A stretch of DNA of 64,000 bases. Origin: Devosia sp. Its GTDB lineage: Bacteria > Pseudomonadota > Alphaproteobacteria > Rhizobiales > Devosiaceae. Position 1 is the stretch's first letter. The number at the start of each line of letters is the position of its first letter. The stretch is taken from the NCBI GenBank assembly GCA_015657675.1, contig JACDQI010000107.1:2706-66705 (forward strand). Reading direction: 5' to 3'. Below, one piece after another: positions 1 through 64,000 of this stretch. The position numbers were made by a program, and so were the translations under genes. The notes below the pieces were generated by a model. The model did not search any database and was not told where the DNA came from. It was given only the letters and a program-made list of their open reading frames with translations.

Positions 1-788
1 ATGGCGCCCGGCCAGCCGATCGGTCCCAACCGCAGGAAGCCCCAGACGAAAATCGCGCCGAGCGCCGCGTGATAGCTGGGAAAGGTTATGATCCCCTCCA
101 GATTTGCGATGTCGATCAGACGCAGGCTACCGTCGCGCAGCCCGACAAAATGATCGTGATGCACATAAGCGGCCGCTGGATCGAGCCCGGGCAGATCGGC
201 GGGCGTGAGGCCGAGGTGGACGAAATTGCTGACCGCAGGCGTCAGACCCGACGTCAGCACCGCGACGATCCCCGACAGGATCGAAGCACAGATGATGACC
301 CGCATCGTCCGCGGCCTGCCGGCGATGGCCAGCGCCATGACGAGGATAAGCAATTGCGGGATCAAGCTGACATAGGCCCAGCGGCAGAGTTGCGCGATCG
401 CGGGATGATCGTTGATCCAGCGCACATAGGACAGCCAGTCGAGGCCGAGCGCGCGGTCCCAGCCCTGAAGACGCGCATCCCACAGCGCGCCGCCCTGTGC
501 CGCGACCATGTAGCTGAGGATCGCGCCGCCTATCGAAAAAAGGATGATCTGCGTCATGCCGCTCAAGATCGCGGCGAAGGCCGGACGCGGCCGCAATCGG
601 GTGTAAAAGCGGCTTCCCACCCATAGCAGCCCGATCATGGCCCCGGATTTCACGGCCCCGTCCGCAGAAAATGCAAATGGCTCGGTCAGTTGGAAGCCCA
701 CCAGGAACGCGCCGCAAATCGCAATCAGCAGCCAGGAGGCATCGTCGAAGCCCGGCGATTCCGCTTCTCTCGATTGCTGCCCCCTCAT
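1..788 (-). CDS. PAP2-superfamily membrane phosphatase (PAP2_3 type), runs off the window edge
   Basis: Own translation from ATG 788 (not in the ORF track): MRGQQS...WDARLQGWDRALGLDW...LEGIITFPSYHAALG. Hydrophobic helices and an FPSxH motif. Confidence 0.85.
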   Translation of the reverse strand, partial: MRGQQSREAESPGFDDASWLLIAICGAFLVGFQLTEPFAFSADGAVKSGAMIGLLWVGSRFYTRLRPRPAFAAILSGMTQIILFSIGGAILSYMVAAQGGALWDARLQGWDRALGLDWLSYVRWINDHPAIAQLCRWAYVSLIPQLLILVMALAIAGRPRTMRVIICASILSGIVAVLTSGLTPAVSNFVHLGLTPADLPGLDPAAAYVHHDHFVGLRDGSLRLIDIANLEGIITFPSYHAALGAIFVWGFLRLGPIGWPGA

Positions 789-814
789 GCCGCGAGCGAA
801 TAGCCCACAGCGCA

Positions 815-829
815 TAAGATTAGATTAAC
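815..829. promoter_or_regulatory. CtrA-like box upstream of the PAP2 gene
   Basis: TAA-GATTAGA-TTAAC (TAA-N7-TTAAC), 27 nt upstream of the start. Confidence 0.45.
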
Positions 830-859
830 GGGCGGGATCGGGCGCGGTTCGAGACCGCG

Positions 860-1318
860 TCAGTCGCCCCAGATATGGTCGGTCTGAATCCAGCCCTTGC
901 GGCCCTTCACATCGAACAGGCACCAGCCGTCGGCACAGTCGGTGATCCGCCCGACGACGCCGGGCTCGGCGCGATAGCTGATTGCCCCCGACAGCTTCGG
1001 TTCGGCGCGCAGCGGGCGGATGTCATCGGTGACGATGGCCGTGCGCGTCCGGCTGAGCAACCGCGCCGCCATCCAGCCCTGGGTGCCGTCGGGGTCCTCG
1101 ATCTTACGCCAGGTTTCGAAGCGCGCGACGACCTTTACCGGCAGATCCTTGCGCCGATATTCCCAGATCACCGGCACGTCGGGCGACGGCCCTTTGCGCA
1201 TCCGCGCCTCGTCGACGTTGATCGACGCCCAATAGGGCAGTTCGACGTCCGATTGCGCCGCGGCGGGTCCCGTGGCGGCGATCAGGGCAATTAGGGCGAT
1301 GATGCGGTGGCTGGTCAT
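860..1318 (-). CDS. Exported SH3-domain (SH3_4) protein
   Basis: Signal peptide, then two bacterial SH3 repeats (RMRKGPS...WRKIEDPDGTQGWM; DGWC...KGWI). Confidence 0.9.
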   Translation of the reverse strand: MTSHRIIALIALIAATGPAAAQSDVELPYWASINVDEARMRKGPSPDVPVIWEYRRKDLPVKVVARFETWRKIEDPDGTQGWMAARLLSRTRTAIVTDDIRPLRAEPKLSGAISYRAEPGVVGRITDCADGWCLFDVKGRKGWIQTDHIWGD

Positions 1319-1443
1319 GCGTCGGCCTTGTCAAACTCGTGCCCGCATTTCAACCGTTCACCGCGCAAAAGGCTGCACTCGTCCACAAGCTTTGATGGGC
1401 GCCGCCTCTTGACCCTCAGGCACGAGCGCGCTCTATCGGCGCC

Positions 1444-2442
1444 ATGCCCGATTCATCCCGTCCCAAACGCCCGCGCGTCATCGTCACCCGCCAGTTGATG
1501 CCGCATGTCGAAGCGCGCATGGCCGAATTGTTCGACGTCGCGCTGTCGGCGCACGACCATGCCTATACCACCGACGAGTTGAAGGCGGCGGTTGCGGACT
1601 GCGACGTGTTCGTGCCGACGGTGACCGACGCGATCGATGCCGAGGTGATCGCCGCCGCCGGCGAACGGTTGAAGCTGATCGCCAATTTCGGCGCCGGGGT
1701 CGACCATATCGACCTCGCAGCGGCGCGCGCGAAGGGAATCATGGTATCGAACACCCCCGGCGTCTTTACCGAGGACACCGCCGACATGACGATGGCGCTG
1801 ATCCTCAGCGTCCCGCGGCGGCTGGCCGAGGGGGAGAAGCTGATGCGGTCGGGCCAGTGGCAAGGCTGGGCGCCGAGCGCGATGCTTGGCCACCGTGTCG
1901 GCGGCAAGGCGCTGGGTATCATCGGCATGGGGCGGATTGGGCTGGCGGTCGCGCGCCGCGCGCGGGCGTTCGGCCTGTCGATCCATTATCACAACCGCCG
2001 CCGCCTGCCCGCAGCGATCGAGGAAGAGCTGGGCGCAAGCTATCATGCCAGCGTCGATACGCTGCTGCGCATCAGCGACGTGGTCACGATCCACTGCCCG
2101 CACACCGCCGAGACGCACGAAATGGTGAATGCGGCGCGCATCGGGTCGATGAAGCCGACCGCCTATCTGATCAACACCGCGCGCGGCGAGATCGTCGACG
2201 AAAAGGCGCTGATCGCGGCGCTCAAGACCGGCCGCATCGCAGGCGCGGGGCTCGACGTCTATACGCACGAGCCCGCGGTAGACCCGGAATTGCTCGCGCT
2301 CGACAATGTCGTGCTGCTGCCGCACCTCGGCTCGGCAACGATCGAGGGGCGCGAAGCGTCGGGCGAAAAGGTCATCGCCAACATCCGCGCCTGGTGCGAC
2401 GGCCACCGCCCGCCCGATCAGGTGCTCGAGGGGTGGGCTTAG
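1444..2442 (+). CDS. D-2-hydroxyacid dehydrogenase (glyoxylate/glycerate reductase family)
   Basis: ANFGAGVDHID, GIIGMGRIG Rossmann motif, INTARG, LPHLGSAT. Confidence 0.93.
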   Translation: MPDSSRPKRPRVIVTRQLMPHVEARMAELFDVALSAHDHAYTTDELKAAVADCDVFVPTVTDAIDAEVIAAAGERLKLIANFGAGVDHIDLAAARAKGIMVSNTPGVFTEDTADMTMALILSVPRRLAEGEKLMRSGQWQGWAPSAMLGHRVGGKALGIIGMGRIGLAVARRARAFGLSIHYHNRRRLPAAIEEELGASYHASVDTLLRISDVVTIHCPHTAETHEMVNAARIGSMKPTAYLINTARGEIVDEKALIAALKTGRIAGAGLDVYTHEPAVDPELLALDNVVLLPHLGSATIEGREASGEKVIANIRAWCDGHRPPDQVLEGWA

Positions 2443-2852
2443 GAGAGCAGCGCAGCGGCGGCGAACACGACCATCGCGATCACCCACCAGACGAGGAAAG
2501 AATAGAAGATCGCCCAAAGGGCCTCTTTCCCCTTCTGTCGTTGCCCCATCACAAAGAAGAAGATCGCAATCGTCAGCGTAACGACCATGATGGGGCCGAA
2601 GAGAATAAAGGCGATCCATGCGCCGTTGGTCAGCGGCTCGGCCGCCCGGCCATCACGGGCAGCCTGCCGCTCGCCAACCGACGTTTCGAGATGCGAAACG
2701 GCTTCTGCGGAAAGTTTGCGACGGCCGAGTTCGGCAGTCGCCGCCTCTATGACATGTGGCTCGAAGCCGCCTGCATCACCCGACGAAACAATCTCGACAA
2801 GATCCTCGTCAGGCAAGCTCGCAGCACGACTTGCCCAATTTGTGTTTATCAT
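2439..2852 (-). CDS. Small hypothetical membrane protein
   Basis: ORF with an AGGGGG RBS and two C-terminal hydrophobic segments, directly downstream of the oxidoreductase. Confidence 0.7.
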   Translation of the reverse strand: MINTNWASRAASLPDEDLVEIVSSGDAGGFEPHVIEAATAELGRRKLSAEAVSHLETSVGERQAARDGRAAEPLTNGAWIAFILFGPIMVVTLTIAIFFFVMGQRQKGKEALWAIFYSFLVWWVIAMVVFAAAALLS

Positions 2853-2867
2853 TACCCCCTTTGCCAA

Positions 2868-4271
2868 TCAGTCCCCCGTCAGAATCCGATCCACCAGCTG
2901 CTTCACCGTCGGGGTGAAGTTGTTCGAATAAAAGGGGTCGGTCTTGAAGTTGAACGCGGCGTGGCCCGCGAACATCAGATTCTGTTCGACGTCGCCGCCG
3001 TGGGCGATGTCCTGCAGCGTCTTCTGGATGCAGAAGCTGCGCGGGTCGGCGAGGTAGCCGGTCGAATAATCGTCATGATCCTTCCACGCCGAGAAACCGC
3101 AGTGCGACAGGCAGCCCATGCAGTCGGCCTGATCCTTACGGATCACGCTCTTGTCGGTGTCGGTGACGAAGACGACGGTGTTGTCGGGGGTCTTGAGCGC
3201 TTCGGTATAGCCTTCGGCGACCCAGTCGCGCGCGCGGTCGCGGTCGTGCGGGGTGACCCAGAAATTCTTGCCCTTCACCCCGACGTCGAGCTGGACGACA
3301 TGATCGCCCGCTTCCTGCTTCGAATAGGGAATCTGGCGCTCCGAGCGTGCTTCGAGGTCGCGCAGGAACGGGTTGCGGACGGCGCTGGAATAAAAGCCGG
3401 TCGGCGAGAAGCGATGGAGCAGCACGTCACCTTCGTCGAGGGTACGCAGGCGGTCCTTCCATTCCTGCGGGATCGGGCTTTCCTCGGTCAGCAGCGGACG
3501 CGTGCCGTACTGGAAGGCGATCTGGCCCAGTTCGGGATTGCCGATCCAATGTTCCCAGTCGCGCAGATACCAGACGCCGCCGGCCATCACGATCGGGACA
3601 TCGTCCGAAATCCCCTCGGCGCGCATCACGTCGCGCAGCGCCTTGACGCGCGGATAGGGATCCTCGGGCTTCAGCGGATCTTCGGCGTTCGACAGACCAT
3701 TATGGCCGCCGGCGAGCCAGGGGTCCTCATAGACCACCGCGCCCATCAGCTCGGCGACCTTGTGATAGGCGCGCTTCCACAGCGCGCGGAAGGCGCGGCC
3801 CGACGAGATGATCGGGAGATATTGGACATCGTGCCGCGCCGCGATCTCGCTGAGCTTGTACGGCATGCCCGCGCCGCACGTGACGCCGGTGACGAGGCCC
3901 TTCGTCTTTTCGAGCACGCCTTCGAGCACCTGCTGCGCGCCGCCCATTTCCCAAAGGACGTTGATGTTGATCGCACCCTTGCCGCTTGCGATGTCGTAGG
4001 CGCGCCTGACCTGCTCGACCGCGCCGTCGATCGCGTACTGGATCAACTCCTCGTGACGTTCCTTGCGCGTCAGCGCACGATAGATTTGCGGAATGATCTT
4101 GCCATCGGCGTCGTAGCTGTCGGCGTTGACCGCCGACACGGTGCCGATCCCGCCCGCCGCAGCCCAGGCGCCGCTCGACATGTGGTTGGTCGCCGACACG
4201 CCTTTGCCGCCTTCGACCAACGGCCAGACTTCGCGCCCGCCATAAAGGATGGGCTTCAAACCTTTGAACAC
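2868..4271 (-). CDS. Nitronate monooxygenase family flavin oxidoreductase
   Basis: EGGKG, GGIGTVS, CGAGMP, AGGHNG, MAGGVW, GTR motifs; CMGCLSHC cysteine cluster. Confidence 0.9.
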   Translation of the reverse strand: MFKGLKPILYGGREVWPLVEGGKGVSATNHMSSGAWAAAGGIGTVSAVNADSYDADGKIIPQIYRALTRKERHEELIQYAIDGAVEQVRRAYDIASGKGAININVLWEMGGAQQVLEGVLEKTKGLVTGVTCGAGMPYKLSEIAARHDVQYLPIISSGRAFRALWKRAYHKVAELMGAVVYEDPWLAGGHNGLSNAEDPLKPEDPYPRVKALRDVMRAEGISDDVPIVMAGGVWYLRDWEHWIGNPELGQIAFQYGTRPLLTEESPIPQEWKDRLRTLDEGDVLLHRFSPTGFYSSAVRNPFLRDLEARSERQIPYSKQEAGDHVVQLDVGVKGKNFWVTPHDRDRARDWVAEGYTEALKTPDNTVVFVTDTDKSVIRKDQADCMGCLSHCGFSAWKDHDDYSTGYLADPRSFCIQKTLQDIAHGGDVEQNLMFAGHAAFNFKTDPFYSNNFTPTVKQLVDRILTGD

Positions 4272-4355
4272 TCTAAACCTTCTCTCTCTCCGCCTGTCCG
4301 CATGGGCAGACCGGCCCCCATTGCCGCTTGCGTAAGCGGAAATTCGGCCCTTTTG

Positions 4356-5532
4356 TCAATCGAAGCCGACCCATTTGCCGCTGAACAGCCCATAGCCTTC
4401 CAGCGCGCGAGCATAGAGCGTTTCATAAGCGCCGACCATCGTTGTTTCGGCGAACCGTTCCGCTGCGACGCGCCGGTTCGCCGCGCCGACCTCGGCCCGC
4501 AACGCTGAATTCCCGGCCATTTTGGTCAGCGCCGCGCGAAAGCCAGCTTCATCCGCGGCGACGAACGGCCTGTTCGCGTCCGACACCATCGCGGCGACAT
4601 CGCCGACATCGGGCTGACGACGGCAGCCCGGCCGCCATCGCCTCGATCACCGCGATCGGCGCCTGCTCGCTGAGCGATGACAGCGCGAGCAGGTCGAAAT
4701 GGCCGATCCACTTCGCGGGCTCGGCCATGAAGCCCGGCAAGACGAGGCGCTCGATCATGCTGCAAGCGGTGGCTTCGGCGGCGATTGCGCCGCGTTCCGG
4801 TCCCTCGCCCACGATGACCAGCCGGACGCCCGGCGGCAGCGCCGCGACGGCGCGGACGAGCCGCGGCAAATCCTTGACCTTGCGCAGACCGGCGACGGTC
4901 CCGATCACGACCTCGCCCTCGCGCCGCTCGAAGCCCGGGATCGGCACCGACGGCCCCTTGGCATAAGCGGCGACGTCGATGCCGTTGCGGATCAGATGGG
5001 TGCGATCCCCCGCTCGCCATTCCTCGGCGGCGATCCGCTGGAGCAAGGTCGACGGAACCACCACGGCCTGCGCCGTGCGCAATGCCGCACGGCGGAAGAG
5101 ATTGCGTTTCCAGTTGCGTTTGACGCTTTCGTCCTCGTTGAAGCCGTCCTCGTGATGGATCAATTCGGGCATGCTGTGCCACCAGCGCGACACATAGACG
5201 CGGCGCGCCATGACCCCGTCCATCCCGCCCCAATTATAGCTGAGCAGCAGATCGAATCCCGTCATATAGCGAGCGAGATCCCGGTAGCGCCGCAACGAGG
5301 GCTTGCCATGCAGCGGCGGCGCATCCCTTGGAAAATCGACGGCGATTCCAGGGTCGATCGCCTCGCGCGCGCCCAGCGCATCGGGCATGGCGGACAGGAT
5401 CGTGTGATGCGCGCGGTCCCCCATCAGGTTCATCAGCCTGACGGCGCGCGCCTCCTTGCCGCCGAGCGAAAAGCTCGAATGGAGGTGCAGGATGCGGATC
5501 GGCCAGGGCGCTTCGGGGTCGTCCGCGCTCAC
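4356..5532 (-). CDS. Glycosyltransferase family 4 (frameshifted near 4610-4625)
   Basis: GTG 5532 overlaps the upstream stop; motifs GGKE, RNGID, SLSEQAPIAVIEAMAAGLP. The C-terminus (DVGDVAAMV...ERF) continues in another frame. Confidence 0.88.
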
Positions 5533-6425
5533 GCCGCCGGAAGCTCCGCCACCCAGCCGTCGATCGCCGCGCGCGCCTCGGGCTCGTCCATCGTCGGCGC
5601 ATGCCCGACGCCGGGCACTTCGGCGAGCGCCACGTTGGGCAGCGCCTGCGCCATCTTCCGCGCCGCCGAATCGGCAAGAATATCCGAGAGCGCCCCGCGC
5701 AGGATCAGCACCGGCGCATCGCCGAGCGCGCGATAGGCCGGCCACAGGTCGACCCCGCCGTCGCTGCCGCCGGGCGTGCGCAGCGGCGCTGCGATCTGCT
5801 TGTCGTAATCGGTGACGATACGCCCCTCGGGCGTCAGGCGGTGGGTGCGCTTGGTGAGGCGCAGCCAGTCGTGGATTTCATAGCCCGGATAGACGGCAGC
5901 GTTGAGGTCGCCGAAAGCGCGCGCCGCGTGCATCCATGTCGGCTGACTGCCCCCTGCACCGATATAGTCGCGGATGCGTTCGAGCCCCGCGGCCTGCAGT
6001 TCGGGCCCGACATCGTTGAGAACCGCACCGACGACGCGGCCCGGCTGCGTCGCCGCGAGCAGCATCGCGACCAGCCCGCCGAGCGAGGTCCCGATCGCCG
6101 CGAAACGCGTGATCCCTAAATCGTCGAGCATCGCGACGACGTCCTGGACATAGGTCAGCGGAACATAGGTCATCGGATCCTTGGCATAGGCGCTCTCGCC
6201 CCGGCCGCGGAATTCGATCACGATCACTTGGCGCCGCTGCGCGACATAGGGCGCGAGATCCTCGAAATCGCGGGCATTGCGCGCGAGGCCGGGCATGCAC
6301 AAAATCGGCGGCGCACCGACCGACCCGGGCGGCCCCGCATAGATGCGCGCATGCAACCGCACGCCGTCGCCCGACCACCAATAATGATCGGCCCAGTCGC
6401 GGCGGTGGTCCTGTCGTGCCGAAAT
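5529..6425 (-). CDS. Alpha/beta fold hydrolase
   Basis: GTSLGG nucleophile elbow, GVGHAP His motif. The frame stays open upstream of GTG 6362 (WADHYWWSGDG) to an ATT at 6425, so the start is uncertain. Confidence 0.88.
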   Translation of the reverse strand: MSARQDHRRDWADHYWWSGDGVRLHARIYAGPPGSVGAPPILCMPGLARNARDFEDLAPYVAQRRQVIVIEFRGRGESAYAKDPMTYVPLTYVQDVVAMLDDLGITRFAAIGTSLGGLVAMLLAATQPGRVVGAVLNDVGPELQAAGLERIRDYIGAGGSQPTWMHAARAFGDLNAAVYPGYEIHDWLRLTKRTHRLTPEGRIVTDYDKQIAAPLRTPGGSDGGVDLWPAYRALGDAPVLILRGALSDILADSAARKMAQALPNVALAEVPGVGHAPTMDEPEARAAIDGWVAELPAA

Positions 6426-6556
6426 GATCGGGGCCCCTTCCCTGGAAACGTCCGTCCGCGTCTATCGCGAACCATTGCGCGCGGCGCAAGCCGTCCGTCG
6501 CATCGCCGCCGGACAGGTTGCCGCCACCTGCTTTCGCCGATAAGAGGCGGATGACG

Positions 6557-8001
<1,445 letters not shown>

Positions 8002-8009
8002 CGAACGCT

Positions 8010-8082
8010 CGTCACCCCGGACTTGATCCGGGGTCCATGACTTCCCTGCGGAAATGGACCCCGGATCAAGTCCGGCGTGACG
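8010..8082. repeat. REP/RIME-like palindromic element
   Basis: Inverted arms cgtcaccccggacttgatccggggtccat / atggaccccggatcaagtccggcgtgacg, each an internal hairpin. Confidence 0.85.
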
Positions 8083-8163
8083 AAGCTTTGAGGCAATTTT
8101 ACCTACACCCCCGTCAACAAACCCTGCTTTGCGATTCCGGCCGCCCAGGATCATCTACGCTGC

Positions 8164-8961
8164 ATGGAAAAGCCTCTCATTTCTGCAGGCAAGCTTTGGC
8201 TCGTCGGTGCCGGTCCGGGCGATCCCGACCTGTTGACCCTGCGCGCGGCGCGCTTGCTCGAAAGCGCCGATCTTGTCGTTCATGACGGACTGGTCGGCGA
8301 AGATCTGCTCGCGCTGATTCCTCCGCATGTCGAACGCGTCAGCGTCGCCAAGCAACGCAGCCGCCACACGATGAAGCAGGAACTGATCAACGAACTGCTG
8401 GTGCGCGAAACGCTCGCGGGCAAGCACGTCGTCCGGTTGAAGGGTGGCGACCCGTTCATCTTCGGCCGCGGCGGCGAGGAACTCGACGCAGCGCGCGAAG
8501 CGGGCGTTGCGTGCGAGGTCGTGCCCGGCATCACTGCCGCAGCAGGCTGCGCCGCGCAGGCGGGGCTTCCCCTCACGCATCGTGATGATGCGAGCGCGGT
8601 GAGTTTCGTCGCGGGCCAGTGCAAGGATTTGACCGATCAGGACTGGTCGGGCCTTGCGGGACATGGCCGCACGCTGGTCATCTACATGGGTCTCGCGACC
8701 GCCAGCGCCATCTCCGACAAGCTGATCGCCGACGGGGTTTCGCCGGGCCTCCCGGTCGCGGTGGTCGAACGCGGCACGACCAGAGACGCGCGCGTTCTCC
8801 GCACGCTTCTGACCGATCTCGGCGACCTCGTCGCGCGCGAAAAGGTCGCCAGCCCGGCGCTGATCATCGTCGGCAAGGTTGCGGCGCGCGCAGACGCGCT
8901 CGATTGCCTCGGCGCACCGGGTGTCGCTCAAAACCAAGAAAATATTGGGGACTTCACATGA
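8164..8961 (+). CDS. cobA: Uroporphyrinogen-III C-methyltransferase (CobA/CysG-A)
   Basis: LVGAGPGDPDLLT, RLKGGDPFIFGRGGEE, VVPGITA. Confidence 0.95.
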   Translation: MEKPLISAGKLWLVGAGPGDPDLLTLRAARLLESADLVVHDGLVGEDLLALIPPHVERVSVAKQRSRHTMKQELINELLVRETLAGKHVVRLKGGDPFIFGRGGEELDAAREAGVACEVVPGITAAAGCAAQAGLPLTHRDDASAVSFVAGQCKDLTDQDWSGLAGHGRTLVIYMGLATASAISDKLIADGVSPGLPVAVVERGTTRDARVLRTLLTDLGDLVAREKVASPALIIVGKVAARADALDCLGAPGVAQNQENIGDFT

Positions 8962-9254
8962 AATTGCTCACGGGCAACGACCTGAAAACGGGATTTGTCA
9001 CCTGGTGGACCGGTGCCGACTGGTCGCTGCACATCGAGGACGCCGCCGATGTCGGCGAGGGTGGCGAAGCGATCGCGGCGGCCGAGGAAGGCGCGCGCCG
9101 CGTCAATGCGCCTTACATCATCGCGGGCGAGGCGACGACCGACGGGCCGCGCCCCGCGCATATCAAGGACCGCATCCGCGCGCTCGGCCCGACCGTGCGC
9201 CCGGACCTGACGCTGAAACCCGCCGATCCCAACGCCGGCGACTGGGTGATCTGA
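8958..9254 (+). CDS. DUF2849 family protein
   Basis: MKLLTGNDL...IRALGPTVRPD; ATGA overlap with cobA; canonical position before cysI. Confidence 0.88.
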   Translation: MKLLTGNDLKTGFVTWWTGADWSLHIEDAADVGEGGEAIAAAEEGARRVNAPYIIAGEATTDGPRPAHIKDRIRALGPTVRPDLTLKPADPNAGDWVI

Positions 9255-9255
9255 C

Positions 9256-10914
9256 ATGTATAAATATGACGAATATGACCAGCAGATGGTCGATGCCCGC
9301 GTCGCCGAATTTTCGGATCAGGTGCGCCGCCGCCTTGCCGGTGAGATCACCGAGGACCAGTTCAAGCCGCTGCGCCTGATGAACGGCCTGTATCTGCAGC
9401 TGCACGCCTATATGCTGCGTGTTGCCGTGCCCTACGGCACGATGTCCTCCAAGCAGTTGCGCATGCTGGGCCATATCGCCCGCACCTATGACCGCAACTA
9501 CGGGCACTTCACCACCCGGCAGAACATCCAGTTCAACTGGCCCAAGCTGCGCGACATTCCGAAGATCCTCGAACTGCTCGCTTCGGTCGAGATGCATGCC
9601 ATCCAGACCTCGGGCAACTGCATCCGCAATATCACCACCGACCAGTTCGCCGGTGCTGCGGCGGACGAAATCCTCGATCCCCGGCCGGTAGCCGAGATCC
9701 TGCGCCAGTGGTCGAGCCTCCATCCGGAATTCCTCTACCTGCCGCGCAAGTTCAAGATCGCCATGTCGGGCGCCACGCATGACCGTGCGGCGATCCGTTT
9801 CCACGACATTGGCCTGCAGGCGACCACCAATGCCGAAGGCGAAATCGGCTGGGAAGTCTGGGTCGGCGGTGGCCTCGGCCGTACGCCGATCATCGGCAAG
9901 CTGATCAATCCGCACGTGCCGCACGAGCACCTGCTCGCCTATCTCGAGAGCATTCTGCGCGTCTACAACCGCTACGGCCGGCGCGACAACAAGTATAAGG
10001 CGCGCATCAAGATTCTGGTGCACGAAGAGGGCATCGACAACATCCGGGCTCAGGTCGAGGAAGAGTTTTCGCACGTCAAAGGCGGAGTGCTGACTTTGCC
10101 GCAAGACGAGCTCGACCGGATCGGCGCCTATTTCGCGGCCCCGGCCTTCGAGCGCCTCAACTCGAGCGCCATTGACGTGGCCCGCGAAAAGATCATCAAC
10201 CCGTCCTATGGCCGCTGGCTCGACAACAACCTCAACGCTCACCAGCGTCCGGGTTACGTGTCTGTCACCGTCTCGCTGAAGCCCATCGGTGGTGCGCCGG
10301 GCGATGCGACCTCCGAGCAGATGGAAGCGATTGCCGACCTCGCCGAGCGCTATTCGTTCGACGAGCTGCGCGTGAGCCATGAGCAGAACCTGGTGCTGCC
10401 GCACGTCAAGATTGCCGACCTGCCGGCGATCTACGAAAAGCTGGTCGAAATCGGCTTTGCCGAAGGCAATGCGGGCCTGATCACCGACATGATCGCTTGC
10501 CCGGGGCTCGATTTCTGCGCCCTGGCCAATGCCCGTTCGATCCCGATCGCCCAGGAACTGAGCCGCAAATTCGCGGCGCCGGAGCGGCAGAAGCAGATCG
10601 GTGATCTCAAGATCAAGATTTCGGGCTGCATCAATGCCTGTGGCCACCACCATGTGGGCCACATCGGCATCCTTGGCGTCGAAAAGAAGGGCACCGAGCT
10701 CTACCAGATCACCGTTGGCGGCGATGCCACCGAGCAGGCGTCGATCGGCGACATCCTGGGCCACGGCTTTGTCGCCGAGGACGTGCCTGATGCCATCGAG
10801 CGGCTGGTCGACACCTATATCGCCCGGCGCGAGAGCGAAGCGGAGCCCTTCATTGCGGCCTTCCGCCGGCTCGGCAAGGAGCCGTTCAAGGAGGCGCTCT
10901 ATGGCAACGGTTAG
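9256..10914 (+). CDS. cysI: Ferredoxin-type sulfite/nitrite reductase hemoprotein
   Basis: GLYLQLHAYMLRV, TTRQN, LPRKFKI, CPGLDFC and SGCINACGHH siroheme/4Fe-4S motifs. Confidence 0.95.
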   Translation: MYKYDEYDQQMVDARVAEFSDQVRRRLAGEITEDQFKPLRLMNGLYLQLHAYMLRVAVPYGTMSSKQLRMLGHIARTYDRNYGHFTTRQNIQFNWPKLRDIPKILELLASVEMHAIQTSGNCIRNITTDQFAGAAADEILDPRPVAEILRQWSSLHPEFLYLPRKFKIAMSGATHDRAAIRFHDIGLQATTNAEGEIGWEVWVGGGLGRTPIIGKLINPHVPHEHLLAYLESILRVYNRYGRRDNKYKARIKILVHEEGIDNIRAQVEEEFSHVKGGVLTLPQDELDRIGAYFAAPAFERLNSSAIDVAREKIINPSYGRWLDNNLNAHQRPGYVSVTVSLKPIGGAPGDATSEQMEAIADLAERYSFDELRVSHEQNLVLPHVKIADLPAIYEKLVEIGFAEGNAGLITDMIACPGLDFCALANARSIPIAQELSRKFAAPERQKQIGDLKIKISGCINACGHHHVGHIGILGVEKKGTELYQITVGGDATEQASIGDILGHGFVAEDVPDAIERLVDTYIARRESEAEPFIAAFRRLGKEPFKEALYGNG

Positions 10915-12184
10915 CGCTGTCGCATCCTCGCCGCTCCATTCGGCGCACAAGCCCGATCCGCTGCGCCAGCTCGGCATCATGTCGCTCAACGGCATGTTCG
11001 ACGAGATGGACGGTGTGGCCGTGCTCAAGCAGGCCAAGGAAATCCTGCCGGACGATCTTGCGATCGTCTCTTCGTTCGGCGCCGATTCCGCGGTGCTGCT
11101 GCACATGGTGGCGCAGGTCGACGTGGCGCTGCCGGTCTACTTCCTCGAGACAGGCAAGCATTTCGCCGAGACGCTCACCTATGTCGAGACACTGAAGCAG
11201 CATCTGGGGCTGACCAACATCATCACCCTGGTGCCCGATCCCAAGGATCTGGCGCGGTTCGACCCAAATGGCGACCTGTGGGAAAACGATCCGGATTCCT
11301 GCTGCCATATCCGCAAGACCGAGCCGCTCGATGCCGCCATGGAGGGCTATGGCGGCTGGGTGACTGGCCGCAAGCGCTACCAGACCAAGGAACGTGGCGT
11401 GCTGCCGCATTTTGAACTGACCAGCGATGACCGCATCAAGGTCAATCCGCTGGCCTACTTCTCCGACGTCGAGGTGAACGCCTACAAACTTAAGCACGGG
11501 TTGCCCGAGCACCCGCTGTTCGCTAAGGGCTACAAATCCATTGGATGCGCACCCTGCACGACCATCGTGGCCGAGGGTGAGGACCCGCGCGCCGGTCGGT
11601 GGCGGGGCCTCAACAAGAAAGAGTGCGGCATCCATTTCGACTTCAACGGAGCAATCGCCAAGCCGATGGCCGCAGAAGACCTGACCCTGTTCAAGGACGG
11701 CGCCTTCATCGCCGATCCCTTCCGCGTCTGGACCGAGGGCGATGACCCGGCCAGCGTGCGCTACACCCACATCCCGGTGACGGTGTTTCTCGCCAACCGC
11801 GACGCCGTGCTGGCCAATCCGCATCCCGTGGGACTCTTGGTGTCTCCAGGTGACCGGGTCGAGGACGTGGAAAAGGACCTGGGGCGCTTTGCCTCGGTAG
11901 CCATCAACTTCCCCGGCTTTACCGATGGGCGCGGCTATTCGAGCGCCCGCATGATCGTCGAGCGCTATGGCTACAAGGGCGAAGTGCGGGCAGTGGGCGA
12001 TGTGCTCGCCGACCAGATCCCGCTGATGCGCCGTTGCGGCATCGAGGCGTTCGTCGTCAAGCACGAGCCGACCCGCAAGGCGCTGGAAGCCGGCGCCCTG
12101 GCGACAGTCGACGTCTTCTACCAGCCGGTGGGCAAGACCGAAGTCCCTCTCGGTACCCGCCCGTTCCTGCGCCGGGCGGTGTAA
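10901..12184 (+). CDS. cysH: (P)APS reductase fused to a C-terminal DUF934 domain
   Basis: SSFGADS, CCHIRK, GYKSIGCAPC, RAGRW, ECGIH, then FPGFTDGRGYSSAR...RAVGDVLADQ (DUF934) in one continuous frame. Confidence 0.92.
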   Translation: MATVSAVASSPLHSAHKPDPLRQLGIMSLNGMFDEMDGVAVLKQAKEILPDDLAIVSSFGADSAVLLHMVAQVDVALPVYFLETGKHFAETLTYVETLKQHLGLTNIITLVPDPKDLARFDPNGDLWENDPDSCCHIRKTEPLDAAMEGYGGWVTGRKRYQTKERGVLPHFELTSDDRIKVNPLAYFSDVEVNAYKLKHGLPEHPLFAKGYKSIGCAPCTTIVAEGEDPRAGRWRGLNKKECGIHFDFNGAIAKPMAAEDLTLFKDGAFIADPFRVWTEGDDPASVRYTHIPVTVFLANRDAVLANPHPVGLLVSPGDRVEDVEKDLGRFASVAINFPGFTDGRGYSSARMIVERYGYKGEVRAVGDVLADQIPLMRRCGIEAFVVKHEPTRKALEAGALATVDVFYQPVGKTEVPLGTRPFLRRAV

Positions 12185-12201
12185 ACTTTCAGCTAGCCCG
12201 A

Positions 12202-12280
12202 TGTCATCCCTGCGAAAGCAGGGATCCATATCGCCGGCAGCACAAGTGGTTGAATGGATCCCTGCTTCGCAGGGATGACA
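12202..12280. repeat. REP/RIME-like palindromic element (second family)
   Basis: tgtcatccctgcgaaagcagggatccat ... atggatccctgcttcgcagggatgaca. Confidence 0.88.
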
Positions 12281-12292
12281 GCCAGAGATTGA

Positions 12293-13351
<1,059 letters not shown>

Positions 13352-13450
13352 GGCCGCGCCGAGGCGGTGCCCGCCCGGTCGCGGCGGGCATGACACCGGA
13401 GACGTTTTCGAGTATCTGGCTCCCACTGGGAGCGCCGGGGCCTGTCATTT

Positions 13451-13771
13451 ATGAAAATCCACGTCACCGATCAGGATGGTCAGGAGCACGAGCTCGAGGG
13501 GCTCGATGGCTGGCGGACCATGGAAGTGATCCGCGACTGGGGTCTCAACATCAAGGCCGAGTGCGGCGGCGCCTGCTCGTGCGCCACCTGCCACGTCTAT
13601 GTCGACCAGGAATGGTTCGACAAGCTGCCACCGCCCAGCGATGACGAGGAAGACCTCCTCTATTCGACGCTCGACAAGAAGCCCAACTCGCGGCTGAGCT
13701 GCCAGATCCTCCTCAATGAAGATCTCGACGGCATGCGGGTGACGCTGGCCAAGAGCGCCGCCAAGGACTGA
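13451..13771 (+). CDS. 2Fe-2S ferredoxin (adrenodoxin type)
   Basis: CGGACSCATCH...SRLSCQI. Confidence 0.95.
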   Translation: MKIHVTDQDGQEHELEGLDGWRTMEVIRDWGLNIKAECGGACSCATCHVYVDQEWFDKLPPPSDDEEDLLYSTLDKKPNSRLSCQILLNEDLDGMRVTLAKSAAKD

Positions 13772-13858
13772 TCGGGTCGTCAGACAGCGTTCAGGAAGCG
13801 TTCATCTTCAGGGCCATAGAGGGGCGGCCTTCTCGCGGGGGGCTGCGAGGACCCCCCA

Positions 13859-14406
13859 ATGGACTTTTATTCGATCTTCAAGTTTCTCCACGTTCTAACC
13901 GCCATCGCCTGGGTTGGCGGCGGGCTCACCCTTTTGCCCACTCGATCATTGGAGTGCGCGCCAAGGGCGACGCCGAGCTGCTCAAGACCTTGGATATGAT
14001 GAACTTTCTGGGCAAGACCTGGTTCGTTCCGACCTCCATGCTGACGCTGGTTTTCGGCGCCATCACCACCACGCTGGGTGGTCTCTGGCTCGAACTCTGG
14101 GTCATCATCGGGCTGGCCGGCTTTGCCTCGACCTTCCTCACGGGCCTGCTGCTGATCGAGCCCACGGGCCGCCGGATCGGCGAATTTCTGCAGGCAGGTC
14201 AGGTAGATAAGGGCATCGAAGTGGGCAAGGATCTGATCCGCATCGGCAAGTTCGACTATGTCGTGATGCTGGTCGTGGTCGCCGACATGGTGCTCAAGCC
14301 GAGCTTCGCCGACCTCTGGATGCTGGCGATTTTTGCCGTGGCGATTGCAGCCGCCGCCTACTTCTTCCTCTTCGGCGGCAAACTGCAGCAGGCAGCAACA
14401 GCCTGA
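13859..14406 (+). CDS. DUF2269-like membrane protein (frameshift near 13933)
   Basis: ATG 13859 gives MDFYSIFKFLHVLTAIAWVGGG; one extra T joins it to the 13954-14406 ORF, which contains MVLKP. Confidence 0.8.
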
Positions 14407-14407
14407 T

Positions 14408-15427
14408 CTACTTGCCTTTTTCGGCATCCAGCACATTGGCCAGTTCCGGGATGAAATCCTTCACCCGGGGCTGGCGCTGCGTCTCAAAGGGCAGGGGCCG
14501 CACCACCCGCATCGCGGCGATGCCGACCCGCACGGTCATCAGCCCGTTGACGATACCTTCGCCCAGCCGCGCCGAAAGCTTTGCCGCAAGTCCTTGACCC
14601 ACCAGCTGTTCCATCACCCCATCGGTCAGTACGAGGCCGCCGGTAACGGCCAGATGGGTGAGGATGGCGCCCAGCAGCCGCCAGGTGCCGAAAAGACCCG
14701 GCCGCGCGCCATAGAGCCGGGCGATCTGGCCGCCTAGCCGCACGCTCTCGAACACCACAAAAGCGATGTCCACCAATGCTCTAGGCGAGACAGTGGTCAC
14801 CAATGCCACCCGCCGCGCCGATGCCGCCGTCAGTGCTCTGGCCCGCGCATCCACGGGCGCAAGCAGGGTCCGCTCGGCAAAGCGCACCATTTCGCCGCCA
14901 TCGAACATCTCGCCGGATTTCGAGAGTGCATCGCGAGCTCGCGCGAGGTCAGCCCGCGCATCGTAAATCTCGTGCAATTCCCGAATGATCGCCTTGCCCT
15001 CGGCCACCTTGTCGCTGACCAGCACCGCGGCGGCGCGCTCGCGCAGGCGATCGAGGGTGCGCAGCCGCGAGAGCGCCAGCCACTCGCGCAGCAACAGCGC
15101 GATCAGTGCGGCGACGAACACCATCAGAACCGCAACGCCGACCCATCCCAGCCAAGGATTGGTGGCAAAGAGGTCGGCAATCAGCCGCTCCGCCGCCAGC
15201 CCAAGGGCCAGTGAAATCAATGCACTGGCGGTGGTCCAGAGGATGCGCCCAAGCCAACCCATTGGCCGTGGCGGCGGTGCCGCCAGCGTCTCGTCGTCGG
15301 TGGCCAGGGTAATGGCCTCGATCGCTTCGTCATCGGCAAGTGCGGGTGCGTTGAAGGCGCGGGGCGGGCGCGTGTCAGGCGTTACGTCGGTCGAACTGCT
15401 CAACGTGCGGGCGAGGGGGCGCTTCAT
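14408..15427 (-). CDS. ycjF: YcjF family membrane protein (TIGR01620)
   Basis: VSPRALVD, LYGARPG, KLSARLGEGIVNGLMTVRVG; coupled to ycjX. Confidence 0.92.
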   Translation of the reverse strand: MKRPLARTLSSSTDVTPDTRPPRAFNAPALADDEAIEAITLATDDETLAAPPPRPMGWLGRILWTTASALISLALGLAAERLIADLFATNPWLGWVGVAVLMVFVAALIALLLREWLALSRLRTLDRLRERAAAVLVSDKVAEGKAIIRELHEIYDARADLARARDALSKSGEMFDGGEMVRFAERTLLAPVDARARALTAASARRVALVTTVSPRALVDIAFVVFESVRLGGQIARLYGARPGLFGTWRLLGAILTHLAVTGGLVLTDGVMEQLVGQGLAAKLSARLGEGIVNGLMTVRVGIAAMRVVRPLPFETQRQPRVKDFIPELANVLDAEKGK

Positions 15428-16866
15428 TTCAGCCGATCTCCGAGCAGGTACTCGAGCGCGGTGTCGAGCCGGATATGGGGCAGGATCGGTGCGCCCTCGG
15501 CGGTCTTGCGCAGCTTGTCCGGTGGATTGAAGCGCAGGAAGTTGAGCTCGGCCGGTACTTCAAGCAGTGAATCCGCATTCTCGGGCAAGTCCCCGGGAAA
15601 GAGGGCGATTTCGGTCTTGCCATCGTAGCTCGTGCCATCGAGTACCTCGCCCTGTTCCGGCGTGCCGACGATCACGGCCAGTTTCTCTCCCGCCTCCTCG
15701 ATAACGCTCTCGCGGGTTGCGCGCACCGAGGCGATAGCCAGTGAACGCGTTTCTGCTCCGGCAAACTTTGCCCGTCGTGCGGCATTGGCGACCAGTCGCG
15801 ACAACACGGCTTCCAGCCGGCCGTGCGAGGACTGGTGGATATGGTCGGCTTTGGTAGCGGCAAACAGGATCTTGTCGATCCGCCGCGCAACGAGCCGGGT
15901 CAGCGGATTGCCATCGCCTGCGCGGAAGCAGGCAAGGATCTCGGTCAGTGCCGTCTCGAGGTCGGCAACGGCCGCCGGACCGGCATTGAGGGCCCGCAGC
16001 GGGTCGACCAGCACGATCTGGCGATCCAGCCGGGCAAAGTGGTCGCGGAAGAACGGCCGCACCACGATGGCCTTGTAGGCCTCGTAGCGCCGCTCCAGCA
16101 TGGCATAGAGGCTCTGGTTGCGGACTTGGCCTTCGATCGGCTCCAGCGGGGCAAAGGTGAGGGCAGGCGAGCCTTCCAGGTCACCAGGCATCAGGAAGCG
16201 TCCAGGGGGCAGGGTGGAGAAGGCGGTGCCATCTGCCCGGCTGGCCTGCAGATAAGCCGTGAAGGTCTTTGCCAGCCGGTCAGCTTCAGCCTCGGTGGCA
16301 TCTGCCAGCGGATTGGTCTCAGCCAGAGCAGCCAGATACTCCGCAGATGGTGCCTCGGGTCGGCGGGCCCGCTCGAGGCTCGCGGCGCTCCATTCGGCGA
16401 AGGACTGGCTGAGCAGCGGCAGGTCGAGCAGCCACTCGCCCGGATAGTCGACGATGTCGAGATTGAGCGTCGACGTGCCCGCCAGCCCGGCCATCCAGCG
16501 CCGCGACTGGTACTTCAAGGTCAGCCGCAGCTGGCTGATCCGCCGGGTACTTTCCGGCCAATGCGGGGCCTTGCCCGTCAACGCCCGCAGGTGGTCGTCA
16601 TAGGCAAAGCGTGGGATCGACGCATCCAGCGACTCGGCGATGCGGGCGCCGATGAAGCGGCCTTCGCTCAGCGCTGAAAAGCCGGGCAGCTGGCCGCCGG
16701 TGAGCAGGTTGTGCACCAGCGCGGTGATGAAGATGGTCTTGCCCGAGCGGCTCAGCCCGGTGACGCCCAGCCGCAACGTCGGGGTGAACGGGGAGGTCGC
16801 CGCATCGGCGAGATTCCCCAGGGCAATGCCGATCTCGTCGGTGAGCGTAGTCGGCGGTCTGGGCAC
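15424..16866 (-). CDS. ycjX: YcjX family P-loop GTPase
   Basis: LGVTGLSRSGKT, DYPGEWLLDL, ATKADH, PHIRLD. Confidence 0.94.
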   Translation of the reverse strand: MPRPPTTLTDEIGIALGNLADAATSPFTPTLRLGVTGLSRSGKTIFITALVHNLLTGGQLPGFSALSEGRFIGARIAESLDASIPRFAYDDHLRALTGKAPHWPESTRRISQLRLTLKYQSRRWMAGLAGTSTLNLDIVDYPGEWLLDLPLLSQSFAEWSAASLERARRPEAPSAEYLAALAETNPLADATEAEADRLAKTFTAYLQASRADGTAFSTLPPGRFLMPGDLEGSPALTFAPLEPIEGQVRNQSLYAMLERRYEAYKAIVVRPFFRDHFARLDRQIVLVDPLRALNAGPAAVADLETALTEILACFRAGDGNPLTRLVARRIDKILFAATKADHIHQSSHGRLEAVLSRLVANAARRAKFAGAETRSLAIASVRATRESVIEEAGEKLAVIVGTPEQGEVLDGTSYDGKTEIALFPGDLPENADSLLEVPAELNFLRFNPPDKLRKTAEGAPILPHIRLDTALEYLLGDRLK

Positions 16867-16942
16867 GTGCGGCTCCCTTTGGCCTCATAGGTAGTGCGGC
16901 GCGGACCCGCGTCAAGCGCGGGCCCGCCTGAGGGAGGTTCGA

Positions 16943-17854
16943 TCAGCCGCCGATGTCCTCGAGCCGGAACGGCGTCGTCTGGTAGATCTCGTTGATCCAG
17001 TTCTGGAACAGCAGGTGGGCGTGGCTGCGCCAGCGGTTCTCCGGCTCGGCCGTCGGATCGCCATTAGGGAAGAGATTGCGGGGCAACTCCGGATTGAGCC
17101 CGGCTTTGACGTCCCGGTCATACTCGTCCGCCAGCGAGCGGTTGTCGTATTCGAGATGGTTGAGCATGTAGAGCGCCCGACGCTTCTTGTCGGCCAGCAT
17201 GCAGATGCCGATCTCGTCGTTGTCGATCAGGATCTCCAGATCCTTGTTCAGCGAGGTGCGGTCGATGTCGTTGTAGCGGCTCACCGGGATCATCGGGCTG
17301 TCGGAAAGCCCCCGCAGCGACGGCGCGCGCGGGTTGACGATCTTGTGGCGGAAGACGCCGAAGGCCTTCTTCTCCATCCGATAGCGCTTGACGCCGTGGA
17401 TGTGGTGCAGGGCAGCCTGGGCGCCCCAGCAGATAAACATGGTCTGGTGGACGTTGGTCTTGGTCCAGGCCATGATCTCGACCATTTCCTTCCAGTACTG
17501 GACCTCTTCGTACGGAATATGCGCGATCGGAGCGCCGGTGACGATGAAGCCGTCGAAGGTCTCCTGCTTGACCTCGTCCCAGGTCTTGTAGAACGTCTTG
17601 AGATAGTCTTCGGCGGTGTTCTTGGACTTGTGGTCCGTGATCCGCACCAGGGTCATATCGATCTGCAGCGGCGTTGCGCCGATCAGGCGGCTGAACTGGG
17701 TTTCGGTGCGTTCCTTGTTGGGCATCAGATTGAGCAGGCCGATGCGCAGCGGACGGATGTCCTGGCGCGCGGCGCGGCTGGAATCCATGACCACGACGCC
17801 CTCGGCTTCGAGTGTCTTTCTGGCGGGCAGGTCGTCTGGAATGCGAATGGGCAT
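16943..17854 (-). CDS. metA: Homoserine O-succinyl/acetyltransferase (MetA family)
   Basis: RQDIRPL, LNLMP, ICWGAQA, HLEY, WRSHAHLLF. Confidence 0.95.
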   Translation of the reverse strand: MPIRIPDDLPARKTLEAEGVVVMDSSRAARQDIRPLRIGLLNLMPNKERTETQFSRLIGATPLQIDMTLVRITDHKSKNTAEDYLKTFYKTWDEVKQETFDGFIVTGAPIAHIPYEEVQYWKEMVEIMAWTKTNVHQTMFICWGAQAALHHIHGVKRYRMEKKAFGVFRHKIVNPRAPSLRGLSDSPMIPVSRYNDIDRTSLNKDLEILIDNDEIGICMLADKKRRALYMLNHLEYDNRSLADEYDRDVKAGLNPELPRNLFPNGDPTAEPENRWRSHAHLLFQNWINEIYQTTPFRLEDIGG

Positions 17855-17912
17855 GAGCGCCTCTTAAGAGATGCATGAGCGAAAGCGGTGGAGCAATTAT
17901 GGGCCAGAGGCC

Positions 17913-18779
17913 CTAACGCATTCGGTTGCTGATCGCTTTTCCCATCAGAGCTACAAAATCGGTACCGTCGCGAACGGTTGCAAGGTCTACTGCGTCCACG
18001 GTGTAGCCGAAACGGTCGGCCAGGGCCTGGTAGCGCGGCAGGCGGTCGCGGAGCAGCGCTTCGAAGCCCCAGGCACCAAAGGCATCCGGGTCGACCTCGG
18101 AGTCGTCCGCCACACCGTTGATCGCCTTGAACTCCGTCCACTTCTGCACAAGGAACGGGGGCTGATAGTACATCGGCTTGGGGCTGGCCTTGAAGCGACG
18201 CACCAGCTCGTGCGCATCAGCCTCCGTGCCCCGAATGTAGAGCAAAGCCGAGTGCGCGGTGAGGGCCTTGATCACCGGGTCCTCGGGATTGGTGTGATCT
18301 ACCACCTCAATGAGCGAGCCGCCGGTATCGGCGATGAAATCGTCATAGCCGTAGAGGTCGTGGGCCCGAGAGATGAAGAGGCCTATTTCCTGCAGCGCGG
18401 CGATTTCGGCGACGCGGTGCTGCTCCTGCCGGCGCTGGTATTCGGCCAGCGGCAGGCCGCCCTTGGCGACGTTGCCGGGCCGCCCAAGGTAGGTCGAAAG
18501 CGGGTCGAGATTGGAGAACGTGATGTTGCTCTCGATCTTGATCGAGTCCGAGCGCAGCAGTTCGCGCAGGAACGGCACCTTCATGGCTTCGGCCTTGAAG
18601 TTGTCGACGATGAACTCACCCATGTGCCGGGTGCCGATGCGGTAGTCCACCGAGTAGTGGAACCAGTTTGACTTGCGGAGGATGGCGGCCAGCCGCGTCT
18701 TGCCGACGCCGGCCATGCCAAACACCGTTACCGCGTGGCGCGGCGCATTCGCGAACTCGTCAGCAGCAGCAAAGAGCAT
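17913..18779 (-). CDS. Uncharacterised P-loop ATPase/kinase-like protein
   Basis: GMAGVGKT Walker A, HYSVDYRIGT, DTGGS, PKPMYY. Confidence 0.85.
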   Translation of the reverse strand: MLFAAADEFANAPRHAVTVFGMAGVGKTRLAAILRKSNWFHYSVDYRIGTRHMGEFIVDNFKAEAMKVPFLRELLRSDSIKIESNITFSNLDPLSTYLGRPGNVAKGGLPLAEYQRRQEQHRVAEIAALQEIGLFISRAHDLYGYDDFIADTGGSLIEVVDHTNPEDPVIKALTAHSALLYIRGTEADAHELVRRFKASPKPMYYQPPFLVQKWTEFKAINGVADDSEVDPDAFGAWGFEALLRDRLPRYQALADRFGYTVDAVDLATVRDGTDFVALMGKAISNRMR

Positions 18780-18843
18780 TTTATCTCGCCCGATCCGGGA
18801 CTTGCGTTTAGCGGAACGGCGCAGGGCACACAAGCAAGCGGGG

Positions 18844-18858
18844 CGGCAGAATCTGCCG
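18844..18858. promoter_or_regulatory. ftr-type (FlbD) enhancer
   Basis: CGGCAGAATCTGCCG palindrome about 90 nt upstream of the sigma54 site. Confidence 0.7.
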
Positions 18859-18944
18859 GCCTACCCGGATTCTTCTGCCGCCCTTTCGCCGTCTTTAGGC
18901 GGATGTTTCTGGAAATCTTCAGCAATATCAATGACGTGAGAATC

Positions 18945-18960
18945 TGGCACGGCGCCTGCA
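18945..18960 (+). promoter_or_regulatory. Sigma54 -24/-12 promoter of flgE
   Basis: TGGCAC-GGCGC-CTGCA. Confidence 0.8.
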
Positions 18961-19017
18961 TCTCGTTTCCCGGAAAGGCGTGCGTTCACGCCACGAATGG
19001 GGTCCAAGGAGTAACGA

Positions 19018-20793
19018 ATGGGCATTTATGGTGCTATGTCTACTGCGGTGACGGGTCTGCGCGCCCAGTCATTCGCGCTCGAGAACATCTCGGGCAATAT
19101 TGCCAACAGCCAGACGACTGGCTTCAAACGTATCGATACGGACTTCAAGGACCTGATCCCGGACGCGCCGCAGAAGCGGCAGACGGCTGGCTCGGTGCTG
19201 GCGCAGTCGCGCTCGACCAACAATCTGCAGGGCGACGTCAAGAGCGCGTCGACCGAGACCTTCATGGCCATCAATGGCAGCGGCTTTTTCGTTGTCGAGC
19301 CGACCATTGGCCAGTCTGACGGTACGGCGCTGTTCTCCGGCGCAAACTACTACACGCGTCGCGGTGACTTCGAGATCAACAAGGGCGGCTATCTGGTCAA
19401 CGGCGCCGGCTACTATCTCAAAGGCCTGCCGATCGACCCGCAGACCCAGAATATCTCCGGCTCGGTGCCGCAGGTGCTGAAGATCTCGACGGCCTTCCTG
19501 CCGGCGCAGCAGACCACACGCATCGACTATCAGCTCAACCTGCCGCAGCTCCCGAAGACGCGCGCCTATGAAGACTCGCAGACCGCTGGCAGCGAACTGC
19601 TCAACGCGGCCGATTTCACCAATGTGACCCCGACCTTGGTGGCTGACACTGCCGCGACGGTCAGCGGCGCGACGACCACAGCCGGTGCCAACTCGACCAC
19701 GATCGCCAGCAACCTCGATACGCTGCAGATTCAGGTCGGCGCTGCCAACCGCACCTACGCTTTCACCAATGCCGGCGGCACCGCGGGTTTGAGCATCGAC
19801 CTCAACGCCACCACGACAGTTGGTGCGGTGCTGTCGCATATCCAAGCCGACCTGCTGGCCAATGGTGCGCCGGTTGGCACCACCGTGGCCCTCTCAGGCG
19901 GTGCCATCAGGATAACTGCAGGCAACATAACCTCCAGCATCACCGTCGTTGACAACACCACCGGCTCGACGGCGACGGGCTTCGACCTCGCCAACGCCAC
20001 GACGGCGCCAACCGTTTCGGCCTCGCAGCGGCTTTCCGCCCGCGTCACCAGCATCCCTGCCAACGAAAGCGACGAGTTCGTTCGTCAGTCGATCTCTGGT
20101 GGTGCCATCTCGGTCTACTCGGCGAACGGCGCGCCGGCCAACGTGCAGATGCGCTGGGCCAAGGTCAATTCGACCGCCAATGGCGGCGCCGAAGTCTGGA
20201 ACATGTTTGTTGCCACCAATGCCCAGGCCACCGGGACGCAGACGATGTGGACCCGGTATGGCGGCAACTACACCTTCGGCACCAACGGTTCGCCGAGCCC
20301 GGCCGTCGACCATACAGACATTGCCGGCCTTACCGTCAATGGCGTGGTCATCGGCGACGTGCGCCTGCAGCACGGCACGGGTGGCCTGACGCAGTTCGCC
20401 GATCCGAACGGCACAGCGGAAGTTGCTCTGGGCCAGAATGGCTATCCGGCGGGCAAGTACGTTTCGGTGGGCGTCAATGATGCGGGTCGTGTGGCGGTGT
20501 CCTACGACAATGGCGAGACCGTCGAAGTGGCACAGGTCGTCACTGCCAACTTCAACGCCGTCAACCAGCTCAAGCGTGAGGACGGCGGCGTGTATGCGGC
20601 GACGTCAGACTCGGGCGAGCCGGTGCTCGACAATGGTGGCGGCATTTCTGGCTCGTCGCTGGAATCGTCCAACACCGACATCTCCGAAGAGTTCACCAAG
20701 CTCATCGTGACGCAGCAGGCTTACGCGGCGGGGACGCGCATCGTGTCGACCGCCGACCAGATGCTGCAGGAAGCCCTGAACATGCTCCGGTAG
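19018..20793 (+). CDS. flgE: Flagellar hook protein
   Basis: NIANSQTTGFKR, YTRRGDF, LESSNTDISEEFTKLIVTQQAY. Confidence 0.93.
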   Translation: MGIYGAMSTAVTGLRAQSFALENISGNIANSQTTGFKRIDTDFKDLIPDAPQKRQTAGSVLAQSRSTNNLQGDVKSASTETFMAINGSGFFVVEPTIGQSDGTALFSGANYYTRRGDFEINKGGYLVNGAGYYLKGLPIDPQTQNISGSVPQVLKISTAFLPAQQTTRIDYQLNLPQLPKTRAYEDSQTAGSELLNAADFTNVTPTLVADTAATVSGATTTAGANSTTIASNLDTLQIQVGAANRTYAFTNAGGTAGLSIDLNATTTVGAVLSHIQADLLANGAPVGTTVALSGGAIRITAGNITSSITVVDNTTGSTATGFDLANATTAPTVSASQRLSARVTSIPANESDEFVRQSISGGAISVYSANGAPANVQMRWAKVNSTANGGAEVWNMFVATNAQATGTQTMWTRYGGNYTFGTNGSPSPAVDHTDIAGLTVNGVVIGDVRLQHGTGGLTQFADPNGTAEVALGQNGYPAGKYVSVGVNDAGRVAVSYDNGETVEVAQVVTANFNAVNQLKREDGGVYAATSDSGEPVLDNGGGISGSSLESSNTDISEEFTKLIVTQQAYAAGTRIVSTADQMLQEALNMLR

Positions 20794-20858
20794 TTCCGGA
20801 TCGCATTGGCCGGGCGCGCCTTGGTGCGCCTGGCCCGGTTGTCGCAAGGAGTGGTTGA

Positions 20859-22712
20859 ATGGGTCTTTCGGTAACGCTGAGCAACGCACTGAGTGGTATG
20901 CGCGTCGGGCAGAGCGCCCTCGATGTGCTGTCGCACAATGTCGCCAATGCCGGTACGCCCGGATATCACCGCCGCAGCGTCAGCGTCATCGACTCGCTTG
21001 GTGTCAACTCGACCTATGCGCGAGAAGGTCAGCTGCAACGGACCTTCAACCAGGCGCTGCAGTCGCACTATACGCGTGCCGTGTCGGACTCCGGCTTTTC
21101 CTCGGTGCAGGCCGGCTATCTCGACCGCGTGCAGATCCTTTTCGGCAAGCCGGGCACCACCGGATCGCTCGACAGCGCCTTTGCCGACTTCGAAAGCTCA
21201 CTGAACTCACTCTCGACCAGCCCGGATAACTTCGCGACCCGCGCTGAGACGGTGCAAAAGGCCCAGGTGCTGGCCGGTACGCTCAACCGCTTTACCTCCG
21301 ACATTCAGTCGCTGCGCCGCGAAATCGAGAGCAAGCTGGCGACCAGCGTCGACGACATCAACTCGCAGTTGCAGTCGCTGGAAAAGATCAATGGCCGCCT
21401 GATCGACCAGGGTATCGATCCGGGATCGCGCGCCACGCTGATGGACCAGCGCGACCGATTGATCGGGTCGCTGTCCGAGCAGATGGACCTGACCGTCGAC
21501 TATCGGACCGACGGCACGGTGGCGCTGATGACCCGCTCGGGTGTCGGCGTCCTTGACGGCAAGGCATCGGTGTTCTCGTTTGCAAGCGCCGGTGCCCTGT
21601 CGGCCAACTCGCAGTTCAACGCCAATGATGCGCTGACCGGCGTCGGCAAGCTCTCGGTGACGACGGCATCGGGCCTCAATATCGATCTGGTCAAGCAGAA
21701 CGTTTTGCGCTCGGGCGAACTCAAGGGCCTGATCGACCTGCGCGACAACCACCTGGTGCAGGCGCAGGACCAGCTCGACAACATCGCCGGCGCACTGGCC
21801 CTCTCCATGTCGACGCAGGCGACGGCGGGGACGGGGGTCACGTCGGGCGCCAATGTCGGCTACGAAGTCGATATCGGTGACGTCCAGAACGGCAATGAGT
21901 TCACCTTCAGCTTCCTGCAGGGTGGCGTGCAGAAGTCGGTGCGTGTCGTCCGCGTCGACGACACCAGCAAGCTGCCCCTGGACTATTCGGACGCCAATGG
22001 CGCACGGGTCATCGGGCTCGATTTTTCCGGTGGTACAGCCTCGGTCGCCTCGCAACTGCAGGACGAGCTGGGCACTGGTCTCATCGTCACCAACCCAAGC
22101 GGCAATGTCCTCCGCATCACCGACGATGGCGCGGCTGGCACGACCGACATGTACTCGCTTACCAAGCGTGTCACCTCGTCGGCGCTGCAGGGCGGCGGCA
22201 CGGCACTGCAGCTCTTTGTCGACCTCAACAATTCAGCCTTCACCAACTCCCTTGATGGCGTCGGGCAGATGCGCGGCTTTGCTGGCCGGATCAGCGTCAA
22301 CCCTGCAGTGGTGCAGGACAACAAGCTGATGGTGCAGTATCAGCTGGGCGGTTCACTGGGCGACGCTGCGCGCGTCAATGCGATCGTCAGCAATCTTGAA
22401 GACCTGCGATTCGCTGGTGGGCCGGGCAGTGTCCGGAATGGCGCCAGTTCGCGGCTCGCCGGTACGGTCAGCGACTTCATCAGCCAGGCCATCAACTACC
22501 AAGGCAACGCGGCGGCCTCGGCGATTGCCGACAACGACACGCAGAAGCTGACGCTCGATGCGCTGGGCGAGCGGCTCGAGGCTGACTATGGCGTCGATGT
22601 CGACGAGGAAATGGCCCGGCTGATGGAACTGCAGAATGCCTTTGCCGCGAATGCCCGCGTGATGTCTGTCGCGCAGGAATTGATCCAGTCCCTGTTGAGT
22701 TCGGTGAGGTAG
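20859..22712 (+). CDS. flgK: Hook-associated protein 1
   Basis: HNVANAGTPGYHR ... GVDVDEEMARLMELQNAFAANARV. Confidence 0.93.
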   Translation: MGLSVTLSNALSGMRVGQSALDVLSHNVANAGTPGYHRRSVSVIDSLGVNSTYAREGQLQRTFNQALQSHYTRAVSDSGFSSVQAGYLDRVQILFGKPGTTGSLDSAFADFESSLNSLSTSPDNFATRAETVQKAQVLAGTLNRFTSDIQSLRREIESKLATSVDDINSQLQSLEKINGRLIDQGIDPGSRATLMDQRDRLIGSLSEQMDLTVDYRTDGTVALMTRSGVGVLDGKASVFSFASAGALSANSQFNANDALTGVGKLSVTTASGLNIDLVKQNVLRSGELKGLIDLRDNHLVQAQDQLDNIAGALALSMSTQATAGTGVTSGANVGYEVDIGDVQNGNEFTFSFLQGGVQKSVRVVRVDDTSKLPLDYSDANGARVIGLDFSGGTASVASQLQDELGTGLIVTNPSGNVLRITDDGAAGTTDMYSLTKRVTSSALQGGGTALQLFVDLNNSAFTNSLDGVGQMRGFAGRISVNPAVVQDNKLMVQYQLGGSLGDAARVNAIVSNLEDLRFAGGPGSVRNGASSRLAGTVSDFISQAINYQGNAAASAIADNDTQKLTLDALGERLEADYGVDVDEEMARLMELQNAFAANARVMSVAQELIQSLLSSVR

Positions 22713-22716
22713 TCCA

Positions 22717-24244
22717 ATGGCAACGACCGTCATCAATCGCGCGATGTTCCCGCTCTCGAGCGGCATCAGCAACATCATGGGGATGAAGGAGCGCTACGAC
22801 ACGCTGCAGACGCAGCTGTCGTCAGGGCTGAAGGCCACGCGTCTGAGCGAAATGGGGTCGGACCGTTATTTCGACCTGGCGCTGCGGCAACGGATCTCGC
22901 GCATCGACAGCTTTGGCGACAGCATCAAGAGCGTCAACCTGCGTCTCAATGTGCTCGACCAGACTGTCAGCCGTCTCGATGTCGTCGAGTCCGACATGCG
23001 CGCCGTCACCCTCTCCGGGTCAGGCGGACAGTCCAGCCTCAACTTCGACACCGCGCCGGCGCTGGCGGCCGCACGGCTCGACGAAGTCATGACACTGCTC
23101 AATGTCGACGTGGCCGGGCGCTATCTCTTCGGTGGCGACAAGACCGAAAACCGGCCGGTAGAGGATGGTCTCACCATCCTCAACGGCGACGGTAACCGCA
23201 TGGGCTTTATCAACTACGTTGCGAGCGCAAGGCAGCGACGTCGGCAACGGCAATATGGGCCGGCTGGCGATCACCCAGCCGACGACCAGCTCCGTGCAGC
23301 TCACCGAGGATGGTGGCGTGGTGCACGAGTATGGCATGAAGGTCTCTGCCATCACCGTCAACAGCCCCTCTGCGGCCATTGCAGTGACCGGCCCTACGGG
23401 AACTCCGCCAAACATCTCCGCGGCCTTCAGCGCCGTCCCTGGCGCCGGTGAATCGGTCACGGTGACGCTCAAGATGCCCGATGACACCACCGAGTCCTTC
23501 ACACTGACCGCCACGACGGATCCGAACAGCAAGACGAGCTTCCAGATCGGCGTCGATGCCGATACGACGGCCGCCAACTTTGCTGCTGCTCTTGGGCTGG
23601 CAGTGACTGACAAGGCGCAGGGCACCCTGGTCACCGCTTCAGCTTACCGCGCGGCCGACGACTTCTTCTTCGGCAGCGGCGAAGTCCCCAAGCGCGTCGA
23701 CCTGACGCCGCCGGCAACGGCGACTACAGCGACCGGCGTGGTCAACGGCACGACGTCGAACACGGTGTTCTGGTACAAGGGCGGCGACAGTGCCGATCCA
23801 CGTCGCTCCGTTACCGCCAAGGTGGGGGAGGGCGCCACCGTTGCTTATGGCGTCGAGGGCACCGAGAAGGGCATGGTCAATCTGGTGCGCGCGCTCGCCA
23901 CCATGGCGATCCAGAATTTCCCCAAGAGCGACCCGTTCGCCACCGACCGCTACAACGCCATGACATCCCGCAACAATCAGCGGTTGTCGGAAGATGTCGC
24001 GTCGACCAAGGGGTCGATCGAGATGATTGCGGTCGAACTTGGTCTGGCCAAGGCGACCACTGGTGCGGTGGCAGAACGGCACACGGCGCACAAAGCGCAG
24101 TTGAGCAACATGCTGCAGGATATCGAAGAAGCGCCCACCGAAGTGGTGGCCATGGAGATCCTGGCGCTCAAGACCCGGCTTGAGGCAAGCTACCAAACCA
24201 CGGCGATGCTGGGTCAGCTGTCGCTGGTCAACTACCTCAAGTAA
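22717..24244 (+). CDS. flgL: Hook-associated protein 3 / flagellin-like (frameshift near 23222-23236)
   Basis: QLSSGLK, GRYLFGG, LEASYQTTAMLGQLSLVNYL; follows flgK; split across two ORFs. Confidence 0.85.
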
Positions 24245-24273
24245 GCCAGCAAGATGACCAGAGCCTGAAATGC

Positions 24274-24300
24274 AAAAGCCCCCGGCATCGGGGGCTTTTT
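24274..24300. terminator. Bidirectional intrinsic terminator (flgL/flaF)
   Basis: aaaagccccc-ggcatc-gggggctttt between convergent genes. Confidence 0.85.
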
Positions 24301-24326
24301 CGTCGGTACAGCTCTGGCAGGTCCGC

Positions 24327-24704
24327 TTACTCGGCAGGTCTTGAGGCACGAAGCCCAGCGGCCAGTTCACGATTGATGTTGATCAGCGTGTCGAGCTTGG
24401 CGGGCACCGGATTGTCCTGCATGGACACGGTCTGCTTCATCACGAACAGACCCAGATTGGCGATGTTCTCGCGGAGCTTGTCAGGCAGCTGGCTGGATTC
24501 GCCAGTCACCGAGGTGAGGAAGATGTTCCAGAGTTTGCGGTTGAACAGCAGAGCATCGCGAAGCTCGTGGCGTCTGTTGTCCCAGTCATCACGCACCATT
24601 TGCAACTGAGCTGCAGCACGGGAGAGAAGGTTGGCTTCAAGAACGCGTGGGCTTACTGTCTGCTTGCCGACCTGCTGGTAGGCATGCGCTGCACTATGTT
24701 GCAT
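24327..24704 (-). CDS. flaF: Flagellar biosynthesis regulator FlaF
   Basis: PRVLEA, ALLFNRKLW, LRENIANLGLFV, LININRELAAGL. Confidence 0.93.
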   Translation of the reverse strand: MQHSAAHAYQQVGKQTVSPRVLEANLLSRAAAQLQMVRDDWDNRRHELRDALLFNRKLWNIFLTSVTGESSQLPDKLRENIANLGLFVMKQTVSMQDNPVPAKLDTLININRELAAGLRASRPAE

Positions 24705-25080
24705 TGGCTAGGAGTTCCTGCTCGTACTGGATCAGCTTTTTCGCAGCCTTGAGAGCTTTGTACAGCTCGCCGGTTAATATCTCGTTATTGATTTGGTCGA
24801 CAAGTTGAATGGTTGATGGCGCTGCCGTGACTATGTCGTTGATCAGCTTGAAGTAATCGCCGCGCAGGCGCTCCACGTCGTCGTCGATGTACATCAGCTG
24901 GACGGCAAAGTAGATGCGCTTGGCCGGGCTGTCGGCCGTGTCGGGCGTCAGGATGTCCTTCTCGCGCAGGATCGGCGCTTTGCCATCGATGAAGAGGCGC
25001 GTGCGCTGGTCCGAGTTGGTGACCACGCAGTTGCCGATGATCAGCTTCTCGCCAGGCTTGAGCTCGACTTTCAATGACAT
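24694..25080 (-). CDS. flbT: Flagellin translational regulator FlbT
   Basis: LKVELKPGE, ILREKDIL, PAKRIYFAVQLMY, YKALK. Confidence 0.95.
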   Translation of the reverse strand: MSLKVELKPGEKLIIGNCVVTNSDQRTRLFIDGKAPILREKDILTPDTADSPAKRIYFAVQLMYIDDDVERLRGDYFKLINDIVTAAPSTIQLVDQINNEILTGELYKALKAAKKLIQYEQELLANAT

Positions 25081-25179
25081 TTGGATGCGGCTCTCGATCT
25101 GATTCCGATGCGGCGATTATGCGCGTTTCCGCTTGCCGATGCTCGAATTTCTTCGTCTGCGGGAGGGGGAGGGCGGCCC

Positions 25180-25212
25180 AAAAAAGAAGAAGGCGGGCCG
25201 AAGCCCGCCTTC
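25180..25212 (-). terminator. Intrinsic terminator of flagellin A
   Basis: Minus strand: gaaggcgggc-ttcg-gcccgccttc followed by a U-tract. Confidence 0.85.
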
Positions 25213-25237
25213 AATCGGATCAATAAAGCCTTCTGGC

Positions 25238-26812
25238 TTAGAACAGGCGGAGCACTGCCTGGTCGGCCTGCGAGGCCATCGACAGAGCCGTCGAAGACAG
25301 CTGCTGGCGGGTCTGCAGAGCGAGCAGGTTCGCTGCTTCCTCGTTGGTGTCGGCCAGCGTGAGGTTGGCAGCACCGGTCTCGAGGGTATTGATCATGTTC
25401 TTGGTGAAGTCCTGACGGTTTTCAACCACGGAGAGGTTGGAACCGAAAGTCGACGACTGCGAACGCAGGCTGTTCAGCGCGTCACCAAGGGTGGCGAGCT
25501 TGGTGTCGAGCGTGGCGTCAGCGTCGAAGTCAGCGTCGACAGCCGAGACAATACCCAGTTCGGTATTGTTGATCGACGTAGCCGCGCCGTCCTCGTCCTT
25601 GGCCTGGATTTCTATGGTCGAAGTCCCGGTTTCGTTGAAGGTCAGCTTCAGCTTGTCGCCGCGCAGCAGGTTGATACCGTTGAACGAAGCGTCATCAGAG
25701 AACTTGTCGAGCTGATCGCGGAGTTCGTTGAACTGCTTGACCAGGTTCTTACGCACGTCGTTGCCACCGATGGTGTCGGTGGTGGAGCCGCCAGTGACCG
25801 AGCCGGCAGAAGTGGCGCCGGTGACAGTCAGGTCGGTCGTCGAGAGGTTCTCGATGCGAAGCTTGCCGTTGTCATTGGTGGCGCGGATCTTGCCATCAAG
25901 GGCGGCGGTACCCGAGATTGCGGAGACGATCTCGTCAACCGTCTTGGCCTCATGGCCAGTCTGGGTCAGAGCGCCCGCTGCGGCAAAACCGAAGTTCGCC
26001 GTCGTCAGAGCCGTACCAGCACCACCGTTGGCGATCGCAGCGCCGGTGATGGCGATGGACGAAGTGGCAGGGTCGGTAGCGGTTTCGGACGTAAAGGTGA
26101 GCTTCGAACCCGTAGCACCCGCCACGTCGATCGAAAGATCCGCCGCGTCGAAAGCGGTGGTCAGAGCGGTCGCCATTTCGGCACCGGTCACGGCCGTGCG
26201 GTCGACGGTAGCGATGTTGTCGGTGACGGTCGAGCCAACGGTGATCTTCAGCGATTCAGCGTTCGTGCCCTGCTCGATCTTAACAGCAATGGCTGAACCG
26301 CCATTCTGCGCGATGTTGAAGGTCACGTTATCGCCAGCTTCGTCGAAGTCGAGGTTGGCATAGTTGGAGGCTGCAGTCAGCACGGCCTTGGAGTCGGTCA
26401 GACCGACCTTGACGGCCGTCGCGCCCACCGAGCCGCCGGTGAACTCGAGATCTTCGGTGCCTGCCGGCGAGCTGCCGAGGTCAATGCTGAACGATTCCGA
26501 CTTGAACGACTTGTCCTGGCGCGCCTGGCGGAGCGTGGACTGCATCGATTCGACGGTCTTGGTGATCGACTTCAGGCCGTTGTCAGCAGCTTCAATGGTC
26601 TTGATACCAGAGGACATGGAGTCCAGCAGGTTGGCCATGTCGCCGGCGCGGCTGTTGAGGGCCGAGGCGGTGAAGAAGTTCGACGGGTTGTCGAGAGCCG
26701 AGTTGACCTTGAGGCCAGTGGCGAGGCGGTTCTGGGTCGCGGCCATCGACGATGCGGTCGACTGCAGCGAGAGAAGGTTCTGGCGAACGGCCTTTGAGAG
26801 ATTGACGTCCAT
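25238..26812 (-). CDS. Flagellin
   Basis: RLATGLKVNSALDNP, DASFNGINLL, ADTNEEAANLLALQTRQQL. Confidence 0.95.
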   Translation of the reverse strand: MDVNLSKAVRQNLLSLQSTASSMAATQNRLATGLKVNSALDNPSNFFTASALNSRAGDMANLLDSMSSGIKTIEAADNGLKSITKTVESMQSTLRQARQDKSFKSESFSIDLGSSPAGTEDLEFTGGSVGATAVKVGLTDSKAVLTAASNYANLDFDEAGDNVTFNIAQNGGSAIAVKIEQGTNAESLKITVGSTVTDNIATVDRTAVTGAEMATALTTAFDAADLSIDVAGATGSKLTFTSETATDPATSSIAITGAAIANGGAGTALTTANFGFAAAGALTQTGHEAKTVDEIVSAISGTAALDGKIRATNDNGKLRIENLSTTDLTVTGATSAGSVTGGSTTDTIGGNDVRKNLVKQFNELRDQLDKFSDDASFNGINLLRGDKLKLTFNETGTSTIEIQAKDEDGAATSINNTELGIVSAVDADFDADATLDTKLATLGDALNSLRSQSSTFGSNLSVVENRQDFTKNMINTLETGAANLTLADTNEEAANLLALQTRQQLSSTALSMASQADQAVLRLF

Positions 26813-26886
26813 TTGTGGTCCCTTTCTGGGTTCCGAATAAGATGCGGCTCTTCCTGAGACGCGTGGGCCAATATTGCGGCCAAGAC

Positions 26887-26902
26887 GTAAAGAAGTCTTA
26901 AT
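26887..26902. promoter_or_regulatory. CtrA-like box upstream of flagellin A
   Basis: GTAA-AGAAGTC-TTAAT (N7). Confidence 0.55.
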
Positions 26903-27033
26903 GCCAGCCTTGCAACTGGCGTTTATTTAGAAGCATTTTCAATGAGTTAATGGATGGTGTACGGCTGTCCCAAAATGCAACGGAGCTCGAGAGTGGCCGG
27001 ATTTTGGGTGGATTGACGCTTGTTTGACGCCTG

Positions 27034-27066
27034 AAAAACAAGAAGGCGGGCAAAATGCCCGCCTTC
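27034..27066 (-). terminator. Intrinsic terminator of flagellin B
   Basis: Minus strand: gaaggcgggca-ttt-tgcccgccttc followed by a U-rich tract. Confidence 0.8.
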
Positions 27067-27107
27067 CCGGTGACCTGCCTTCTGGCGAATAATCAGGCCA
27101 TTCTGGC

Positions 27108-28684
27108 CTAGAACAGTCGCAGCACGGCCTGGTCGGCCTGCGACGCCATCGACAGAGCCGTCGAGGACAGCTGCTGGCGGGTCTGCAGGGCGAGCAGGTT
27201 TGCTGCTTCTTCGTTGGTATCGGCCAGGGTCAGGTTGGCCGCACCGGTTTCGAGGGTATTGATCATATTTTTTGTGAAGTCCGTGCGGTTCTGCACGATC
27301 GACAGGTTAGAGCCGAACGAGGACGACTGCGACCGCATGAAGTCGAGAGCATCCTTCAGTTCGCTCAGCTTTGTATCGAGTGTCGCATCCGCGTCGAAAT
27401 CCGACTCGACGACAAGGTCGATGCCCAGGCTCGTGTTGTTGATCGCCGTCGCTACGCCCGCTTCGTCCTTGGCCTGAATCTCAATAGTGGACGACCCGGT
27501 CTCGTTAAAGGTCAGCTTGAGTTTGTCGCCACGGAGCAGGTTGATGCCGTTGAAGGAGGCATCGTCGGAGAATTTGTCGAGCTGGTCGCGCAGTTCATTG
27601 AACTGGGTGACGAGGTTTCGCCGCACGTCGTTTCGACCGATTGTGTCCGATGTCGCGCCGCCCGAGGCTACGCCACCCGAGGTGACGCCGGTGACCGTCA
27701 GCTCGGTAGTCGAGAGGTTCTCGAGACGAAGTCTGCCATTATCGTTGGTGGCGCGCACCTTGTCGGTCAGTGCAGCCGTCGCACTGATCTGGGAAACGAT
27801 CTCGTCGACGGTTTTGGCCTCATGGCCCGTCTGGGTCAGAGCACCCGCTGCGGCGAAGCCGAAGTCTGCCAATGCCAGTGGCGTACCACCACCGCCGTTC
27901 GCAACAGCAGCGCCAGTGATGGCGATGGACGAAGTGGCAGGGTCGGTAGCGGTTTCGGACGTGAAGGTGAGCTTCGAGCCCGTGGCACCCGCCACGTCTA
28001 TCGACAGATCCGCCGCGTCGAAAGCGGTGGTCAGAGCGGTGGCCATTTCGGCACCAGTCACGGCCGTGCGATCGACGGTCGCGATGTTGTCGGTGACGGT
28101 CGAGCCAACAGTGATCTTCAGCGATTCAGCGTTCGTGCCCTGTTCGATCTTTACAGCAATGGCGGAACCGCCATTCTGCGCGATGCTGAAGGTCACGTTA
28201 TCGCCAGCTTGGTCGAAGTCGAGGTTGGCGTAGTTGGAGGCAGCGGTCAGTACGGCCTTGGAATCGGTCAGACCGACCTTGACGGCGGTTGCACCCACAG
28301 CGCCGCCGGTAAACTCGATGTCCTCGGTGCCAGAGGGCGAACCACCCAGAGCGATCGAGTAAGATTCGGACTTGAACGACTTGTCCTGGCGCGCCTGACG
28401 GAGCGTCGACTGCATCGTCTCGACCGTCTTGACGATCGACTTGATGCCGTTGTCGGCCGCTTCGATGGTCTTGATACCGTTCGACATAGAGTCGAGCAGG
28501 TTGGCCATGTCGCCAGCGCGGCTGTTGAGGGCAGAGGCTGTGAAGAAGTTGGTCGGGTTGTCGAGAGCCGAGTTTACCTTCAAGCCAGTGGCAAGACGTT
28601 CCTGGGTCTTGGCCATGTTGGCCGCGGTAGACTGAAGGCTCAGGAGGTCGATCGAACCGCATGCGAGAGGTTGATATCGGCCAT
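27108..28684 (-). CDS. Flagellin (frameshift near 28648)
   Basis: Paralog of 25238-26812. ATG 28684 gives MADINLSHAVRS; one restored A gives NLLSLQSTAANMAK in frame. Confidence 0.93.
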
Positions 28685-28759
28685 TTGCTAATGATCCTTA
28701 TGGCTTTGACTAGCTTTGGTCTCGTCCTGAGAGTGAGAGAAAGTTAACCTTCCAGAGTC

Positions 28760-28774
28760 TTAAGAATGGTTAAC
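28760..28774. promoter_or_regulatory. CtrA-like box upstream of flagellin B
   Basis: TTAA-GAATGG-TTAAC (N6), containing the TTAACCAT half-site on the minus strand. Confidence 0.5.
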
Positions 28775-28872
28775 AAGGCGCGACCAAACGCAGTTAATTT
28801 TGCGTTGCGGCAACTGGCAAAAGCTGCCGACCATCCGCCTATGTGGTTGAAAAAACGTCGGAAAACGAGCGT

Positions 28873-28905
28873 GGGCAAAATGTGCCGAACCGGCACAATT
28901 TGCCC
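28873..28905. promoter_or_regulatory. Tandem ftr-like elements
   Basis: GGGCAAAATGTGCCG and CGGCACAATTTGCCC, same GGCA-N5-TGCC geometry as the other ftr sites. Confidence 0.6.
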
Positions 28906-28935
28906 TGCGTTACAGAAAAATGAATTAACGCCCGA

Positions 28936-29298
28936 TCAGGCGATTTTCTCGGTGAGGCGGTACTCCGACTCGGGGGGCGTCCAGCTGGTGCCGACTCGGG
29001 CGAACAGCTCCTGTGCCGAAGTGGGACGCGGCGCGAGGGCGCCCGAGATCACGGCGCGGACATAGTCGGCGCCGGGCTGTTCCAGGGGAGGCATGGGGGG
29101 CACCGGGGCCGAACGCCGCTCGGCGTCCGACTTCTCGGGGCGCGCGGGACTGGCGGATCTGTCGAGGCCAGTGTCGGAGGAACTTGCCGCAGGGGGAGGG
29201 CGGGAAACGGACGTCGCATTGGACGCCGACGCCGGCTGCCGGTATTCGGCAACCGGAGCAACAGCTCCAATCGATTCTGGCGCGATCCTGGCGCTCAT
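28936..29298 (-). CDS. Hypothetical protein in the flagellar cluster
   Basis: MSARIAPESIGAV..., low-complexity middle, ordered-looking C-terminus; AAGGA upstream. Confidence 0.6.
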   Translation of the reverse strand: MSARIAPESIGAVAPVAEYRQPASASNATSVSRPPPAASSSDTGLDRSASPARPEKSDAERRSAPVPPMPPLEQPGADYVRAVISGALAPRPTSAQELFARVGTSWTPPESEYRLTEKIA

Positions 29299-29431
29299 CG
29301 TTTCCATCCTTTTCGACGTCGGGTGAAACCACGGCGTCTGGCCTTCCTTGGCCTCCTGGATGAAACGATGACCCAAAGCAATTGCGCCGGCGTTCAGGCC
29401 GGCGCTTGCATTTGCATCAAATTGCGAACGA

Positions 29432-29902
29432 CTAGAGGGCGCGGTTGATGGCGATGCCGCGTGCCGAGGTGTTCGCCGAATTGGGCTGCATCTGTCCGGA
29501 CGCCCCATAGGTGCGGGTGCGGTTCTGCGCGCCGATGGTATCGGCGACCTCCGTGAGGATAGACTCGGTCACGTCCTTGGCCGTAGCGATGACGCGCAAG
29601 TTCTCCGCCATCTGGGTGGCAAGCCGTTCGTGGCCGCCGCGCAGGCGGGCCAGTTCGGCCGGCACTTCGGCGCGCAGACGAACCAGTTGTCTTTGCACCG
29701 AGCGGGAGAGGCCAACATAATCCTGGGCGAGCCTCGTCTTTTCGGACGTCAGCTGGCTGGCATCCTTGACGTGGCCGGCGCGGAGCAGGGTGGTTTCCTG
29801 GTTCATGATGGTAACGAGCGCGGTCAGCGTCGTCTCCACCCGTCCCACCAGTTCACGTCCAGGCAGATTGTCCAATTCAGCGAGGCGTTGAGCGGCGGAC
29901 AT
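29432..29902 (-). CDS. flgN: FlgN-like flagellar export chaperone
   Basis: Helical ETTLLRAG...LATQMAENLRVIATAK...YGASG; position after flgI-flgJ. Confidence 0.7.
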   Translation of the reverse strand: MSAAQRLAELDNLPGRELVGRVETTLTALVTIMNQETTLLRAGHVKDASQLTSEKTRLAQDYVGLSRSVQRQLVRLRAEVPAELARLRGGHERLATQMAENLRVIATAKDVTESILTEVADTIGAQNRTRTYGASGQMQPNSANTSARGIAINRAL

Positions 29903-30234
29903 TATCGATAGGCTCCAATGGAAGAGGCAGGAACGGATTTCTGGGACGCTTCCTGCATGGCGATCAGGTCGCTGAGCAGGGAGTCGGCAATGCCGAGGCC
30001 GCCGTTTTCGGCAATCTGGTTGGAAAGTTGTTCGGACTGCATGCCGCGCCAGGTTTCTTCGGCAAAACCGCCACCAAAGCTCTCCTGGTCGGTCTTGATG
30101 CCCGAGAACATTTCCTTGAGCAGCGTATTGAGGAACACGCCTTCGAGTTCCTTGGCCTGCGCCTTGAGACTGTCGATATTGGCCGGGAGTGGCTTTTCCG
30201 GCGGACGGGTGAAGCCGCTGATCAGGTTGGACAT
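29902..30234 (-). CDS. flgJ: Rod-binding protein (single-domain FlgJ)
   Basis: AKELEGVFLNTLLKEMF, GGGFAEETWR, GGLGIAD. Confidence 0.88.
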   Translation of the reverse strand: MSNLISGFTRPPEKPLPANIDSLKAQAKELEGVFLNTLLKEMFSGIKTDQESFGGGFAEETWRGMQSEQLSNQIAENGGLGIADSLLSDLIAMQEASQKSVPASSIGAYR

Positions 30235-31357
30235 CAAAGCACCTCGATCTCGGCCTGCAGGGCGCCGGACGCCTTGATGGCCTGCAGGATGGCAATGAGG
30301 TCGCGCGGGCTGATGCCAAGCGCGTTGAGACCATCGACCAGTTCCTGCAGCGACACGGTGGTGGGCACCACGGCCAGCTTGGAGTCGGTCTGAGTGACCT
30401 GCAGGTTGGTGGCGGGCTGCACGGCCGTCTGCCCGAGGCTGAGCGGTTCTGGCTGCACGACTGTCGGGTTCTCGGCGATGGTCACCGTGAGGTTCGACTG
30501 CGCCACGGCAACCGTGGACACTCGAACGTCCTGGCCCATGACGATGATGCCGGAGTTTTCGTCGATGACAATCTTGGCGGGCAGGTCGGTGTCGACGACG
30601 AGTTGTTCGATGTCGGTCAGCAGGTCAACAATATTGCCGTTAAAGCCGTAGGGCAGGTTGATGCGGACCGTTGCCGGATCCTCCGGCGTGGCGGCGGGCG
30701 AACCGATGAAGTCGTTGATCGAAAGCGCGATGCGACGCGCCGTCGTCAGGTCGGGGTTGCGCAGCGCCAGCCGCAGCGAGCGCTGAGCGCCGAGCGAAAA
30801 GCCGATTTCGCGCTCGATGAGGCCGCCCGAGGAAATCCGTCCGGTGGTGGGAACGCCGGAAATGATGGTGGCCGCGTCGCCCGAGGCCTTGAAGCCGTTG
30901 ATCGTTACCGACCCCTGGGCGATGGCATAGACCTCACCATGGCGCCGAGCAGCGGCGTCACCAGCAGCGTGCCGCCCTGCAGGCTCTTGGCGTCGCCGAG
31001 GGCTGCGACATTGACGTCGAGCCGGCTGCCCTGGGTGGAAAAGGCGGGGAGGTTGGCGGTGACCATGACGGCGGCAACATTTGCCGTGCGCATGTTCTCG
31101 CCGCGGGTGTTGACGCCCAGCCGTTCAAGCATGGCCTGCAGGCTCTGCTTGGTGAAGGGCGAATTGTTGAGGCTGTCGCCAGTGCCGTTAAGGCCGACGA
31201 CCAACCCGTAGCCGACCAGCTGGTTGTCGCGAATGCCTTCAATATCCACGACATCCTTGATGCGGGCGCTGGCGGCCGATAGTGAGCTGAACGGCGTGAG
31301 CAGCGAGGTCGCGACGAGCGCGGCGGCAATCAGATGTTTGACGAGCCGTAAGTTCAT
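30234..31357 (-). CDS. flgI: Flagellar P-ring protein (frameshift near 30940)
   Basis: RIKD, NQLVGYGLVVGLNGTGD, GDAKSLQGG, LRNPDLTTA, ILQAIKASGALQAE. Confidence 0.94.
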
Positions 31358-31413
31358 TCCTAGTCCCCGGTCTGGCCGATCCATCCCCATGGCGCGGCAC
31401 TCGGCAAGGTAAA

Positions 31414-31429
31414 TGCGAGAACCGTGCCA
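31414..31429 (-). promoter_or_regulatory. Sigma54 promoter of flgI
   Basis: Minus strand TGGCAC-GGTTC-TCGCA; ftr-like CGGCAGATTTTGCCG at 31538-31552. Confidence 0.75.
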
Positions 31430-31515
31430 GTTTGGGAAAATCCAGCAAGATCAGGGTTTTGGCGAGTGCGATAAGGGCGGGGTGCCAGGCTGAGGAGCAA
31501 TTCCTGCCGGGTTCA

Positions 31516-31531
31516 TTAACGGACTATTAAC
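31516..31531. promoter_or_regulatory. CtrA box upstream of fliX
   Basis: TTAA-CGGACTA-TTAAC, exact N7 consensus. Confidence 0.85.
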
Positions 31532-31576
31532 GGCTGACGGCAGATTTTGCCGGGTAGTGAAGGAATTGAGTCCACC

Positions 31577-31993
31577 GTGCGCATCGACACCATCAGAGCA
31601 GGCGCCATCGGATCCCGCGGGGCGGCGGGACGGACGAGCTCTGGCGTCCCATTCCATGTCAATGACGGATCGCAGACGCAGCGTGCCACCCCGATGTCTC
31701 AGGCATCAGCCACGCAGGACATTGGCTCGTTGCTGGCGCTGCAGTCGGTCGAGGATCCGCTGCTCAAGAAAAGGAAGCTGGTGCGGCGCGGCCAGCAACT
31801 GCTCGACACGCTCGAAAGCCTTAAGGCCGATCTGCTGGTCGGCAATGTCGGGGAGGACCGACTGAAGCAGCTCATGACCCTGATCGGCGAGGCGCGGGAG
31901 CGCAGCGAACCGGGTCTGGATGGTCTGCTCGACGACATCGAGCTCAGGGCCCGGGTCGAACTCGCCAAGCGCGGGCTGTTTCCGACGGCGTAA
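31577..31993 (+). CDS. fliX: Flagellar assembly regulator FliX
   Basis: LLALQSVED, RRGQQLLDTL, IELRARVELAK; divergent from flgI and next to dksA. Confidence 0.92.
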   Translation: MRIDTIRAGAIGSRGAAGRTSSGVPFHVNDGSQTQRATPMSQASATQDIGSLLALQSVEDPLLKKRKLVRRGQQLLDTLESLKADLLVGNVGEDRLKQLMTLIGEARERSEPGLDGLLDDIELRARVELAKRGLFPTA

Positions 31994-32108
31994 GGCCGCT
32001 CAATCTCCGGTCCTGTGACGAATTAATGACCCCGCAGTTCACCGCTTGCCCGGCTCCGGCGACGGAACTATAAGGCGCGCCTAGGGGTATGTCGGAGTCG
32101 AGTAAGCA

Positions 32109-32525
32109 ATGTCATCCGCTGAAGTTCTTGAATACCGGCCCACAGAAGACGAGCCGTTTATGAACCCGCGCCAGCGGGAGTACTTCCGGCAGAAGCTGGA
32201 AGCGTGGAAGGACGAAATCCTTCGCGAGAGCCGCGAGACGCTGGAAAACCTCCAGGAAGAAAGCCAGAACCATCCTGATATGGCCGACCGGGCGTCGTCA
32301 GAAAGCGACCGGGCGCTTGAGCTCCGGACGCGCGACCGCCAACGCAAGCTGATCGCCAAGATCGATGCGGCGCTTAAGCGGATCGACGAGGGGACCTACG
32401 GCTATTGCGAGGAGACCGGCGATCCGATCGGGATCGCCCGGCTCGATGCACGGCCGATCGCCACGCTCAGCCTTGAGGCGCAGGAAAGCCACGAGCGTCG
32501 CGAAAAAGTCTACCGCGACGAATAA
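32109..32525 (+). CDS. dksA: RNA polymerase-binding protein DksA
   Basis: EPFMN, PDMADRASSE, LRTRDRQRKLI, YGYCEETG, RLDARPIA. Confidence 0.96.
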   Translation: MSSAEVLEYRPTEDEPFMNPRQREYFRQKLEAWKDEILRESRETLENLQEESQNHPDMADRASSESDRALELRTRDRQRKLIAKIDAALKRIDEGTYGYCEETGDPIGIARLDARPIATLSLEAQESHERREKVYRDE

Positions 32526-32538
32526 CGCCGACAAGTTT

Positions 32539-32570
32539 GAAAGGCCCGCTCCATGCGGGCCTTTCCTTTT
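32539..32570 (+). terminator. Intrinsic terminator after dksA
   Basis: gaaaggcccgc-tccat-gcgggcctttc-ctttt. Confidence 0.85.
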
Positions 32571-32717
32571 GGGTTGCAGAAAATACCTTGATGCCGATCA
32601 CGGCATCGCGATCTCGCCCAAATCGTGCGGCAGCTTCAGTTCGGGGATGGGAGGACGCTGAATGCGTCGGCCTGTCGCTGATGGCGTGTCATCGCGGGGG
32701 CGAAAGGCGAGGCCGAA

Positions 32718-34286
32718 TTGACTGAACTCCTCTCTGCCCCTTCCGCTTCCGCTCCACGTTGGGGACGCGGCGCGAAAGCCGTTGTGGCAATGGTCGCGCT
32801 CGTGATCCTGGGCGACCTCGTTATCTGGCAGGTCTACCCGCCGGGTGTTGGACTGGCCCTGCTCTTTCTTGTAGCGGGCGTTGCAGTCATCTGGCTGCGC
32901 CGCGCCCGGCTCCGCAGCCGCGCGGTTCTGCTTTCCCTCATACTCTTCCTTTGCAGCCTGTTGCCGCTGGTGGAGGCACCATCGCTGCTTGGTTTTCTCG
33001 TTGCGCTGACCGGCACGACGCTGCTGGCGCTGGCGACATCGCACCACCTGCCGCGAAACTTCGAGGGGTTTGGGGCAACGCTCGTTCGCTTTGCTGTGCT
33101 GGCGCCGTTCCGGCTACTGGGCGATGGCGTGGGGCTGCTCACTGGCGATGTCTGGAAGGGCGTGCATGGTCGCATACTGCGGACGCTGGTGATCTGGATC
33201 GTTCCGGCGGTGTTCGCGGGGGCGTTCCTGCTCCTCTTCGCGGCGGCTAACCCGGTCATCGAGGACCTGCTGCGATTCATTCGTCCTGACGTAGGCATCG
33301 AGCTGCTGCACCCCTTTCGGATCGCACTCTGGGTGGTCCTGGCCGGGGTCTCCTGGCCGCTTTTGCGACCGCGTCTCCTGACATGGGCGAAAGAGGCGGC
33401 CATCCAGGGGCCAAAGCTGCCGAAGGCAGAGAGCCTGCTTTTCGGTCAGGCGGCGATCCTGCGGTCGCTGATCGTCTTCAACCTGCTGTTTGCGGTGCAG
33501 ACCGTAATGGACGCGCTATACCTCTGGGGTGGGGTTCGGCTGCCAGACGGGCTCAGCTATGCGGACTATGCGCATCGTGGCGCCTATCCACTGATCGCGA
33601 CGGCGTTGCTGGCGGCGGCCTTTGTGCTGGTGGCGCTGCGCCCTAGTGGGCCAGCCCAGAACTCGGTGCTCATCCGCCGGCTGGTCTATGTCTGGATTGG
33701 CCAGAACGTACTGCTGGTGATTTCATCCATCCTGCGGCTCGACCTTTATGTGCAGGTCTATTCGCTGACCGAGATGCGGATCGCTGCCGGCGTCTGGATG
33801 GGACTGGTCGCCATCGGCTTGGTGCTGATACTGCTCCGCATCGTCTGGCGCCGCTCCAACGCCTGGCTTGTCAGCAGCAACCTGGTGTCGCTGGGTCTGA
33901 CGCTCTTTGTCTGTGCCCTTATCGATTTTTCCGCGATCATTGCGCAGTTCAACGTGGAGAACAGCCGCGATCTGGGCGGCAAAGGTCAGCCGCTGGATCT
34001 CTACTACCTCGAAAGTCTTGGACCGTCTGCGATCCCGGCGATTGCCCATCTTCTCGACCGCGTTGAGGAACGGGACGATTCCCAGACCAGAGACTTCGAC
34101 ATCCTGGCAGGCAACATGGCGATAGGAGTCCTCAATGGCACGTCCGATTGGCGAAGGTGGAGCTTCCGTACTCAGAGGCTGCAGGACTGGCTACGGGCAA
34201 GCCCGCGCTTCCAAAATCTGGGGATGACGACGAGAACCTATTCTTCGCCGCCACCGCCGCCTGAAGAAACACTGTCGAGCGATTGA
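32718..34286 (+). CDS. DUF4173/DUF4153-like polytopic membrane protein
   Basis: LFAAANP, SYADYAHRGAYPL, RLDLYVQVYSLT, LDLYYL; many TM helices; start uncertain. Confidence 0.85.
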   Translation: MTELLSAPSASAPRWGRGAKAVVAMVALVILGDLVIWQVYPPGVGLALLFLVAGVAVIWLRRARLRSRAVLLSLILFLCSLLPLVEAPSLLGFLVALTGTTLLALATSHHLPRNFEGFGATLVRFAVLAPFRLLGDGVGLLTGDVWKGVHGRILRTLVIWIVPAVFAGAFLLLFAAANPVIEDLLRFIRPDVGIELLHPFRIALWVVLAGVSWPLLRPRLLTWAKEAAIQGPKLPKAESLLFGQAAILRSLIVFNLLFAVQTVMDALYLWGGVRLPDGLSYADYAHRGAYPLIATALLAAAFVLVALRPSGPAQNSVLIRRLVYVWIGQNVLLVISSILRLDLYVQVYSLTEMRIAAGVWMGLVAIGLVLILLRIVWRRSNAWLVSSNLVSLGLTLFVCALIDFSAIIAQFNVENSRDLGGKGQPLDLYYLESLGPSAIPAIAHLLDRVEERDDSQTRDFDILAGNMAIGVLNGTSDWRRWSFRTQRLQDWLRASPRFQNLGMTTRTYSSPPPPPEETLSSD

Positions 34287-34390
34287 CCCGTAACGGTGCA
34301 GAACCCCATGATCTCAGTTCGTCAGTTTCCCGGCGCGGCATCCCGCCGCTGGACTAGCAATCGCGCTCGGGACCCACGATATTGGATCGC

Positions 34391-34948
34391 ATGAACACAG
34401 GCGCAAAGCTGATACTGGGGATGCTGGTGGCGACCCTCTGGGCCGCACCGGGATTGGGGCAGGAGACGGGCGAGAGCTGCGCGACCATCGGCGACGATGC
34501 GCAGCGGCTTGTCTGCTATGACAATGTATTTCGCAGCGGTGCTCCACCAGTCGTCGAGGGCGCGATTGTCCTCGAGTCCGAGCAACTGATCCCCGCGCGT
34601 CCGAGCGGACGGGCACCGGCGAGCCTCAGTTTTACCTGCGTCAGCGGATCGCCCGAAGTGCGGTTCAGTTTTGCCGGCCAACTGATGTCGGCAACGGGCG
34701 ACATCGCGCCCGTGACGTTGCAGGTAGACCAGGGTCCGACACAGGTGCGAACCATGCGGGCGTCTGACGACAATCAGTCGCTGTCCTTCGGCGCCGCGCG
34801 CGATACGGCGGCGTTTCTCGATACGCTCAATGGCGGCACGACGCTCAAGGTGCGGATGACGCCGGTGCGGCAGCGCTCGCTCAACGTCAACTTCCGCCTG
34901 ACCGAAGCGCTCGCAGGGATAACCACACTCCGCGAGACCTGCCGCTAG
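34391..34948 (+). CDS. Exported protein, VasI/TagO-like
   Basis: Signal peptide, C-x-x-I-x-D-x-x-x-RL-x-CYD motif, C-terminal FRLT...LRETC. Confidence 0.7.
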   Translation: MNTGAKLILGMLVATLWAAPGLGQETGESCATIGDDAQRLVCYDNVFRSGAPPVVEGAIVLESEQLIPARPSGRAPASLSFTCVSGSPEVRFSFAGQLMSATGDIAPVTLQVDQGPTQVRTMRASDDNQSLSFGAARDTAAFLDTLNGGTTLKVRMTPVRQRSLNVNFRLTEALAGITTLRETCR

Positions 34949-36450
34949 CTCAGATAGCGGCGCTCGAGGTGGCGGGCAAAGTGCGTAGCGTTGAGCTTTT
35001 CGCCGGTGGCCCTCTGTAGCAGGTCCGGCGTCGACCAGCGGGAGGCCTGTGACCAGATGTTGTCGCGCCGCCAGTCGTTGACGCCAACGAAGCGGCCGTA
35101 GCGCAAATCGTCCTCGACCGTGGGCTGCGCCTTTTCGATCGCCACCCATTGCTGGGCAGCGATCAGGGCCCCCAACGTGTAGCTCGGGAAGTAGCCGATG
35201 GCGCCGCCTGGCCAATGCACGTCCTGCATCGGGCCATCCTTGGGATTGTCGATGGTCGACAATCCCAGATACTCGCGCATCTTGGCGTCCCAGACTTCCG
35301 GAACGTCACGCGCCGCCAGCGCTCCGCTCACCAGGTCCTTTTCGATCTCGTAGCGCAGGATGACGTGCAGCGGGTAGGTGGCCTCGTCGGCATCGACGCG
35401 GATCAAGCCGCGCTCGATCAGGTGCACGTGCGCGAGGATGTCCTCGAGCGCCCAGCCGGCGATGGCGTCGGCGCCCAGATGCTCGCGCACATGCGGCATG
35501 GCCCATTCCCAGAAGGCAGGCGAGCGGGCGATCTGCTTTTCAACAAAGAGGCTCTGACTCTCGTGAATCGCCATGCCACGCGCCTTGCCCAACGGCCAGT
35601 GCGACCAGGCCTTTGGCAGTCCCTGCTCGTAGAGGCCGTGGCCTGTCTCATGCAGGATGCCCATCAGCGAGGACAGGAATTCGGCAGTGGTGTAGCGGGT
35701 GGTCATGCGCACGTCGGTAGGGACGCCGCCGCAGAACGGGTGATGCGAGATGTCGAGCCGACCATGCTCGAAGTCAAAGCCCAGCGCTTCCATCATGGCG
35801 AGGCCGAGGGCCTTCTGCTTGTCGATGGGGAAGGGGGCGTTGAGCGGCTTCAACGGCCGGGCGCTCAGCTTGGCCTCCTGGTGTGCCAGCGCCTTGGGGA
35901 CGAAGTCCTTGAGGAAGGTCTTGAGGTCAGCAAACACCGGATCGATATCGGCGGTGCGATTGCCCGGATCGTACTGTTCCATCATCGCGTCATAGGGCGC
36001 GAGGCCGAGCACGTCGGCGCGCAACTGCGCTTCCTCGCGCACCGTGGCGACGATGCCTTCGAAGGCGGGAAGGAAGCCCTTCCAGTCGCCCGAGGGGCGG
36101 AGTTCGCGCCAGAGCTGCTCGGAGCGAATGCGGGCGTTGACCTGCCGGCTGACGAAGTCGGACGACAGGCAGGTGGCGTTGGTATAGCTGCGACGGAACT
36201 CTCGCAGCGCCGCGCGCTGCATGTCGTCGAGGTCTTCGGTTTCGGCAGCTCCGATCCAATCGGCGATCTCGGGAGCCGTCGCCATCTCGTGCTGCATGCC
36301 GGCGAGCACCGACATCGCCTCGGCGCGCTTTTCCCCACCGCCCGAGGGCATGTTCACTGCCTCGTCGACGAACAGCATGGACTGGGCGTGGTCGAGCGCT
36401 TCGAGCCTTTTGCCGAGGGCGTCGAGTTTGTCGAAAGCTGAGTTGGTCAT
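34945..36450 (-). CDS. Carboxypeptidase M32
   Basis: HPFC, DVRMTTR, HETGH, HESQS, IRVDADE, QDVHW, YFPSY. Confidence 0.95.
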   Translation of the reverse strand: MTNSAFDKLDALGKRLEALDHAQSMLFVDEAVNMPSGGGEKRAEAMSVLAGMQHEMATAPEIADWIGAAETEDLDDMQRAALREFRRSYTNATCLSSDFVSRQVNARIRSEQLWRELRPSGDWKGFLPAFEGIVATVREEAQLRADVLGLAPYDAMMEQYDPGNRTADIDPVFADLKTFLKDFVPKALAHQEAKLSARPLKPLNAPFPIDKQKALGLAMMEALGFDFEHGRLDISHHPFCGGVPTDVRMTTRYTTAEFLSSLMGILHETGHGLYEQGLPKAWSHWPLGKARGMAIHESQSLFVEKQIARSPAFWEWAMPHVREHLGADAIAGWALEDILAHVHLIERGLIRVDADEATYPLHVILRYEIEKDLVSGALAARDVPEVWDAKMREYLGLSTIDNPKDGPMQDVHWPGGAIGYFPSYTLGALIAAQQWVAIEKAQPTVEDDLRYGRFVGVNDWRRDNIWSQASRWSTPDLLQRATGEKLNATHFARHLERRYLS

Positions 36451-36461
36451 GTGGTCCTCGG

Positions 36462-36553
36462 GGCGAGTAGTGAGTAGCCAGTAGTGAGTAGCGAATAGGG
36501 AGGTCTGGGTCACCCCTTTCCCTATTGGCCATTCGCTCCCAACTACTCGCTAC
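36462..36553. repeat. Inverted heptamer-repeat array
   Basis: GAGTAGT/GAGTAGC/CAGTAGT/GAGTAGC/GAATAGG units facing complementary cctattg/ccattcg/ctactcg units. Confidence 0.7.
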
Positions 36554-36562
36554 CAATGGGGA

Positions 36563-36591
36563 AGGGGCGCAGCCGGGGAGACTGCGCCCCT
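36563..36591 (-). terminator. Hairpin downstream of flgH
   Basis: aggggcgcag ... ctgcgcccct 10-bp stem; weak U-tract. Confidence 0.5.
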
Positions 36592-36674
36592 GGTGGGCAA
36601 CTTCCTTCTGGAACCTGCCTGATGCCGATCACGCCGAATGGGGGAAACGCGTGACCGGCGGGGACTGGAGTGCC

Positions 36675-37415
36675 CTAGAAGGGCATGATGGCATCGGCAA
36701 TCTGCTGGCCGTAGCGCGGCTGCTGCACATCGGTGATCTGACCGCGGCCGCCGTAGGAGATGCGGGCTTCGGCGATCTTGCTCGACGGGATGGTGTTGTC
36801 GGCGTGGATGTCCTCGGGGCGGACGATGCCAGCGACGATAAGGTCGCGGACTTCGAAGTTGACGCGCACTTCCTGACGACCTTCGATCACGAGGTTGCCG
36901 TTCGAGAGCACCTGCGTAACGACGGCCGCGACCTGGGTCTCGAGCGCTTCCGACCGGTTCACCGAGCCGTTGCCGCTGTCGGACAGCGAGCCGGCAGTGT
37001 TGATCTCGCCGGTGGCGTCCACATCAACCAGCGGGGTCTGCTTGTTGAAGATCGATCCCAGCACGCCACCGACACTGCCCGAACTTTCCGACGAGCGGCT
37101 GCGGCCGGTCGAGTTGGAGATCTTGGCGCTGTCGTCGATCGTCACCATGACAGTCAGGATGTCGCCGATCTTGTGGGCACGCTGGTCCTTGAAGAAGCCG
37201 CGTGCCTCGTTGGAGAACAGCGAGTTCGGCTGGTACGAGGCGGCGACCACCTGCGGCATCGGCATGTTGACCGGCTGGTAGCCAGGCTTGGCCGTCGGGT
37301 CGGCGATGGCGGTCAGCTTGGGCGCTTGATTGACGGAGGCCAGGCGATCCATGGTCGAGCAGCCAGCGAGCAGGGTGATGAGGGCGAGGGAAGCAATGAG
37401 TTTGAAGCTATGCAT
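36675..37415 (-). CDS. flgH: Flagellar L-ring lipoprotein
   Basis: Lipobox LAGC, FFKDQRA, GDILTV, NGNLVIEG, QPRYGQQ. Confidence 0.95.
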   Translation of the reverse strand: MHSFKLIASLALITLLAGCSTMDRLASVNQAPKLTAIADPTAKPGYQPVNMPMPQVVAASYQPNSLFSNEARGFFKDQRAHKIGDILTVMVTIDDSAKISNSTGRSRSSESSGSVGGVLGSIFNKQTPLVDVDATGEINTAGSLSDSGNGSVNRSEALETQVAAVVTQVLSNGNLVIEGRQEVRVNFEVRDLIVAGIVRPEDIHADNTIPSSKIAEARISYGGRGQITDVQQPRYGQQIADAIMPF

Positions 37416-37436
37416 GGTGGTCACTCCGGTCGCGCC

Positions 37437-38380
37437 TTAAAGGCCCGCCACGTTGAGGGTAGAGGTCATTTCGACGCCGCCATTGGGCAGAGCCGTACCG
37501 TTGAGGATCTTCTTGGAGACGGTGTTGAGCACCTGCACCGGCTGGCCGATGGACGCACTGTTGAGCGCCTGGCCCTTGACCGAGAGCGTCATCAGTTCAC
37601 TGCGGAGGTACACAGTCACCATCTGGTTGCGCTGCACGACCAGCGGCTCGCTGACGTCGCCGGCGCGGAGCATCAGGCCACCGCGAGCCGGCCGGTCGAG
37701 CTGCTTGCCGACCAGCTGGTCGAGACCGACAACGCCGGTGGTCTCGGCATACTTGAGCGGCACCATCTTCATCTCGATGTCGCCGGGGGTGAGAATGGTG
37801 CGGCCGGACGCGGGGCGACGAGATGCGGCGCCTCGACCATCAGGTCGATGCGGCCGGCGACATCGACCGGCAGGTCGGTGCCGGCGATCTCGAAGCGGGC
37901 CTCGAAGCTGCTCGACCCGGGCATGTAGCGCACATTGATGAGACGGACTGGCTGCTCGACAGCCTCGGCGTTGAAGCTGAGGTCGGACTTGTCGAAGTAG
38001 AGCTGCGGTGTGACGTCACTGGCGACGATGCCGCGGTTGATCAGGTCGTCGGTGATCAGCTCACCAAGCGTGGTCTGGTCGATGATGGTGGCAGCGCGCG
38101 AGACGCGAACCCGGGCGATGCCGACGTTCTCGAATTCGGTGAGACCGATGATCTTGGCGGCGTGGGTTACCGCACCCAGATCGACGATGCCAGTGGTGCC
38201 CGGCTTGGGAGCGCGGAACATGGCGAGTTCAGCCAAGGCGCCGGCGTCGTCGAACATGTCGCCGACAGTGACGATCTCGGCGGTGACGACGACATTCTCG
38301 CGCAGCGAGGGCAGGGCGAGCACCGAGGTGGAAAGGCTGGCGAAGAGCGCTGCGACGGCGAAGGTTTTCATCAGGTTCAT
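37437..38380 (-). CDS. flgA: P-ring formation chaperone (frameshift near 37801)
   Basis: Between flgG and flgH; signal peptide, APKPG, C-terminal VQRNQMVTV...GQAL...VLNTVSKK. Confidence 0.9.
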
Positions 38381-38394
38381 CTAGCTTCTCCCTA

Positions 38395-39180
38395 TCAGCG
38401 CAACTGGCTCGTCGCCTGCAGCATCTGGTCGGCACCTGAGATGACGCGGGCGTTCATCTCGTAGGCGCGCTGCGCGGCAATCAGGTCGGCGACTTCGGTG
38501 ACGGCGTTGACGTTGGACATTTCGAGGTAGCCCTGCATCAGGTTGCCCAGGCCATCCTGATTGGGCGTGCCGGTCTGGGCAGCGCCGCTCGAGGCGGTCT
38601 CGAGAAAGAGGTTCTGGCCGAACGACTGCAGGCCTGCCTTGTTGACGAACTGGGCAACCTGGAGCTGGCCCAACTGGGTCGGCGCGGTGGCACCCGGCAG
38701 ATAAGCCTCTACGATGCCGTCGGCGCTGATCGAAACGCCCGTGGCGTTGCCCGGGATGGTGATGCCCGGATCGACTGTGTAGCCGTCGACGGTCACCAAT
38801 TGGCCGGTGTCGTCACGCTCGAACGAGCCGTCGCGGGTGTAGGCAGTGCGGCCATCTGGCAGAGTGATCGGGAAGTAGCCTTCGCCGGAGATGGCGATGT
38901 CGAGTTCCTTCTCGGTCGGCGAGACCGAGCCCTGGGTCATGACGCGCGGTGTGGCGGCAGTCTTGACGCCGGAGCCGATTTCGATGCCGGCCGGCACCAC
39001 CGTGCCCTGGTCCGAGGTCGTGGAGCCCGACCGGCGGATCTGCTGGTAGAGCAGGTCCTGGAACTCGGCGCGCTGCTTCTTGTAGCCAGTGGTGCGCATG
39101 TTGGCGATGTTGTTCGAGATGACTTCGACGTTGCGCTCCTGCGCCGCCATGCCGCTCGATGCGATGTAGAGAGCTTTCAT
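38395..39180 (-). CDS. flgG: Distal rod protein
   Basis: NNIANMRTTGYK, FQDLLYQ, YTRDGSF, LEMSNV. Confidence 0.96.
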   Translation of the reverse strand: MKALYIASSGMAAQERNVEVISNNIANMRTTGYKKQRAEFQDLLYQQIRRSGSTTSDQGTVVPAGIEIGSGVKTAATPRVMTQGSVSPTEKELDIAISGEGYFPITLPDGRTAYTRDGSFERDDTGQLVTVDGYTVDPGITIPGNATGVSISADGIVEAYLPGATAPTQLGQLQVAQFVNKAGLQSFGQNLFLETASSGAAQTGTPNQDGLGNLMQGYLEMSNVNAVTEVADLIAAQRAYEMNARVISGADQMLQATSQLR

Positions 39181-39190
39181 TCTGGTCTCC

Positions 39191-39928
39191 TTATGCGCTT
39201 ACTTCGCCGAGGCGCTGGATAGCGCTGCGTCGCAGTTCGTCTTGCTTCTGCATGGTGCTCGCCAGGCTTTCGTAGGCGCGCTGGACACGGATCATCTCGG
39301 TAATCTCGGCGACGCCGGAGACGTTGGATTTCTCGATGGCGCCCTGCACCACCCTGGTGTCGACGGCAGCGGTTGGCGTGCCGCCCGAGTAGAGGTTGTT
39401 GCCCTCGCGGACGAGTTCTTGCGGCGAGGCGAACTCGACGACCTGCAGGCGGCCCTTGCCGCCATTGCTGGTGGAGATCGCGCCGGTGGCGGAAATCATG
39501 ATGTCGGTATCGGAAGCGTCGAACTGCACTGGTGCGCCATCGGCCAGCACCGGGTTGCCGGAAAGATCGACCAGCACGCCGGCATTGTTGAGCTGCAGCG
39601 CGCCTGAGCGGGTGTAGCGCTCGCCGGCGGGGGTCTGGACGGTGAGGAAGCCATCGCCTTCGAGCGCCACATCCAGCGGATTGCCGGTGAGCTGGATGGC
39701 GCCGTTCTGCATGTCGTGGATGGTTGCCCAGTCGTCGGTGTAGTGCAGCGGCTGGTCCGGGTAAGCGAAGTCGCGGTCGGAGGCGACCGGCATCAGGTAG
39801 TCCTCAAAGAGGAGCTGTTCGCGCTTGAAGCCCGTCGTATTGATGTTGGCGATGTTGTTCGCCACCACATCCATCTGCCGCCGCAGCGCCACCTGGCGCG
39901 AAAGCGAGATCAGCTGTGCATTTTCCAT
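39191..39928 (-). CDS. flgF: Proximal rod protein
   Basis: NNIANINTTGFK, TGNPLDVA, YTRSG, EKSNV. Confidence 0.95.
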   Translation of the reverse strand: MENAQLISLSRQVALRRQMDVVANNIANINTTGFKREQLLFEDYLMPVASDRDFAYPDQPLHYTDDWATIHDMQNGAIQLTGNPLDVALEGDGFLTVQTPAGERYTRSGALQLNNAGVLVDLSGNPVLADGAPVQFDASDTDIMISATGAISTSNGGKGRLQVVEFASPQELVREGNNLYSGGTPTAAVDTRVVQGAIEKSNVSGVAEITEMIRVQRAYESLASTMQKQDELRRSAIQRLGEVSA

Positions 39929-39997
39929 TGCACGTCGTCCCCGTTATTCCCCGAACCACCCTGACTTCCCCAAGCCGTTGCGGTTCGCCACTCTCAT

Positions 39998-40013
39998 TGC
40001 AGAAACCGTGCCA
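39998..40013 (-). promoter_or_regulatory. Sigma54 promoter of flgF
   Basis: Minus strand TGGCAC-GGTTT-CTGCA. Confidence 0.8.
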
Positions 40014-40088
40014 AACTCGACAATTGAATAAAATCAGAGGCTTGGCGAAGGTCAGGTAGAAAGGACGGGGTGGGAAAAGCCTGTTGCC

Positions 40089-40117
40089 CGGCAAGACTTG
40101 CCCGGCAATTTGTGCCG
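40089..40117. promoter_or_regulatory. Tandem ftr elements
   Basis: CGGCAAGACTTGCCC and CGGCAATTTGTGCCG, about 75-105 nt upstream of the flgF sigma54 site. Confidence 0.7.
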
Positions 40118-40131
40118 GTTTGGAGCGGGTC

Positions 40132-40147
40132 GTAACCAATCGTTAAC
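40132..40147. promoter_or_regulatory. CtrA box upstream of fliL
   Basis: GTAA-CCAATCG-TTAAC. Confidence 0.75.
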
Positions 40148-40207
40148 CACCGGACGGCATAGCATTGGGAACGGCCGGAATCGTTCGGTTGCCCTGGGGT
40201 TTGTGGA

Positions 40208-40702
40208 ATGGCCGCTGAAGCGGAACTCGATGGCGAAGCCACACAAGGCAAGGCCAAGAAGAAGCTGCCGATCATGGTGATCGCCGGGGCGGCAGCGTTC
40301 CTGGTCATCGGTGGCGGCGCTGCGGCCTATTTCCTGCTGTTCTCGGGCAGCAAGGATGCCGCGACCGAAGAACACGCCGCCGCAGAAGTCCACCATGAGG
40401 GCTTCATCTTCAACCTCCCGGCGATGACAGTGAACCTGAAGTCGGACGGGCAGGGCGGGGGCTTCATGAAGCTCACCATCGCGCTCGAAGTGGCCAGCGA
40501 AGAGGTCATGGTCGAGATCCAGCCGCGGCTCGCCAAGGTGGTGGATGCCTTTCAGGTCTACCTGCGCGAGCTGCGCAAGAGCGACCTCGAGGGATCGGCA
40601 GGCATCTACAGGCTGAAGGAAGAGCTGCGCCGCCGCGTCAACGTGGCCATCTATCCGGCACAGATCGACAGCATTCTGTTCAAGGAAATCCTGGTGCAGT
40701 AA
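40208..40702 (+). CDS. fliL: Basal-body associated protein FliL
   Basis: N-terminal TM helix, VNL, DAFQVYLRELR, LKEEL. Confidence 0.94.
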   Translation: MAAEAELDGEATQGKAKKKLPIMVIAGAAAFLVIGGGAAAYFLLFSGSKDAATEEHAAAEVHHEGFIFNLPAMTVNLKSDGQGGGFMKLTIALEVASEEVMVEIQPRLAKVVDAFQVYLRELRKSDLEGSAGIYRLKEELRRRVNVAIYPAQIDSILFKEILVQ

Positions 40703-41883
40703 TGGCTGGGCCAAGCGACCAGGACAAGCTCTCGGACGACTGGAACCTCGATGAGGCTCTGGGCGCGGGCGCTGACATTGCCGAAGCGACCGAGGAAGAG
40801 AGCAGCGACGCCGAGATGTCGGCCGAGTGGGCCGCCATGCTCGAGGGCGGTGGGGGCGACGGCGAAGGCGACGCCGTGGACCGCGTGCTCAACCAGGACG
40901 AAATCGACAGCCTGCTCGGCTTTGACGCCAACGCGGGTGGCAATGTCGAACTGACTGGCGTGCAGGCGCTGATCAACTCGGCGCTGGTCTCTTATGAACG
41001 CCTGCCGATGCTCGAAATCGTCTTCGACCGGCTGGTGCGGCTGACGACGACGTCGCTGCGCAATTTCACCTCGGACAATGTCGAAGTGTCGTTGGAGTCG
41101 ATCTCCTCGGTGCGCTTCGGCGACTACCTCAATTCCATCCCGCTTCCCGCCATCCTGACTGTCATCAAGGCTGAAGAGTGGGACAATTTCGGGCTGCTGA
41201 CGGTCGATAGCGCGCTCATCTATTCGATGATCGACGTGCTCTTGGGCGGCCGCCGTGTCGGTGGCACGATCCGGGTCGAGGGCCGTCCCTACACCACCAT
41301 CGAGCTGGCGCTGGCCAAGCGGATGATCGAGGTGATCCTTGACGATACCCACAAGGCCTTCGAGCCGCTGACGCCAGTGCATTTCAAGATCGAGCGCCTG
41401 GAGACCAATCCGCGCTTTGCCGCGATTTCGCGCCCGGCGAACGCCGCCATCCTGATTGAGCTGCGGATCGAGATGGACGATCGCGGCGGCAAGGTGGAGA
41501 TGCTGCTGCCTTACGCGACGATCGAGCCGATCCGCGAGCAGCTGCTGCAGATGTATATGGGCGAGAAGTTTGGCCGCGACCCGATCTGGGAAGGCCATCT
41601 TGCCACCGAAATCTACGCTGCCGATGTCGATGTAGAAGCCATTCTGCACGAGGTGCAACTGCCGCTCAGCCGGGTGCTGAGCCTGCAGCCGGGTGACACC
41701 GTGATGTTCGACCGTTCGCCGAGCGATCCGATCAAGCTGCGCTGCGGCGATGTCGAGCTCACCGAAGCGATCATGGGGCATATCGGCAATCATGTCTCGG
41801 TGCGCGTGTCGCGCCCCCTTAATCCGCCCAAGGTCACGATGGCGGCCTTCGAAGCGTTGGACGAAACGCAGGAGAACAGGTGA
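40702..41883 (+). CDS. fliM: Motor switch protein FliM
   Basis: RVLNQDEIDSLLG, SYERLPMLE, ETNPRFA, PYATIEP. Confidence 0.96.
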   Translation: MAGPSDQDKLSDDWNLDEALGAGADIAEATEEESSDAEMSAEWAAMLEGGGGDGEGDAVDRVLNQDEIDSLLGFDANAGGNVELTGVQALINSALVSYERLPMLEIVFDRLVRLTTTSLRNFTSDNVEVSLESISSVRFGDYLNSIPLPAILTVIKAEEWDNFGLLTVDSALIYSMIDVLLGGRRVGGTIRVEGRPYTTIELALAKRMIEVILDDTHKAFEPLTPVHFKIERLETNPRFAAISRPANAAILIELRIEMDDRGGKVEMLLPYATIEPIREQLLQMYMGEKFGRDPIWEGHLATEIYAADVDVEAILHEVQLPLSRVLSLQPGDTVMFDRSPSDPIKLRCGDVELTEAIMGHIGNHVSVRVSRPLNPPKVTMAAFEALDETQENR

Positions 41884-42338
41884 TGTTTGGGATGCCGCTT
41901 GGCATTGTTGTCGAAACAGCTGTCGCCATTCTTTTGGCGACGACGATCGGGTACTGCATTGTCCTCAACCAGCGGCTGAAGCGGCTGCATTCGGACCGCG
42001 ACCAGTTGCGCAAGATGGTGGCGGATCTGGTGCAGGCGACCTCGCTCGCCAACGCCGCGGTCACCGAGCTCAAGACGGCTGCGATCGAAGCCGATACCGT
42101 GCTGCAGGGACGGCTGCAGGAAGCGGAAAAGTTTGGCGTCGAACTCGCCAATCACGTCAATGCCGGCCAGCAGATCATGGACAAGATCGCCAAGATCACA
42201 ACCATGGCACGCAGCACCGGCGGGTCATCGGCGGTACCTGAGCCCAAAGTGCCTGAAGCCAAGCCCGTCGAGGGCAAGCTGCACTCGGCGCTGCAGCAAC
42301 TGGCGATGCGACCGCGGATCAGCGGAAACGCCGCATGA
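41883..42338 (+). CDS. DUF6468/PflI-like membrane-anchored coiled-coil protein
   Basis: N-terminal TM helix, LNQRLKRL, coiled coil; position after fliM. Confidence 0.7.
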   Translation: MFGMPLGIVVETAVAILLATTIGYCIVLNQRLKRLHSDRDQLRKMVADLVQATSLANAAVTELKTAAIEADTVLQGRLQEAEKFGVELANHVNAGQQIMDKIAKITTMARSTGGSSAVPEPKVPEAKPVEGKLHSALQQLAMRPRISGNAA

Positions 42339-43381
42339 AGACAATCCGCCTGCTGCCGATCGTTATCTTTGCCGCTGCGGCACTGCTGGTCTTTAAGGGC
42401 ATTGGCCTGGTGACCAACGGTGGCTACGTGCTCATTGGCACGACAAGTGTGCAGGCCGCTGGCGGCGGCGGCGGTGATAAAGGCGGTGGACACTCCAGCG
42501 GCGGCGGTGGAGAAGCTCCGGCAGAAGGCGGCGACGGGTCGGCGACGCTGACCGACCATACCATGAGCGACTCCTCGCCGACGGCCGAAGACTCATCCCC
42601 GACCATGTCGCTTGAGGATGAGGCGGCCGCCGGCGATGGTCATGGCGGCAAAGCGTCGGCCAAAGGCGATGCCAGCGCTGAGCACGGCTCTGAGGAGGCG
42701 TCTGCCGGCGACGAAGCTGTTGCCTGCCCGCCGGTCGATGCGACGGCAGCTACTGTCGATGGGGCGGCAGCCCCCACTGATGCTGCGCCCGCTGCAGATG
42801 CAGAAGGACATTCCTCCGACGCAGCTGCGGCAGATCCGTGCGAGCCGGCCCAGGTGACGGCCGAGGGCGATGCCATACCGATGATGATGGGTCCTGAAGG
42901 CAAGCTGATTCCAGTTGCTGGCAGCGAGTCCAGCGAGGCCGCGGTGCTGGAGCGGCTGGGTGAACGGCGCACCGAACTGGACAAGCGCGAAGAAGAACTC
43001 GCCCTGCGCATGGCGCTGGTCGATGCTGCCGAAAAGCGCATCAACGAGAAGTCGGCTCTGCTCGAGCAGATACAAGGCGCGATCGACTCTTCTGTTGACC
43101 AGGCCAAGAGCGGCGAGGAAGCACAATTCAAGTCGGTCGTCGCCATGTACGAGACCATGAAGCCCAAGGAAGCGGCGGCGATCTTTAACGAGCTCGACAT
43201 CAACACGCTGCTGCGCGTCGCGGTGGCGATGAACCCGCGCAAGATGGCGCCGATCATGGCCAAGATGGATCCGATCAAAGCCAAGGACCTGACCACCGCG
43301 ATGGCCATAGCGCCGACCGAGCCGACGGTTGCCGTCACGGCCGAGGATATCGCGGCGTTACCGCAGATCGTCGGGCAGTAA
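42335..43381 (+). CDS. MotE-family / MgtE_N-like flagellar protein
   Basis: IRLLP N-terminus, acidic low-complexity linker, YETMKPKEAAAIF, MNPRKMAPIMAKM. Confidence 0.85.
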   Translation: MKTIRLLPIVIFAAAALLVFKGIGLVTNGGYVLIGTTSVQAAGGGGGDKGGGHSSGGGGEAPAEGGDGSATLTDHTMSDSSPTAEDSSPTMSLEDEAAAGDGHGGKASAKGDASAEHGSEEASAGDEAVACPPVDATAATVDGAAAPTDAAPAADAEGHSSDAAAADPCEPAQVTAEGDAIPMMMGPEGKLIPVAGSESSEAAVLERLGERRTELDKREEELALRMALVDAAEKRINEKSALLEQIQGAIDSSVDQAKSGEEAQFKSVVAMYETMKPKEAAAIFNELDINTLLRVAVAMNPRKMAPIMAKMDPIKAKDLTTAMAIAPTEPTVAVTAEDIAALPQIVGQ

Positions 43382-43414
43382 TCGCCTGAGTTGGCCGGTG
43401 TTTAGGTGGCTGGG

Positions 43415-43430
43415 TTAGCCAGACGTTAAG
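43415..43430. promoter_or_regulatory. Degenerate CtrA-like box
   Basis: TTAG-CCAGACG-TTAAG upstream of the large TPR gene. Confidence 0.45.
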
Positions 43431-43484
43431 CCCGCTCGACCTATGGTTGCCCGTGTTGAAGCGACGGGCGGGCAGAAGCCGGCA

Positions 43485-46400
43485 ATGAATGAGCACCTTG
43501 GACGCTGGACGCAGGCACTGAATGTGCTGCTGCGACTTGCCATTCTGGCCGTCATCGGCCTGTGGCCGGCGTTTGCCATGGCGCAAGACGAGGCGCAGCT
43601 ACATGTCACCGCCGAGGCCGGTTACGGCCGGCTTGTGCTAAGTTTTCCCGGCCGCAACGACCTGCCGGAATATTCGGTAAAATACGAGAACGGCGTGCTG
43701 GCCATCGAGTTCACGGAACCGATCAAGCTATTGCTGCCGGACGTTTCAGTGGCGCTGCCCGAGTATATCTCCGTGGCGCGCGTGGACCCCGACAGCCGCG
43801 GCGTCCGCTTCGGCCTGCGCACGGCCCTCAATATCAATCACATGGAAGCAGCTGAAAAGCTCTTCGTCGACCTGATGCCGACGTCATGGCAGGGCCTGCC
43901 GCCGGCGCTGCCCGAAGAGGTGATTGCCGACCTCGCCAACCGCGCCAAGGAGGCCGAGCGGCTTGCCGAGCAGAAGCGCAAGGCTGAGGATGCCAAACGG
44001 CTCCAGCCCGTTGCCACGCTGCGCGTCGGCCGCAACCCGACCTTCCTCCGGGTCGAGTTCACCTGGAACGTCGACACCAAGGCGAAATTTGCGGTCAACG
44101 GCGAGGCAGCGACGATCGATTTTGAGTGGCCCGTGCCGATCGACCTTTATGCGATCAAGGCGGACATGCCCGAGGAACTCAAGAGCGTCCTCAATGCCGT
44201 AACGGCTGACGGTTCGGCTGTCACGTTCCGAGTGGCGCCAGGGGTTACACCGCGCTTTTACACCAGCTCACCGCAGAACTACGTGCTCGACATCGATATC
44301 TCGCGCGAGCGGGGCCTGGAGGAAGCCATCGCGGCGGCCGAAAAGCTCAAGGCCGAGCAGGAGGCCAAGCTTCTCGCTGACGAGGCGGCGCATGGCGATG
44401 AGCACGCCGCCGACGCTGAGCATGATAGTGCGGGGCATCCGCAGACATCATTGACGCCGGTAATCTCGACCGTCGGATCGACGGTGCGGGTGGCGTTCCC
44501 CTTCGAGCAGGATACGGCAGCGGCCGTCTTCCGGCGCGCCGATACTGTCTGGCTGCTGTTTGATACGTCCACCGTCATCAACGCCCCGGCCTCCTCCGAG
44601 GCACTGTCGATGATCGCCGACAAGTTCGAGGTGATCCCGGCCGGTGATGCCGAGGTGGTGCGGATCGATCTCTCGGCCGAGCGGCTGGCTACACTGGGAT
44701 CGGAAGGGCGCTCCTGGGTGCTTTCTCTGGGCGATGTGCTGCTCAATCCGACCGAGCCGCTGTCACTCAACCGCGTGCGTGACCGGGAAGGGCGTTTCGA
44801 GATGCATGTCGATCTTGAGCGGCCGGCTAAGGTGCATCAGTTCCGCGATCCGGACGTCGGCGATCTTTTGACGGTGGTGACGGCGTATCCGCCCTCGCGC
44901 GGCGCGTCTCGTAGCTATTCCTACGTGGACTTCACGGCGCTGCGCTCGGTGCAGGGGCTGGTGGTCGCGGCGATGACGAGTTGCAGGTCTCGATCGAGGG
45001 CAAGGACGCAGTCCTGCGCACCGAGTCCGGACTGACGCTGTCGGACGTGGTTGCGGGGCGGCCGGCGGATGCCGAGGCGCCATCGATCTCCCGCACCTCC
45101 TATCTCGACCTTATCGCCGCGGCGAGCGAGGACCCCGAGGGCTTTGTCAGGCAACAGGAAGAACTGATCAGCCGGGCTGCCGACGGTGACGGGCGCCTGC
45201 GCGACGTGGCGCGCATGGACCTGGCGGAACTGCTGATCGCCAATCGCTTTGCCCATGAGGCCGTCGGGGTGCTCGACGTTCTGAGCCAGGACCTCAAGTT
45301 CGAGGAATTCCGCAAGAAGGTCGACCTGCTCAAGGCCGTGGCGGCGGTTGGTGCTTATCGTCCCGACGATGCTGTCGAAATCCTCACCTCCGGCGCCTAT
45401 GATGACGAAGTCGACGGGGTCATGTGGCGCGCCATTGCCCGCACGGAAGCCGGCGACTATGCCGGCGGACGGCTCGACGCCATCGCGTCCGAGGGTGTGC
45501 TCGACTCCTATCCTGCCTGGGTTCGGTCACGCTTCCTCCTAGCCGGGAGCCGGGCAGCGATCGAGACGCGCGATATGGCACTCGCCACCCGCCTGCTGGG
45601 CCGCGTCGAATTCGCCAAGCTCGATGCCGAGGACATCAGTACCTATCAGCTGCTCGAGGGGCGTTTAGCTGAACTCGATGGGCGCCTGACCGAGGCCCTC
45701 GACGCCTATGGTCAGGTGATCGGCGAGGACGTGCGGCCGACGCGGGCTGAGGCGGTCTATCGAACCCTTTTGGTGCTCAACCAGGAGGATCGGGTCGATC
45801 TCGAAAAGGCCAGCGCGACGCTCGCTGCCGAAGCAATGATGTGGCGTGGCAATCGGCTGGAAGCGGACATGTCCAAGCTCCTCGCCGAGCTCCACTTCCG
45901 CAACAAGAAGTATCGGGAAGGGTTCGAGGTGGTGCGCCAGGCCGTGGCCTACTACCCGGAGAACGACTCCATCGCGGCCTTGCTTGATGAAGCGCAAAAG
46001 CAGTTCGGCCAGCTCTATCTCGATGGCGGCGCCGACCAGCTGGAGGACGTGGATGCGCTGTCGCTGTTTTACGACTACCAGCAGCTGACGCCGCCGGGCG
46101 CGCGCGGCGATGAGATGATCCGCAACCTGGCGCGGCGTCTGGTGAAGGCCGACCTGCTGTCTCAGGCTGGTGACCTGCTGGAGTATCAGATCGACAATCG
46201 CCTCAAGGGCGTGGCGCAGTCGCAGATCGCCGCGGACCTGGCAGTGATCCGCATCGCCGATCGGGATCCGCAGGCGGCGTTGCGGGTGCTGACCGGGACG
46301 CGGCTGGCAGATCTCTCGCCGATGCTGGAGCGGCAGCGCCGCGTGCTCGAGGCGCGGGCGCTGATCGATGCCGGGCGCGAAGCGCTGGCGCTCGATCTGT

Positions 46401-46837
46401 TGTCGCGCATCACCGGGCGCGATGCTGACCTGCTGCGGATCGATGGGTTCTGGAAATCGAAGGCCTATGGTCGTGCGGCCGAGTTGATCGAGACGGCTTA
46501 CGCGCCCTCCGATGCGGTGCCGACCCTCGACAAGAGCGCCCGCATGCAGGTGATCAAGGCCGCAGTCGGGTTCGTGTTGGTCAATGACCGGATGGGCATC
46601 TCCCGGCTGCGCTCGAAATTCTCCGACGCGCTGTCCAACTCGGCCGAGTGGCCGGTGTTCGACTTCGTGACCAGCGACATCTCGCCCACCAGCGACGCGT
46701 TCAAGAAGGTGGCGCGCGAAGTGGCTAACCTCGACTCGCTCAACGCGTTCCTCTCATCGTATCGCCAGCTCTATTCTGGGACCGACGGCGTCGCCCCCGA
46801 CCAGGCGGCAGAGGCCAAACCGGGTAACGCCGCCTAA
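43485..46837 (+). CDS. Large exported TPR-containing flagellar-cluster protein (frameshift near 44968)
   Basis: Signal peptide, GYGRLV, DPDVGD, then helical repeats, PPGARGDEMIRNLARRLV; two ORFs joined by one base. Confidence 0.82.
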
Positions 46838-46864
46838 ATCCGTTCACCGTTTTCTCGAAGCGCT

Positions 46865-47689
46865 CTAGACGCTGACGAAGCTGCGGACCAGTGAGCCGGC
46901 CACCAGGTGCCAGCCGTCCACAAGCACAAAAAAGATCAGCTTGAAGGGCAGCGAGATCACCACGGGCGGCAGCATCATCATGCCCATCGACATCAGCACC
47001 GACGCCACCACCATGTCGATGATGACGAAGGGCACGAAGAGCAGGAAGCCGATCTCGAAGGCGCGGCGCAGCTCCGAGATCATGAATGCCGGGATCAGGA
47101 TGTTGAGCGGGATCGCCTCGGTGCGGTCGACGGGCCGTGTGGTGTTGGAGATGTCGTAAAACAGCACGACGTCCTCGTCGCGCACATTGGCCTGCATAAA
47201 GGTCGCCACCGGCTTGGAGGCAGCATCAAAGGCTTCCTGAATCTCGATGTCGCCGGCGATCAGGGGGGCGATGCCCGCATCATAGGACTGCTGCAGAGTC
47301 GGGCCCATGATGAAGATCGTGAGAAAGAGCGCGAGACTGACCATCACCGAATTGGGTGGTGCGGTCTGCAGGCCGATGGCCGTGCGCAGCAGAGATAGCA
47401 CCACGACGATGCGGGTAAAGCTCGTCACCATCACGAGGATGGACGGCGCCAGCGAGAGGAAAGTTACCAGGCCGACGAGCTGGACGGCGCGCTCTGTCAG
47501 CGTCGCGTCGTCACCGAAATCAACGGAGATGTCCTGGCCGAAGGCGATAGTCGGCAGCGCTATGGCTGCGACCAACGCCAAGAGCGTCAGTAGTCGGTTG
47601 CGGGCCTGATGCCGGCTGGCACCTTCAGGCCTTGGGTGGGCTCGACGGGAAGCGGCTGGAGGGAGCTGCGCCAAGCTTGGATTGCCCAT
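46865..47689 (-). CDS. fliP: Flagellar export protein FliP
   Basis: LAPSILVMVTSFTRI, PAFMISEL, MGMMMLPP, LVDGW; start uncertain. Confidence 0.96.
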   Translation of the reverse strand: MGNPSLAQLPPAASRRAHPRPEGASRHQARNRLLTLLALVAAIALPTIAFGQDISVDFGDDATLTERAVQLVGLVTFLSLAPSILVMVTSFTRIVVVLSLLRTAIGLQTAPPNSVMVSLALFLTIFIMGPTLQQSYDAGIAPLIAGDIEIQEAFDAASKPVATFMQANVRDEDVVLFYDISNTTRPVDRTEAIPLNILIPAFMISELRRAFEIGFLLFVPFVIIDMVVASVLMSMGMMMLPPVVISLPFKLIFFVLVDGWHLVAGSLVRSFVSV

Positions 47690-48257
47690 TGGTTTGGTTC
47701 ACTGGGCCGGTTGTAGCTGAGTCGGTTGCGGCAGCGTCCAAATTGTACCCCTTGGCGGGGATAACCAGTGGATCGCGGGCGGCTGAACGCAAAAGACTCC
47801 GGCGGAGCAAGGCGTTCTGCCGGGTGACCGGCAGGTGCGGCATATCGCGCCGGCGGTCGCCGGCAGGTGGCGCGACGGCGGTTTCTTCGGGCTTGGCAGG
47901 TGTTTTGGGTTCGGCCGTTGCCGCCGCGGGCATGGCTTGCCGCGGCTGCGGGCGGCGGCTGGCCAGTTCGACAGGAATGCCGGCTTCCAGTACGACATCC
48001 TGGGCGCCGCCAGTGAGGATGACGTGCTCGATGTTGTCGCGGCGCAGGATGGTCACCTTGCGTCGGGAGTCGAGTTGCAGGGTTTCCACCACCATCAGAC
48101 GGCGACTGCGGCCGCGGCTCAGGCTAGTCGAGGCCTGCAGCACAAACTTCAACGTCCAGAGGCCAAGCAGCACCAGGACGAGAACAATGCCCAGCGAGAA
48201 GGCTGCATTGAGCAGTGTGTTTTCGGACCCGCCGAACAGGGCGGTAAGGAACTGCAT
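47625..48257 (-). CDS. fliO: FliO family protein
   Basis: TM helix, RLMVVE, DSRRKVTILRRDNIEHVILTGG; precedes fliP. Confidence 0.85.
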   Translation of the reverse strand: MQFLTALFGGSENTLLNAAFSLGIVLVLVLLGLWTLKFVLQASTSLSRGRSRRLMVVETLQLDSRRKVTILRRDNIEHVILTGGAQDVVLEAGIPVELASRRPQPRQAMPAAATAEPKTPAKPEETAVAPPAGDRRRDMPHLPVTRQNALLRRSLLRSAARDPLVIPAKGYNLDAAATDSATTGPVNQTNGQSKLGAAPSSRFPSSPPKA

Positions 48258-48386
48258 GGATGGTCTCCAGGATGACCCGGGTGGTACCAAGTCAGGCGAC
48301 GGATTCGTGCGCCCTGCACTTATTGCCTACCATACCGCCTCAATTGCGGGCATTGCGAGGCATGTTTGGCCCAATTTGCAACAAAG

Positions 48387-48402
48387 TTAACGTCTGATTA
48401 AC
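48387..48402. promoter_or_regulatory. CtrA box in the fliO/flgB divergent region
   Basis: TTAA-CGTCTGA-TTAAC(CAT); ftr-like CGGCAGGATTTGCCC at 48410-48424. Confidence 0.85.
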
Positions 48403-48446
48403 CATCACCCGGCAGGATTTGCCCAGTTGTCGTGGGAGATTCTAGC

Positions 48447-48854
48447 TTGGGCGTTGCCAGTATACCGCTGCTTTCGGCGCTGACCGAGAAGATGAAATGG
48501 CACCAGGCCCGGCAGGGCTTGCTGGCAGAAAATGTCGCCAATGCTGAGACGCCCGGCTATCGCGGTCGCGATCTGAAAGCGTACGGCTTTGCCGAGCACA
48601 TGCGGAACATGTCCGTGGCGACGATTTCGACCACGACGACCAACCCCAGCCACATCACCAAGGCCGGCTCAGGTGCCGATGGTTTTGGCTCGCGTCAGCT
48701 CAACAATTTCGAGGTGACGCCGGAGGGCAACGGCGTGACCCTCGAAGACGAGATGATGAAGGTCACGACCAACCAAATGGACTACCAGGCGGTCACGGCG
48801 CTCTACTCGCGGTCGATCCGCATGATCAAGCTCGCCCTCGGGCGGGCGGGATAA
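48447..48854 (+). CDS. flgB: Rod protein FlgB
   Basis: RQGLLAENVANAETPGY, GNGVTLEDEM; probable TTG start after GGGAGA. Confidence 0.93.
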   Translation: MGVASIPLLSALTEKMKWHQARQGLLAENVANAETPGYRGRDLKAYGFAEHMRNMSVATISTTTTNPSHITKAGSGADGFGSRQLNNFEVTPEGNGVTLEDEMMKVTTNQMDYQAVTALYSRSIRMIKLALGRAG

Positions 48855-48866
48855 GGAGCAGGCCTC

Positions 48867-49280
48867 ATGTCGGACTTTCTTTCCTCGCTCAAGATCGCCG
48901 CGTCGGGTCTGCATGCGCAGAATGCCCGTATGCGCGTCATCGCCGAGAACATCGCGAACGTCGACTCCGCCGGCAAGGCGCCGGGCGAAGATCCGTATCG
49001 GCGCCGCATTCCGACCTTCAAGGCGGTGATGGACGACGAGGTCGGCGGCAAGATCGTCCAGATCGGCCGGCTGGCTTACGACCAGAGCGATTTCTCGACC
49101 CGCTACGAGCCCGGCCATCCTGCGGCGGATGAGAGCGGATACGTCAAATATCCTAACGTCAATTCGCTGATCGAGAGCATGGATATGCGCGAGGCACAGC
49201 GGACCTACGAGGCCAATCTCAACGTCGTCACCGTCACCCGGCAGATGCTGGGACAGACGATCAATATTCTCAAGGGTTGA
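48867..49280 (+). CDS. flgC: Rod protein FlgC
   Basis: ENIAN, PYRRR, YEPGHPAAD, PNVN, YEANL. Confidence 0.96.
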   Translation: MSDFLSSLKIAASGLHAQNARMRVIAENIANVDSAGKAPGEDPYRRRIPTFKAVMDDEVGGKIVQIGRLAYDQSDFSTRYEPGHPAADESGYVKYPNVNSLIESMDMREAQRTYEANLNVVTVTRQMLGQTINILKG

Positions 49281-49290
49281 GGAGCTCTAG

Positions 49291-49626
49291 ATGGCCGGTA
49301 TTCCGTTCAATGCTGCAACCGCCGCCTACGGCAATGCGCAAAAGCTCATCAGCCAGGCGGCGCGGCCGCAGACCGACATGCTTGCCCTCGGCGGCCAGTC
49401 GGGGCAGGGCGCCGACTTCGGCAAGTTGCTGGCGGAGACGGTGCAGAGCGTCGTCAACACCGGCAACACATCCGAGCAGATGTCGATGAACATGGTCAAC
49501 GGCAAGGCCGACATGGTCGACGTGGTCACGGCCATGTCGCAGGCGGAACTCGCCATGGAGACCATGGTGACGGTGCGCGACAAAGTCATCGCCGCCTACG
49601 AAGAAATCATGCGGATGCCGATCTGA
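49291..49626 (+). CDS. fliE: Hook-basal body protein FliE
   Basis: DVVTAM, VRDKVIAAYEEIMRMPI. Confidence 0.95.
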   Translation: MAGIPFNAATAAYGNAQKLISQAARPQTDMLALGGQSGQGADFGKLLAETVQSVVNTGNTSEQMSMNMVNGKADMVDVVTAMSQAELAMETMVTVRDKVIAAYEEIMRMPI

Positions 49627-49693
49627 CGGCACCGAATGGTGGCTGACAGCGGGCGCGAATCCGTCGCCTAAGTGACAAGTGGAGTGAGGCAGG

Positions 49694-49960
49694 ATGACCG
49701 GAGCAGAAGTTCTCGACATCGCCCAGGACGGCGTATGGACGTTGATATTCGTGTCTGCGCCAATGATGCTTGTCGGGCTGATCGTCGGCTTAGTGATCGC
49801 GCTGTTCCAGGCGCTGACGCAGATCCAGGAACAGACGCTGGTCTTTGTTCCCAAGATCGTTGCTATTTTTGTGACCATGCTGATCACGCTGCCGTTCATG
49901 GGCGCGATGATGCAGGGTTTCATGACGCGGATCGCCGACATGATCGTGGTGGGCGGGTAG
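49694..49960 (+). CDS. fliQ: Export protein FliQ
   Basis: FQALTQIQEQTLVFVPKI. Confidence 0.96.
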   Translation: MTGAEVLDIAQDGVWTLIFVSAPMMLVGLIVGLVIALFQALTQIQEQTLVFVPKIVAIFVTMLITLPFMGAMMQGFMTRIADMIVVGG

Positions 49961-49963
49961 GCG

Positions 49964-50737
49964 ATGATCTCGCTGAACTGGCTGCCCGAGACGGCCTATC
50001 TCTATATCCTGATCTTTGCCCGGGTCGGCACGCTGCTGATGCTGCTGCCGGCACTTGGCGAGTCGATCATTCCGGCACGCATGCGGCTGAGCTTTGCGCT
50101 GGTGTTCTCGCTGGTGCTCTATCCCCTGCTGACGCCGTCATTGCCGGCCATGCCGACGGACATGAGCGAGGTCATCGTCCTGCTCTTTCACGAACTCATG
50201 GTCGGCCTGATCCTGGGTGGCATCACGCGGCTGATCATGATGGCGACGCAGGTCGCCGGATCGATCATCGCCTTCCAGACGGGCCTCTCGGTGGCCATGG
50301 CGGCCGATCCGACCAATGGCGGCATCCAGGGCGCCATCATCGGCAGCTTCCTCGGCCTGCTCGGGGTGACGCTGATCTTTGCGACGGACCTGCACCATGT
50401 GGCGCTGTCGGCGATCTTTGACAGCTACATGATCTTTTCGCCGACCTCGCCTCTGATGTTCGCCGACGCGCTGCAGATGGCTATCCAGTCGATCGCCAGC
50501 GCTTTCGTGATCGGCGTGCAGATGTCGGCGCCGTTCATCGTGCTTGGGCTCGTGTTTTATCTGGGCATCGGCATCCTGGGCAAACTGATGCCGCAACTGC
50601 AGGTGTTCTTCATCGCGATGCCCGCGACCATCGGTGTCGGTCTGGTGCTGATCGCCATCCTGCTGACCATGATGATGGGCTGGTATCTCACGCATTTCGA
50701 AAGTGAGATGGCGACGCTGCGTGGCTTCGGGCCGTGA
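49964..50737 (+). CDS. fliR: Export protein FliR
   Basis: FARVG, QVAGSIIAFQTGL, TDLHH, LMPQLQVFF. Confidence 0.95.
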   Translation: MISLNWLPETAYLYILIFARVGTLLMLLPALGESIIPARMRLSFALVFSLVLYPLLTPSLPAMPTDMSEVIVLLFHELMVGLILGGITRLIMMATQVAGSIIAFQTGLSVAMAADPTNGGIQGAIIGSFLGLLGVTLIFATDLHHVALSAIFDSYMIFSPTSPLMFADALQMAIQSIASAFVIGVQMSAPFIVLGLVFYLGIGILGKLMPQLQVFFIAMPATIGVGLVLIAILLTMMMGWYLTHFESEMATLRGFGP

Positions 50738-51816
50738 GCGACGAAGCCCCGGAACAGTCTTCGAAAACAGAAGACCCCTCGCATAAAAAGCTCGAGGACG
50801 CCCACAAGCGCGGCGACGTCGTCAAGTCGCAGGAGGTGACCACCTGGTTCGCGCTGGCTGGGTCGGCGCTGGTATTTGCCGCCCTGGCGCCCGGGACCTC
50901 GGTAGCGCTGTCGGATAGTCTCAAGGGCCTGATCGCCAACGCCGACCTTTATGAAGTGGGAAGTTCGGCGTTCGGGGCCATCTTTTGGGAGATCATGGGC
51001 GCCATCCTGCTGGTGTCGATGCTCCCGATGATCGTGAATGCCGCGTTTGCGACGGCAGGTAATCTCATCCAACACAAGCCGCTGATCTCGACCGACCCGA
51101 TCAAGCCGAAGTTTTCAAAGATCAATCCGATCAGCGGCCTGCAACGTCAGTTCTCCAAGGAAGCGCTGGTCAATTTCGTCAAGGGACTGATCAAGCTGGC
51201 CGTCGTCAGCGGTGCGCTCTGGTACGTGATGGCGCCCGAGATGAGTCAGATGGAAGTGTTGATCACGTCTGACGTGAGCATGATCCTTCCCGACTTCGTC
51301 TATCTGGGTAACAAGATTTTTGTGGCAGTGATCGCGATCGTCACCATCATGGCCATCGCGGACTATGTCTACCAGCGCAACCGCTGGTGGAACCGGCTGA
51401 AGATGACGCTGCAGGAGACGCGCGACGAATACAAGCAGATGGAAGGCGACCCCAAGATCAAGGGGCGTATCCGGGCCATCCGGCAGGAGCGTGGTCGCAA
51501 GCGGATGATGGCCGCGGTGCCGGAAGCCACCGTGGTGATCACCAACCCGACCCACTATGCCATCGCGCTCAAGTACGACCGCGACATGGCGGCGCCGATG
51601 TGTGTTGCCAAAGGCGCCGATGCCATTGCCCTCAAGATCCGCGAGATTGCCAAGGGCGCCGACGTGCCGATCGTCGAGAACCCGCCACTGGCGCGGGCTC
51701 TGTTTGCCAGCGTCGAAGTCGACCAGAGCATCCCGACCGAACACTTCAAGGCGGTGGCGCAGGTCATCGGCTTTGTCATGCGGATGAAGAACAAGTCGAG
51801 CTGGAAGACCAGTTAG
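50734..51816 (+). CDS. flhB: Export switch protein FlhB
   Basis: KTEDP, EGDPKIK, NPTH autocleavage motif, VENPPLAR. Confidence 0.96.
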   Translation: MSDEAPEQSSKTEDPSHKKLEDAHKRGDVVKSQEVTTWFALAGSALVFAALAPGTSVALSDSLKGLIANADLYEVGSSAFGAIFWEIMGAILLVSMLPMIVNAAFATAGNLIQHKPLISTDPIKPKFSKINPISGLQRQFSKEALVNFVKGLIKLAVVSGALWYVMAPEMSQMEVLITSDVSMILPDFVYLGNKIFVAVIAIVTIMAIADYVYQRNRWWNRLKMTLQETRDEYKQMEGDPKIKGRIRAIRQERGRKRMMAAVPEATVVITNPTHYAIALKYDRDMAAPMCVAKGADAIALKIREIAKGADVPIVENPPLARALFASVEVDQSIPTEHFKAVAQVIGFVMRMKNKSSWKTS

Positions 51817-51965
51817 GCCCTTGTCATTGCCTCGGCCTGTTGAAAGCGCGTGGTTCGACCAGCAAATCGGCTGGCGACCTCCTCATGCGGGCGGCCATTT
51901 GCTAGAGCTTTGAGGGGCGTGTGATTCGCCCTTCGCTTTGAGGTGTCGGGAGCTCGACTATCTAG

Positions 51966-54521
51966 ATGGCCATCACGCCGCTCGACGAGGACAGCTATCC
52001 CGATCCCCTGATCAGCCGGCCGCGCAGCGCGGCCTCGCTGTGGCGCGTGGTGGCGCTGGCAGCGTTCTTCATCATCGTGGCCGTCGGCCTGTCGATGCTG
52101 GGCGATCGCATTCCGCCCGATCTGATCCTGGTGTTCCTCGGTCTGCTCGCGGTGGTCGGCGTCTTCTGCCTTTTTGCCATTGCGGCGGGTCTCTTCCGTC
52201 TGACTACCGGCGATGAGACTCGTTCGGTATCGCGCTCGATCGTCGACAGCCTGCCGTTCGGCGCGGTGGTGACTGATCGGGATGGCAAGATCTCTTACGT
52301 CAACGCGTACTACGGCACTTTCCCCGGGAGCCTTACCGATGGCGTGCCGGTGGGTGTGCCGCGGCTCTTTGCCGGCCAATCGGAAGCCAGTGAAGCGATC
52401 TATCGCTTGAGCCGCGCCGCGCGCGATGGGCGCCCCGCCAGCGAGGATATCCAGCTGATCGGCGGCCTCGGCGGTGGATTGGGTGGCAGCAGCAAGGCAG
52501 CCTGGTATCGCGTCAGCGTCCGCTCTCTGCCGCCGGTGGAGAGCGCCAACAAACCACTGGTGCTCTGGTCGGTCGAGGACATCACCCGCGATCGCGAGCG
52601 GCAGGACAATGCCTTCCGCGAACTGCAGCGCGCCATCGACTATCTCGACCACGCGCCGGCTGGGTTCTTCTCTGCTGATGCGAAGGGCTCGATCCAGTAT
52701 CTCAACTCGACGCTGGCCGACTGGCTCGGATACGACCTCGCCGAGTTCGAGACCGACGCGATCAGGCTCGATACGCTGGTGCGCGGCGACGGCGCCAGCC
52801 TCTTGATGCATGGCCGCAGCGACGGCGAGATCCGCACCGAGATCATCGATATCGACCTCGTGCGCCGCAACGGCACGAGTTTTCCGGTGCGCCTCTTGCA
52901 CCGCGCGGCCCGGCTCGCCGATGGCGAACTGGGCGAGACCCGCACGCTGGTGCTCGACCGTCGCGGCGGTATCAATCAGGAAGAGGCGCTGCGCGTCTCC
53001 GAAATCCGCTTCTCGCGGTTCTTCAACGACACGCCGTTTGCCATTGCCACGCTCGACAAAGACGGCCGTATCGTGCGCACCAATGCGCCCTTCAGCCGGA
53101 TCTTTGGCTGGTCCGGTGGCGAGCAGACGATCGAAATGCAGCCGATGGCCGAACTCATCGCCGAGGCGAGCCGCGAGCGCTTCCATGCTGCCGTGGCGGC
53201 GGCAATCGCCAACCGTTCCGAGATCGAGCCGGTCGATGCGCTGCTGGCGCGCGAAGGCGACCACGCGGTGCGGCTTTATGTGTCCGGTTCGGAAGAGAGT
53301 GCGGCTTCGCCCGAGCGGGTGAATGTCTATTCGCTGGACATGACCGACCAGCGCAAGCTCGAAGCGCAGTTTGCGCAGGGGCAGAAGATGCAGGCCGTCG
53401 GCCAGCTGGCGGGCGGCGTGGCGCATGACTTCAACAACGTGCTCACCGCCATCATCGGCTTTGCCGACTTGCTGCTCTTGAAGCACAAGCCGGGCGATCC
53501 GTCGTTCAATGATCTGATGGCGATCAAGAACAGCGCCAATCGCGCCGCGGGTCTGACCCGCCAGCTGCTGGCCTTCTCGCGCCGACAGACGTTGCGCCCG
53601 CAGATCCTCGAGATCACCACCCATATCGACGACTTGACCGTGCTGCTGAAGCGCCTGATAGGCGAGGCGATCACGCTCGACGTCGATCACGGTCACGCCA
53701 TCTGGCCGGTGAAGGCGGACCTGGTGCAGCTCGAGCAGGTGGTGGTCAACCTCGTGGTCAATGCGCGCGACGCCATGCCCAATGGCGGCAAGATCACTAT
53801 CCGCACGCGTAACGTCACCGAGGCCGAAAGCACGGGCATGACCTATACGGGCATGCCGGCCGCCGACTATGTGCTGATCGATGTCGAGGATACCGGCACC
53901 GGCATGCCGCCCGAGATCATCGAGAAGATCTTCGAGCCGTTCTTTTCTACCAAGGAACTGGGCAAGGGCACGGGGCTTGGTCTCTCGACGGTCTACGGCA
54001 TCATTAAGCAGACCGGCGGCTTCATCTATCCGGAGTCGGTGGTCGGCAAAGGCACGACCTTCAAGATCTTCCTGCCGCGCCACATCGCGACCGAGGGTGA
54101 AGTGGTCGCCAAGGTTGTCGCGGCGCCGGTCAAGGACCTCACCGGACACGAACGTATCCTGCTCGTCGAGGACGAGGACAATGTCCGAGTGTTCTCCGCC
54201 CGGGCGCTTCGCACCACCGGCTATGAGGTGTTCGAGGCGGAATCCGGCGAGGTCGCACTCGAGATCCTCGAAGACGAGAACTACCAGATCGACCTGATGA
54301 TTTCCGATGTGGTGATGCCGGAAATGGATGGGCCGACGCTCCTGACCAAGGTGCGCGAGCGGATGCCCGACCTCAAGGTGATCTTCGTTTCCGGCTATGC
54401 CGAAGAGAACGTCCGTCAGGACATTGCCGACAACCAGAGCGTCGAGTTCCTGCCCAAGCCGTACTCGCTCGACCAGATCAACTCCAAGGTCAAGGACGTA
54501 ATGGGCAAGATCTCGGACTAG
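51966..54521 (+). CDS. cckA: Hybrid PAS histidine kinase CckA
   Basis: Two TM helices, PAS domains, [33 protein letters not shown], receiver domain; directly after flhB. Confidence 0.92.
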
Positions 54522-55756
54522 TGCTCTGGCCCCGGCAGGCCTATATCGGGGGCAGCGCATCAGCCGGGACGAGTATCATCGACACACCGCTTTCCAAGCC
54601 TGACCAGTTCTTTTCCGCCCTGCAGGCGGCCTTCGCCGATGGCAGCCTCGTGCGTATTGCGCTGCGCGCCTATGTCGGCGACCACGAGGCGCTGAAGACG
54701 GTCGACATCAAGCCGGTGATCATCAAGCGGCAGAACCAGCTGAGCTTTACCTGGCACTACAAGACGCGCGACGTCGTCAAGAACCACGATCTCGACGAGT
54801 CGATGGAGACGCTGCGCGGCATTGTCGGCATCGAGTTTAATCTGGCGCAGCTCTTCACCACTGCCGGCGATTGGAGCCTCGACTTCCAGGGCAAGTCGCC
54901 AAAACTCAAGCAGAGTGCGGCGACGCAGACCGCGCCGGTGTCACTGGCGCATGACCGGGCCAAGGCGCGAGCGATTCCGGCCGGCAAGCCGTGGCTGCGC
55001 GATCTGGGTGTCACCGATGCGGAGGGCAAAGTCATCCCCTCGGCGCAGGACAAGTTCCGGCAGATCAACCGCTATGTCGAAATCCTGGGACCGCTGCTCA
55101 AGGCCATCCGGCCGGACCGGCTCAAGCGTGTCGTCGATATGGGCTCTGGCAAAGGCTACCTGACATTTGCGGTCGCCGACTTTCTGGCGCAGACGCTGCA
55201 GTCTGGGGCGCAGGTGGTTGGGGTGGAGATGCGCCCCGATATGGTGAGACTCTGCAACGAGATCGCCGGCAAGGTGGGCCTCGCCCAACTCGGCTTCGCG
55301 CAGGGCTCAATCGCCGACTATGACAGCGCCGGAGCCAGCGTGCTGATCGCGCTGCACGCCTGCGACACGGCAACCGACGACGCGATTGCCAAGGGCATTG
55401 CGGCGGATGCCGAGCTGATCGTGGTGGCGCCCTGCTGCCACAAGCAGATCCGGCGCGAGATCGAGGCGGCCGCGGCGAGCACGCCGCTCGACTACCTGCT
55501 GCGCCACGGCATCTTCGTCGAGCGGCAGGCCGAGATGGTGACGGATGGAATTCGTGCGCTGCTGCTGGAAGCGCACGGCTATTCGAGCAAGGTGTTCGAG
55601 TTCATCTCCGATCAGCACACTCCCAAGAACGTGATGATCGTGGGCGAACGCACCGGCCGTGGCCGCAATGCTGCGGCGCTGGAAAAAGTCGCCGCCGCCA
55701 AGGCCTTCCTCGGCATCAGGCGGCACTATCTCGAAACGGCTTTGGGGCTGGAGTAG
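54521..55756 (+). CDS. SAM-dependent methyltransferase (Methyltransf_32-like)
   Basis: DKFRQIN, VDMGSGKGYLTF, ALHACDTATD, PCCH, HTPKN; start uncertain (54521-54578). Confidence 0.9.
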   Translation: MLWPRQAYIGGSASAGTSIIDTPLSKPDQFFSALQAAFADGSLVRIALRAYVGDHEALKTVDIKPVIIKRQNQLSFTWHYKTRDVVKNHDLDESMETLRGIVGIEFNLAQLFTTAGDWSLDFQGKSPKLKQSAATQTAPVSLAHDRAKARAIPAGKPWLRDLGVTDAEGKVIPSAQDKFRQINRYVEILGPLLKAIRPDRLKRVVDMGSGKGYLTFAVADFLAQTLQSGAQVVGVEMRPDMVRLCNEIAGKVGLAQLGFAQGSIADYDSAGASVLIALHACDTATDDAIAKGIAADAELIVVAPCCHKQIRREIEAAAASTPLDYLLRHGIFVERQAEMVTDGIRALLLEAHGYSSKVFEFISDQHTPKNVMIVGERTGRGRNAAALEKVAAAKAFLGIRRHYLETALGLE

Positions 55757-55775
55757 GCGGATGCGCCCAAGCGCC

Positions 55776-56092
55776 GGACGACCAGGTGGCCTCCGGATGC
55801 TGGGTAGTGAAGCGGCCCCGGCGAGGCTTTGCCTCAGATGCGGTCTTCCGCGTTGGTAGTGGGCGAAGCGTGGCCTCGCCGGGGACGACCGGGTATGTTG
55901 TCCAGCGCATCAGAACCCCGGGGCACCAGCCGTTCCCCGCACCAAACCAGGCATCCGCGCCGCTGCCGGCATACGGAGGCCCTTTGGCAGGCTGTGCAGC
56001 ACCTGCCGGTGTCCAGCGGGACAAGGCGAACCAGTCCCGATCCTTTCAGCTCCAGCAGGACGGATCGACACCCGTCCCACCCAGTCACGCCC
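55776..56092 (-). ncRNA. Putative large structured non-coding RNA or RNA-like repeat element, family unknown
   Basis: 14-bp terminal stem joining 56077-56092 with 55776-55789, at least eight nested stems, G-U wobbles and a UUCG loop on the minus strand only; no credible ORF. Confidence 0.6.
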
Positions 56093-56195
56093 TCCAACCA
56101 CTCGTCATGATCTCGCTTCGGAAGGGCGATGAAAGAGTTTCGCACGGGCAAAAGGAGCGGGGATAAGTTGGGGCGATCTTTCGCTCGGATCGAGG

Positions 56196-57224
56196 TTACG
56201 CCACCTTGCCGTTGGGCAGGGGTGTGCCGGGGGCGACGAGGCGTTTTTCGGCCAGCGCCGTCCAGAAGTCTTCGGGGATCTTGGTGTTCCACCAGTTCAG
56301 CGTGCCCTGCAGCTCCTCGGGCGAGCGCGGGCCGGTGAGGACGTTGCAGACGGCCGGATGGGTCAGCGGGAACTGTAGTGCAGCCGCGCCGATCGGCACC
56401 TTCCATTCGGCACAGAAGGCTTCGAGATCGCGGACACGCTGCACGATATGCTCGGGTGCTGCGGCGTAGTTCCACTTGCCGGTGCCCATCAGCGCGCCAC
56501 CATTGAACGGCGCCCCGGCGATCACCGAGGCGCCGCGCTTGATGCAGGTGGAGAGGAACGGGTCGAGCGAGGTCTGCTCGAGCAGGGTGTAGCGGCCGGC
56601 GAGCAGGAAGATGTCCCAATCGCCCAGCTCGAAGGCGTCCATCAGGACTTCCCATTCGTTGACGCCAAAGCCGATGGCCTTGACCACGTCGGCGTTCTTG
56701 AGCTCCTGCAGAGCGCGGTAGCCGCCGGTGGCGAGTTGCTTCCAGTAGACGGCGTTCTGCTCGGCGCCGTGAGTCATCACGCCGATGTCATGGACCAGCA
56801 GGATGTCGACGCGGCTCAGACCCAGACGCTGAAAGCTGGCGTCGAGCGAGCGCATGATGCCGTCATAGCTGTAGTCATAGACCTGCTCGAATGGGAACGG
56901 TCGGGCCCAGGCGTGCGGATAGTCGCGCTCGGCTTCCGAGCGGATGGGGCGGAGCAGGCGGCCGACTTTGGTGGAGAGTGCGACGCCGTTCTGGCGATAG
57001 CGCAGGGCATCGCCCACCAGGTGCTCGGCGCGGCCATAGCCATATTGTGGGGCGGTGTCGATCAGGCCGATGCCGGCATCGATCGCTGCGCTGATGGTGG
57101 CGCGGGCCTGGTCGTCGGGCACGTCCTGGAAGATGCCGGCGGCGGTGGCGCTGCCACAACCCAGGGTGGTGACACGCAGGCCGGTCTTGCCGACCTGACG
57201 GGTTTCGAACTCTTGCCTGTTCAT
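56196..57224 (-). CDS. Aldo/keto reductase (D-threo-aldose/L-fucose dehydrogenase-like)
   Basis: DTAPQYG, STKVGR, YDYSYDG, LVHD, LLAGRYTLLEQ. Confidence 0.92.
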   Translation of the reverse strand: MNRQEFETRQVGKTGLRVTTLGCGSATAAGIFQDVPDDQARATISAAIDAGIGLIDTAPQYGYGRAEHLVGDALRYRQNGVALSTKVGRLLRPIRSEAERDYPHAWARPFPFEQVYDYSYDGIMRSLDASFQRLGLSRVDILLVHDIGVMTHGAEQNAVYWKQLATGGYRALQELKNADVVKAIGFGVNEWEVLMDAFELGDWDIFLLAGRYTLLEQTSLDPFLSTCIKRGASVIAGAPFNGGALMGTGKWNYAAAPEHIVQRVRDLEAFCAEWKVPIGAAALQFPLTHPAVCNVLTGPRSPEELQGTLNWWNTKIPEDFWTALAEKRLVAPGTPLPNGKVA

Positions 57225-57297
57225 GCTGATCTCCCCTTTGGCGCCGCCCTAACTGACATGTCAGCCGGATTTGTTCAACGAACCTTTCGGCTTAGAC

Positions 57298-57329
57298 AAA
57301 AGAAAGAGGCGCGCCGCAGGGCGCGCCTC
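57298..57329 (-). terminator. Intrinsic terminator after the sugar-binding gene
   Basis: Minus strand: gaggcgcgcc-ctgc-ggcgcgcctc then tttctttt. Confidence 0.8.
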
Positions 57330-57431
57330 GACAAGGCCAGGGGGCCGCTCAAGTGACTCGACAAGGTTGCCACGTGAGCAACGAGACCGGCGCGTCTCCC
57401 CCAAGCCGCGCCGCGCCCTGACCCGGTTCGC

Positions 57432-58421
57432 TTACTTGCAGATGCCGGCGTCGGCGAGGCTGCAGGTATCAAGGCCGGTGTAGATCGGATCGGGGACCGA
57501 CTCGCCGTTGATCAGCTTGATCAGCACGTCGGGAGCCTCGTTGCCCATCTGGTACGGGCGCTGGCCGATCTGAGCATGGCTCCGGCCTTCCTTGAAGGCC
57601 TGGATCTGCGGCGGCAGGGTGTCGCCGGCAATGATGATCAGCTCCTTGCTCTTGAGCTTGTCCATCACCTGATCGGTGTTCTGGGCGTAAGCCTGCGGCC
57701 CGAACTGGGCCCAGCCGCCGACCAGGATGAAGGCGTCGAGGTCCGGGTGCGCCGTGAAGGTATCGGCCATCTGCTGGTTGGCAGTGGGGATATCGTCATT
57801 GGTGAACACCGGGCAGCCTTCGATTTCGGTCCAGCCGTTCGAGTCAGCAAGGCGTTCGGTTCCCTTGGCACCGGCAATGGTGTCGCGGAAGCCCGCAGCG
57901 CGCTCGTTGATGTTGGCGGCAGCGACGTTACCGAGCTGGAGGCAGACGGTGCCGCCTTCGGGCTTGAGGGTCTTGAGCTGCTCGGCCATGCCGACGCCCA
58001 TGTCGTAGTTATTGGTGCCGAAATAGGTCTTGCGCAGGCCGGCGTCTTCCTTGAGCAGGTCGGCGTCGACGGTCATGATCGGCATGGTCGGGGCCGCGGC
58101 CTTGAGCATGTTGGCCATGGCCGGTGCGTTCGACGGCGAGATGGCGATGCCAGCCACGCCCTTGGTGATCAGATCCTGCACGATCTGCACGGCGCCGGCT
58201 TCATCCGAGCTCAGCGCCGGGCCGGTGTAGAGGCATTCGTACTCGGAATCGGGGTTGGCAGCGTTCCAGTCAGCGCAGCCCTGGCCCATCACCGTGAAGA
58301 ACGGGTTGTCGAGGCCCTTGACCACGATGGCCAGGATCTTCTTGTCCGCTGCTGCGGCCGTCCCGGCCGACAGCATGGCAAGCACGCCGGCGCCTGCCAG
58401 CATGAGCATAGTCTTTTTCAT
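57432..58421 (-). CDS. Sugar ABC transporter substrate-binding protein (RbsB-like)
   Basis: Signal peptide, KGLDNPFF, ISPS, GTNN, ERAAG, GQRPYQMG. Confidence 0.93.
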   Translation of the reverse strand: MKKTMLMLAGAGVLAMLSAGTAAAADKKILAIVVKGLDNPFFTVMGQGCADWNAANPDSEYECLYTGPALSSDEAGAVQIVQDLITKGVAGIAISPSNAPAMANMLKAAAPTMPIMTVDADLLKEDAGLRKTYFGTNNYDMGVGMAEQLKTLKPEGGTVCLQLGNVAAANINERAAGFRDTIAGAKGTERLADSNGWTEIEGCPVFTNDDIPTANQQMADTFTAHPDLDAFILVGGWAQFGPQAYAQNTDQVMDKLKSKELIIIAGDTLPPQIQAFKEGRSHAQIGQRPYQMGNEAPDVLIKLINGESVPDPIYTGLDTCSLADAGICK

Positions 58422-58473
58422 AAGTCGTCCTCCCGTTGGTTAAGTCCGGTTTCCTCAAACCGAACCTCAGAAC

Positions 58474-59454
58474 TCACCCCACGTACCAAATCTTGCGGGC
58501 GTCGGATGGCGCGCGCTGGTAGGCGAAAGCAGAGTCGATGAGCTTTTCTAAGTCGTATTGTGGTTCCCACTCCAGCATATGCCGCGCCTTGGCGTTGTCG
58601 AGAGCATTGGAATAGAGCGATGACTTTATTTGTACGCCAAGCAGGCCGCGCGTGCGTTGAAGATGGTCAGCGACGTCTTGGTAGTCGACCGGCCTGGTCA
58701 TAGCGATATTGAACAGTTGTTGTTCCGCGGCTGGGTTGTCGAGTGCTGCGAGCATGGCGCTGACCAGGTCGTCGACATGCACGAAGTTGCGCTTGAGCGG
58801 CTTGCCGTCGGCCGCAACGATCACTGGAACATTGTGGTTGGCTGCGTACATGCGGCGCTCGGCCCGGGTGATCATAGTCTCCCAGTCCGGGCCGCCGAAC
58901 TGGTCGTCGCCAAAGCTCAGCACGTAGCGGAAGTCGTCCTTTTCCATGATCCAGGGCGCGCGCAGGATGGTGCCGTTGAGCCCGTACTGGATCTGGTACT
59001 GCTCGACCATCACCTCCTCGAGCACCTTGGAGAGGGCATAGACGCCCGGATAGGCGCGGCGCGGCGAGGTTTCCGTCACCGGCGCGTCGTAGGGCACCAT
59101 GCAATGGCCGACGACGCAGTCGCCGCCGATCAGCATGAACTGCTTGGCCGTCGGGCTCTGACGGAACTCCTCGAGCAGCCAGAACATGCCTTTGACCGAG
59201 ACGTCCATGGCCTGCTGCGGGTCTTCCTTGACGGTCGCCATATGCACGACATGGGTGATCCCATCGAGCGCCGCCTTGACCACGTCGCGACGCTCGATCG
59301 AGCCGCGCACGGTGTCGAGGCGCGGTTGGGTCGGCAGCGTCCGGTTGTGGCAAAGCGCCCGCACGCGTACCTCGGGCCAGCGTGGGTCGGCCAGAAGGCG
59401 CGCCACAAATTGCTGGCCGACCTTGCCGGTCGCGCCTGTGACAAGAACGTGCAT
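58474..59454 (-). CDS. NAD-dependent epimerase/dehydratase
   Basis: VTGATGKVG, YALSK (YxxxK), RNFVHVDD. Confidence 0.9.
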   Translation of the reverse strand: MHVLVTGATGKVGQQFVARLLADPRWPEVRVRALCHNRTLPTQPRLDTVRGSIERRDVVKAALDGITHVVHMATVKEDPQQAMDVSVKGMFWLLEEFRQSPTAKQFMLIGGDCVVGHCMVPYDAPVTETSPRRAYPGVYALSKVLEEVMVEQYQIQYGLNGTILRAPWIMEKDDFRYVLSFGDDQFGGPDWETMITRAERRMYAANHNVPVIVAADGKPLKRNFVHVDDLVSAMLAALDNPAAEQQLFNIAMTRPVDYQDVADHLQRTRGLLGVQIKSSLYSNALDNAKARHMLEWEPQYDLEKLIDSAFAYQRAPSDARKIWYVG

Positions 59455-59480
59455 TGAAATCCTCCCGATACAAATACTAA

Positions 59481-59498
59481 TAATATCGATCGATATTA
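59481..59498. promoter_or_regulatory. Perfect 18-bp palindrome, candidate LacI-family operator
   Basis: TAATATCGATCGATATTA in the divergent promoter of the sugar locus. Confidence 0.65.
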
Positions 59499-59718
59499 GT
59501 CAACGCGTCGTGAGCGGTTTTTGCGGCGGTGCGGTTTGAAATAGGGCGGGCGGCTCCGGCCGCCAGCGCTTATGGATGACGTCTCAGGATGACTGGGCAT
59601 GCTGGAGGGCGTGCCGGGTCAGCGGTCGATTGACAGCCGGTGGGGCAGCGATAGGCTTTTCCGCGGGGGGGAATGTGCGACCGCAAGTATCGTGCAGAGG
59701 GTAGGGAGGACCAGCCGC

Positions 59719-60447
59719 ATGGCTGTACTGGAACTGGAGGGTGTGTCGAAACACTACGGCGCGATCCACGCGCTCAATGATGTTTCGCTCAAGATGGAAG
59801 CGGGCGAGGTCGTGGGCCTGGTCGGCGACAACGGCGCCGGCAAGTCGACGCTGGTCAAGATCATTGCCGGGAACTTTCATCCCACGCATGGCAGGATCCG
59901 CATCGAGGGCAAGGAGACCAATCTCCATAGCCCGGCCGACGCGCGGTCCAAGGGGATCGAGATCGTCTACCAGGACCTCGCGCTGGCGGACAACCTGACG
60001 GCCGCGGCCAATATCTATCTGGGCCGCGAGATCACCCGGAACGGCATTCTCGATTATCGGGCCATGTACAAGCGGGCGGGCGAACTGTTCGCCGAGCTGA
60101 AGTCGGAAACACGACCGCGCGATCTGGTGCGTCGCATGTCCGGCGGCCAGCGGCAGGCAGTGGCGATTGCCCGTACCCGGCTCTCCGACCCCAAGATCGT
60201 GCTGATGGACGAGCCGACCGCAGCCATTTCGGTGCGGCAGGTGGCCGAGGTGCTCAACCTCATCCGCCGGCTCAAGGACCAGGGCATCGCGGTGATCCTG
60301 ATCAGCCACCGCATCCCCGACGTGTTCGCGGTGTGCGACCGGCTGATCGTGCTGCGGCGCGGCAACAAGGTGGCTGACAAGCGCGTCGCCGATTCATCGC
60401 CGCAAGAGGTGACCGGGCTCATCACCGGCGCCATAGAACACGCCTAG
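59719..60447 (+). CDS. Sugar ABC transporter ATP-binding protein (single domain)
   Basis: GDNGAGKS, VYQDLAL, MSGGQRQ, MDEPT, ISH. Confidence 0.95.
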   Translation: MAVLELEGVSKHYGAIHALNDVSLKMEAGEVVGLVGDNGAGKSTLVKIIAGNFHPTHGRIRIEGKETNLHSPADARSKGIEIVYQDLALADNLTAAANIYLGREITRNGILDYRAMYKRAGELFAELKSETRPRDLVRRMSGGQRQAVAIARTRLSDPKIVLMDEPTAAISVRQVAEVLNLIRRLKDQGIAVILISHRIPDVFAVCDRLIVLRRGNKVADKRVADSSPQEVTGLITGAIEHA

Positions 60448-60457
60448 GAGGGGAAAC

Positions 60458-61474
60458 ATGAGCGCTGACAGCACTTTGGCCGAAGTCATCGACCGGCAGA
60501 CCAACCGCACGTTCTTTTCCTGGCTGATCGGCCGGCAGGTGTTCTGGGTGAGCCTGGCGACGGTCCTCGCCATCATCTACCTGTCGCTGGCCACCACCAC
60601 ATTCGACACGCAACAGAACATCTTCAACGTCACCCGCAACTTCGCCTTCGTGGGCATCGTTGGCCTCGGGATGACGGCGGTGATCATCACCGGCGGCATC
60701 GATCTGTCGGTCGGTTCGGCTGTGCTGATCTCGGCCATGACGACAACGGTGATCATGCATGCGGGCCTGCCGATCACCCTGGCGCTGCCGGCGGCGATTG
60801 CTGCCTCGCTGCTGGTAGGCTTCATCAACGGGTTCTTCATCGCAGTGGTCGGCCTGCCACCCTTTGTGGTGACGCTGGGCATGATGTCGATCGCGCGGTC
60901 GATCGGCATGGTGATGTCGAACAACGCGCTGATCTACGAGTTCGGTCCGGATCAGGCGATTCTGTTTGCCATCGGCGGCGGCTCGGTGCCGATCTTCGGC
61001 ATTCCAGTGCCCAACCCAGTGCTGGTGCTGATCGCGCTGGGCCTTTTGACCGGTTTTGCGCTGCGCTGGACCAAGTGGGGCCGGCATCTTTACGCCATTG
61101 GTGGCAATGAACGTGCCGCGATCCTGACGGGTGTTCCAGTCAAGACCATGAAGATCTCGGTCTACATGTTTGCCTCGTTCTGTGCGGGTATTACCGGCTT
61201 TCTGCAGACCGGGTGGCTGGGCAGCGTCACGACGGGGCTTGGCACTGGCCTTGAACTGACGGTGATTGCCGCAGCGGTGATTGGTGGCGCCAACCTTGCT
61301 GGCGGCACGGGCACTGCCGTCGGTGCCATTGTCGGGGCGGCACTGATCGAGGTGATCCGTAACAGCCTCATCCTTTTGGGCATCAGCACCTTCTGGCAGG
61401 GCACATTTGTAGGGTGCTTCATCGTTCTGGCAGTTGCATTCGACCGGCTGCGCAACAAAGATACGGGGGAATAA
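60458..61474 (+). CDS. Sugar ABC transporter permease (RbsC-like)
   Basis: GGIDLSVG, PPFVVTLG, AIGGNERAA, ELTVIAAAVIGG. Confidence 0.95.
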   Translation: MSADSTLAEVIDRQTNRTFFSWLIGRQVFWVSLATVLAIIYLSLATTTFDTQQNIFNVTRNFAFVGIVGLGMTAVIITGGIDLSVGSAVLISAMTTTVIMHAGLPITLALPAAIAASLLVGFINGFFIAVVGLPPFVVTLGMMSIARSIGMVMSNNALIYEFGPDQAILFAIGGGSVPIFGIPVPNPVLVLIALGLLTGFALRWTKWGRHLYAIGGNERAAILTGVPVKTMKISVYMFASFCAGITGFLQTGWLGSVTTGLGTGLELTVIAAAVIGGANLAGGTGTAVGAIVGAALIEVIRNSLILLGISTFWQGTFVGCFIVLAVAFDRLRNKDTGE

Positions 61475-61514
61475 CCCGGGTACTCCTCCGCCCGGGGCCC
61501 CGGAATTGGTACGA

Positions 61515-62624
61515 ATGAACACAGACGACAGCAATGCGGCCCCTCCCCAGCGGGGAGGGTCCAAGCGTACACGCGCCGTAAAGCGGGTCACCATGACTGA
61601 CGTGGCCCAGCTGGCCGGGGTCTCCCAATCGACGGTTTCGGTGGTGCTCAACGGCACCGCAGGGATCAAGATCGCCCGCGAGACGCACGAGCGGGTGGCC
61701 GAGGCAGTACGGACCCTCAACTACCGGCACCAGAAGAGCCTGCCGCGCCGCGGCACCGGCATCCGGCAGATCGCCATGATCTTTGACCAGATCGCCACCA
61801 GTCCCGAACCGGTGGTGTCGATTGATGGAGCGCGCGAAGAAGCCTGGAATACCGGGCACGTGGTCTCGGCCTACCAGACCTACAACGACCCCGAGATGGA
61901 GCCGCGCACCATCGATCTGGTGCTGCGCAACCGCGTCGATGCGATCATCTATGCAACAGTGATGACGCGCCAGGTGGTGGTGCCCGAGCCGCTCTACAAT
62001 GCCGGCATTCCGGTGGTGCTGCTGAACTGCTTTTCCGCCGATCGTCACTTTCCGAGTGTCGTGCCGGGAGAGGTGGCGGGCGGCATGAGTGCCACCAAAG
62101 CGCTGACCGACGCGGGGCACCGCCGCATCGCCCATATCACTGGCGAAATGTGGATGGACGCGGCACGCGACCGGCTGCGCGGCTATCGCGAGGCATTGGC
62201 GCAGGCTGACATCCCCTATGCACCTGAACTGGTGCACGAGGGCAACTGGCAGCCCAGCGCGGCCTACGAACACACCAAGGCCCTGCTGCAACTGCCCGAT
62301 CCGCCGACGGCGATCTTTTGCGCCAATGATCGAATGGCGGTCGGCTGCTACGAAGCGGTCAAGGAAATCGGGCTGCGGATCCCCGAGGACATCTCGGTGG
62401 TCGGCTATGACGATGAGGAAGTGGCACGGCACCTGTCGCCGCGGCTCACCACCATCGTCTTGCCGCATCGGGCCATGGGACGCTGGGCGGTGGAGAAGCT
62501 GCTCGACGGCGCGGCGCTGGGCCACGAGAAATATCACGTGGTCAAGCTGGAGTGTCCCTTGATTGAGCGCAGCTCGGTGGCGCCGCCGCGGTTGGTCACG
62601 GCAGGACGGCGGCGACGCGTATAA
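61515..62624 (+). CDS. LacI-family transcriptional regulator
   Basis: TMTDVAQLAGVSQSTVS HTH, PTAIFCAND, PEDISVVGYDD. Confidence 0.95.
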   Translation: MNTDDSNAAPPQRGGSKRTRAVKRVTMTDVAQLAGVSQSTVSVVLNGTAGIKIARETHERVAEAVRTLNYRHQKSLPRRGTGIRQIAMIFDQIATSPEPVVSIDGAREEAWNTGHVVSAYQTYNDPEMEPRTIDLVLRNRVDAIIYATVMTRQVVVPEPLYNAGIPVVLLNCFSADRHFPSVVPGEVAGGMSATKALTDAGHRRIAHITGEMWMDAARDRLRGYREALAQADIPYAPELVHEGNWQPSAAYEHTKALLQLPDPPTAIFCANDRMAVGCYEAVKEIGLRIPEDISVVGYDDEEVARHLSPRLTTIVLPHRAMGRWAVEKLLDGAALGHEKYHVVKLECPLIERSSVAPPRLVTAGRRRRV

Positions 62625-62658
62625 GTCGTACTATTTGCCACATTCTGCTCGTCTGCGG

Positions 62659-62674
62659 TGGTCTGATATGACAA
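62659..62674. promoter_or_regulatory. Candidate FadR/GntR autoregulatory operator
   Basis: TGGTC-TGATAT-GACAA imperfect palindrome, 23 nt upstream of the FadR gene. Confidence 0.5.
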
Positions 62675-62696
62675 GGGTCACAGAGATGAATGCAAC

Positions 62697-63449
62697 ATGA
62701 ACGGACAACGCGTGACGGGATACGCCGACACCCACGACTATGCCGCCGACGGACCGACACGGTCGCATACGGCGCACGTGGTTCGCGAACTGGGGATGGG
62801 CATCATTGCGGGCACCTATCCGGAAAAGAGCATTCTGCCGGGCGACGCCGAACTGATGGAGCAGTTCCAGGTGTCGCGCACAGTGCTGCGCGAGGCGATG
62901 AAGACGCTTGGCGGCAAGGGACTGATCCAGGCAAAGGCGCGGATCGGTACGCGGGTGCGGCCGCGGGCGGACTGGAACCTGTTTGATGCCGACGTGCTGA
63001 TCTGGCACGCCAAGTCGGGGTTCGACGCCGACTTCCTGATGTACCTCGGCGAGATGCGGCTGGCGCTGGAACCGGAAGCGGCCGCGCTGGCGGCGCAGCG
63101 GCGTACACCATTGCAGTTGCAGCACCTCTACGCCTGGGTGGAGAAGATGGGCGCCGACGACGTGTCGGTTGCCGAGTTCGTGCGCGCCGACCTGCAGTTC
63201 CACCTGGCGGTGGCGGGTGCCGCGGCGAATCCGTTCCTGCGCTCCATCTCGACGCTGATCGAGGTGGCGCTGGTCAACATGCTGACCATCAGCTCGCCGG
63301 TCGAGGATCCGGTGCAGCATGCGCAGTCGGTGGCGGCGCACCGCGCCATCGCCGATGCCATCGCGCGCCGCGATTCCAATCAGGCGCGCCAGGCCATGCG
63401 CGTGGTGATCGACCAGGGCATTGCCCGCCGTGATCGCGCCAAGGGGTAG
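62697..63449 (+). CDS. FadR/GntR family regulator (FCD domain)
   Basis: VSRTVLREAMKTL, GTRV, WNLFD, DLQFH, NPF, AHRAI. Confidence 0.93.
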   Translation: MNGQRVTGYADTHDYAADGPTRSHTAHVVRELGMGIIAGTYPEKSILPGDAELMEQFQVSRTVLREAMKTLGGKGLIQAKARIGTRVRPRADWNLFDADVLIWHAKSGFDADFLMYLGEMRLALEPEAAALAAQRRTPLQLQHLYAWVEKMGADDVSVAEFVRADLQFHLAVAGAAANPFLRSISTLIEVALVNMLTISSPVEDPVQHAQSVAAHRAIADAIARRDSNQARQAMRVVIDQGIARRDRAKG

Positions 63450-63491
63450 GGTTCTGGCGCAGCCAATGTGCAACTTTGGCGTTGCCACCTG

Positions 63492-63965
63492 ATGAGCAGA
63501 GCCTTCACCAAGGAAATCGACGACGCGCCGCCGCCGCCGCTGGAAGAGCGGACGATGAGCATGGCGCCAAACCTCGTCACGAAGCGTGGCGCGGCGCAGA
63601 TCCAGAGCGAGATTGATCGGCTCGATGCCGCGATTGCCGACGCCACCGGTGACCAACAGGCAGGCCTCTCGCGCGATCTGCGCTACTGGTCGGCGCGGCG
63701 CGCCACCATGCAGGTGGTGGAAGCAACCGAGCATCCTGCCGCCGTGGCCTTCGGCACGCTGGTCAGTATCAAGCGGGGCGGCCGCGTGACAACGCTCAGC
63801 ATTGTGGGCGAGGACGAAGCCGATCCTGCGACCGGGCACATCGCCTGGACCTCGCCGCTGGCCAGCGCCCTGCTCGAGTCGGAGGTGGGCGAAGTGGTGT
63901 CGTTTTCCGCCGGCGGCAGGGACGAGGAGATCGAGGTCCTCGAGATCCGCGGCTTGGCTAACTGA
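63492..63965 (+). CDS. GreA/GreB family elongation factor (short form)
   Basis: MSRAFTKE, RDLRYW, VAFGT, IVGEDEADP, SPLA. Confidence 0.9.
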   Translation: MSRAFTKEIDDAPPPPLEERTMSMAPNLVTKRGAAQIQSEIDRLDAAIADATGDQQAGLSRDLRYWSARRATMQVVEATEHPAAVAFGTLVSIKRGGRVTTLSIVGEDEADPATGHIAWTSPLASALLESEVGEVVSFSAGGRDEEIEVLEIRGLAN

Positions 63966-64000
63966 GCGGCCCTCACTGGCGAGTCTCTTTAGACATGGGG

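Follow-up and report, generated by a model that had tools for sequence, protein, structure and literature searches.

The 439-nt non-coding gap that separates a methyltransferase gene (+) from an aldo/keto reductase gene (-) in the window, the whole stretch of 64,000 nucleotides of Devosia DNA analysed here, very probably harbors one copy of a structured-RNA mobile module of the Devosiaceae that is protein-free. The module occupies this gap between two convergent stop codons and consists of a promoter-like box and a -10 hexamer followed by about 370 nt of structured sequence, about 410 bp in all. Our tentative reading of its spread, held with rather less than even confidence, is that of a selfish promoter-RNA module which would be copied as DNA by repeat-linker recombination and homogenized by conversion, its RNA acting in cis. 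An earlier note on the same DNA had described a structured element on the minus strand between convergent genes, and this description stands: the element is non-coding, its pairs covary on that strand, and RNA-type tetraloops are found there. The boundaries given at the time, 55776..56092, are too narrow and leave outside both the part best conserved by BLASTN (56094-56120) and the promoter (56168-56136). ORFs overlapping the module have no Pfam match, and indels among copies rule out a shared reading frame. The parts of the module and its flanking genes, in window coordinates, are:

55757..56168, minus strand: whole module, i.e., promoter, structured RNA gene, and tail (family alignments, boundaries)
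56159..56168, minus strand: conserved upstream box ACTTATCCCC, promoter-associated (box counts across copies)
56136..56141, minus strand: -10 hexamer of sigma70 type, nAnnnT (about 17-18 nt after the box)
56088..56130, minus strand: P1, a 5' hairpin with bulge and apical loop, from the predicted +1 at about 56130 (covariation)
56114..56118, minus strand: 5' strand of PK-a, in the P1 bulge (covaries with the strand after P5)
56097..56111, minus strand: apical stem-loop of P1, with a predicted kissing contact between its CGA and the P3 loop (loop-loop covariation)
56079..56088, minus strand: 5' strand of the long-range helix P2 (shuffle test)
56058..56078, minus strand: P3 hairpin, whose GUCG loop is the kissing partner (two-sided changes in 8/9 pairs)
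55895..56057, minus strand: variable domain, including a UUCG hairpin and other hairpins (about 48-261 nt across subfamilies)
55885..55894, minus strand: 3' strand of P2 (family fold, shuffle test)
55816..55884, minus strand: P5 domain, with a 12-bp stem, an inner stem, and the 55851-55840 hairpin (family fold)
55810..55814, minus strand: 3' strand of PK-a (shuffle test)
55774..55796, minus strand: terminal hairpin with internal loop (family alignment)
55757..55773, minus strand: degenerate 3' tail or right end, abutting the methyltransferase stop codon (tail comparison)
54521..55756, plus strand: SAM-dependent methyltransferase gene, flanking, outside the module (PF13679, E 1.9e-36)
56196..57224, minus strand: aldo/keto reductase gene, flanking, outside the module (PF00248, E 4.7e-37)

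In the helix order of the family fold, an A-rich linker lies between the variable domain and the 3' strand of P2. Upstream of the methyltransferase gene (49964-54521), genes of flagellar export, identified as FliR/FlhB-like by inspection, are found together with a PAS hybrid histidine kinase recognized by Pfam, which we take to be CckA-like.

The upstream box is present with at most two mismatches in 120 of 126 copies, and 102 of these 120 carry AnnnT at 15-19 nt from it, compared with 73 of 592 control windows. The identical box/-10 pattern occurs 17 times in the genome of the window (G000), three times at module copies and several times upstream of ordinary ORFs, and it is because of the latter that box and -10 are read as a promoter. 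A sigma70-type promoter inside the module would start the RNA at the base of P1, the start site at about 56130 being derived from the spacing to the -10 hexamer. We take the box to resemble a DnaA box, and a GANTC site, presumably of the CcrM type, overlaps the -10 region in 39 of the 120 copies.

Support for the structure comes from covariation, the folding of a single sequence being weak evidence. In a sequence-only MAFFT alignment of 38 rows, 96.1% of cells are paired, versus 79.7% when shuffled and 31-50% when slid, and 120 cells show two-sided changes. Among 51 divergent rows, two-sided changes occur at 19 of 19 pairs, a count biased by fitting, as these rows were aligned to the model. 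For the long-range pairs 44 of the 51 rows were used, one without a P5 call and six truncated or mis-parsed rows being dropped; with kinship uncontrolled, PK-a has 4.77 Watson-Crick pairs versus 3.66±0.12 with shuffled partners and P2 has 5.64 versus 4.43±0.15, and in neither case is the observed value reached by any of 500 shuffles. The kissing loop reads CGA/UCG in 48 of the 51 rows, CGG/CCG in L211, and, beyond these rows, CGC/GCG in copies L430 and L431, which makes three states overall, while two of the 51 rows, one a truncated copy and one a mis-parse, misfit. On these alignments, local stems, long-range helix, pseudoknot, and kissing loop all show compensatory changes, so that the check for covariation among homologs proposed in the earlier note turns out positively for local and long-range pairs alike. 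GNRA tetraloops (72 sense versus 20 antisense) and UUCG tetraloops (15 versus 5) are biased toward the sense strand in 96 copies. The RNA core has few invariant bases, exchangeable peripheral domains, and two tertiary pairings.

The fold proposed earlier was right in several local stems and wrong in its long-range pairs, and it did not include the promoter, the 5' hairpin, or either of the two pseudoknots. Three of its elements exist and form part of the family fold, namely the GUCG hairpin (56078-56058), the 12-bp stem 55884-55873/55827-55816 (12/12 paired), and the 55851-55840 hairpin. The UUCG hairpin, as well as the hairpins from 56007 to 55913, falls into a domain that lacks conservation among copies. 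The 14-bp closing stem is not conserved and is incompatible with P1, P2, and the terminal hairpin: the bases on its 5' side pair with 56128-56120 (P1) and 55894-55885 (P2), and those on its 3' side fold into the local terminal hairpin. Two other proposed stems, 55974-80/55789-95 (7/7) and 55947-56/55795-803 (8/10), are complementary in this copy, where both connect the variable domain with the 3' end, and have no counterpart in the family; the first of them competes with the terminal hairpin. Folding energy, suggested as a further check, gives z-scores of -1.39 (minus) and -2.28 (plus) for the 331 nt of the note and of -2.46 (minus) and -1.88 (plus) for an extended 381 nt; since the 331 nt are only modestly better than shuffles, folding energy alone neither supports nor refutes the structure.

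In a number of copies (L035, L043, L051, L281, L286, L289, L299, L211, and others) the 3' strand of PK-a can alternatively pair with downstream sequence as a local hairpin just 3' of P5, mutually exclusive with the pseudoknot. This alternative pairing is a possible switch and is without counterpart in the window copy. In L355 and L358 (G501), a palindromic repeat of about 80 nt sits between P2 and P5 of otherwise intact copies.

Contigs from two RNA runs of one study cover a copy of about 97% identity at the same site with a depth of 8.5-10. They continue past the predicted start into the flank, neighboring genes have similar depth, and neither transcript ends nor a discrete transcript are seen in the two runs. 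Runs X17-X20, with their small share, carry no weight as evidence. The module likely gives rise to a compact RNA by transcription. Few large bacterial RNAs have several covarying tertiary contacts, and a number of those described before turned out to be ribozymes or guide scaffolds. Natural minimal versions of about 250 nt (L402 type), variants in the hundreds, and covariation in three states make the module RNA directly testable.

By BLASTN, module sequence is found in 40 of 60 genomes of the same genus, often many times per genome, and in 0 of 40 genomes from other families, and an exact-pattern scan retrieves 120 loci in records titled Devosia, Devosiaceae, or unclassified relatives. A search with a covariance model built on the 5' domain gives matches in at least 90 of 150 Devosiaceae genomes, covering 14 of 19 genera. 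Model searches outside the Devosiaceae were made with the 5' domain: in order-level samples, 1 of 150 genomes, itself a family member, is matched by a first model, and a refined one matches two of the four family genomes and none of the 146 others; in a class-level sample 0 of 150 genomes are matched, each time among the best 29 candidates per genome, so that weak relatives, or ones whose 5' domain differs, may be missed. A spread throughout the Rhizobiales, tentatively suggested in the earlier note, is thus not borne out, the model having matched only Devosiaceae. A motif search allowing two mismatches gave 16 single matches in 400 genomes at the class level, regarded as chance for want of the promoter box and the hairpin context; one match in a viral contig, located inside a long ORF, is likewise considered chance, and plasmid and phage collections gave no match with one subfamily as query.

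Copy number ranges from 0 to 27 per genome, with 27 copies in G501 and 24 in single-contig G021 (best 29 candidates scored), and no copy is found in single-contig G047 nor in five other genomes of the same genus. BLASTN of the genome of the window finds one copy, and a profile search finds four (C211, C164, C28, and the divergent C227). Many divergent subfamilies exist side by side in one genome. One subfamily possesses a conserved upstream extension of about 200 nt, rich in short TCAGA/TGAC repeats (L098, L140, L144, L156, L159, L167, L120, L139, L161, L162, and C164 and C28 of the genome of the window).

The module is multicopy, dispersed, and patchy. At the window site it is present in 0 of 19 relatives that have both flanking genes in one locus; nine of them have gaps of at most 44 nt, several with overlapping stops, three have other palindrome doublets, and seven have another gene. 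From these comparisons, the module at the window site is an insertion, and empty alleles exist. The stop-to-stop site orthologous to window 55757-56195 is a shared insertion hot spot. The earlier note had offered a multi-junction structured RNA or a non-autonomous mobile element as alternatives; both are supported together, the first by covariation and the second by a multicopy family whose relatives have the site empty or otherwise filled. Of 121 copies, 49 are located between convergent genes, compared with 113 of 941 long gaps of G000 (rough gene calls), and all four orientations of the flanking genes occur. Because flanking gene orientation varies, the module is not a cis-acting riboswitch, as had been concluded from the window, and a riboswitch or other cis-regulatory RNA is rejected also for lack of a fixed position 5' of a gene class. 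The suggested search for linked genes yields no recurrent flanking ORF, and no flanking protein family recurs except in a 9-locus cluster, scattered on both sides, and at shared orthologous sites. Some insertion sites are common to different species. L211 (C227 of G000) and L431 (G021), divergent copies with differing kissing-loop states, both follow the same upstream gene, which suggests an old shared insertion.

This distribution bears on the idea that the module is a multicopy non-coding RNA useful to the host, e.g., an RNP scaffold, a protein sponge, or a defense RNA, which travels as passive cargo in repeat mosaics and whose fold and promoter are kept by host selection. Such a role is favored by the fold and promoter that almost every copy retains, in 14 of 19 genera, by a promoter class shared with ordinary genes, and by the sites common to different species. 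We nevertheless consider it rather doubtful, given that the module is not found in complete genomes such as G047, a copy number that varies from 0 to 27 per genome, the many divergent subfamilies in one genome, and the lack of a recurrent gene neighborhood.

Within a genome, identity among copies is 0.89-0.98 in the transcribed core, 0.74-0.93 in the promoter, and mostly about 0.5 in distant flanks. At shared orthologous sites, copies are 0.96-0.99 identical to their paralogs versus 0.75-0.82 to their orthologue, which we read as gene conversion. Left ends are sharp in some genomes and show shared extensions, nested and ragged, in others, and the 3' end is fairly sharp. Neither terminal inverted repeats (4.79 versus 4.87 shuffled) nor a target-site duplication (direct repeats 5.5 versus 5.35±0.1 within the subfamily) are found; a direct-repeat excess seen at first disappeared under the within-subfamily control. 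A MITE is therefore rejected, and a CT core at both ends or a TTAT-type IS200/IS605 junction reduces to tail frequencies without a fixed junction. Among the copies inspected, no autonomous ORF-bearing version is seen. The 5' and 3' domains are at most 400 nt apart in 237 and 67 (redundant) matches; out of five pairs of distant domains four are neighboring second copies and the fifth is L551.

A SINE-like retro-element, in which read-through transcripts would be copied by a reverse transcriptase acting in trans, is consistent with the fairly sharp 3' end, the nested, ragged 5' extensions of some genomes, and the homogenized transcribed core, and yet it seems quite unlikely. Copies include the promoter, which lies upstream of +1, target-site duplications are not found, and the reverse transcriptase domain PF00078 is found in only 2 of 5 genomes and is absent from single-contig G021, some of whose copies are 99% alike. 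As the promoter travels with the copy, mobility via an RNA intermediate is unsupported.

Comparison with Rfam 15 gives no match at E ≤ 1 in the window, in agreement with the absence of known-family signatures noted earlier, and 40 family loci yield sub-threshold hairpin noise over or near the module with none at gathering score. A group I or group II intron or derivative is rejected in view of the missing Rfam match, the intergenic location, the own promoter, and a differing helix order. Searches for mobilizing proteins find the Y1 transposase in 0 of 5 and TnpB in 0 of 5 genomes, a DEDD domain over the cut-off in 1 of 5, and IS110 absent from the high-copy genomes G021 and G566; the high-copy genomes tested have no reverse transcriptase, Y1 transposase, TnpB, or IS110 in common. 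The lack of a common mobilizing protein family is in line with a ribozyme, i.e., a double-knotted core which itself might cleave, ligate, or strand-transfer nucleic acid and so cause insertion, and so is the architecture of the core, which like that of large ribozymes is compact, has two tertiary pairings and an exchangeable periphery, and contains few invariant bases. We regard this as unlikely, as there is no Rfam ribozyme match, no loop is complementary to the flanks, and the promoter is copied, which is impossible for RNA alone.

Very unlikely, in our judgment, is an orphan guide RNA, similar to omegaRNA or bridge RNA, that serves a nuclease or recombinase encoded elsewhere. Guide scaffolds resemble the module RNA in size and pseudoknots, and the absence of terminal inverted repeats and duplications would fit. 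Against it stand TnpB and Y1 transposase missing from the five genomes searched and the absence of IS110 from G021 and G566, the lack of a HEARO or other Rfam match, and the observation in 43 copies that no RNA segment tracks the flanks, matches of the P5 interior or the core to the flanks showing no excess. IS110 elements lack terminal inverted repeats, as does the module; unlike in bridge RNA, no target or donor guide loops are found in the module, and the IS110s in these genomes target palindromes. According to PMC13565253, HEARO turned out to be the omegaRNA of IscB, and it is, like the omegaRNAs of IscB and TnpB, a large pseudoknotted RNA tied to a mobile element; unlike these, the module has no guide or Rfam match, no copy inspected has a partner ORF beside or inside it, and TnpA/TnpB are not found in the genomes tested. 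No ORF for IscB, IsrB, or TnpB recurs beside or overlapping the module RNA. In G052, an IS110-family element occurs in five copies (L251, L254, L256, L258, L260) at the same point of a DUF559-type palindrome that has a CT core, and is a REP-targeting IS110; where it lies beside two module copies of that genome, its target is the flanking palindrome and not the module RNA.

GOLLD, ROOL, OLE, and raiA are large orphan non-coding RNAs that resemble the module in size, multi-junction fold, and strong covariation; unlike them, the module is dispersed, with up to 27 copies, empty alleles, and no gene context. ERIC, BOX, and RIME are multicopy structured intergenic elements of inconsistent orientation to genes. 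The mobile or repeat candidates in PMC11109978 are of this kind as well; unlike these candidates and ERIC, BOX, and RIME, the module has its own promoter, two covarying tertiary pairings, and no transposase nearby. We found no description of the module family in the open-licence literature, including the available portions of PMC11109978, PMC13565253, and PMC4181065. The RNA class and the module architecture agree with none of the families compared here, the multicopy structured repeat as a general idea being already known.

Many copies have palindromes next to them that correspond to the NTS/SRM repeats of Ssn nucleases described in PMC11893778. SRMs are found in 68 of 171 module gaps versus 3 of 185 other gaps of at least 100 nt of the same loci, and in 49 of 1278 long gaps of G000; about 60% of the copies, the window copy included, have no SRM in the gap. 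The enrichment of SRMs near the module might arise simply because both are tolerated at the same sites. One mosaic of G566 exists both with and without the module, and the comparison places the module in its C-rich linker, immediately 5' of the SRM hairpin. PMC11893778 reports that SsnA cuts single-stranded DNA a few nucleotides upstream of its repeat and does not bind RNA, and it names Devosia among the SRM-rich genera. SRM/NTS and REP/BIME mosaics are like the module intergenic, enriched between convergent genes, and built into mosaics; an SRM is a DNA hairpin of 20-50 nt without promoter or RNA, whereas the module, at about 410 bp, has knots that span long distances and itself lacks an SRM motif. 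An Ssn homolog is detected with one query in 105 of 150 genomes, including module-free ones such as G047, and with this one query is not found in G052, G635, G005, G041, G019, and G613, all with at least 10 copies; among these Ssn-negative genomes, single-contig G052 and G635 have 16 and 18 copies. Five copies have an Ssn gene no more than 1 kb away; gene and copy then belong to one SRM mosaic, and the distance between them varies. In L322, L337, and L343, the site orthologous to window 55757-56195 is occupied by a doublet, either of SRMs or of DUF559-type palindromes. A module-like box/-10 unit is found ahead of a small ORF in G667 (L601:~1050-1450), where an SRM doublet lies upstream of it and an RNA copy follows directly.

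As SRM hairpins act as single-stranded DNA according to PMC11893778, their association with the module might mean that its fold also acts as single-stranded DNA, a substrate for a hairpin-binding nuclease, and not as RNA. Pairing on one strand fits single-stranded DNA too, and no discrete RNA was seen. Such a role is hardly likely in view of the conserved promoter, the position of P1 at the expected +1, and the bias of GNRA and UUCG tetraloops to the sense strand.

The reading that we prefer, a selfish module copied as DNA, starts from a dispersed, patchy, multicopy unit with empty alleles and a double-knotted fold that covaries on one strand, from which a sigma70-type promoter within the module would produce an RNA beginning at the base of P1. 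In G566 module and promoter occupy the C-rich linker, a few bases away from the SRM hairpin on its 5' side, and presumably do so elsewhere. This SRM-proximal linker would be the zone of the reported cutting of single-stranded DNA by SsnA; at other loci the module sits beside stop codons. Spread might occur by repeat-linker recombination, which is likely also the process behind the SRM mosaics, and gene conversion would homogenize the RNA core among copies. The nascent RNA may act in cis, holding the template open or recruiting a host nuclease or recombination protein; such an action would account for the retention of promoter and fold in almost every copy. It is conceivable, but in our opinion not very likely, that the module represents a new class of protein-free mobile element in bacteria, in which a double-pseudoknotted RNA, as ribozyme or as adaptor of a host nuclease (Ssn, DUF559), drives the copying of its own gene; this RNA would then possibly also assemble the palindrome mosaics in Devosiaceae. 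The module provides a handle on the spread of transposase-free palindrome mosaics in Alphaproteobacteria.

Two further neighbors of module copies, both on the other strand, are a 20-codon DUF559 fragment just upstream of a copy (L137:2644-2703) and an FMN riboswitch near another (L311:1953-2102), the latter being apparently incidental.
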